Positions 1 to 32,496 of a DNA stretch of 32,496 bases are shown one piece after another (the stretch's first letter is position 1; each line of letters starts with the position of its first letter). A program made the position numbers and the translations under genes. Source of the stretch: a candidate division WWE3 bacterium GW2011_GWC2_44_9 (lineage in GTDB: Bacteria; Patescibacteriota; WWE3; UBA101185; UBA10185); assembly GCA_000994815.1 (NCBI GenBank), contig LCJU01000005.1:1-32496 (forward strand), given 5' to 3'. Under the pieces are notes generated by a model, which searched no databases, was not told the DNA's origin, and saw only the letters and a program-made list of their open reading frames with translations.

Positions 1-2
1 CG

Positions 3-563
3 GTTATTGCTACTTTCTATGGAGATAGCGACGACTACCTTAAACTTTACCGCCTAGACGATAGTACTTTGCGACTAGCCGGAAGTTTTGCCGGAACTTC
101 CGTAAATGCTGATTATGCTTCGCCTACGCTTAACGCCGGAACCATTTACACTTTTGAAATAGCCTATACAAACGGAGGAAATCTGATATTACGGGTTGAT
201 GGAACCCAGCAAGCCAGCGCTTCGGGTGTGGTTTCTTTTAGTACAACCCCAACTACAGCCTACTTTGGCTCGGACAATTCCGGAGCAAACCAATACGATG
301 CCACATATGCCGCGGCGGATTCGCCGGTTACAGTTTCCGCGCTTTCTGCCAGCGAAAAAATATATGGCGGGGGCTATAAAACAACAACCACGGCTCTTTC
401 TAATGCAGGATTGTATCAGGATATATCTACAACAGGCGGAGCGGACTATGTAGTACGAGCGGTTGCCCACAGCGACGGGGTTTGCTCACCAAGAGCAATT
501 TTGTACGACCAAACAGGCGGAGCAGAAATTGGTCATTTGGATGGCACAACCGCCTCCACCTGA
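3..563 (+). CDS. N-terminal-side segment of a giant Ser/Thr/Gly-rich surface protein (5' end outside window)
   Basis: The frame is open from position 3 (VIATFYGDSDDYLKLYRLDD...). It contains a LamG/concanavalin-like beta module (LILRVDG...PTTAYFGSDNSGANQYDATY) and ends at a single TGA (561-563), in frame with the 597-4754 ORF. Confidence 0.75.
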   Translation, partial: VIATFYGDSDDYLKLYRLDDSTLRLAGSFAGTSVNADYASPTLNAGTIYTFEIAYTNGGNLILRVDGTQQASASGVVSFSTTPTTAYFGSDNSGANQYDATYAAADSPVTVSALSASEKIYGGGYKTTTTALSNAGLYQDISTTGGADYVVRAVAHSDGVCSPRAILYDQTGGAEIGHLDGTTAST

Positions 564-596
564 ACCGCACCAAATGTACTTTTATTTACTGGGGAA

Positions 597-3500
597 ATGC
601 CGGGATCCGGAGCTAAAACATTACGGGTAAAACTAGTTAACACAGCATCTAGTGGTACCTGTTACTGGCATCAGGTTGAGGCGCTTTCTAACATATACTC
701 GAATCCTTCTCTCGAAAATTGGCAAGGGACGTCACCAGATATACCATCCTCTTTTAGTAACATGGGCCTCGATGCTGGAGATACAGCGCAATCTACAAGT
801 GTTGTTCATAGCGGAGCAAAAGCATTTCAGGCTAACACAACAGCAACAACTGGAGAGAGGCTATATAACATAACAGGATTTTTAACAGGTAAGTTTTACT
901 CTATAGGGCACTTTAGCTACGGTGATGGTGCTAAAGGTTTTTACTTTACCAACGATTCTATCAACGCGCATCTTCAATATAGCACAAGTGCGCTCACCTT
1001 TAAGAGTAACGTTTTAAGCCAGTGGAAACCAACGCTTACTGTTTGGAGATCTGCAAGAGATTCTGGACAAGCATGGAAATATTTTGATTGGGAAAGTGGG
1101 GCAACAGGGCTGCGGTACCTTGACGACTTATATTGGTTTCAACTATCCGACGTCTCCCTCCTTACCGTCACCCCTGCCACCCTAGCAAACAGCACAGAAA
1201 GCACAGGTATTAGGGTAGATGGACGTGATACCTATACTCAAACAGTATCAGGGTTAACCTCTACAGCAGGAAGCTTTGGTGTTAACTACACACCCCGTCA
1301 CAGTGCCGGAGATGTGGCTAAGTTTGGAGTATCCACTCCATATATATTTGATATTTACGGAAACTCTACTAACTACATACGCGCATATTGGAGTGCAGCT
1401 AATGTTATTACTTTAGCTTTTAACGATGGGGGTACAGAAAGATATGCCAACTGGGATGCAACAGGAGTAATTGTTGCCGGCACAACATACTCTACTAAAG
1501 TAACCTATTCTCCAACCTCTGCCATACTCAGTGTAGATGGAGTAGATAAGGCAACTGCGGGAGCGGGAACACCTCCTAGCTTTGCAACTGTCCCCACAAC
1601 CCTGTACATGGGATCTAAGAATGATGGAACTTTACAAGGGGATGCTACTTTTGCCTCATACAACTTTGGCCCAACAGGGTCCGTTTCTATTAACTCTGCC
1701 GCGGCTTCAGTTGGAAGTTCTTCTGTTACCCTTACCCTTTCCGGTTCCGATGATAACTCCAGCGAGGCTAATTTGGACATTAAAGTTTCCAATCTTTCTG
1801 ATTTATCCGATGCCTCGTGGGAAGACTTTTCTGCATCCAAAGCTTGGACTATCAATACTTCCGGAGGAGATGGGGTTAAAACCGTATACTATTTATTAAA
1901 AGATGAAAGCTCTCTGGAGTCGGCTACTTTTTCCGATACCATAATTTATGACACCACTAACCCCACTGCTCCGGGAACTCCAAGCACCACATCACCCACC
2001 AGCGATAAAACACCCACCTGGACCTGGGATGCTTCAACGGACGCTGGATCCGGTTTGCATGCCACAACCCCGTATACGGTAGAGTGGGCAAATGATAGCT
2101 CCTTTACCAATGAAACAGGTACCACAACATCTTCTTCTACCTCGTATACTCATGTCTCTAATCTCCATGATGGAACCTGGTACTTTAGGGTAAAGGCTAT
2201 GGATGCGCTGTCTCATGAAAGCAGCTACTCATCTAGCGGCTCGGTAGTTATTGAAACCGGATCGCCCTCTAATACGTCGATTAGTATTAATGATGGAGAC
2301 GCCTACTCCATAAGTCAAGCTGTAACTCTCACTCTAAATGCTGAGGACACCAATACCCCCATTGAGATACGCGTTGCCAACTCCCGCTCCGGTGTAACCG
2401 GCTCCTCGTGGGAAACTTATGACTCGTCAACCAGCCACTCTTTAACAGCTACTGACGGCTCAAAAACCGTATATGCCCAATTTAGAGATTCTTTAGAGAA
2501 TGAAACAGACATAATATCCGATTCTATTACCCTGGATACTACCGATCCTACCGGAGTAGGTATCCCATCTACCTCCTCGGCTAGCAACGATAATACTCCT
2601 ACTTGGGTATGGACAGGCGGATCCGATGCTACTAGTGGTCTTTCTACAACGGCTAGCTATACTCTGGAGTGGTCTCAAAGTGCAGCTTTTAGCTCTACTA
2701 CCGGTAGCTCCACTGTAGGTACCAACTCATGTTCCGGGGGAAGTTGCTCCTTTACCCATACTACGGCTCTTGATGATGCCACCTGGTACTTTAGAGTTAA
2801 GGCAACTGACAATGCAGAAAATGAAACCGCATACTATACAAGTGACAGTTTTTTAATCTCCACCGACGGTGATCCACCAACCGGTTCGGTTTCTATTGAT
2901 GGGGGTAACTCATATACTCAAGATGGCTCGGTAGCCCTTACTATCTCCGCCACCGATAACGTTGACGCGGTTGGGTCTTTGCAAATGAAAGTGGGCAATA
3001 CAGCATCCCTTGATAGTGCCAGCTGGGAAACTTACTCAACATCCAAAACTCACACCTTGGATACCACCTCCGAAGGCACCAAAACAGTGTATATAAAATT
3101 TAAAGATTCCAAAGCCAATGAGTCACAGGTGTACTCCGATACCATTGTTTACGATGCCGCCGCGCCAACAGAGCCTGACTTGGCAGACCCCGATGATGGC
3201 TCATTTACCAACGATGCCACTCCTAAATTCAACTGGGATGCCTCAACCGACAGTGTATCCGGCGTGAGCAGCTACGATTTATACGTTAAAAAAAGCGGCG
3301 ACGACTACGCAAACAAAGGCGATACCGATTCCGACACTACCGAGTATACCCTTAAAGACTCGCAGGAACTCGAAAGCGAGGGCACCTACTACTGGTATGT
3401 CCAAGTGTCCGACAATGCCGGCAACACCAGAGACAGCTCCACGTACTCGTTTACACTGGATAAAACAAAACCAACCATTAGTTTACTGGAGAACTGGGGC

Positions 3501-4754
3501 TCGGTAGGGGACCCGGTAAAGACCTCTGATACAGCTTTCGTTATCAAAGGCGAGGCCGCAGACGACAAAGAATACAGTTATCTGCATGTTAAAGTGGACT
3601 CAATAACCACTCTGTTGGGGGCGGTTATAGGCTACGCCAAATTGCTAGAGGGTAACGTTAACCTTACAGAAGAGGCCTGGCAGTACACCTATGGCGGGGA
3701 TCTGGCTTACGGCAACTATCGGTTTACCTTTTCGGTTTTTGACTCTGCTGGTAATGAGTCCAGCAAGGCATATGCGTACGTAAACTTAATCACAAAAGCC
3801 CAGGAAGAAGCGCTTAAGCGCGAGGAAGCGGGGGAGGGGCTAACCAAGCTGGCGGAAGACCTTAAAAACACTGTGGACAATATAGGCATCTCGCCGGAAG
3901 AAAAGCAGGAGATCGTGGAGCGAGTTCAGGAATACAGGTTAAAACAAAGTGGAAACTTGGCAGAGCTGGCGGAAAAACCCTTTAAAACCTACACCAGATT
4001 TGACCGGTTTGTGGAGGAACAGATAGGCGTGCTTGACGGACTGGCGGTGTTTCTTAAAGATTCTGGCACGTTTAAGGCTCAAGAAATGGCATTAGGCCTG
4101 CATCAACTCTCCCAACAGCTTGTTCAAATCATTCAAGGCTCTACAAACGTCATAAGTTCGGCAGTGCAAACAACAAGTGCAATGCTTGGGGCCGGCAGCA
4201 ACCTGTTGGCAAACACCCTGGGTAAAGCCTCGCTCGACGCACAAGATGCTATAGCTAACACTATTTTTACCAAAAACTTTATCGTGATCGGAGTTTCCAA
4301 CACCGCAAAAGACCTTTCCGGCAAGTCCACTGTTTTGGTAAGAACATCGTCCGCCAACATGCAAAACACTTTCGATTCGATAACCCAAAGCCAGGCGGTT
4401 AAGTCCGCACGCTTTGCCGGCGAGTCCTTTATAGCAAAATACAAAACCACCAAAGAATTTATTGCCTCGGTATGGTTTGAAACCGAGCCCACTCGCATTT
4501 ATGACGTAAAAATAACTCAAGTGGGGGCCAACCATGCAATGATCTCATGGAAAACCAACCATCCGGCTAAGTCTAAAATAAACTACGGCACCAGTACCTC
4601 CTATGGCCAGGAAAAACATGCCAACGACTACACAACCAACCACGCCTACACATTAGACAACCTAAACATGGGAACCAAGTACTATTTTGAGGTGATGAAC
4701 TGGAATAAAGTATATGTGTTTGACGCCTACTATACTTTTGATACACTAAACTAG
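597..4754 (+). CDS. Large surface/adhesin-like protein with lectin-like, Ig-like (Big) and fibronectin type III repeats, a helical region and a C-terminal FN3-like domain
   Basis: 1385 aa and Thr/Ser-rich. Repeated motifs: PTGSVSI..G...V.LT, G.KTVY..FKD, TPT..W.ASTD..SG, WYFRVKA.D. The C-terminus reads AMISWKTN..AKSKINYG...H...L.NL..GTKYYFEV. There is no signal peptide at 597, so it probably continues the upstream ORF. Confidence 0.8.
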   Translation: MPGSGAKTLRVKLVNTASSGTCYWHQVEALSNIYSNPSLENWQGTSPDIPSSFSNMGLDAGDTAQSTSVVHSGAKAFQANTTATTGERLYNITGFLTGKFYSIGHFSYGDGAKGFYFTNDSINAHLQYSTSALTFKSNVLSQWKPTLTVWRSARDSGQAWKYFDWESGATGLRYLDDLYWFQLSDVSLLTVTPATLANSTESTGIRVDGRDTYTQTVSGLTSTAGSFGVNYTPRHSAGDVAKFGVSTPYIFDIYGNSTNYIRAYWSAANVITLAFNDGGTERYANWDATGVIVAGTTYSTKVTYSPTSAILSVDGVDKATAGAGTPPSFATVPTTLYMGSKNDGTLQGDATFASYNFGPTGSVSINSAAASVGSSSVTLTLSGSDDNSSEANLDIKVSNLSDLSDASWEDFSASKAWTINTSGGDGVKTVYYLLKDESSLESATFSDTIIYDTTNPTAPGTPSTTSPTSDKTPTWTWDASTDAGSGLHATTPYTVEWANDSSFTNETGTTTSSSTSYTHVSNLHDGTWYFRVKAMDALSHESSYSSSGSVVIETGSPSNTSISINDGDAYSISQAVTLTLNAEDTNTPIEIRVANSRSGVTGSSWETYDSSTSHSLTATDGSKTVYAQFRDSLENETDIISDSITLDTTDPTGVGIPSTSSASNDNTPTWVWTGGSDATSGLSTTASYTLEWSQSAAFSSTTGSSTVGTNSCSGGSCSFTHTTALDDATWYFRVKATDNAENETAYYTSDSFLISTDGDPPTGSVSIDGGNSYTQDGSVALTISATDNVDAVGSLQMKVGNTASLDSASWETYSTSKTHTLDTTSEGTKTVYIKFKDSKANESQVYSDTIVYDAAAPTEPDLADPDDGSFTNDATPKFNWDASTDSVSGVSSYDLYVKKSGDDYANKGDTDSDTTEYTLKDSQELESEGTYYWYVQVSDNAGNTRDSSTYSFTLDKTKPTISLLENWGSVGDPVKTSDTAFVIKGEAADDKEYSYLHVKVDSITTLLGAVIGYAKLLEGNVNLTEEAWQYTYGGDLAYGNYRFTFSVFDSAGNESSKAYAYVNLITKAQEEALKREEAGEGLTKLAEDLKNTVDNIGISPEEKQEIVERVQEYRLKQSGNLAELAEKPFKTYTRFDRFVEEQIGVLDGLAVFLKDSGTFKAQEMALGLHQLSQQLVQIIQGSTNVISSAVQTTSAMLGAGSNLLANTLGKASLDAQDAIANTIFTKNFIVIGVSNTAKDLSGKSTVLVRTSSANMQNTFDSITQSQAVKSARFAGESFIAKYKTTKEFIASVWFETEPTRIYDVKITQVGANHAMISWKTNHPAKSKINYGTSTSYGQEKHANDYTTNHAYTLDNLNMGTKYYFEVMNWNKVYVFDAYYTFDTLN
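1668..3470 (+). repeat. Three tandem ~200-aa units (Ig-like domain + FN3-like domain), diverged at DNA level
   Basis: Units begin at about 1668 (GPTGSVSINS), 2259 (GSPSNTSISIND) and 2874 (PPTGSVSIDGG). Each has SWE(D/T)(F/Y), G.KTVY, SD(T/S)I..D and TP.(W/F).W motifs. Confidence 0.8.
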
Positions 4755-4755
4755 T

Positions 4756-5508
4756 ATGCATGTATTAAAAAGAATCATCCTATACAAGCACGCTTTTTTT
4801 AACTTCCTTTTGGTATTAGGCACTTACTTTTTCACCAGTTCCAAATATACGGCCTCGCTTGCACTTATTGTTTTTATCGCCGGGGTGTTCTTTTTTATCG
4901 GTTTTGTTGCTTTTAAGCGCAAACCCGCCGGCGAAAGCGTAAAAGATTTTTATAAACTCGTTTATCTGGTGGAGTTTTTACTTTTAACCTTGGTGGGAAC
5001 CACCGGCTGGTTCTACAGTCCTTTCTTTTTCCTTTTGTATTTTGCCGCGTTTGGTATTTCGTTTTTGGTGGCCAAATCCTCCGGTGCCGCGTTTTTGGCA
5101 TGTTTGCTCTTGATCTTTGTCCAAAATATAGGGGATGTTGACTTTGTACTAGATCTAATTACAGCTCTTTCTCTGGCCTTATCGATTCCAGCGTCTTACT
5201 ACTTTGCCAAATACTTTATGCACCTTAGGGAATCCGAAAAGAAAATACTTATTCTGGAAAAGGAAAAACAAGGCTACAGAAACGTGGTGGAGCAAGTTTT
5301 GGCTAATAAAGTTAACGACTTTGCTGTTGGCCTCAAACAGCCGGTAAATGACGTAAAACAAATGGCCAGCAGAATATTGGACGGTAAAGCCGACAAACTG
5401 GAAGTTGAATACCTAAAAAGAATTGTTGCTTCAAGCGAGGAGGCGCTGCAAATGATTAAGGGTTTTGAGCAGGAAACAACAGGCAAAAAGCTGTTGAGCT
5501 CAATTTAA
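4756..5508 (+). CDS. Multi-pass membrane protein with a degenerate C-terminal HisKA-like helical hairpin (no phosphoacceptor His, no ATPase domain)
   Basis: About 5-6 hydrophobic segments, then a coiled coil and DFAVGLKQPVNDVKQMA...EYLKRIVASSEEALQMIKGF. This mirrors the HisKA pattern SHELRTPL...EYL.RI..S.E.L..LI. Confidence 0.65.
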   Translation: MHVLKRIILYKHAFFNFLLVLGTYFFTSSKYTASLALIVFIAGVFFFIGFVAFKRKPAGESVKDFYKLVYLVEFLLLTLVGTTGWFYSPFFFLLYFAAFGISFLVAKSSGAAFLACLLLIFVQNIGDVDFVLDLITALSLALSIPASYYFAKYFMHLRESEKKILILEKEKQGYRNVVEQVLANKVNDFAVGLKQPVNDVKQMASRILDGKADKLEVEYLKRIVASSEEALQMIKGFEQETTGKKLLSSI

Positions 5509-5880
5509 TGCTAAATACTCGTTGACCTTGTTAACTAGATCGCCGGGAAAAATATCGGTTTTGATAATGTAGCCTGATGCCCCTAATTCGGTTGCCTTCT
5601 TAATTACCGGATCGTGGGCCAGATTCGTAAGCAAAACAATTCTGACTTTAGGGTTTTTGGCCGGCTTGAACTTTAGCGCCTCTAATACCTCAATGCCATC
5701 TTTTTTTGGCATCATTATGTCAAGCAAAACTAAATCGTACGGGTTTTGTTGAATAAACAAAAGGGCGTCGTTGCCGTTAGCGGCTGTATCCAAGTCAAAG
5801 GCGGCCTCGCGCAGAACTTGCTGGTAAACTTCGGATAATGTAGCGTCGTCTTCAACTAACAAAAGTTTGCGAGCAGGCAT
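5500..5880 (-). CDS. Single-domain response regulator (CheY-like receiver)
   Basis: LLLVEDD, DLVLLDIMMPKKDG, LLTN and GASGYIIK: the acidic pocket, phospho-Asp, Thr and Lys are all present. Confidence 0.95.
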   Translation of the reverse strand: MPARKLLLVEDDATLSEVYQQVLREAAFDLDTAANGNDALLFIQQNPYDLVLLDIMMPKKDGIEVLEALKFKPAKNPKVRIVLLTNLAHDPVIKKATELGASGYIIKTDIFPGDLVNKVNEYLALN

Positions 5881-5886
5881 AGTTTG

Positions 5887-5914
5887 ATATTAGCACATCA
5901 TCGGTTCATTGCAA
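5887..5914 (-). promoter_or_regulatory. Putative sigma70 promoter of the receiver gene (leaderless geometry)
   Basis: Minus strand: TTGCAA-16 nt-TAATAT with an extended TG, 6 nt before the ATG at 5880. Confidence 0.55.
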
Positions 5915-5950
5915 CATGATCCTTGATTTGATGATACTATTTACGTACTT

Positions 5951-7009
5951 ATGCGTAAATCCAGGGCCGTTTTGGGCAGTATTATTGTAACTGCGCTACT
6001 TTTAACGGTGGGCAATCTGGTTTATCCCTCTGCCACAAGGATACTCCTTAATATTCTGTGGTTCATATCGTTAAGCGTAGCCTTTATGTTCCTGGCCATG
6101 GGTATAATGGCCATTTTTGGTATGAAAAAAGAGGTAGGCCGGTTGCTGGAAATACTAATGGAGGGTTCCTTTTCTGTACTAGACGTTATTGACTTTATTA
6201 AGCAAACCATTAGGCTATTTGTTGAAAAAATCAAGGAAATACTGTTAAGCGTCGCTCCGATGTTTTCCTACATCATAGCCATTGCTATGTACCTTGGCGC
6301 TTTGTACCTGTATAAAATGGTTGGCAGAACCTACGACGTTACCATCCTTACTGTTGTAGTAACTGTTACCGGTATCTCCCTTTTAAGTCTACTTAACCTA
6401 CCGGGCAGGGGAGACCTAACCAAAACGGGCTGGAAGTATGACTTTGCCAAGAAAATCAATAGAAGTTTTGTGGACTCGTTTGAAGTGGTGCTTTTTGTGT
6501 TCTTTTTAACTATGGACTCCACACACCTTTTTTACGTTCCGGCCGATCTGAATATTCCTTTGCATGCCAATTTCTTTGGTTATGATCTAATGCTTAGGGG
6601 CTTTAACCTTAACGACGGTAGGATTACACTAATAGTGGTTGCTATATCTATAGTTGTAGAGGTTATCAGAAACGTCCTAAAAATTGTCTATTCCGCTCGC
6701 AATTATTACTCCGCTTTGCTTGAAACGGAACCGGAAAACAACACAACGGAACATCAACGATTCCAAAATATCAAAAAAGCAACCAGAAAGGCTTTTGCCG
6801 AATCCCGTGACGACTTGATCCGCTTTATTGCCTTTACCACCATCCTGCTTTTTGTGTTTATCATTTTCCCAAGGTTAAAACTGCTTTCAATGATGACCGC
6901 CAACATTACCTTGCTTATGTTCGACTTAACCTTTACCGCCAGACTCTTGACCCACAAACAGGGAACAGATTTAATTTCTCGCCTGCTCGATAAGCTCCTC
7001 AAGCTTTAA
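5951..7009 (+). CDS. Polytopic membrane protein of unknown function
   Basis: 352-aa ORF with about 8 hydrophobic segments separated by charged amphipathic helices. No recognisable family motif. Confidence 0.8.
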   Translation: MRKSRAVLGSIIVTALLLTVGNLVYPSATRILLNILWFISLSVAFMFLAMGIMAIFGMKKEVGRLLEILMEGSFSVLDVIDFIKQTIRLFVEKIKEILLSVAPMFSYIIAIAMYLGALYLYKMVGRTYDVTILTVVVTVTGISLLSLLNLPGRGDLTKTGWKYDFAKKINRSFVDSFEVVLFVFFLTMDSTHLFYVPADLNIPLHANFFGYDLMLRGFNLNDGRITLIVVAISIVVEVIRNVLKIVYSARNYYSALLETEPENNTTEHQRFQNIKKATRKAFAESRDDLIRFIAFTTILLFVFIIFPRLKLLSMMTANITLLMFDLTFTARLLTHKQGTDLISRLLDKLLKL

Positions 7010-7672
7010 ACTGTTTTCAAGCGCGTACTCGCCGATCTTTGTGCGGACTAGCTTGGTAACCACACCGCCGCAGTGTAAATCTTCACCAATGTCTCTCGCC
7101 AAGGCTCTAATGTATGTCCCTTTGCCGCAAACTACTTTTAATTTGGCCAACGCACCCTGCAACTGCCGGTCCTCTCCGGAATATGTATAACTAATTGATA
7201 CGTTTTCTAAGAATGAGCAAGCAGTTATATCATATATAGTAACTTTGCTGATATTCAGGCTTAAACCGCTGAATGCGTTGGATCTAGCAAGTTTGTATGC
7301 CCGAGTGCCACGGATATGCTTAGCAGAAAACAGCGGCGGCCGCTGATTGATATTGCCAATATAACTAGGAAGGGCGTTTTCAACGTCAGTAATGGTTACT
7401 TGCCTAACTTGATCCGTTTTTGAGACCTCGGTTCCTAAATCGTAAGATGGGGAGGTGTAGCCTAAGAGTACGTCCACTAGATACTCTTTTGTTAATGCCA
7501 TCAACTCGGGCTGCTTTTTTGTGTCACTATCGGTTAAAATCAGCAGCACCCCTTCGGCAAGGGGATCCAACGTGCCAGCGTGGCCAATTTTCTTGTACTG
7601 GCCAGTAGACTTTAGCTTTTTCACCACATCAAAGCTGGACCAACCCCAATCTTTATACACATTAAGGATCAT
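6971..7672 (-). CDS. truB: tRNA pseudouridine(55) synthase, short form without C-terminal PUA domain
   Basis: KIGHAGTLDPLAEGVL, K.Y, Q.PP.FSA....G.RAYKLAR and CGKGTYIRALARDIG motifs. Confidence 0.97.
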   Translation of the reverse strand: MILNVYKDWGWSSFDVVKKLKSTGQYKKIGHAGTLDPLAEGVLLILTDSDTKKQPELMALTKEYLVDVLLGYTSPSYDLGTEVSKTDQVRQVTITDVENALPSYIGNINQRPPLFSAKHIRGTRAYKLARSNAFSGLSLNISKVTIYDITACSFLENVSISYTYSGEDRQLQGALAKLKVVCGKGTYIRALARDIGEDLHCGGVVTKLVRTKIGEYALENSLKLEELIEQARN

Positions 7673-7678
7673 AGGCCC

Positions 7679-7707
7679 GTTATACCTAATAGTTAACTAA
7701 TGAGCAA
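7679..7707 (-). promoter_or_regulatory. Putative sigma70 promoter of truB (leaderless geometry)
   Basis: Minus strand: TTGCTC-17 nt-TATAAC-6 nt-ATG. Confidence 0.5.
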
Positions 7708-7764
7708 CCAAAAGAACTTTTGCTTAACTTAATCACATTTTTAGGATAAAATTCAAGAAGGACT

Positions 7765-9561
7765 ATGGCAAAGATAAAAAATGACTTAAAAGATGACCCG
7801 TTAATGCCGCTTAGGCACAGCGCCGAGCATGTTTTACACACGGCGATGCAAAAACTATACCCGGAGCTAAAAAAAGTTATGGGCCCGCCAATTGAAGACG
7901 GTTTCTATTTTGACTTTGATCTGGAAGAAAAGATCACCGCCGAGGACTTTCCAACAATCGAGGCTGAAATGCACAGGATGATTGCTGCCAATCTTCCAAT
8001 CGTAAGAAAAAACGTGAGCGTGGAGGAAGCAAAGAGTCTATTTAAAGACAACAGCTACAAACTAGACACGCTAGAAGAAATTGCCCAGCGCGGAGAAAGC
8101 GTATCCATTTACATTACCGGAGCACCGGAAAACAGTTATTACGACGCTGATCTTTGCGCCGGCCCGCATGTAGCATCCACCGGAGCTATTAAGGCCATTA
8201 AGCTTTTGTCAGTTGCTGGAGCTTATTACAAAGGGAGCGAGAAAAACAAGATGCTTCAGCGGATCTACGCCACAGCTTTTGATTCACAAAAGGCTCTGGA
8301 TGACTACTTAGCTAATCTAGAACAAGCCAAAAAACGTGACCACCGGAAACTGGGTAAGGAGCTGGACCTTTTTGTATTCTCTGACATGGTGGGGAAAGGC
8401 TTGCCGCTATTTACCGAGTATGGAGCTGCGATTTGGCGCGAACTTGAAAGGTATATCGTGGACGAGGAGATAAAGTCAGGTTATAAACACGTGAAAACGC
8501 CTACACTGGCAAAAACGGAGCTATATAAGACATCTGGTCACTATCCATATTATGCCAACACTATGTACCCAGCTATGAAAGTCGACGAGGAGGAGCTCAT
8601 ACTCCGGCCCATGACCTGTCCGCATCATTTTGCTCTGTTCTCCGATAAACTAAGGTCATACAAAGAGCTCCCATTAAGATACGGCGAAATCGCCGGCCTA
8701 TATCGCTATGAACTCTCCGGCACTTTAACGGGCCTTACCAGGGTAAGAAGCTTTTGTTTAGCAGATTCGCACAACTTTATCAGGAAAAACCAGGCAGTAG
8801 ACGAAATAAAACAGGTTCTGGCCTTGATTAAAAAGGTCTCCGGTGTGCTTGGGTTGTATGAAGGCACCGACTACATATACAGGCTGTCGCTAGGCGATAG
8901 GGCCAATAAAAAGAAGTACTATGACTCGCCAGCAGAGTGGGAGGAAGCCGAAGACATCCTTAGAAAGGTACTGCTAGAACTGGATGTACCATACTACGAA
9001 GCTAAGGATGAAGCTGCGTTCTATGGGCCAAAAATAGATATTCAAATGTTTAATGTGTACAAGAAAGAGGATACAGCATTCACCGTTCAGTATGACTTTT
9101 GCCTGCCAAAAAAGTTTGACTTGAAGTTTGTGAACGAGGAAGGCAGGCACGAGCAGCCGGTTGTTATCCATAGGTCATCCATAGGGGCTTTGGAGCGGGT
9201 AATTGGCTTTCTTATTGAGCGTTATGCCGGAGCTTTTCCGGTCTGGCTGGCTCCGGTTCAAGTAAAAGTAATACCTATAGCTGAAAAAAACAACAGTTAT
9301 GCGCTTGGCATTTCTAATGAGCTTGTTAACCGGGGTTTCAGATCCGAGGTCGACCTTAAAGCGGATACAATGCAGGCGAAGATAAGAACCGCACAGATGG
9401 CAAAAGTTCCGTATATGCTGGTAGTGGGGGACAAAGAGCAAAACGCTGGTACGGTTAACGTGAGGGTAAGAACGGGTGAAACTGCAGGGACGATGACTAT
9501 AGCTGATTTTATAAGTAAGGCCGGGGAGAAATATTTGACCAAGGCGCTTGATTTATGGTAA
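7765..9561 (+). CDS. thrS: Threonine--tRNA ligase (lacks N-terminal TGS domain)
   Basis: LRHSAEH, DLCAGPHV, RDHRKLGKELDLF, RPMTCPHH, FYGPKID and HRS..G.LER motifs, plus a C-terminal anticodon-binding domain. Confidence 0.98.
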   Translation: MAKIKNDLKDDPLMPLRHSAEHVLHTAMQKLYPELKKVMGPPIEDGFYFDFDLEEKITAEDFPTIEAEMHRMIAANLPIVRKNVSVEEAKSLFKDNSYKLDTLEEIAQRGESVSIYITGAPENSYYDADLCAGPHVASTGAIKAIKLLSVAGAYYKGSEKNKMLQRIYATAFDSQKALDDYLANLEQAKKRDHRKLGKELDLFVFSDMVGKGLPLFTEYGAAIWRELERYIVDEEIKSGYKHVKTPTLAKTELYKTSGHYPYYANTMYPAMKVDEEELILRPMTCPHHFALFSDKLRSYKELPLRYGEIAGLYRYELSGTLTGLTRVRSFCLADSHNFIRKNQAVDEIKQVLALIKKVSGVLGLYEGTDYIYRLSLGDRANKKKYYDSPAEWEEAEDILRKVLLELDVPYYEAKDEAAFYGPKIDIQMFNVYKKEDTAFTVQYDFCLPKKFDLKFVNEEGRHEQPVVIHRSSIGALERVIGFLIERYAGAFPVWLAPVQVKVIPIAEKNNSYALGISNELVNRGFRSEVDLKADTMQAKIRTAQMAKVPYMLVVGDKEQNAGTVNVRVRTGETAGTMTIADFISKAGEKYLTKALDLW

Positions 9562-9583
9562 GTTAACGCTTGTAGTTGCGCAC

Positions 9584-9595
9584 GGAGGATCTATA
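9584..9595 (+). promoter_or_regulatory. Shine-Dalgarno GGAGG plus non-canonical ATA start of infC
   Basis: GGAGG at 9584-9588 is followed by an in-frame ATA at 9593. infC is known to use AUU-type non-canonical starts. Confidence 0.6.
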
Positions 9596-10099
9596 GACAA
9601 GACTTATCAGATAAACCATAGAATAAAATACCCTAAACTTAGGGTAATCCTTGGTACTGGTGAGAATTTGGGTGTCTTGACCACACAGGAAGCCCTCAAG
9701 GTTGCTGAAGAACATGATTTGGATGTTGTTGTTATAACGGAAAACACGGATCCGCCGGTAGCACGAATAGTGGACTTTAATAAGTTTTTGTACGCCGAAA
9801 AGAAAAAGGCTTCCGAGACCAGGGGCAAGTCTAAACAGACCGAGATCAAAGAGCTCAGGCTTAGCCCTACCATAAGCGGCGGGGATATAACTCAACGAGC
9901 TAACAGAGCCAAGGAGTTCTTGTCTAGCGGCAACATGGTTAAAGTCACGTTGACAATGAAAGGCAGACAGGCGTTGCATCCTGAAGTAGCTCAAGACAAG
10001 ATGAAGCAGTTTTCAGCCCAAATTCAGGCTTTTGCTAAGGCCGAAGCAGACATTAGGCGCGTCGGCAATACGCTGTCAATAATTTTTGTTAAGAAGTGA
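9593..10099 (+). CDS. infC: Translation initiation factor IF-3
   Basis: IN..I....LRVI...GENLG, PPVARIVDFNKFLY, IKELRLSP.I and KGRQ motifs; located between thrS and rpmI. Start placed at ATA 9593 rather than TTG 9548. Confidence 0.95.
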   Translation: MDKTYQINHRIKYPKLRVILGTGENLGVLTTQEALKVAEEHDLDVVVITENTDPPVARIVDFNKFLYAEKKKASETRGKSKQTEIKELRLSPTISGGDITQRANRAKEFLSSGNMVKVTLTMKGRQALHPEVAQDKMKQFSAQIQAFAKAEADIRRVGNTLSIIFVKK

Positions 10100-10108
10100 A
10101 AAACAAAG

Positions 10109-10321
10109 ATGCCAAAGCTAAAAACAAGAAGAACATTGTTAAAAAGGGTTAAACTGACCAAAACTGGTAAGGTTATTAAAAGAAAGGTTGGGTTAAAGCA
10201 CCTAAAAATAAAGGCTGGCGCCAACCAAAAATTGCGAGCCAATAGTCTAACCCAGCTTGGTAGCAAAAAGATGATCAAAAACTTTAAGCTTATGCTTGGA
10301 AAACACGGTAAAAACCTATGA
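10109..10321 (+). CDS. rpmI: 50S ribosomal protein L35
   Basis: MPKLKT....KRVKLTKTGK; infC-rpmI-rplT synteny. Confidence 0.95.
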   Translation: MPKLKTRRTLLKRVKLTKTGKVIKRKVGLKHLKIKAGANQKLRANSLTQLGSKKMIKNFKLMLGKHGKNL

Positions 10322-10668
10322 GAATCAAAGGCGGGCCAAGAGGCCACAGAAAAAAAGTTAAGCTTTTAGGGTTGGCTAAAGGTTATCGAGGTGCCAGAAG
10401 CAAACTTATTAAAAAGGCCAACGAGGCAGTTGTTAGATCCGGCGAGCACGCTTTTGCCGGCAGAAAAATACGGCGGCGAGATTTTAGACGACTGTGGATT
10501 TCCAGAATAAATGCGGCACTAAGACAGGAGGACATCATGTACAGTCGGTTCATTGCTGCTTTGAAAAAGGGCCAAGTGACTTTGGATAGAAAAACCCTGG
10601 CCGAATTGGCGTATTCGGATCTAGAGGCATTTCAAGCAGTAGTTAAGTCTGTAAAGTCTTACCTTTAA
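10318..10668 (+). CDS. rplT: 50S ribosomal protein L20
   Basis: AKGYRGARS, RDFRRLWISRINAA, YSRFI and LDRKTLAELA motifs. Confidence 0.98.
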   Translation: MRIKGGPRGHRKKVKLLGLAKGYRGARSKLIKKANEAVVRSGEHAFAGRKIRRRDFRRLWISRINAALRQEDIMYSRFIAALKKGQVTLDRKTLAELAYSDLEAFQAVVKSVKSYL

Positions 10669-10718
10669 CAGTCTAAAGTGTTCCATCTAAGCCTTGGGTG
10701 GGGTATAATCCTAAAATA

Positions 10719-11717
10719 ATGCAGTTAGATGATTTGCGAGCACAGTTTTTAGTCGACATTGAAATCACAAACAAGTCAGGCGAGTATGACGCGCTCTACC
10801 TAAAATACCTTTCCAAGACACACGGCTTGATTACTGAACATATCAAAGCACTGCCAAGACTTAAGCCGGAGGAAAAAAAAGCTCAGGGGCCAAAGCTTAA
10901 TGAACTAAAAAAGTTCATCGAGACAGCAATACTCAAGGCCAGACTGGCACACACAAAGGCGCAAATAGAGGATACCGGTATTGACCTTACGGCGCTGCGC
11001 CAAGCAGAAAACGTAGGCTATCTGCATCCCACAACACAAGTTATCAGAGAAATGAACGCCTTCTTTAGGTATTACGGTTTTTCGGTAGGGGAGGGACCGG
11101 AGATTGAAACCGCGGATTTCAACTTTAGAAAACTCAATTTGCCTGAAGGTCACCCGGCAACAGACTTGCAGGACACACTTTTTATCCGGGAACCGGACAT
11201 TTTGCTGCGTACTCACACATCATCAGTAGAGGCGCGACTGCTTTCCAGTCTGAAGCCGCCGATACGAATTGTAGTGCCAGGCAAATGCTACAGAAACGAA
11301 ACAGCCAACCCCTCTAATTCACCATTTTTACATCAGTATCAAGGCTTTGTGGTAGACAGGGGCGTTACCCTGCAAAATCTTAAATGGGTGTTTGATAGAT
11401 TTTTGCGCTATTTATACGCTGACGACACCATTGAAATTAGGTTTCGGTACAAGTATTACCCCGAAGTGTCACCCGGCATGGGTGTGGATATCAAATGCCG
11501 ATTTTGTGGCGGTAAGGGATGCGCCGTGTGCAAGCAAAGGGGCTGGCTGGAAGTGCTTGGTTCCGGCATGATTCACTACAATACGTTAAAAATGTGCGGC
11601 ATAAATCCGGATGATTATACTGGCTTTGCTTTTGGAATGGGTCTAGATAGACTGGTGATGGCAAAATTTGGCATTCCAGACATTAGAAGGCTTTATGGAG
11701 GGCTAACGTATATATGA
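10719..11717 (+). CDS. pheS: Phenylalanine--tRNA ligase alpha subunit
   Basis: G.LHP, NF..LN.P.GHPA.D.QDT, LLRTHTS, PGKCYRNE, CxxC-GGKG-CxxC and GFAFGMGLDRL motifs. ATG 10719 lies 9 nt after TATAAT (10704-10709). Confidence 0.97.
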   Translation: MQLDDLRAQFLVDIEITNKSGEYDALYLKYLSKTHGLITEHIKALPRLKPEEKKAQGPKLNELKKFIETAILKARLAHTKAQIEDTGIDLTALRQAENVGYLHPTTQVIREMNAFFRYYGFSVGEGPEIETADFNFRKLNLPEGHPATDLQDTLFIREPDILLRTHTSSVEARLLSSLKPPIRIVVPGKCYRNETANPSNSPFLHQYQGFVVDRGVTLQNLKWVFDRFLRYLYADDTIEIRFRYKYYPEVSPGMGVDIKCRFCGGKGCAVCKQRGWLEVLGSGMIHYNTLKMCGINPDDYTGFAFGMGLDRLVMAKFGIPDIRRLYGGLTYI

Positions 11718-13615
11718 AAATACCGCTAGAGTGGCTTAAAGATTACGTCGCCATTAAGAAAAGTCCAAAAGAAATAGGAACTGCGTTTACAGCTTTTGGG
11801 CTTATGGTTGATAAGCCATTTGACGGTAAAACTTTTGACCTCGAGCACCGCTTTGACCGCTCTGACTGGTTGTCGATTCTAGGCTGCGCAAGGGATTTGG
11901 CCGCGTACGAAAGACTTGAATTAAAATTACCAAAAATCTATACCGCCAAAGGCAAGGCGCCTACAGATGAATACAAAGTCGCAATAAAAGTGGAGTGTCC
12001 AGAAATTATCAGGCGGTTTAACACCAGGGTGTTTAGAAATGTTAAAGTTGGCAAGTCTCCTGAATGGCTAAAAACTAGACTTGAAGACTACGGCATTCCG
12101 TCGATTAACAACATTGTAGATATCACTAACTACGTAATGGTTGAACTCGGCCAACCGATGCACGCCCAAGATACCGATAAATTCAGAAAGATGGAAATTT
12201 GTATTCGTAGAGCTGGAGATGAGGAAAAGATTGTTACATTTTTAGGTGATGAGGTTAAACTGTACCCAGAGGCATTTGTGCTTGCACAAGATGGAGTAAC
12301 AACAGTTCTTGGGGGTATTGTAGGCGGTAGAGAAACCGGTGTGGATGAACAAACCAAAAATATAGTGTTGGACGCAGGCAACTACGATCAGGTGGTGATC
12401 AGGAAGGTTTCGCGCAAATTGAAAATCCTAAATGAGTCATCGCTTAGATACGACAAGTATCTGCATCCCGATCTAACCGAATACGCTATCCAACGGGCTG
12501 CTTATTTAATTTTGGAACTGGCCGGCGGAGACTATTACGAAAATGAGGATTGGTATCCAATACCGCAAAAGCTTACTAGTATAAGGCTTTCCACATCGCG
12601 TATTAAGGATTTGGGTGGGTTGGAGCTGGCCGAAAATGAAGTACTGGACATATTGGAACGACTTGGCTACAGGCTGGTGTCAAATGTCAATAAAGTGCTA
12701 ACTCTTGAAGTACCTTACTTTAGAACAGATGTGGAAGTTGCCGATGACATCGTATCGGACATCTTGCGCATCCATGGCTATGCAAAAATCCCAATAACCC
12801 AACTACTCGGAGCACCGCCAAAGGAAGAAACCCCGGCTATTTATACTTTTGAGGACAAGCTTAGGGACATTTTGGTAAAACTAAGAGGCCACGAGCACAT
12901 CACCGATCCGCTAGTTTCTTCTACCGAGAGTCCCGAGGGAGGTCAAATTATCTTAGAAAATTCGCTAAATAGCGAGAAAAATGCCCTTAGAACCTCCATT
13001 GCCCAAGGACTGGAACACGTGGCGAGTAATTACTATAAAAATCAGATGAACTCCGGTGTACTTTTTGAAATCGGACTTGTATATCATAAAGAATCAGAAG
13101 GCGGCGACTATGAATCCTACAAAGAAACCCGATGTTTAGAGTGCCTCACCTTTGACAAGGCTAAAACGCCAAAGAACTTAGGTGTGATAACCTCAACCCT
13201 TTTTTCAGGACTCCTTAAAGAGCTGGGCCTAACTAAGCCAGCTTTTAAAAACGCCAACGAGGTTTACGTTGAAAACACGCTTATTGCAACGCTTAGGTAC
13301 AACGGTTTTACAGGTTTTACTGCAAATTTGCTGCAAGTAACTGGAGGCAAAAGAGATGCTAGGGTACTTTTTGACCTACAAAGCGGCATTTCTCTGGATA
13401 CATCCCTCACTGTAAGTCAAACCGAAATGGCTGGCGCGATATGCTCGGAGATTGCTGCTTCAAGCGATAAGATTAGTGAAAGTTTTGTGGTTGAAGAATA
13501 CACGGGGGAGAAGGTGGAGAAAGGTAAAAGAACGATTCTTATTAGGACCTATTTTACTAAAGGTGTGACGCAGAAAGAGGCAACCAAAATCCTAAATAAA
13601 TGGGGACGGTCCTGA
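11714..13615 (+). CDS. pheT: Phenylalanine--tRNA ligase beta subunit (short form lacking B2 OB domain)
   Basis: MKIPLEWLKDYV, RSDWLSILG.ARD, INNIVDITNYVMVELGQPMHA and VPYFRTDV motifs. The last codons (GRS*) lie inside an inverted repeat. Confidence 0.95.
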   Translation: MKIPLEWLKDYVAIKKSPKEIGTAFTAFGLMVDKPFDGKTFDLEHRFDRSDWLSILGCARDLAAYERLELKLPKIYTAKGKAPTDEYKVAIKVECPEIIRRFNTRVFRNVKVGKSPEWLKTRLEDYGIPSINNIVDITNYVMVELGQPMHAQDTDKFRKMEICIRRAGDEEKIVTFLGDEVKLYPEAFVLAQDGVTTVLGGIVGGRETGVDEQTKNIVLDAGNYDQVVIRKVSRKLKILNESSLRYDKYLHPDLTEYAIQRAAYLILELAGGDYYENEDWYPIPQKLTSIRLSTSRIKDLGGLELAENEVLDILERLGYRLVSNVNKVLTLEVPYFRTDVEVADDIVSDILRIHGYAKIPITQLLGAPPKEETPAIYTFEDKLRDILVKLRGHEHITDPLVSSTESPEGGQIILENSLNSEKNALRTSIAQGLEHVASNYYKNQMNSGVLFEIGLVYHKESEGGDYESYKETRCLECLTFDKAKTPKNLGVITSTLFSGLLKELGLTKPAFKNANEVYVENTLIATLRYNGFTGFTANLLQVTGGKRDARVLFDLQSGISLDTSLTVSQTEMAGAICSEIAASSDKISESFVVEEYTGEKVEKGKRTILIRTYFTKGVTQKEATKILNKWGRS

Positions 13616-13622
13616 AAGATGT
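13603..13622 (+). repeat. Left inverted repeat GGGACGGTCCTGAAAGATGT
   Basis: 17/20 identical to the reverse complement of 14356-14375, with the first 13 bp perfect. Palindromic core GGAC-G-GTCC. Contains the pheT stop. Confidence 0.9.
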
Positions 13623-13624
13623 TG

Positions 13625-14266
13625 TCATCTCAACCCTAACATACACAACCTCCTGTTGATGTTAGCGACGAACTGTCTAGAGCCCATGTAGTTATTGCAG
13701 ATAACCTCCTTGAATGGATCATCAGGCGTTCTAATTCCGCTGACGACAAATCTATTATATTCCGCAGGAGAAGTGAAATACCCAGCAATGCTTTGTAAAT
13801 CAATGAGTCCATCACCCAACGACCGATCGATATAACACTTAAACGAACTCCATTTATAGTCATCAGGAAAGGAAACTATACCAGCGCTAACAGGGTTTAG
13901 GTGAATATATCTGCTCAACCTCAATAAATAACTGTCTTTGTCAACAAATATACTCTGATACCTATTTCTAAATATGGGGCCGTTGATACTGTACTTTGCG
14001 TTGTAATAGCCAGCGTAATAAGTGTTAAGTCTGTGCATAATTTTCGACAACTTGCATCCATCACCTGTTTCTAAACACAGATGGACATGGGTGCTCATTA
14101 AACAATAACATAAGACTTTAAAATCGCTTTCCTGCTTAACGCGCTGCAGTCTCGCTAAATAAATTCTGAAGTCCGAATTATCTCTAAACAGGTCAACTAA
14201 ACTCACTGATCTACTAATAATGTGGTAACAAGTATGCGGAATATCCACCCTCGGCATTCTAGGCAT
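13625..14266 (-). CDS. REP-associated tyrosine transposase-like protein (Y1_Tnp, HUH endonuclease)
   Basis: MPR.PR...P...YHIISR, YCLMSTHVHL (HUH), YYN.KY...G.IF..RY.S, RYIHLNPV (catalytic Tyr) and YKWSS motifs. Confidence 0.92.
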   Translation of the reverse strand: MPRMPRVDIPHTCYHIISRSVSLVDLFRDNSDFRIYLARLQRVKQESDFKVLCYCLMSTHVHLCLETGDGCKLSKIMHRLNTYYAGYYNAKYSINGPIFRNRYQSIFVDKDSYLLRLSRYIHLNPVSAGIVSFPDDYKWSSFKCYIDRSLGDGLIDLQSIAGYFTSPAEYNRFVVSGIRTPDDPFKEVICNNYMGSRQFVANINRRLCMLGLR

Positions 14267-14355
14267 TACATAATATCTATTAGCATAACTAACATGAATA
14301 AGTCAATGGGACTTGATGCAAAAAGTTAGTTGTATGACTTAAAGCCGGCATAGAG

Positions 14356-14375
14356 ACACGTCTCAGGACCGTCCC
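14356..14375 (-). repeat. Right inverted repeat GGGACGGTCCTGAGACGTGT (minus strand)
   Basis: Partner of 13603-13622. Contains the PBP stop codon. Confidence 0.9.
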
Positions 14376-17071
14376 TCTACTCTACGGCCGTTTTTATCTT
14401 TGGCCTTTACCTTAAACTCCTTTTCGCCTGCATCCTCCGGGCTAAAAACAAAATTGTAACCGTACGGGAAAGATTTATCTGTTGTTACTCGCTTATCACC
14501 TAAATAAATTTCCACTTGCTCAATATCGTCTTCAGACCAAGCATCCACTTTAAGTCTAAATTCCAAGGGAACCTTTTGCCCATCATCAAAGCCCACAATA
14601 TCCGTCCAAATCTTGCCGCCGCTAACGTTACCCTCGCTATCAAACGCCAATTTTGACGTGCCGGAAGGCGGAAAATAGGTATCGTCTCCGCCATACTTTT
14701 CGGACACCCACTTGTCTACTTCATCCTGCCACTCTGGCAGCTCTGCCTGTATCTTGATGTAGTTTTTCTCTTTAGTTTTGTCAGCACTCTTGCAGGCTTC
14801 ATTGGCAATCTTACCATCTACCTTACACACTTCCAGCTTTTGATACCAGTCGGAAACAGCAGTTGGTTCGGTACCGTTAACAAACCACTCCACCCGCTTG
14901 TCGTAATCGCGGTAGGGGAGCATACCTGTGAGTTTGTCCACCTCCAGCTTTTTTACGCCGTCGGGTGCGTCAAACTTTTCCACGGGTCTTTTGGCATCCT
15001 TGGCATAGTAATCCTTAATATACTGGGTCATAAACCTGTTCCATATGGGCGTGGCGCCGGTGATACCGGAAGCCAAAATAGGGTTCATCTTATCGTTATT
15101 GTTATTACCAACCCACACGGCCGAAACCACAAACGGGGTAAAACCAATAGCGTAGTTATCTCTTTTGTCGTCAGTAGTACCGGTTTTTGCCGCCACTTCA
15201 TGGCCGGGAATATGCAGGAGACTGTTAAAGCCAAAGGCTTCACTTCTGGCCCCATCGTCGGATAAGATATCGGAAATTAAAAAGGCTACTTGTTGACTTA
15301 GCGCCCGCGTGCCGCCCGAATCGCTCCACTTGTACATGGTAGAACCTTTAGCATCTTTGACTTCAAGTAATGCTTCCGGCTCGCGATATATACCGTTGGC
15401 CGCAAAAACACTGAAAGCTCCGGCCATCTCCAGCAGCTTGGTTTCGCCGCCGCCTAAAGTTAAAGCTAAGCCGTAACCTTCCGGCCGGTCAAACGTGCTG
15501 ATACCCATTTTCTTGGCTTGGTCAATCATAGTGCCGATACCAGCCATTTTTAGAGCTTTAACCGCCGGAATATTTAGTGAATTACCAAGCGATTTACGTA
15601 GCGACATCACGCCACTGAACCCGCCGCTGTAGTTTTCTGGTTTATACACTTTTTGGCCCGCCATATTCTCAAAAGTTGTTGGTACGTCCAAAAACGGAAA
15701 GGCCGAGATGTAGCCGCGGGAAAGTAGAGCAGCGTACGTTATAGGCTTAATGGTAGAACCGGGCTGCCTTTCTGCCAAAGTAACGTTTAAGTTAGGATCA
15801 AACACACATGAGCCCGGCCCGGTGGCGCCGGAAACACAGCCTTCAGGCTCCGGTTCGGCAAAATAGTCCTTAGAGCCAACCATCGCCAATATTTGCCCAG
15901 TCTTTGGATCCAGCACCACCATAGCACCGTTTCCAACAGCCAAACCTTGTTTGGCTGCCTTTGCCACCTCTTCTCCAACCATATTTTCCGCCAGCTGTTG
16001 AGTGGCCAAATCCAAAGTGGTGGTTACAACTAAACCGCCGCCCTCAACAAAGTCCTCACCGTACTTCTCCGCCAAAAGCTCCTTAACATAAAAAACAAAA
16101 TGCGGCGCTAGAAACGAGACGTTGGCGCGTTCAAACTTAAGCTCTGCTTTTTTTGCAGCCTCGTAGTCCTCGTCCGACAAGTAATGCCGCTTGCCATCCT
16201 GCTCGAACCAGCCGCGAACGTTCATTAAGTACAATACATAATCTTTTCTTTCTAAGCCCTTAGCCGGATCCGAGCTATAGTACGAATATACCGACGGGCT
16301 TTGCGGCAATCCAGCCAAATAGGCGGACTCGGCAATAGTTAAGTCCTTGGGGTCCTTATTAAAATAGGCTTTTGCCGCTGTTAACACACCATAGTTCTGG
16401 CCGCCATACGGCGTTTCGTTTAAGTACATTTGGGCGATTTCGTCTTTGGTATACTTGCTTTCAAGCTGAAGCGCCAGCACAAACTCTTTAAGCTTACGGG
16501 TTACGGTTCGTTCTTGGCTAAGCAACGTATTTTTGATCACTTGTTGGGTTAAGGTGGATCCGCCCTGCAAATCGCCGCCAAAAAAGGTATTTTTCATCGC
16601 TCGGAGCATACCCCTTAACGAAAATCCGCTGTGCATGTAAAAATCGGAGTCTTCTGTAGCTAGGGTTGCGTGGACTAAATAGGGAGAAATAGTTTTAATC
16701 TCCACTAACTCACGATTTTTTTCGCCAAAGACCTCGTAAATAGATTGGCCGTTTCGATCCAAAATTTTAGTCGACAATTCCTCACTGCGATTAAGCAATT
16801 TATCCGGTGACGGCAACTGATATGAATACACCGCGAAAACCACCATGGAAAGTACAAAAAAACCCACAATACAGGCCAATAAAGCCGACGCCAAATATGT
16901 TAAAACTACCAACTTCCTACTGGCGTATTTCTTTTTGGAGATATTCACCACCCGAGCATACTCAACACGCGGAGTTCTCGCTAGGACGCCGTTTGCCAAG
17001 GGCAGATTAGTAGCTACGGACTTTGCTGACATCGCAAGTCGTCTGCGCAGTCGTTTTAAGCTATAAGCCAT
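14363..17071 (-). CDS. Class A penicillin-binding protein (transglycosylase/transpeptidase) with C-terminal Ig-like domain
   Basis: N-terminal TM helix. Transglycosylase motifs TED..FY.H.G, GGSTLTQQ, RKLKE and YLNE. Transpeptidase motifs PGSTIKP, SLN and KTGT. Big-like tail (VEIYLGD....PY...F). Confidence 0.96.
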   Translation of the reverse strand: MAYSLKRLRRRLAMSAKSVATNLPLANGVLARTPRVEYARVVNISKKKYASRKLVVLTYLASALLACIVGFFVLSMVVFAVYSYQLPSPDKLLNRSEELSTKILDRNGQSIYEVFGEKNRELVEIKTISPYLVHATLATEDSDFYMHSGFSLRGMLRAMKNTFFGGDLQGGSTLTQQVIKNTLLSQERTVTRKLKEFVLALQLESKYTKDEIAQMYLNETPYGGQNYGVLTAAKAYFNKDPKDLTIAESAYLAGLPQSPSVYSYYSSDPAKGLERKDYVLYLMNVRGWFEQDGKRHYLSDEDYEAAKKAELKFERANVSFLAPHFVFYVKELLAEKYGEDFVEGGGLVVTTTLDLATQQLAENMVGEEVAKAAKQGLAVGNGAMVVLDPKTGQILAMVGSKDYFAEPEPEGCVSGATGPGSCVFDPNLNVTLAERQPGSTIKPITYAALLSRGYISAFPFLDVPTTFENMAGQKVYKPENYSGGFSGVMSLRKSLGNSLNIPAVKALKMAGIGTMIDQAKKMGISTFDRPEGYGLALTLGGGETKLLEMAGAFSVFAANGIYREPEALLEVKDAKGSTMYKWSDSGGTRALSQQVAFLISDILSDDGARSEAFGFNSLLHIPGHEVAAKTGTTDDKRDNYAIGFTPFVVSAVWVGNNNNDKMNPILASGITGATPIWNRFMTQYIKDYYAKDAKRPVEKFDAPDGVKKLEVDKLTGMLPYRDYDKRVEWFVNGTEPTAVSDWYQKLEVCKVDGKIANEACKSADKTKEKNYIKIQAELPEWQDEVDKWVSEKYGGDDTYFPPSGTSKLAFDSEGNVSGGKIWTDIVGFDDGQKVPLEFRLKVDAWSEDDIEQVEIYLGDKRVTTDKSFPYGYNFVFSPEDAGEKEFKVKAKDKNGRRVEGRS

Positions 17072-17077
17072 GTTTTG

Positions 17078-17086
17078 ATTTTAACA
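17078..17086 (-). promoter_or_regulatory. Extended -10 promoter of the PBP gene (leaderless geometry)
   Basis: Minus strand TG-T-TAAAAT, 6 nt before the ATG at 17071. It overlaps the divergent tyrS promoter (TTGATT 17075-17080; TG-G-TATATT 17096-17104). Confidence 0.55.
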
Positions 17087-17116
17087 CCTTTCAAATGGTA
17101 TATTCTACCAAGAACC

Positions 17117-18331
17117 ATGCCAAAAGTACTGGTGGACAAAATAAAAATTGCAAAGTTTCTCACTAGGGGTGCGGAAGCGCTGTATCCCTCAAGCAGTGAG
17201 CTTAAAGCAAAATTAGAATCGGGCCAAAGACTTAGGGTGTATCAGGGATTTGACCCTACAGGACCCTATTTGCACGTTGGGCACGCCGTGGGCATCAGAG
17301 CGCTGCGGCTTTTACAGGAACTGGGCCATGAAGTTATTTTTTTAGTTGGTGATTACACCGCTAAAGTGGGCGATCCGGACAAAGATACCACACGCAAACT
17401 ATTAACCAACGAGGAAATTGAAACCAACATGCAAGGCTGGAAAAAACAAGTGGCAAAGCTTATTGACTTTGAAGGTGACAATCCGGTCCTGTTTATGCGC
17501 AACTATGATTGGCTCTCAAAATTAAATCTAGGCGACTTAATCAAACTCATGGCGCATGCCACAGTCCAACAAATGCTTGAGCGCGACCTTTTTCAAAAAC
17601 GGCTGACCGCGCAGTCCACAATTAGGCTGCAGGAGTTTATCTACCCGCTTATGCAAGGCTACGACAGTGTGGCTATGGAAGTGGACTTGGAGATAGGCGG
17701 CACTGATCAAACTTTTAACATGCTAATGGGCAGGCACTTGGTTAAGGAATACTTAGGCAAAGAAAAATATGTACGCACTAACAAAATGATGGACGCACCA
17801 GACGGCAGAACTATGAGCAAAACAAAGGGCAACGGCATAAATCTTTCTGACACGCCAAACCAAATGTACGGTAAGGCCATGTCTTACGACGATGCACACA
17901 TTCTAGTCGGGCTGGAGCTATTAACCGACACCACAGATCAAGAGCTGGTAGAAATCAAACAGGCTATGGATTCCGGCGCCAACCCCATGCTCTATAAAAA
18001 ACTAATGGCTAAACGCATTGTCGAACTGCTATATGGTAACCAAAGCGCCTGTCAAGCAGAAAAGGACTTTGTACAAACCGTTCAGCGCAAAACCGTTGCA
18101 GAGGATCGGATTGTTAGTGTGAATGCAGTCGGAACCATGCCAATTGCCGAATTCCTAAAACACGCACTGGCCGGCACACAATCCTCTAGCAACATTAAGC
18201 GGACAATGGAGCAGGGTGGGGTAGAAGTAAACGGCGGAAAAGTCACCGACCCAACTAAATCTTTTGACTTTGACCGGGCCGTGCTGGTAAAGTTTGGCAA
18301 ACGAGCTTTTTTTAGACCCCAAAAACCATGA
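17117..18331 (+). CDS. tyrS: Tyrosine--tRNA ligase
   Basis: GFDPTGPYLHVGH, GDYTA.VGDP, YPLMQGYDS, GGTDQTFN and MSKT.GN motifs, plus a C-terminal S4 domain. Start placed at ATG 17117. Confidence 0.97.
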   Translation: MPKVLVDKIKIAKFLTRGAEALYPSSSELKAKLESGQRLRVYQGFDPTGPYLHVGHAVGIRALRLLQELGHEVIFLVGDYTAKVGDPDKDTTRKLLTNEEIETNMQGWKKQVAKLIDFEGDNPVLFMRNYDWLSKLNLGDLIKLMAHATVQQMLERDLFQKRLTAQSTIRLQEFIYPLMQGYDSVAMEVDLEIGGTDQTFNMLMGRHLVKEYLGKEKYVRTNKMMDAPDGRTMSKTKGNGINLSDTPNQMYGKAMSYDDAHILVGLELLTDTTDQELVEIKQAMDSGANPMLYKKLMAKRIVELLYGNQSACQAEKDFVQTVQRKTVAEDRIVSVNAVGTMPIAEFLKHALAGTQSSSNIKRTMEQGGVEVNGGKVTDPTKSFDFDRAVLVKFGKRAFFRPQKP

Positions 18332-19242
18332 CTTGGTTACTATTAACCCTTGTAAGTCCCACCTTAAATGCGCTGGTAAATTTTATTGACAAATACATGC
18401 TTGAGCGGGTTATGAAAGGCCACGGCATTGGCTCGCTTACTATTATCTCTTCCCTAATGGGCTTACCAATAGCCTTGTTGATCCTATTAGTCAATCCACA
18501 GGTTTTTACTATTTCCCTCGGCCATGCTTTGCTTATTATGCTCAATGGGCTGTTTTATATCCTTTGGGTGCTGCCATACCTATACGCCTTAGACAAAGAC
18601 GAAGCCTCCATTGTTATGCCGCTTTTTCAACTAGCCTCCGTCATGAGTTTTATACTGGCATACATCTTTCTTGGGGAAACATTAACTATCACCCAAATGC
18701 TTGGCTGTGTGCTGGTACTGGCTGGCGGTGTTGGCATCTCGCTGGAAAAAGTTGAAGGCAAGGTGAAAGTAAAAACCGCGGTACTTGGTTTGGTACTGCT
18801 TTCGTGTTTTTTTATTGCGGTAAGTGGCGTGATTTTTAAGTATATCGCGTTGGAAGAAACCTTTTGGGTAACATCTTTTTGGGAGACTATTGGTATCTTT
18901 CTTTCTACCATCCCACTTTTTGCCGTTAAAAGTTATAGAACTCAATTTGCTAAAGTTATAAAGTCAAATGGCCCAAAAGTCCTGCTGATTACTACCGGAT
19001 CTGAGCTTTTGGTTGCCGCAGGCAGGTTGGCGTTAAATCTCGCTACACTCCTTGTTCCAATAAGTTTAGTCTACTTTGTGGACTCCGGTTTTAGCCCATT
19101 TTTTGTTTTGGTCTATGGCATAGTACTCACCAGGCTTTTTCCAAGGTTTGTTAAAGAAAAAATTGACCGTGTGAGCATCGCCAAAAAACTTATTGCGATC
19201 TGCGTTATGTTTGCCGGCACTTTTGTGCTTTCGTTTCTTTAG
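18328..19242 (+). CDS. EamA/DMT-family transporter
   Basis: About 10 TM segments with internal duplication; AL...EASIV.P, LAYIFLGETLT and KEK motifs. Confidence 0.88.
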   Translation: MTWLLLTLVSPTLNALVNFIDKYMLERVMKGHGIGSLTIISSLMGLPIALLILLVNPQVFTISLGHALLIMLNGLFYILWVLPYLYALDKDEASIVMPLFQLASVMSFILAYIFLGETLTITQMLGCVLVLAGGVGISLEKVEGKVKVKTAVLGLVLLSCFFIAVSGVIFKYIALEETFWVTSFWETIGIFLSTIPLFAVKSYRTQFAKVIKSNGPKVLLITTGSELLVAAGRLALNLATLLVPISLVYFVDSGFSPFFVLVYGIVLTRLFPRFVKEKIDRVSIAKKLIAICVMFAGTFVLSFL

Positions 19243-19245
19243 GAC

Positions 19246-19274
19246 TTCACATTTTGTAAAGTCGCGTGTAAAAT
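19246..19274 (+). promoter_or_regulatory. Sigma70 promoter for a small ORF
   Basis: TTCACA (19246-19251)-17 nt-TAAAAT (19269-19274)-6 nt-GTG. Confidence 0.65.
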
Positions 19275-19280
19275 CCACTT

Positions 19281-19400
19281 GTGGCTTCAATTAAAAACCT
19301 GCACAAACACGCTAAAAAAACCGACCTGTATAAAAAAGTCTTGGTGGTGATGGCATCTCTCGCCCTTTTGGCCACAACGGTTCTGCCTTTTGTCCTTTAA
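19281..19400 (+). CDS. 39-aa single-pass membrane peptide (basic N-terminus, hydrophobic C-terminal helix)
   Basis: MASIKNLHKHAKKTDLYKKVLVVMASLALLATTVLPFVL*. It fills the intergenic gap, has its own promoter, and is not in the supplied ORF track. Confidence 0.7.
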   Translation: MASIKNLHKHAKKTDLYKKVLVVMASLALLATTVLPFVL

Positions 19401-19429
19401 CCTTATGGTGGTGCTAAAATCTAAAAGCT

Positions 19430-21451
19430 ATGGCAACGTACACCGGCAAAACGGGCGTTAGATATATCCCAAAAGTGGGGCCAAAATTTGAGCGGGAGCT
19501 GGAGAGGTTTGGCATTAAAACAGTGAGCGACCTTTTGTATCATTTTCCCTTTAGGTACAACGATTACTCCAACCTGTCCAGCATTGCGGAAGCCAAACCA
19601 GACGAGATTGTTTCCATAACAGGAACAATGGCTAAACCGGTGAACGTTCTTGCCAAAAACGGCAGGAGGCTTACCATTAGTCAGTTGGCCGACGCAACCG
19701 GCCGCATGACGCTTATTTGGTTTAACCAGCAGTATTTGAGAAACATACTTAAAGCTGGCGAGCAATATAGTATAAGCGGCAAAGTCTCTTTATATAACGG
19801 TAAAAAATGCATTTTTGCTCCGGAATATGAAGAAGGGGAGGGTGGAACAAAAACCGGCCGACTTATTGGCGTTTATCCGGCATCATACGGCATATCATCT
19901 AAATTCCTGCGCTCTAGGATTAACGACGTCATACCAAACTTTGTAGCTGACGAATTTTTGCCTGAAGAGCTGCTAATAAAATATGGCTTACCTTCTTTAC
20001 ATAAAGCTCTCATGTATATGCATTCTCCAACTACTTTAGCAGAAACAACAAAAGCCCGTGAGCGCTTTGCCTATGAAGAAATGCTCTTGGAGCTACTGGG
20101 TGTTCAGCAAAGAAAAAGCGACTGGAAAAAAACGGCTGCCGGCTGTAGGATTCTATGTGAACCCTACAAAAACCAGCTAACCGACTTCATAGCTAAATTG
20201 CCGTTTGCGTTGAGCCCCAGCCAGCACAAGACGCTCGTCGATATCTTTGCCGATTTTGAGAGGGAGCATCCAATGAACAGACTTCTGGAAGGCGATGTGG
20301 GCAGCGGCAAAACCGTTGTTAGCCTAGTGGCGGCGTACGTAGCTTATCTAAACGGATATAAAACTGTGCTAATGGCACCAACCGAAATCCTGGCCACCCA
20401 GCATTATGCAACTTTTACCAAACTGTTTAACCATTCTGGCGTTAAAGGCCTAAAATTGGTTCTTAAAGACGCCTCGGCAAAGGACTACGATAACTCTTTT
20501 GACATCGCTATCGGCACACACGCACTGCTTTACACTAAACAGCAACTAACCAAACTTGGCCTTGTAGTAATTGACGAACAGCACCGGTTTGGCGTTGAAC
20601 AAAGAACTTTCCTGCTTGAGTCAACCGACAAAATCGGCATACCAAACATGCTGGCGATGACCGCAACCCCAATTCCAAGAACCCTTGCGTTAACCCTTTA
20701 TGGTGACCTTGACATATCAACCATAGACCCGCATACCAGCAAGGGTAGAAATGTTGTAACAAAGGTGGTTACAGCCGATCAGCGAGCCAAAGTATATGAC
20801 TGGCTAAAATCGCACAATCAACAAACCTTTATCGTCTGTCCGTTCATTCAGGAGTCGGAAAACGCCGACTTTGAAAACGTAAAAGCGGCAGAAAGCGAGT
20901 TTATCAAGCTTAAAAAGATTGTTCCGGCGGACAAAGTCGCCTTAATTCACGGCCGTATGCCCGCTAAGGACAAAAATCACGCACTGGACTTGTTTAGAAC
21001 CGGAAAAATCACATATCTGGTTTCCACACCAGTAGTAGAAGTGGGCATAGATGTTCCGGACGCCGCCGTGATAGTAATAGAAAGCGCCGAAAGATATGGT
21101 CTAGCTTCACTGCATCAGCTTAGGGGCAGAGTGGGTAGAAGAGGGGATAAAGGCTTTTGCTTTTTGATGTACTCTGGCAAGTTTAAAGCCTCGTTTGACA
21201 GGCTAAAACATATGGAGCGCATCGCTAATGGCCTCGAGCTGGCCGAGCTGGACTTAAAACTTAGAGGCCAGGGCGACATTTACGGAACAATGCAAAGCGG
21301 CATAAAAACCTTTAAAATAGCAAACGTCTACGACATAGAATTGCTACAAAGGGCAAAAGAGGATGCGGAGCTGCTTGCTAACGATCTTAACCGATATCCA
21401 GCATTAGTCAACAAATTAATGGAAAAGGGTAAATATATAGGCAACAACTAA
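19430..21451 (+). CDS. recG: ATP-dependent DNA helicase RecG
   Basis: MNRLLEGDVGSGKT, APTEILA.QH, IDEQHRFGVEQR, MTATPIPRTL, LHQLRGRVGR and DLKLRGQG motifs. Confidence 0.98.
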   Translation: MATYTGKTGVRYIPKVGPKFERELERFGIKTVSDLLYHFPFRYNDYSNLSSIAEAKPDEIVSITGTMAKPVNVLAKNGRRLTISQLADATGRMTLIWFNQQYLRNILKAGEQYSISGKVSLYNGKKCIFAPEYEEGEGGTKTGRLIGVYPASYGISSKFLRSRINDVIPNFVADEFLPEELLIKYGLPSLHKALMYMHSPTTLAETTKARERFAYEEMLLELLGVQQRKSDWKKTAAGCRILCEPYKNQLTDFIAKLPFALSPSQHKTLVDIFADFEREHPMNRLLEGDVGSGKTVVSLVAAYVAYLNGYKTVLMAPTEILATQHYATFTKLFNHSGVKGLKLVLKDASAKDYDNSFDIAIGTHALLYTKQQLTKLGLVVIDEQHRFGVEQRTFLLESTDKIGIPNMLAMTATPIPRTLALTLYGDLDISTIDPHTSKGRNVVTKVVTADQRAKVYDWLKSHNQQTFIVCPFIQESENADFENVKAAESEFIKLKKIVPADKVALIHGRMPAKDKNHALDLFRTGKITYLVSTPVVEVGIDVPDAAVIVIESAERYGLASLHQLRGRVGRRGDKGFCFLMYSGKFKASFDRLKHMERIANGLELAELDLKLRGQGDIYGTMQSGIKTFKIANVYDIELLQRAKEDAELLANDLNRYPALVNKLMEKGKYIGNN

Positions 21452-21452
21452 T

Positions 21453-21998
21453 ATGATCAGAGTAACATCGGGCAGCGCAAAAGGCAGAAAACTGACAACA
21501 CCTCACAACACCCAAAAAGTAACGGCGGTAAAAGAGGTTGTCAAACTGGCTATTTTCTCCATTATTGGCGACCAAATCATAGATGCCAAATGCTTGGATT
21601 TATATGCCGGCAGTGGCAATCTCGGCATAGAAGCTTTAAGCAGAGGCGCTAAGCATTGTGACTTTGTGGATGATTGTAAACAAGCAGAAGAGGCAATCAT
21701 TAAAAATCTCCGCGCGACGGGCTTTACAGGCCAATCTGACGTACGCCGCATTGACACGCTAAAGTTTTTGGACGGAACAGGGACTACATACGATTTAATA
21801 TTTGCTGACCCCTATTACTCTCAATCCAACCTAAAGCACTTGATCAAGCTGGGGGTAGAAAAACTGAACAATGGCGGATACTTTTTTATCCTGTCTGCCA
21901 CTCAAGTGGAGTTTCCAACTCTCGATCGGCAAGTTTACATTCAAACACGAAAATATGGCAGGACTCTTTTGACCATATTAGTACCTCATCCAGCTTGA
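21453..21998 (+). CDS. rsmD: 16S rRNA m2G966 methyltransferase RsmD family
   Basis: IRVTSGSAKGRKL, LDLYAGSGNLGIEALSRGA, IFADPYY and RKYG motifs. Confidence 0.92.
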   Translation: MIRVTSGSAKGRKLTTPHNTQKVTAVKEVVKLAIFSIIGDQIIDAKCLDLYAGSGNLGIEALSRGAKHCDFVDDCKQAEEAIIKNLRATGFTGQSDVRRIDTLKFLDGTGTTYDLIFADPYYSQSNLKHLIKLGVEKLNNGGYFFILSATQVEFPTLDRQVYIQTRKYGRTLLTILVPHPA

Positions 21999-22040
21999 AC
22001 TAAGGTTGACAAAACCGCCAAAATCAATTTATATAGTCCC

Positions 22041-22190
22041 ATGCAAGTCCCAAAACGCAAAAGCAGCAAGAGCAGGGTAAGAATAAAGAAGAACTCACAC
22101 TATGTACGACCAACAATTCAGGTAGTAAAGTGTGAGAGCTGCGGCAGTCCAAAGCTTCCGCATCGAGTTTGCCCAAAATGCAAAAGATGA
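22041..22190 (+). CDS. rpmF: 50S ribosomal protein L32 (zinc-ribbon form), not in ORF track
   Basis: MQVPKRKSSKSR...CESCGSPKLPHRVCPKCKR*. TTGACA lies upstream at 22006-22011. Confidence 0.95.
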   Translation: MQVPKRKSSKSRVRIKKNSHYVRPTIQVVKCESCGSPKLPHRVCPKCKR

Positions 22191-22636
22191 ACAGGTTCCT
22201 TTCTTCGAAAGTAGATTCCAGGCATGAAGCCAGAAAACTAGCCCTTTTAAAGCTATATTCCGAGCTATATGGCGGGCAGGAAGGCCTACCCGAGGATTTA
22301 GTCTTTGAAATACCTCAAACAGCAGAAGCCAACCTAGCTCTACTGGAAACTATGGTTAAAGGTGTTAGGGCCAATTTAAGTCAAATAGACCAAATAATTA
22401 CCGAGTGCGCGCCGGAATGGCCTATAGACAGAATTGCCAAGCTTGATCTGGTAATCATGCGGGTGGCAGTTTATGAACTAATGGCGGCCGATATAAGCAA
22501 AAACGTTGTAATTGATGAGGCAATAGAACTAGCTAAAGAATTTGGAAGTGAGTCGTCAGGCAAGTTTGTAAACGGAGTTTTAGGCTCCGTAGTTGACCTG
22601 CTCCATAAAAAGGCGGCAGAACATGAAGAACAGTAA
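22187..22636 (+). CDS. nusB: Transcription antitermination factor NusB
   Basis: RHEARKLAL..LY, APEWPIDRI..LD..I.R.A.YEL and IDEAIELAKEFG...SGKFVNGVL motifs. ATGA overlap with rpmF. Confidence 0.96.
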   Translation: MNRFLSSKVDSRHEARKLALLKLYSELYGGQEGLPEDLVFEIPQTAEANLALLETMVKGVRANLSQIDQIITECAPEWPIDRIAKLDLVIMRVAVYELMAADISKNVVIDEAIELAKEFGSESSGKFVNGVLGSVVDLLHKKAAEHEEQ

Positions 22637-22862
22637 TTTTAAAGATAAAGTCAAGCAAATCATCAGTAAAAAAGCCGGTGTTGAACCGTGCGATGTGGAT
22701 GAGGAGCTGTTCTTTGGCGACGACCTCAATTTAGGCGACATAGAACTAACCGAAATTCTGGAGGAACTAGAAGAGCTTTTTAAGGTGGAGCTTTTAGAGG
22801 ACCAGAGTAAAATTGAAAGTGTCAGAGATTTAATGGAACTGCTTGAGGAAAAACTGGAATGA
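22623..22862 (+). CDS. acpP: Acyl carrier protein-like protein lacking the phosphopantetheine serine
   Basis: Acidic 79-aa ACP-fold pattern (KVKQII......V, F.DDL, EI...LEE.F.VE, KI.SVRDL) directly upstream of rnc. The DSL motif reads GDI. Confidence 0.8.
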   Translation: MKNSNFKDKVKQIISKKAGVEPCDVDEELFFGDDLNLGDIELTEILEELEELFKVELLEDQSKIESVRDLMELLEEKLE

Positions 22863-23563
22863 TTGACCTTGCAGAACTGGCAAAAACCCTGCAAACAGCA
22901 ATACAGGATCACAGCCTCTTTGAAACGGCCTTTACACACAGGTCGTACCTAAACGAGCATCATGCCGTAAATACAAATTCCAACGAGCGGCTTGAATTCT
23001 TAGGTGACGCAGTACTGCAACTTCTCTCTTCTGACTACCTCTTTACCAACTTTCCAAACTCACCCGAAGGCGAACTTACAAACTATCGGTCGGCCATTGT
23101 GTGCACGCCGTCTTTGGCTCAAGAATCACAAAGGCTGGACTACGGCAAGTTCCTATTACTATCCAGAGGCGAAGAGTCCACAGGCGGCAGAACCAGGGAA
23201 TATATTTTAGCCAATACCTTTGAAGCGGTGCTTGGCGCTTTATATCTGCAAAACGGCTTGGACTTTTGCCGTGAATTTGTCAAAAGGGAGCTATTGTACA
23301 AAATAGACGACATTGTTAAGGAAGAAAAGTACAAAGACGCAAAATCCAAGTTTCAGGAGCTGGCACAAGAGAAGTTGGGCATTACACCAGAGTATGAGCT
23401 GGTAAGCTCGTGGGGCCTGGATCACGAGAAAACCTTTAAGATTGCGGCAAAAGTTGGAGGCAAAACATACGGGGAAGGCACTGGCAAAAGCAAACAAAAG
23501 GCAGAAATGGAAGCGGCGGCGGAGGCCTTAAACAAATTAACTGGCACCGGTCAAGCCCTGTAA
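22859..23563 (+). CDS. rnc: Ribonuclease III
   Basis: AFTHRSY.NE, NERLEFLGDAVL, LANTFEAVLGALYL and a C-terminal dsRBD. Confidence 0.98.
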   Translation: MIDLAELAKTLQTAIQDHSLFETAFTHRSYLNEHHAVNTNSNERLEFLGDAVLQLLSSDYLFTNFPNSPEGELTNYRSAIVCTPSLAQESQRLDYGKFLLLSRGEESTGGRTREYILANTFEAVLGALYLQNGLDFCREFVKRELLYKIDDIVKEEKYKDAKSKFQELAQEKLGITPEYELVSSWGLDHEKTFKIAAKVGGKTYGEGTGKSKQKAEMEAAAEALNKLTGTGQAL

Positions 23564-23564
23564 G

Positions 23565-23670
23565 GTTGATAATTCGAGCGTGTTTTCGCTATGTGAGAAT
23601 TTAGATGTACTCATCGGCTGATGCGCAGCGTCACACAGCAAACCACCTGCGTAAGCTGGTGGTTGTTGAT
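23565..23670. mobile_element. Putative ~100-bp non-autonomous hairpin element (IS200/IS605-end-like or REP-like)
   Basis: GTTGAT occurs at both 23565-23570 and 23665-23670. Subterminal hairpin AACCACC-T-GC-GTAA-GC-T-GGTGGTT (23641-23664), plus small stems at 23577-23590 and 23617-23629. Confidence 0.45.
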
Positions 23671-23694
23671 TTTTGTCTATCTGACTGCTAGAAT
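23666..23694 (+). promoter_or_regulatory. Sigma70 promoter of rpsP operon
   Basis: TTGATT-17 nt-TAGAAT with extended TG, 9 nt before ATG 23704. Confidence 0.65.
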
Positions 23695-23703
23695 TCCCGG
23701 GTC

Positions 23704-23970
23704 ATGAGCATAAAAATACGATTAGCCAGAATAGGTAAAAGAAACGCCCCCACCTACAAAATTGTGGTAACCCAAACACGGTCAAAAAGAAACGGCAAGG
23801 TTCTTGCAATTTTAGGAGACTACAACCCAATAACATCAACTAAACCCGTGATTAACGCAAAAGGCATTGAAGACTGGGTTAAAAAAGGCGCGCTCGTGAC
23901 GGATGCAGTCAAGAGCTTGCTGGACGGCACATATACTTACCAAAAATATACTCCAAAAGCGAGCGCTTAA
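23704..23970 (+). CDS. rpsP: 30S ribosomal protein S16
   Basis: IKIRLARIGK...P.YKIVV...R..RNGK....LG.YNP and W.KKGA motifs. Confidence 0.97.
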   Translation: MSIKIRLARIGKRNAPTYKIVVTQTRSKRNGKVLAILGDYNPITSTKPVINAKGIEDWVKKGALVTDAVKSLLDGTYTYQKYTPKASA

Positions 23971-23973
23971 CTT

Positions 23974-24213
23974 ATGAAAGACTTTATTGACTTTTTAGTC
24001 AAGAAAATAGTTAAAAACCCCGACGCCGTTAGCATTGATGAAACTTCCGAGGGCACAAATTTTATGTTTTTGATAAGCGTTGATCCTACAGACATGGGCC
24101 TCCTGATTGGCAAAGAGGGCAGAACCATAAATAGCATTAGAACTCTTGCTAAGGCTAGGGCAGTTAAAGAAAATATCTGGGTGGATGTAAACGTCAAAGA
24201 AACTCAAGTTTAG
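23974..24213 (+). CDS. khpA: KH-domain RNA-binding protein KhpA
   Basis: DMGLLIGKEGRTINSIRTL; follows rpsP. Confidence 0.93.
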   Translation: MKDFIDFLVKKIVKNPDAVSIDETSEGTNFMFLISVDPTDMGLLIGKEGRTINSIRTLAKARAVKENIWVDVNVKETQV

Positions 24214-24867
24214 ATGCATAACTACTACGTTGTTACTTTATTTCCTGAACTGATTGAGCCATACCTGGCACATCTTCCGTTTAAGCGCGCCCTGGAAAAA
24301 AACTTAATCCAAGTGCGGCTTGTTAACTTGCGCGACTTTGCCATAGACAAACGGGGTACAGTAGACTCGCCGCCCTACGGAAGCGGACCCGGCATGATTC
24401 TTAGACCCGAGCCGTTATATAACGCCGTACAAAGTGTTGCTAAAGGATTAACAAACAACCCACGGATTATTTTTTTGACGCCGAGAGGCAAAACGTTTAA
24501 TCAGCAAATCGCCCAAGAAATTGCCAAAGCGGAAAACATGATATTGATATGCGGCAGATACGAGGGTTTTGACCAACGGGTGGTAGAAGAACTACAGGCT
24601 GAAGAACTATCCATAGGCAAGTATGTGTTATCAGGCGGCGAAGCCGCCGCAACAGTAGTACTGGAATGCTCCATTCGGCTTATACCGGGCGCCATTGACA
24701 ACGCTAAAGCCCTAGTAAACGAGTCTTTCAACACGGCCAACGTAGAGCATCCACAATATGCCCGACCGCAAACTTGGCGGGGTCGTAGCGTGCCAAAAAT
24801 TTTAACCGAGGGTCACCACAAAAAAATTGCGAGCTGGAAGTTGTCGGCTAAAGCTTGGGTAGAGTAG
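24214..24867 (+). CDS. trmD: tRNA (guanine-N1)-methyltransferase
   Basis: VTLFPE, VDSPPYGSGPGM, ICGRYEGFDQR, SIGKYVLSGGE and EHPQYARP motifs. Confidence 0.98.
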   Translation: MHNYYVVTLFPELIEPYLAHLPFKRALEKNLIQVRLVNLRDFAIDKRGTVDSPPYGSGPGMILRPEPLYNAVQSVAKGLTNNPRIIFLTPRGKTFNQQIAQEIAKAENMILICGRYEGFDQRVVEELQAEELSIGKYVLSGGEAAATVVLECSIRLIPGAIDNAKALVNESFNTANVEHPQYARPQTWRGRSVPKILTEGHHKKIASWKLSAKAWVE

Positions 24868-25630
24868 CGTCAATGGCTTGGGCGTAGTTAGTAAACTCGT
24901 CAAGCCTGCCCATAAAGTCACGGTATTTAGTGTCTTTCAAATCAATAGACGCAGAGGTCTGGGTATAAACTGAAAAACCCGGATTTAAGTAAGGCGAGGC
25001 CATAAGCAGGGAGGTTTCATAAGAAGTGTCATTAAAACTTGAGGCAATTTTTCCGACTTTAAAAAGTCTAATGGAGTTCTCGGAAACCTGCAAGAAGTCC
25101 ACAAGTTTTTGCAGATCTGCAGTTTCGATCTTAACGTCAACATCTTCTTCCCGATACAAGGCGGGGTCGGGGGCAGGGGAAATCGGTTGACCCTCTGTAG
25201 ATGCTTCTGCCACAGGTACGGCAGGCAGATCTTCTGCTTTATTCGTATAGGAAAGTGAGTTAAAGATTACCTTGGCATCGGTGCTCATACGCCGCACCTG
25301 CTCGGAGAGTTCAGGAACTTTATCGCGCTCCTCCAAAGCCCAAGATAGTTTGGTCAAGTCCTCCGTTACCAAGCCTCTGTTAGTCTCCAAGTCCTCCAGC
25401 TGGGCAACTTTTGCCTGAAGTGAGGCCGCTTCCACAGTCTTACTTTCCAGCTGACCGGCTAAGTCCGGCAGGGACTTATACACAGGTGTAATCACAAAAA
25501 CCGCTAAACCAACAATGATGATCAAAAACAACAGAGGAATAGCAAAATTAATAATGAAATCTCTAAAGCCTGCGGCTACCTGTCTAGCTCGTTCTTCGGA
25601 TTTTACGTTGAGGTTTTCAATTACAATCAT
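24848..25630 (-). CDS. pilO: PilO-like type IV pilus assembly protein
   Basis: N-terminal TM, coiled coil, LQKLVDFLQVSENSIRLFKV; follows pilM-pilN. Confidence 0.75.
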   Translation of the reverse strand: MIVIENLNVKSEERARQVAAGFRDFIINFAIPLLFLIIIVGLAVFVITPVYKSLPDLAGQLESKTVEAASLQAKVAQLEDLETNRGLVTEDLTKLSWALEERDKVPELSEQVRRMSTDAKVIFNSLSYTNKAEDLPAVPVAEASTEGQPISPAPDPALYREEDVDVKIETADLQKLVDFLQVSENSIRLFKVGKIASSFNDTSYETSLLMASPYLNPGFSVYTQTSASIDLKDTKYRDFMGRLDEFTNYAQAIDATLPKL

Positions 25631-26238
25631 TTTAGAAACGCTCCTTCGTTAATCTTAAAACTAATGGCATATTCAACGGACCCCGCTTTGCGTGTTTGGG
25701 CTTTTCGATCGTCTACGGACAGAGTCTCAAGCCGTACGTCGGTAAACGCGTTCTTGCCTGTTAGCTCAACTGCCGGGTCACTAGCCGCATTGCCGGAGCG
25801 GGAAAGTTCCGTGATAAATGCGGCAACTTGCGATGGATTAGTGGAAAATCCACTAACGTTTGCCTTTTTACCGCCCGATTCAAACGCAATATCATCCACG
25901 GTAACTTCACTAGGCACCCTGGCAATAAGTTCCTTAACAACACTGGAATAGGCTACCCGTGTTTCCATATACCTTTGTAAAAGAAAATACTTGCCCGCCA
26001 ATTTCTTTGAAACTTCCTCAACATCGCTTAACTCGGCTCTTCTACTCTCCAAGGCCAAAACCCTCTGGTCAACAGCAAAAATTTGCGCCTTATAGCTTAG
26101 GGACCTATAAACTACATACCCAGCGGCAAGCAGACACATAACTAATAGAACCGCGCTAATTTTTGTGGAGGTACCAACAAAGTACTGGGTTTTTTGTCTT
26201 TTGATCTCCTGTGGGGGAGTAAGATCAACTTGAAGCAT
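25627..26238 (-). CDS. pilN: PilN-like type IV pilus assembly protein
   Basis: N-terminal VDLTP (INLLP-like), TM, coiled coil, ELIARVPSEVTV and VSG......VAAFI.EL. Confidence 0.8.
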   Translation of the reverse strand: MLQVDLTPPQEIKRQKTQYFVGTSTKISAVLLVMCLLAAGYVVYRSLSYKAQIFAVDQRVLALESRRAELSDVEEVSKKLAGKYFLLQRYMETRVAYSSVVKELIARVPSEVTVDDIAFESGGKKANVSGFSTNPSQVAAFITELSRSGNAASDPAVELTGKNAFTDVRLETLSVDDRKAQTRKAGSVEYAISFKINEGAFLK

Positions 26239-26250
26239 ACATCTATAGTA

Positions 26251-27279
26251 TTAAATAAAGTCCCTTAGTGCAAGTCCTATTGCAACCGAAAAAAGCGGGC
26301 CGTTTGCAATCAAAAAGTCTTTTTGATTTTCTAGCTTTGGTGACAGGATTAAACCCTCAAAAGGGTTGGCCAATTCAACTTCTGTGTCCAACATTTCTGC
26401 GCTGTAAGCCAAAAGCCCGGGCATAACCGAAGAACCGCCGGTGTATACCACACGCTTGAAAACACATAGGTTGTTGCGAGTAAAGTAAAAATTCATAGTC
26501 CGCTTGATTTCATTTATTAGCGACTCCAGAACCGGCAGGATCGCTTTTCTTACCTTATCGTCTAAAACGCCGGCCTCCACCCCGTAGCTCTTTTTATATG
26601 CTTCGGCCTGTTCGTATGAAAGAGCAAGAGCAGAAGAAATCGCTTTAGTCATAGCGATGCCGCCCAAGGCCACATTTCTGGAGAAACTTACATAACCGTT
26701 TTTGATCACCATTGTATCGGTATCGTTTGCCCCGATATTAGCGATCAGGTCAACCTCATTAGCAGCTTGAGTCCGATTGCGCATCAGCGCCCGAACAACA
26801 GCATGAGACTCGGGCTCAACCGCTAGTACCCTAAGACCGGCAGATCTGGCCTTAATAAACATACTTTCCGAAAAATTCCTATCGCAAGCTACAATGCTAA
26901 TTTCGTTTTCGCTTTTATTTTGTTCGCCGGGCCCAACTATTTGAAAGCTGTAAACTATCTCGGACACCGGTTTAGGAAAGACCTTGCCGCCCTGAATATC
27001 CAAGTAATTGCGAATTTCCTTAGGGTCTCTAAACGGCAAACTAACAGAGGTGGAAAAAACTTTTGTCTCCGGCAAAGACAGAAGCACATCCCGCGTGGCA
27101 AAGCCGGAGTCCCTAATGAAGTGCTTAAAACCCTCTTCTGCCTCTTTGGTGTTTTCTTTTACACACTCCGAACATACAAAAGCTTTCTCCAATGTGAGGT
27201 TCTTGCTTTTGCTCTTGCTGAAAACTTCAACGGCTCTATACGAGGTATTACCCAAGTCTAGTCCAATAATGGAGGGCAT
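26251..27279 (-). CDS. pilM: Type IV pilus assembly protein PilM (actin-like fold)
   Basis: IIGLDLG, AVEPESHA..RA, NIGA..T, GG..MTKAI...L.LS..QAE.YK..YG, TGGSS..PGL and AIGLALR motifs. Confidence 0.93.
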   Translation of the reverse strand: MPSIIGLDLGNTSYRAVEVFSKSKSKNLTLEKAFVCSECVKENTKEAEEGFKHFIRDSGFATRDVLLSLPETKVFSTSVSLPFRDPKEIRNYLDIQGGKVFPKPVSEIVYSFQIVGPGEQNKSENEISIVACDRNFSESMFIKARSAGLRVLAVEPESHAVVRALMRNRTQAANEVDLIANIGANDTDTMVIKNGYVSFSRNVALGGIAMTKAISSALALSYEQAEAYKKSYGVEAGVLDDKVRKAILPVLESLINEIKRTMNFYFTRNNLCVFKRVVYTGGSSVMPGLLAYSAEMLDTEVELANPFEGLILSPKLENQKDFLIANGPLFSVAIGLALRDFI

Positions 27280-27291
27280 AGAGAAATTGTA

Positions 27292-27837
27292 CTAATAACT
27301 TCCCCGCAAAACAATACTGGTGTCCAGAGTTGCCCTAGACTCAAAGAGCTTGGTGCCGGCGGTGAGGGGTTTAAGAAAAGTTATCTTAATACTTACCGCC
27401 CGTGGAACTGCAGAAGCATCCTTAATAATGGCGAAACCAGAATTGACAAGATCGAGATCAACTGCCGAAGTAGTTGCGTTACCTGTGGCCAAATCTATCG
27501 TGTCATCGGTTAGTTTAACCTCGCCAACACCTGTATTAACTGTTAAGCAGTTTAGCGCTCCGTTACAAGTTTGTTTGAGAGTATACGTAACAACGCCGGT
27601 GTTCTGCTGGAGGGTCAAAACTCTACCCGTAGCGTCAACAGCAGCGGAGTATGACTTTTTAACGTCGTTCTCAACTTTTAGTAAAATAAAGTTTGAGGCG
27701 TGGTCTATGTCAATATTTGCCTGCAGTTTAGCTGAACTTCTAACCAGATTAACAACCATTGTTGAACTCACTACCGCTACCAAAGCCAGCAGGCCAACAG
27801 CTATTAGCACCTCAATTAAAGTAAAGCCTTTTTTCAT
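27292..27837 (-). CDS. Minor pilin, PilW/GspJ-like
   Basis: MKKG|FTLIEVLIA class III signal. ATGA overlap with the upstream gene. Confidence 0.85.
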   Translation of the reverse strand: MKKGFTLIEVLIAVGLLALVAVVSSTMVVNLVRSSAKLQANIDIDHASNFILLKVENDVKKSYSAAVDATGRVLTLQQNTGVVTYTLKQTCNGALNCLTVNTGVGEVKLTDDTIDLATGNATTSAVDLDLVNSGFAIIKDASAVPRAVSIKITFLKPLTAGTKLFESRATLDTSIVLRGSY

Positions 27838-28370
27838 CTGTCCCTCCAGTCCGAAAGAATAGTTTGAACAATGTAACTGCGCGGCCTGTCCCCGATTTTC
27901 CACCAGGTACGCTGGGTAATGAGCGCGGTTGTATCTGTAGCTGTTAAGTTGCCGCCAGTTAGGTTAGTGGCGCCAAATGAGTAGTTCACCTTGTAGTTAG
28001 TAAAAGTTTCCGCCTCGGCGGGACCGGTTTGAACAGCAAAAGTCCCACCGGCCAAAACCTGAATGTGGCAGCCATCCGTTTCACTGGCAGCCGAGTCCGC
28101 ACACCCGTCAACTGCCTGCACAAAAGTGGCCCACTCGGCCTGTGCGTCCCTTAACAGTTTTAGTCTTTCCAGCTCGGCTTGGGCAGTTTTGCCCGCCTCT
28201 GCATTCACTCTGGCGGCAACGCTTGATTTGAGCGAAAACAGGCCCAAAGCCACCAAGCCCACCACAAGCAGCATAGAAATACCAAGCGTGAGTAAAACCT
28301 CAACCAGCGCAAAACCCTTTGACTTGTTAATTAGAACACGGGTTGACACCAAAGCTTCCTTTCGAGACAT
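27834..28370 (-). CDS. Minor pilin, PilV/GspI-like
   Basis: KG|FALVEVLL, A...AQAELERLK..RD and a C-terminal W......Y.VQTILSDW. Start uncertain (28370 or GTG 28349). Confidence 0.82.
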   Translation of the reverse strand: MSRKEALVSTRVLINKSKGFALVEVLLTLGISMLLVVGLVALGLFSLKSSVAARVNAEAGKTAQAELERLKLLRDAQAEWATFVQAVDGCADSAASETDGCHIQVLAGGTFAVQTGPAEAETFTNYKVNYSFGATNLTGGNLTATDTTALITQRTWWKIGDRPRSYIVQTILSDWRDR

Positions 28371-28821
28371 ACGTGTTCCCGGTTGTATATTCAAAAAAGA
28401 TGCAGGTAGGTGTTTCGGTAGAGTCCATTTTGGCAACCATGGAATAGGGGAGAGCGGAAACAGAATCTTGAACAGTTTTGGCGGCGTCCAACGTGCCACA
28501 AACCGAGTCAGACAGATCGCTTGACCTAAAAGAAATATACTCGCCGGAGTCCTTAACAAACCGCACACCGGCATACTTGTATTTTTGGTCTGCTCCCACT
28601 CCCGGACTTCCCACCTCGGCTTGCGCCTTATTTTGGGCAGTCCGCAAAGAGTCTTTGGCAGCGTTGTAGGCTTCTTGCAAATTTAGCTCCTTGCTTCGGT
28701 TAGAAAAGGACGAAAGTGAGGCCGACATTACTATGCTTATAATGCTCATAGCAATTATAACTTCAAGTAGAGTGAAGCCTTTGTTAAAGGTAAAGCCTTT
28801 GGTAGACATTTTAGTCATCAT
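28327..28821 (-). CDS. Minor pilin, FimT/GspH-like
   Basis: KGFTFNKG|FTLLEVII, L.EA......SLRTAQNKA, GVRF and IFF...TG motifs. Confidence 0.85.
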   Translation of the reverse strand: MMTKMSTKGFTFNKGFTLLEVIIAMSIISIVMSASLSSFSNRSKELNLQEAYNAAKDSLRTAQNKAQAEVGSPGVGADQKYKYAGVRFVKDSGEYISFRSSDLSDSVCGTLDAAKTVQDSVSALPYSMVAKMDSTETPTCIFFEYTTGNTYVSKGSFGVNPCSN

Positions 28822-28822
28822 A

Positions 28823-29320
28823 TCATTCGGCAGACACAAAATATTTTATACCACTAGCGGGAAAGCCGCAGTCGCACCAACCGGCGATTGGACACAAAAC
28901 GCTAGCGGACGACGCAAGCTCCATGTTAGTAGCAAGAACGTATGCGGCGCCATTTGATCTGTAGCCATAGCCGCGCCACTCATTACTGCTGCAAACCGCT
29001 CCCGTAGCTTTAGGATCCGTTGGCAGTGCATTTATGTAGTCAGGCGAAAGCCCGGTTAAACTGGCAATGGCTACCCAGTTAGACGTTGTAGGATAGCTAC
29101 GATGGTCGGAAAAGTACAACTCAAGAGCGGTTCGCATCTTTGCTATGTCGGCAATTCTCTGGGAATCCCTGGTTTTTTGCTGGATGCCGCGGGCATTTAT
29201 AACGGCAAGCAGCACTCCGGTCATAATGCCCATTAACGAGATAGCAATAAGCAACTCAAGCAAAGTGAAGCCTTTATTAAAAGCAAAGCCTTTCTTGGCT
29301 AGGCAAGTTTTAGCAGCCAT
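28823..29320 (-). CDS. Type IV pilin / GspG-like protein
   Basis: KGFAFNKG|FTLLELLI, RDSQRIADI....TALELYFSD...YP and YINALPTDP motifs. Confidence 0.9.
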   Translation of the reverse strand: MAAKTCLAKKGFAFNKGFTLLELLIAISLMGIMTGVLLAVINARGIQQKTRDSQRIADIAKMRTALELYFSDHRSYPTTSNWVAIASLTGLSPDYINALPTDPKATGAVCSSNEWRGYGYRSNGAAYVLATNMELASSASVLCPIAGWCDCGFPASGIKYFVSAE

Positions 29321-29810
29321 CGGTACCTCCCGTGCAATTTGCCCCCGAGCACTCTCTTATTTTGCCCCAAGTTGACCGATATTTAAAACACTGGCTTGAG
29401 CTGGACGCTTTTGGCACATACGTGCCAAAAGCTGATTGGTCGGAGCTTACCGCATAGTAGTAGAAAACCCCGGCTTTAGGCTCGTTGTTGGGGTGTTTGG
29501 CAATAAATACCTGAACGTCAGCGCTATCCGGCTTGCCGTCGTTATTAAGGTCACCCATTTCGGCCGCAAGCGGGTACTTACCGTAAACGCTTGCATAGGA
29601 TTCAACACCCGTAGCCAGCTTTTCCAAATTTGACTGCCGAATGGTATCTTCCGCCTTGTCCCGCTGAACCTTTGGATTTATTATGGCAATCAATACACCT
29701 GATAAAATAAGTACCACGCTTATTACCACAAGCAGCTCAACCAATGTAAAGCCCGCTGGGCTTTCAACCAATGTAAAACCGTTTGGGTTATTAGCTCTCA
29801 ATCTATGCAT
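29310..29810 (-). CDS. Type IV pilin-like protein
   Basis: GFTLVESPAG|FTLVELLVV, IINP..Q..KAED..R.SNL and YP motifs; Cys-rich C-terminus. Confidence 0.88.
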   Translation of the reverse strand: MHRLRANNPNGFTLVESPAGFTLVELLVVISVVLILSGVLIAIINPKVQRDKAEDTIRQSNLEKLATGVESYASVYGKYPLAAEMGDLNNDGKPDSADVQVFIAKHPNNEPKAGVFYYYAVSSDQSAFGTYVPKASSSSQCFKYRSTWGKIRECSGANCTGGTDGC

Positions 29811-30229
29811 GACGAAGCTCCTCCTTCTACCATATTAGCAGACTGACCGGTATCAAAGTTAAAACTGCAATTATAGTAGCATGTACCGCCACCAAATGAA
29901 TCCGGCAGTGATGCACCAAGCTGGATAGTATTTACAGATCTGGAAATGGAATACAATGCACCATCGGGTGTTGAAAGTGAGTTGAGACCAAGATCAGCAA
30001 AAGAATCACAGCTGGGATAGGTGGGGTATGAGGCCCCACAGGCATTTAGTGCCAAGCACATTTTGGAAAAGTTTGCCCGCAGAACCGCTTCGGAAGCTTT
30101 ACGCCTCTGTTGAACGGGGTTAATAAGCACAAAAAGTGCTCCAGCTAAAATAGTAACTATAGAAATAACCACAAGCAGCTCAACAAGCGAGAATCCTCTA
30201 GTTAAAGGTTTGGCAGTATACATAATCAT
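29798..30229 (-). CDS. Type IV pilin-like protein
   Basis: RG|FSLVELLVVISI and INPVQQRRKA; six Cys in the globular domain. Confidence 0.88.
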   Translation of the reverse strand: MIMYTAKPLTRGFSLVELLVVISIVTILAGALFVLINPVQQRRKASEAVLRANFSKMCLALNACGASYPTYPSCDSFADLGLNSLSTPDGALYSISRSVNTIQLGASLPDSFGGGTCYYNCSFNFDTGQSANMVEGGASSCID

Positions 30230-30292
30230 ACTCTTTTAGTTTCACTCAATTAGCTCGATTTGTCAAAAATACTTTTGTCAAAAAAACCTTGT

Positions 30293-31189
30293 CTAATTGT
30301 CGGCGGAAACGCTGCCTGTTTTGGAGACAGCAGCAAAGTTGAACCACGGCCCAAGCTGGGGGGCCAAGTTTTTTTCTACAACTACTTTTTTTCTGGCGGA
30401 AATGCTGCCTGTTAAACCTGACGAATCCGGGGCGGTAACTTCACCCACGGATGTGATCTTAAAGCCCTGTCTCGGCAGAGCCGATGTAGAAATAATGCTA
30501 AAAGCTGAACCGTTTACAAGGGTTGTTAAACTAATCGACCGAGGTTCCCCGTCTAGTGATAAGTCAAAGCAAGGCCTGCCGCCCACAGAGGCAGGCACTT
30601 CTGTTGCGCCCGCCGAATGATACACAACCGGTTTTGTACACCAAGTATTAAGGGGCTGATCGCACTCATACAACGCCCGAGCTGCCTTATAGTCACTGCC
30701 GTCCTTGTAGTAGTAAACGGCGGAGACGCTGGCAAAAGCTTGGCCGCCGGAAGCTCCCACACCCTGCCAGCACACCTGCAGTTCGGAGTCGGTTAAGCCT
30801 TCCAGATTGACATTCATAGCCGAGTTGGCGCCAATAGTAAAGTCATACGCTACGGTGTCTGGGTAGGACTCAACACCAATTACCGCCTTGGCTTCGGCAA
30901 GAGTTAGAACACAGTCGCTTGGCAAGGGGGAGGCAAAACCTTCCTGCGTGTATAACGCCGCCGGCTGGCAAGTTGCGGCAAGTGACGCTAATTCGGTGGT
31001 GTCTTTGGTAAGAAAAAGCTCGGCACCAGCTTCAGCCGCTGACTGGGCTTTAAAATACGAGTTGGATACAAAGGTTCTTCTTATAGTTGTAACTACGCGC
31101 TGGGAAACCCCCACTAATACCACCAAACCCAAACTCAAGGCAAAGATAACTATTAATAAGGCCTGGCCGGATTTGGTCAATTTAGTCAT
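30293..31189 (-). CDS. PilX/GspK-like minor pilin
   Basis: MTKLTKSG|QALLIV (no Glu5), KA.SAAEAGAE and a C-terminal LP.QGFKITSVG. Confidence 0.85.
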   Translation of the reverse strand: MTKLTKSGQALLIVIFALSLGLVVLVGVSQRVVTTIRRTFVSNSYFKAQSAAEAGAELFLTKDTTELASLAATCQPAALYTQEGFASPLPSDCVLTLAEAKAVIGVESYPDTVAYDFTIGANSAMNVNLEGLTDSELQVCWQGVGASGGQAFASVSAVYYYKDGSDYKAARALYECDQPLNTWCTKPVVYHSAGATEVPASVGGRPCFDLSLDGEPRSISLTTLVNGSAFSIISTSALPRQGFKITSVGEVTAPDSSGLTGSISARKKVVVEKNLAPQLGPWFNFAAVSKTGSVSADN

Positions 31190-32183
31190 ATGTCCATCTT
31201 GCCTGAATCGAGCTAACCGAAGGCAGCACACCGTCTAAAGCCGAAAGATAATATGCATATATCGGATTGAATACCAGCAGTACCGGCGGGTAATCAATAT
31301 CAAGCTCGCGGGCAAACACTATGGGGCCTTTGGCGGCAATAGGGCCTTCTAGCTTGATGGGTTTGTCGGTAGCGGCACCGCCTGTTGAGGCCACTCTAAT
31401 ATCCCAGCTTGCGGAGTCAGCCACGCTAATAATACCAGCTTGGATATTTTCGGCAGTTGTAAAGTAAGTGCCAAGAGCGCTTCGCTCTATGCCAAGAGTG
31501 TTTAAAATGTCGACCCGGGTATTCGTAATAATCATTAGTCTCTGGTCCGGGCCTGACGCAATAACATTATTAGCTATTTCCAACGTGTCTGTTGGACTGG
31601 CGCCATCAACAATTAAAACTGTTACACCATCAGACTTGAGCGAGTACCTGTTTGGACCGGTTAATGCGGAAAGGGCATCATCAAGACAGGCAAGTCTTAG
31701 TTTATATACGACGGGGTCGAGTTTGTTTGAAATTAACATGGAATTACAACTGCCGGAAGGCAGTTCCAAAGCAGACGCCAAAATCTGCTGGTAGTTAACC
31801 AACGGCTCGATAAAGCCGCCAAAACCCCGGGCGTACGCGTCTTCTGTTTCGGAAGTTCCGCCGCCGGAAGCGTTCTCTTTTCTAATGTCAATATCACCCG
31901 AAGCAAGTATGCCGCCAAAAGAGTAATCGGGCAAATCCGGAGTTCGTGAGCCCTCGGAGCCAAAAAACGGCTGAACCAAAATGCTCATAAAGTTACCGGC
32001 GGCGGAAAAGTAGGGCTGGGTGGAAACTACCCCGGTACCGGCAGAGCCGGAAAGAACCCCAGCTTTGTAGGTGGCAAACCACGGCACGGCGGCAAAGGAG
32101 CTAGAAGAGAAAAGTGCAGAAAAAAGAATTAGGCTAGCTATAACTTTAGAAGCTAATATACCTCGTAAAAATCGCATCGCCAT
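31182..32183 (-). CDS. Secreted protein of unknown function in pilus locus
   Basis: Sec-type signal peptide (...SSSSFA|AVPWF) and a beta-rich mature region; overlaps both pilD and the pilX-like gene. Confidence 0.7.
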   Translation of the reverse strand: MAMRFLRGILASKVIASLILFSALFSSSSFAAVPWFATYKAGVLSGSAGTGVVSTQPYFSAAGNFMSILVQPFFGSEGSRTPDLPDYSFGGILASGDIDIRKENASGGGTSETEDAYARGFGGFIEPLVNYQQILASALELPSGSCNSMLISNKLDPVVYKLRLACLDDALSALTGPNRYSLKSDGVTVLIVDGASPTDTLEIANNVIASGPDQRLMIITNTRVDILNTLGIERSALGTYFTTAENIQAGIISVADSASWDIRVASTGGAATDKPIKLEGPIAAKGPIVFARELDIDYPPVLLVFNPIYAYYLSALDGVLPSVSSIQARWTYD

Positions 32184-32496
32184 ATACTAAAGATAGCACA
32201 CTCCCAAGTATCAAAAAAGGCCCAAAGGGGATAACGTCTTTAATTGACTTTTTCTGAAGCAGCATTAATAAGATGCTAAAGATCGACCCTATAACAAAAG
32301 CAAGAAACACGGCTATAATGCCGTTGGGAAAACCGTTGAACAAACCAATAAGTAGGCCCAACTTCACATCCCCGCCGCCCATGCCGCGCTCTTTTGTTGC
32401 TACTACCAACGCATAGAAAAAGGCGCAGATACCAATACCTGTTGCAATATTTGCACCAAAATGCTTGGCTTCGGAAGTAAGCTCGCGGGTGAGCCT
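32146..32496 (-). CDS. pilD: Prepilin peptidase, C-terminal part (5' end outside window)
   Basis: GMGGGDVKL and IPFGPFL motifs; the frame is open to the window edge. Confidence 0.93.
   Translation of the reverse strand, partial: RLTRELTSEAKHFGANIATGIGICAFFYALVVATKERGMGGGDVKLGLLIGLFNGFPNGIIAVFLAFVIGSIFSILLMLLQKKSIKDVIPFGPFLILGSVLSLVYGDAIFTRYISF

Follow-up and report, generated by a model that had tools for sequence, protein, structure and literature searches.

A probable TIRtron-class Y1 transposase cassette between pheT and a penicillin-binding protein gene in a candidate division WWE3 genome

The cassette between the convergent pheT and penicillin-binding protein (PBP) genes of a candidate division WWE3 bacterium is very probably a TIRtron, that is, a single-copy TIRYT gene lying between its cognate terminal inverted repeats (TIRs). 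The locus was analysed within a stretch of 32,496 nt of DNA (the window) from a 712-kb genome (G000), and its features are collected in Table 1. RAYT-like Y1 transposase genes with TIRs sharing the motif GGGGWSAS were named TIRYTs and TIRtrons in 2013 (Di Nocera, De Gregorio and Rocco; BMC Genomics 14:522; PMC3733652), and TIRYTs were equated with TnpAY1 subclass 2.1 in 2018 (Quentin et al.; BMC Genomics 19:475; PMC6006769), which corresponds to RAYT group 1 (Bertels et al. 2017). According to these papers, the motif is common to 'some' TIRs and hence not obligatory (PMC3733652), TIRYTs are the largest RAYT-like group, and subclass 2.1 occurs in 14.9% of the strains of the 2018 survey (PMC6006769). 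In a full-text literature search, the terms TIRYT and TIRtron were found only in the 2013 and 2018 papers (and the preprint of the latter), and the same search returned no demonstrated TIRYT activity for any member. Judged by motif comparison, the cassette fits the TIRtron/TIRYT class and TnpAY1 subclass 2.1, and its repeats represent, by the same comparison, the family-wide motif GGGGWSAS in a variant form, GGGGACGGTYCT.

Table 1. Features of the cassette and its flanking genes, in coordinates of the window.
Feature	Position	Strand or orientation	Basis
pheT, phenylalanine-tRNA ligase beta subunit, 633 aa	11714..13615	+	Pfam B3_4, B5, tRNA_synthFbeta; TIGR00472 E 6e-110
TIR, 3′ side of the transposase gene	13603..13622	outer end 13603	inverted repeat I1
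Probable TIRYT gene, 213-aa Y1 HUH tyrosine transposase	13625..14266	-	Pfam PF01797, alignment A1
Leader, 5′ repeat to start codon	14267..14355	-	distance comparison
TIR, 5′ side of the transposase gene	14356..14375	outer end 14375	inverted repeat I1, alignment A2
Class A PBP, 902 aa in the assembly	14363..17071	-	Pfam Transgly, Transpeptidase, Big_7; TIGR02074 E 4e-139
TAG, stop of the longer (907-aa) PBP variant	14377..14379	-	X6/X16 contigs, P0104

The transposase matches the Pfam family Y1_Tnp (PF01797) with an E-value of 7.4e-11, and its best NCBIfam model is REP_Tyr_transpos (NF047646; E = 8.6e-19), with a score of 67.9 bits that falls below the model cut-off of 80. Its HUH motif is H60-V-H62, its catalytic tyrosine is Y120 within YIHLNP (120-125), and W139-S140-S141 is also present; H60 and H62, Y120 in YIHLNP and the W-S-S triplet are invariant across 11 homologues (alignment A1). 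When solved structures were searched with the single sequence, there were 0 matches at E ≤ 0.01, and E. coli TnpAREP (4ER8) was reached by the profile only (E = 2.3e-5). Beyond Y1_Tnp, no Pfam family matched the protein at E ≤ 1, hence no HTH or Bac_DnaA_C domain; in the same Pfam search, the homologue P0006 matches Bac_DnaA_C at 2e-12, and this domain is carried by many homologues. The gene is single-copy in G000 (tblastn and blastn). Its leader is presumably the site of a putative promoter; a sigma-70 scan upstream of 14266 found no minus-strand site, and two plus-strand sites were at the level of shuffles.

The first-pass annotation placed the gene between 20-bp inverted repeats (13 bp perfect), and an inverted-repeat search bears this out: two arms of 20 nt each, 733 nt apart, are complementary at 17 of 20 positions (85%) and share the exact 13-nt core GGGACGGTCCTGA. 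Read inward, the 3′-side arm is GGGACGGTCCTGAAAGATGT, and beyond it the similarity to other copies extends to a TTGTCA box at about 13623-13628 and to an AAC box at 13647-13649; the AAC box of the 5′-side arm is located at 14329-14331 on the minus strand. In all seven G000 copies that were aligned (alignment A2), the AAC box keeps a fixed spacing, its distance from the A of GGGGAC being exactly 41 nt; by eye, four copies from another genome (G023) have the box as well, and the layout of arm and box also occurs in other TIRtrons. The 3′ arm, which begins GGGGACGG, fits GGGGWSAS at 7 of 8 positions, and the 5′ arm, with AGGGACGG, at 6 to 7 of 8. A chance origin of the repeat was ruled out by the inverted-repeat search, the genome motif counts and shuffles of the window, where GGACNGTCC occurs twice against 0.21 expected occurrences and 2 of 100 shuffles reach that number. 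No known RNA family was found in 13300-14700 at E ≤ 1.

The same organization recurs around homologous transposases. A scan of genome contigs with the single protein gave 41 pattern matches, none of them confirmed, and the homologue loci were obtained by an alignment-based contig scan, yielding a set of 100 loci (own locus included), 90 of which have enough flank. Of these 90 loci, 64 have flanks that share an exact inverted repeat of 12 nt or more, versus 10 of 270 mismatched-flank controls. Among the 64 repeat-flanked loci, 29 hold GGGGWSAS and 49 hold GGGWS, and most begin GGGG[AT][CG]. Equivalent repeats are found at equivalent distances from the gene in homologues from many phyla; for example, TAGGGGACGGTCCTTTGAT stands on either side of the gene in L138, a gammaproteobacterial homologue with 39% identity. 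Within the same family, a homologue is present in 7 of 36 other genomes. The sister genome G023 carries a sister element whose transposase is 53% identical and whose perfect 14-nt repeat is GGGACGGTTCTTGG, located between genes at another locus. Here the repeat arm begins 109 nt upstream of the ATG and 9 nt downstream of the stop, compared with 99 and 8 nt in G023; for the 39 other listed loci with a GGGWS-led repeat, the upstream outer-end distance ranges from 44 to 145 nt. Recurrence of the motif at a different locus in another genome confirms that the cassette is a real unit; homologous transposases lacking the motif at their flanks had been named beforehand as grounds for abandoning the original proposal, and the sister element is flanked by it. 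On this sequence comparison, the different loci of the element in G000 and G023 would argue for past mobility.

Further copies of the repeat are dispersed through both genomes. The genome search proposed at first pass found the 13-mer in G000 at six exact sites and one site with one mismatch, while the reversed control pattern had 0 forward matches and 1 reverse match; a repeat copy at C35:5011-5050 has 87.5% identity over 40 nt. In G023, there are five sites of GGGACGGTYCT, and an inverted pair about 160 nt apart (a doublet of about 170 nt) lies beside a tRNA gene, together with one solo copy. Most other motif copies in G000 lie away from gene ends. One of them (C15:1384-1396) encodes, in frame, the GDGP motif of a genuine GT4 glycosyltransferase and may be a coincidence, not a repeat copy, which weakens the proposal that every dispersed motif copy is a repeat copy and counts against the TIRtron reading.

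Both neighbouring genes run into the repeats. As first described, pheT and the PBP gene end in the assembly with GGA CGG TCC TGA in the same phase. The PheT tail reads ...NKWGRS-stop, with its last three codons and stop (13604-13615) inside the repeat; the same tail is found in P0224 (99% identical), and sequencing run X6 is identical at the pheT end. The PBP tail reads ...GRRVEGRS-stop, also with its last three codons and stop inside the repeat. In the closest genus, PheT ends ...D[IVA][SR][IV]R[SEK]-stop and PBP ends ...SIKLxIYGGxxxx-stop, making both proteins about 7 terminal residues short by comparison. The claim that both tails are shortened stands in this respect, and is qualified in two others. 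First, the final PheT strand, missing here, is present in 4 of 4 closest-genus genomes and most of 26 aligned family relatives, but PheT is as short or shorter in a few relatives (L034, L038, L044 and L049). Second, the last beta-strand of PBP, present in 23 of 23 family relatives having the gene, is missing in the window because of a 29-nt deletion.

This deletion lies in the assembly between 14384 and 14385, within the PBP gene, and is absent in 2 of 2 informative other metagenome runs: the X6 contig has 29 additional letters behind 14384, and in X16 a loose end at 14385 agrees with the final 14 of these letters. P0104, a 907-aa database PBP without the deletion, ends ...GRTADDSIKLTIE, and the reading frame of the long form, worked out by hand, agrees with it. 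The long form terminates at a TAG of its own, which lies 2 nt beyond the repeat and which the deletion has put out of frame in the window. The repeat had been credited with supplying the PBP stop; judging from these contigs and P0104, the repeat-encoded stop (VEGRS-stop) is instead the product of a secondary deletion.

In 16 of the 23 family relatives that have both genes, the pheT/PBP junction measures -27 to +38 nt, so that any insertion there hits coding sequence. The junction of G023 itself has no insert and a 1-nt gap. The remaining 7 of 23 relatives have inserts of 400-830 nt, which were considered as further TIRtrons and rejected, since the open frames in them are unrelated and include no TIRYT. 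The first-pass annotation had named GRS ends in relatives without the cassette as evidence against its proposal; in such relatives neither pheT nor PBP ends this way. No same-genus genome without the cassette was found among 86 family genomes searched. In the contigs of four runs (X14, X16, X17 and X6), which are assembled sequences with rare variants dropped and which have no cover over 14198-14385 in X14 and X17, no excision, empty-site or inversion joints were found over 12600-15400. Runs with 0.57-0.63 of the words were considered as cassette-less candidates and proved to have coverage holes instead.

These junction lengths constrain how the cassette could have arrived. A simple insertion that shortened both convergent genes needs an overlap of at least about 40 nt, and the largest among relatives is 27 nt; the overlap being too small, one has to assume either a target deletion or some second event, which counts against insertion of a TIRtron as the whole explanation. 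In the proposed history, the Y1 enzyme would recognize the repeats and cut one strand, probably on single-stranded DNA like the IS200/IS605 TnpA and TnpAREP, and this strand cutting would lead to repeat-bounded DNA being moved or copied. The element would have entered a convergent junction of near-zero length, whereby about 7 codons at the end of each gene were replaced; the new stops would have come from the repeat for pheT (GRS-stop) and from bases just outside the repeat for the PBP long form (E-stop). The later 29-nt deletion, in the assembly or in the strain, would then have removed the last PBP beta-strand and shifted the frame onto the repeat TGA. On this history, the mirror-image gene ends are a local accident of the landing place, and not a function of the element.

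A more far-reaching version holds that insertion of GGGGACGG-type TIRtrons is accompanied by a short target deletion, and that their inward-reading stops replace the last codons of packed genes, locking the element between core genes; this is very unlikely. If it were so, the element would be effectively un-losable in streamlined CPR genomes with near-zero intergenic space, while the host would survive even where the genes are essential, and the short HTH-less enzyme plus a bipartite end made up of GGGGACGGTYCT, the TTGWYA box and the AAC box would constitute a minimal working TIRYT system.

A classical REPtron, a RAYT between inverted REPs that have spread through the genome as REPs or REPINs, is a very unlikely alternative. 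The best NCBIfam model, the single-copy transposase gene, the over-representation of the flanking motif in the genome and the REPIN-like inverted doublet in G023 are all consistent with it. However, the DNA fold of the repeat was no better than that of shuffles (z from -0.16 to -0.51 in 4 of 4 strands tested), and no GT[AG]G tag was found at the repeat; the absent hairpin and GTAG tag largely refute this reading. Moreover, the repeats of REPtrons (subclasses 2.2, 2.4 and 2.5) number tens to hundreds of copies, whereas G000 has 7 sites with at most one mismatch, and the NCBIfam score is below the cut-off. YIHLNP and the GGGG-led repeats match subclass 2.1/TIRYT, and not 2.2 or 2.5, as these are described in PMC6006769.

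The first-pass annotation favoured an element of a distinct and undescribed type, with repeats designed for invading the 3′ ends of genes and providing stops; this is highly improbable. Both neighbours do end in the repeat in the assembly and fall short of their counterparts in relatives, a TGA that reads inward is present in the repeat, and at 11 of the 64 repeat-flanked loci an open frame of at least 80 aa (not confirmed as a gene) stops in the 5′-side arm. Yet a repeat overlapping the ends of both neighbours occurs at 1 of the 64 loci, the window's own, the sister element is intergenic and most G000 motif copies are not at gene ends, and these observations speak against the trimming of gene ends and the donation of stops as a property of the family. 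The use of the repeat TGA by PBP is due to a deletion that the two informative runs and P0104 lack, and the family itself was already described in 2013. The idea that the repeats are sites of a site-specific recombinase, making the cassette invertible or excisable, is scarcely credible: the repeats do hold the palindromic core GGAC-G-GTCC in G000, as first described, but this palindrome is kept neither in the sister element, whose counterpart is GGACGGTTC, nor in the family consensus GGGGTCAGGTCT, in many phyla the repeats accompany a gene of the Y1 HUH type, neither a serine nor a tyrosine recombinase gene adjoins the cassette, and no sign of inversion or of a recombinase role was found in the contigs of the four runs or the adjoining genes. 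Because it is absent from the sister element, the palindromic core is, on sequence grounds, probably incidental.

The TIRtron assignment can be judged against described systems. With TIRtrons, the cassette shares a RAYT-like Y1 HUH gene flanked by TIRs and not by REP hairpins, a GGGG-led repeat start at a roughly constant distance from the gene, and solo and dimeric repeats elsewhere in the genome in low to moderate numbers; it differs in its GGGGACGG motif, an incomplete fit to GGGGWSAS that counts against the assignment, in its host (a CPR/WWE3 genome of about 0.7 Mb), in its short protein and in repeats that overlap the coding ends of both neighbours. With subclass 2.1, whose Y motif is given as YIELNP or Y[IV]HLNP (Table 1 of PMC6006769), it shares the latter form, an 'SS' motif that follows the core domain, a low number of copies, a patchy distribution and the lack of REP hairpins. 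Against the assignment stand the absence of REP-like repeats from what Quentin et al. report for this subclass (PMC6006769), THVH instead of NH[VYF]H, with the H-u-H core kept, FR (F99-R) instead of W[EQ] or FQ, the NCBIfam score below the cut-off and the missing C-terminal tail, since all 20 subclass 2.1 TIRYTs of the 2018 study have an HTH/Bac_DnaA_C domain, of type Bac_DnaA_C, HTH_23 or HTH_28 in that source (PMC6006769).

The E. coli TnpAREP with its REP/BIME repeats (a REPtron; PDB 4ER8) has the same HUH/Tyr core and is likewise encoded by a single gene copy flanked by inverted copies of a repeat that is dispersed in the genome; in contrast, the cassette has no GTAG-tagged hairpin and very few repeat copies, and would belong to another subclass. 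IS200/IS605 elements (TnpA of IS608 and ISDra2) share the Y1 HUH fold family, with weak profile matches (E about 0.09), and presumably the single-strand chemistry. They have subterminal hairpins and no terminal inverted repeats, unlike the cassette, a Y---Q motif (PMC6006769) where Y---NP is found here, and several identical copies, often with tnpB, where here there is one copy and no tnpB was seen in the window. The first-pass annotation had counted as established only IS200/IS605 elements and RAYTs with GTAG-type REPs, and not TIRtrons. Intragenic REPs (PMC3733652, PMC6006769) also place repeat units inside reading frames without destroying the gene, but in the present case the repeat takes the place of the very 3′ end and provides a stop, instead of lying in frame within a loop.

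Overall, the pattern of a Y1 transposase with inverted repeats is already named, in a TIRtron class that has been described but little studied, and no new category is opened. What is new is a TIRtron-class cassette in a WWE3 genome, without the usual HTH domain. The locus adds to the class a compact HTH-less TIRYT from a candidate-phylum genome with clearly delimited ends, as well as a sister element elsewhere and a repeat doublet that argue for past mobility. It also offers a set of substrates well suited to testing a TIRYT biochemically for the first time, and a natural case in which an element clipped two essential genes.

The transposase ORF lies between pheT and the PBP gene, which are convergent (reading of 13300-14700 and ORF listing). 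The inverted-repeat search and the Y1_Tnp match confirm the first-pass annotation's description of a Y1 gene enclosed by 20-nt inverted repeats, and its observation that both neighbours end inside these repeats in the same phase also holds: GGA CGG TCC TGA closes both genes, yielding KWGRS* for PheT and VEGRS* for PBP. The exact core of the repeat is GGGACGGTCCTGA. In the window, GGACNGTCC occurs twice against 0.21 expected, and across the genome (712,044 bases in 53 contigs) the 13-mer core has six exact copies and one with a single mismatch, compared to none and one for the reversed control; a chance match is therefore excluded. The host genome is small (0.71 Mb, 44% G+C), and groundwater and soil metagenome runs contain the stretch. 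'Candidate division WWE3' bacteria are the source of the closest named homologues, both for the transposase (database protein P0003, 53% identity) and for the PBP (P0105, 80%), which makes the host probably a WWE3 bacterium (Patescibacteria/CPR).

Genes and repeat arms of the cassette locus, and copies of the repeat core on other contigs (C) of the same genome
Feature	Position	Strand	Evidence or context
pheT	11714-13615	+	Pfam B3_4/B5/tRNA_synthFbeta, TIGR00472
Class A PBP gene	14363-17071	-	Pfam Transgly/Transpeptidase/Big_7
Transposase ORF, 213 aa	13625-14266	-	Pfam Y1_Tnp, E 7.4e-11
Inverted-repeat arms, 20 nt	13603-13622 and 14356-14375		85% complementary; inverted-repeat search
Core copy	C9:4671-4683		intergenic
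Core copy, one mismatch	C9:13140-13152		intergenic
Core copy	C12:11169-11181		close to end of 147-aa ORF without Pfam match
Core copy	C15:1384-1396		in frame in GT4 glycosyltransferase gene
Core copy	C35:5013-5025		intergenic
Core copy, form GGGGACGGTCCTAG	C8:9113		intergenic

The transposase matches the NCBIfam model REP_Tyr_transpos with 67.9 bits, under the model cut-off of 80. In an alignment with ten homologues, the HUH histidines H60 and H62 (T-H-V-H), Y120 in R-Y-I-H-L-N-P, and W139-S140-S141 are invariant; the alignment profile matches E. coli TnpAREP (4ER8) with an E of 2.3e-5 and IS200/IS605 transposases weakly (E ~0.09), while the single sequence had no match in the PDB. Many homologues are ~320 aa long with a C-terminal Bac_DnaA_C domain; no second Pfam domain at E ≤ 1 was found in the 213-aa protein or its two closest relatives, all of which are short. 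The gene is single-copy in its genome (tblastn, blastn).

This arrangement belongs to a described class. Di Nocera et al. (2013; PMC3733652) report RAYT-like genes 'flanked by TIRs' (terminal inverted repeats), naming the genes TIRYT and the units TIRtrons; some TIRs have GGGGWSAS in common at about equal distance from the gene, and some form moderately abundant families whose copies are single, dimeric or in groups. Quentin et al. (2018; PMC6006769) put 20 of 26 TIRYTs in TnpAY1 subclass 2.1, which in their account has the Y motif Y[IV]HLNP, an 'SS' tail motif, HTH/Bac_DnaA_C tails and no REP hairpins, and which they equate with Bertels' RAYT group 1. According to Bertels et al. (2017; PMC5581495), no other RAYT group is as large or as widely distributed as group 1, which is also the most IS-like of the true RAYT groups (6.3% duplicates) and has modestly abundant flanking 16-mers (12 occurrences). 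By full-text search, 'TIRYT' and 'TIRtron' appear only in the 2013 paper and in the 2018 paper and its preprint. The first-pass annotation had weighed the cassette against IS200/IS605 elements and GTAG-REP RAYTs and omitted this third pattern, which PMC3733652 presents; its proposal of an undescribed system gives way to the TIRYT/TIRtron of these sources (PMC3733652, PMC6006769).

In particular, the cassette shares with TIRYTs/TIRtrons a Y1 HUH/Tyr core, hairpin-less terminal inverted repeats and conserved repeat-to-gene distances; when the two strands of each cassette end were folded as single-stranded DNA, z ranged from -0.16 to -0.51, with no hairpin. The window's GGGGACGG agrees with 7 of the 8 positions of GGGGWSAS. 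The protein carries the YIHLNP motif of subclass 2.1, but differs from that subclass in having THVH instead of NHVH and in lacking an HTH tail. On the basis of motifs, repeats and spacing, the cassette is filed as a probable new, short, HTH-less TIRYT/TIRtron in a WWE3 genome. An IS200/IS605 element was rejected (terminal repeats, Y---NP, single copy, no tnpB), as was a classical REPtron (no GTAG hairpin, fewer than 10 repeat copies).

A transposase homologue is present in 24 of 61 genomes (60 related genomes and the window's own), including 7 of 36 other genomes of the same family. The best match among related genomes, in the sister genome G023 (53% identity, 213 aa), is intergenic between two other ORFs and flanked by perfect 14-nt inverted GGGACGGTTCTTGG; its arms start 99 nt upstream of the ATG and 8 nt past the stop codon, compared to 109 and 9 nt in the window, and the pheT/PBP junction of G023 is empty, with a 1-nt gap. 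Further, an alignment-based scan using one genome per species confirmed at least 590 relatives among the first 600 pattern matches, from which 80 loci were kept and combined with 20 from related genomes (own locus included). Sufficient flanks (≥200 nt upstream and ≥100 nt downstream) were available for 90 of these 100 loci, and in 64 of the 90 the upstream and downstream flanks share an exact inverted repeat of 12 nt or longer, compared to 10 of 270 pairings of flanks from different loci, a control that lies above zero because many loci have the same motif. Among the 64, GGGGWSAS occurs in 29 and GGGWS in 49, the most frequent form being GGGGTCAGGTCT...TTGACA; a gammaproteobacterial MAG (L138, 39% identity) has TAGGGGACGGTCCTTTGAT on both sides, and a Peribacillus genome (L137) has GGGGACTGTCCC. 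Because homologue loci across phyla carry equivalent flanking repeats, these sequences indicate that the window has one version of a family-wide terminal repeat. Among the 41 rows listed, all GGGWS-led TIRtrons, 21 (L068, L074, L075, L080 and others) have a 3′ repeat whose outer end is 3 nt past the transposase ORF; the ORF's own stop is then the TGA inside CCTGACCC (reverse complement of GGGTCAGG).

The dispersed copies form a family that is small but real, as PMC3733652 describes for several TIRtrons. The C35 copy, 87.5% identical to the window's 3′ arm over 40 nt, is the most convincing solo end. The C15 copy falls on the GDGP motif of a genuine GT4 glycosyltransferase (Pfam 1e-26; ORF 999-2111, minus strand, of locus L005), and may be a coincidence, a conversion, or gene sequence that the repeat has captured; five of the seven GDGP words in all six frames of the genome are repeat-motif copies. 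At the same locus, a second box CACAACCTCC lies 32 nt beyond the exact 13-mer, both being in frame on the GDGP...HNL motifs. On C12, the 147-aa ORF (L004, local 1131-1574) crosses the repeat copy 24 codons before its stop (...LLIGDGPEEYGY...), and could represent a further gene end to which a repeat copy gave its shape, or else a spurious ORF. In all seven aligned copies an AAC lies 41 nt downstream of the A in GGGGAC, and by eye the four G023 copies have it at the same spacing. Moreover, G023 has one further solo copy and, directly downstream of a tRNA gene 3′ end, two inverted GGGGACGGTTCTT copies ~160 nt apart (L030, C38, local ~1501-1670), a pair that looks like a non-autonomous derivative, of MITE or REPIN type, of the sister TIRtron.

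The first-pass annotation envisaged an element built to trim gene ends and supply stops. When open frames of at least 80 aa (frames, not confirmed genes) are counted at the 64 loci whose repeat is clear, a frame stops within the 5′-side arm at 11 loci and within the 3′-side arm at 2, and only the window's own locus (1 of 64) has both, which does not bear this out. The mirror-image gene ends are read as resulting from the element's arrival in a junction with almost no spacer. pheT and the PBP gene are convergent in 23 of the 27 family relatives examined, and the stop-to-stop distance is -27 to +38 nt in 16 of these 23; the other seven (L037, L038, L043, L044, L049, L050, L059) have 401-830 nt between stops, with unrelated ORFs (such as a 292-aa frame in L037 and a 225-aa frame in L038), and three of the seven also have short PheT tails. 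The junction seems to be a recurrent insertion site. PheT is short in this family, its open frame being 616-664 aa long in most relatives listed, and since its match to the bacterial model TIGR00472 starts only at model position 156, it appears to lack the N-terminal tRNA-binding domain.

The tails of both genes had been described as shortened, and for each a loss of ~7 codons stands; the VEGRS* end of the PBP is a further change. Four other metagenome runs were compared as assembled contigs over 12600-15400, of which X14 and X17 do not cover the 14384/14385 site. The X6 contig (2733 nt, spanning 12600-14974) has 29 extra letters behind 14384, and the X16 contig, which begins at 14385, carries an overhang whose 14 letters are the last of these 29. 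Once the 29 letters are included, the PBP frame runs through ...GRTADDSIKLTIE to a TAG stop (14377-14379) located 2 nt outside the repeat; database protein P0104 (907 aa, 100% identical over the aligned part) is exactly this long PBP. Because both contigs and P0104 have the 29 nt, their sequences identify VEGRS* as a 29-nt deletion variant, which could be either strain-level variation or an error of assembly. This deletion takes out the last strand of the C-terminal Ig-like domain and moves the frame onto the repeat's TGA; this final beta-strand (consensus ..IKLxV..) is absent from the window's PBP and present in 23 of 23 relatives. The seven substitutions between X6 and the window all lie within pheT (12858-13321), with none in the next 1650 nt (cassette and PBP end), a pattern that could be a mosaic/recombination boundary or chance.

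The long PBP is still ~7 residues short of its closest homologues (70-80% identity), which end ...SIKLxIYGGxxxx*. The PheT end KWGRS* is also found in X6 (no difference listed) and in database protein P0224 (99% identical), and differs from the ...D[IVA][SR][IV]R[SEK]* of four genomes of the closest genus, which is ~7 residues longer. Comparison of these ends shows that ~7 codons were lost from each gene at the element's site. In no relative do the two genes overlap by more than 27 nt, so simple insertion cannot account for the loss at both ends, and we infer a small target deletion or a second event at the junction; the 86 family genomes include no same-genus genome without the element.

The observations bearing on mechanism are the catalytic motifs, the conserved gene-plus-repeat unit, its different loci in two genomes, and the solo and doublet repeats. 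The chemistry of IS200/IS605 TnpA and TnpAREP is established (PMC6006769), and by analogy with it the enzyme would nick and rejoin one DNA strand at its repeats through a 5′-phosphotyrosine link, its substrate probably being single-stranded DNA at the replication fork. The inverted arms could pair in single-stranded DNA, more easily in the 170-nt doublet than across 750 nt, and the conserved TTGWYA and AAC (+41) boxes could be putative binding or cleavage determinants. Overall, the TIRYT/TIRtron class is already known, while its biochemistry is untouched in the literature found by full-text search; from the initial interpretation, the undescribed system is lost, and what stands is a real, once-mobile unit that clipped both genes.
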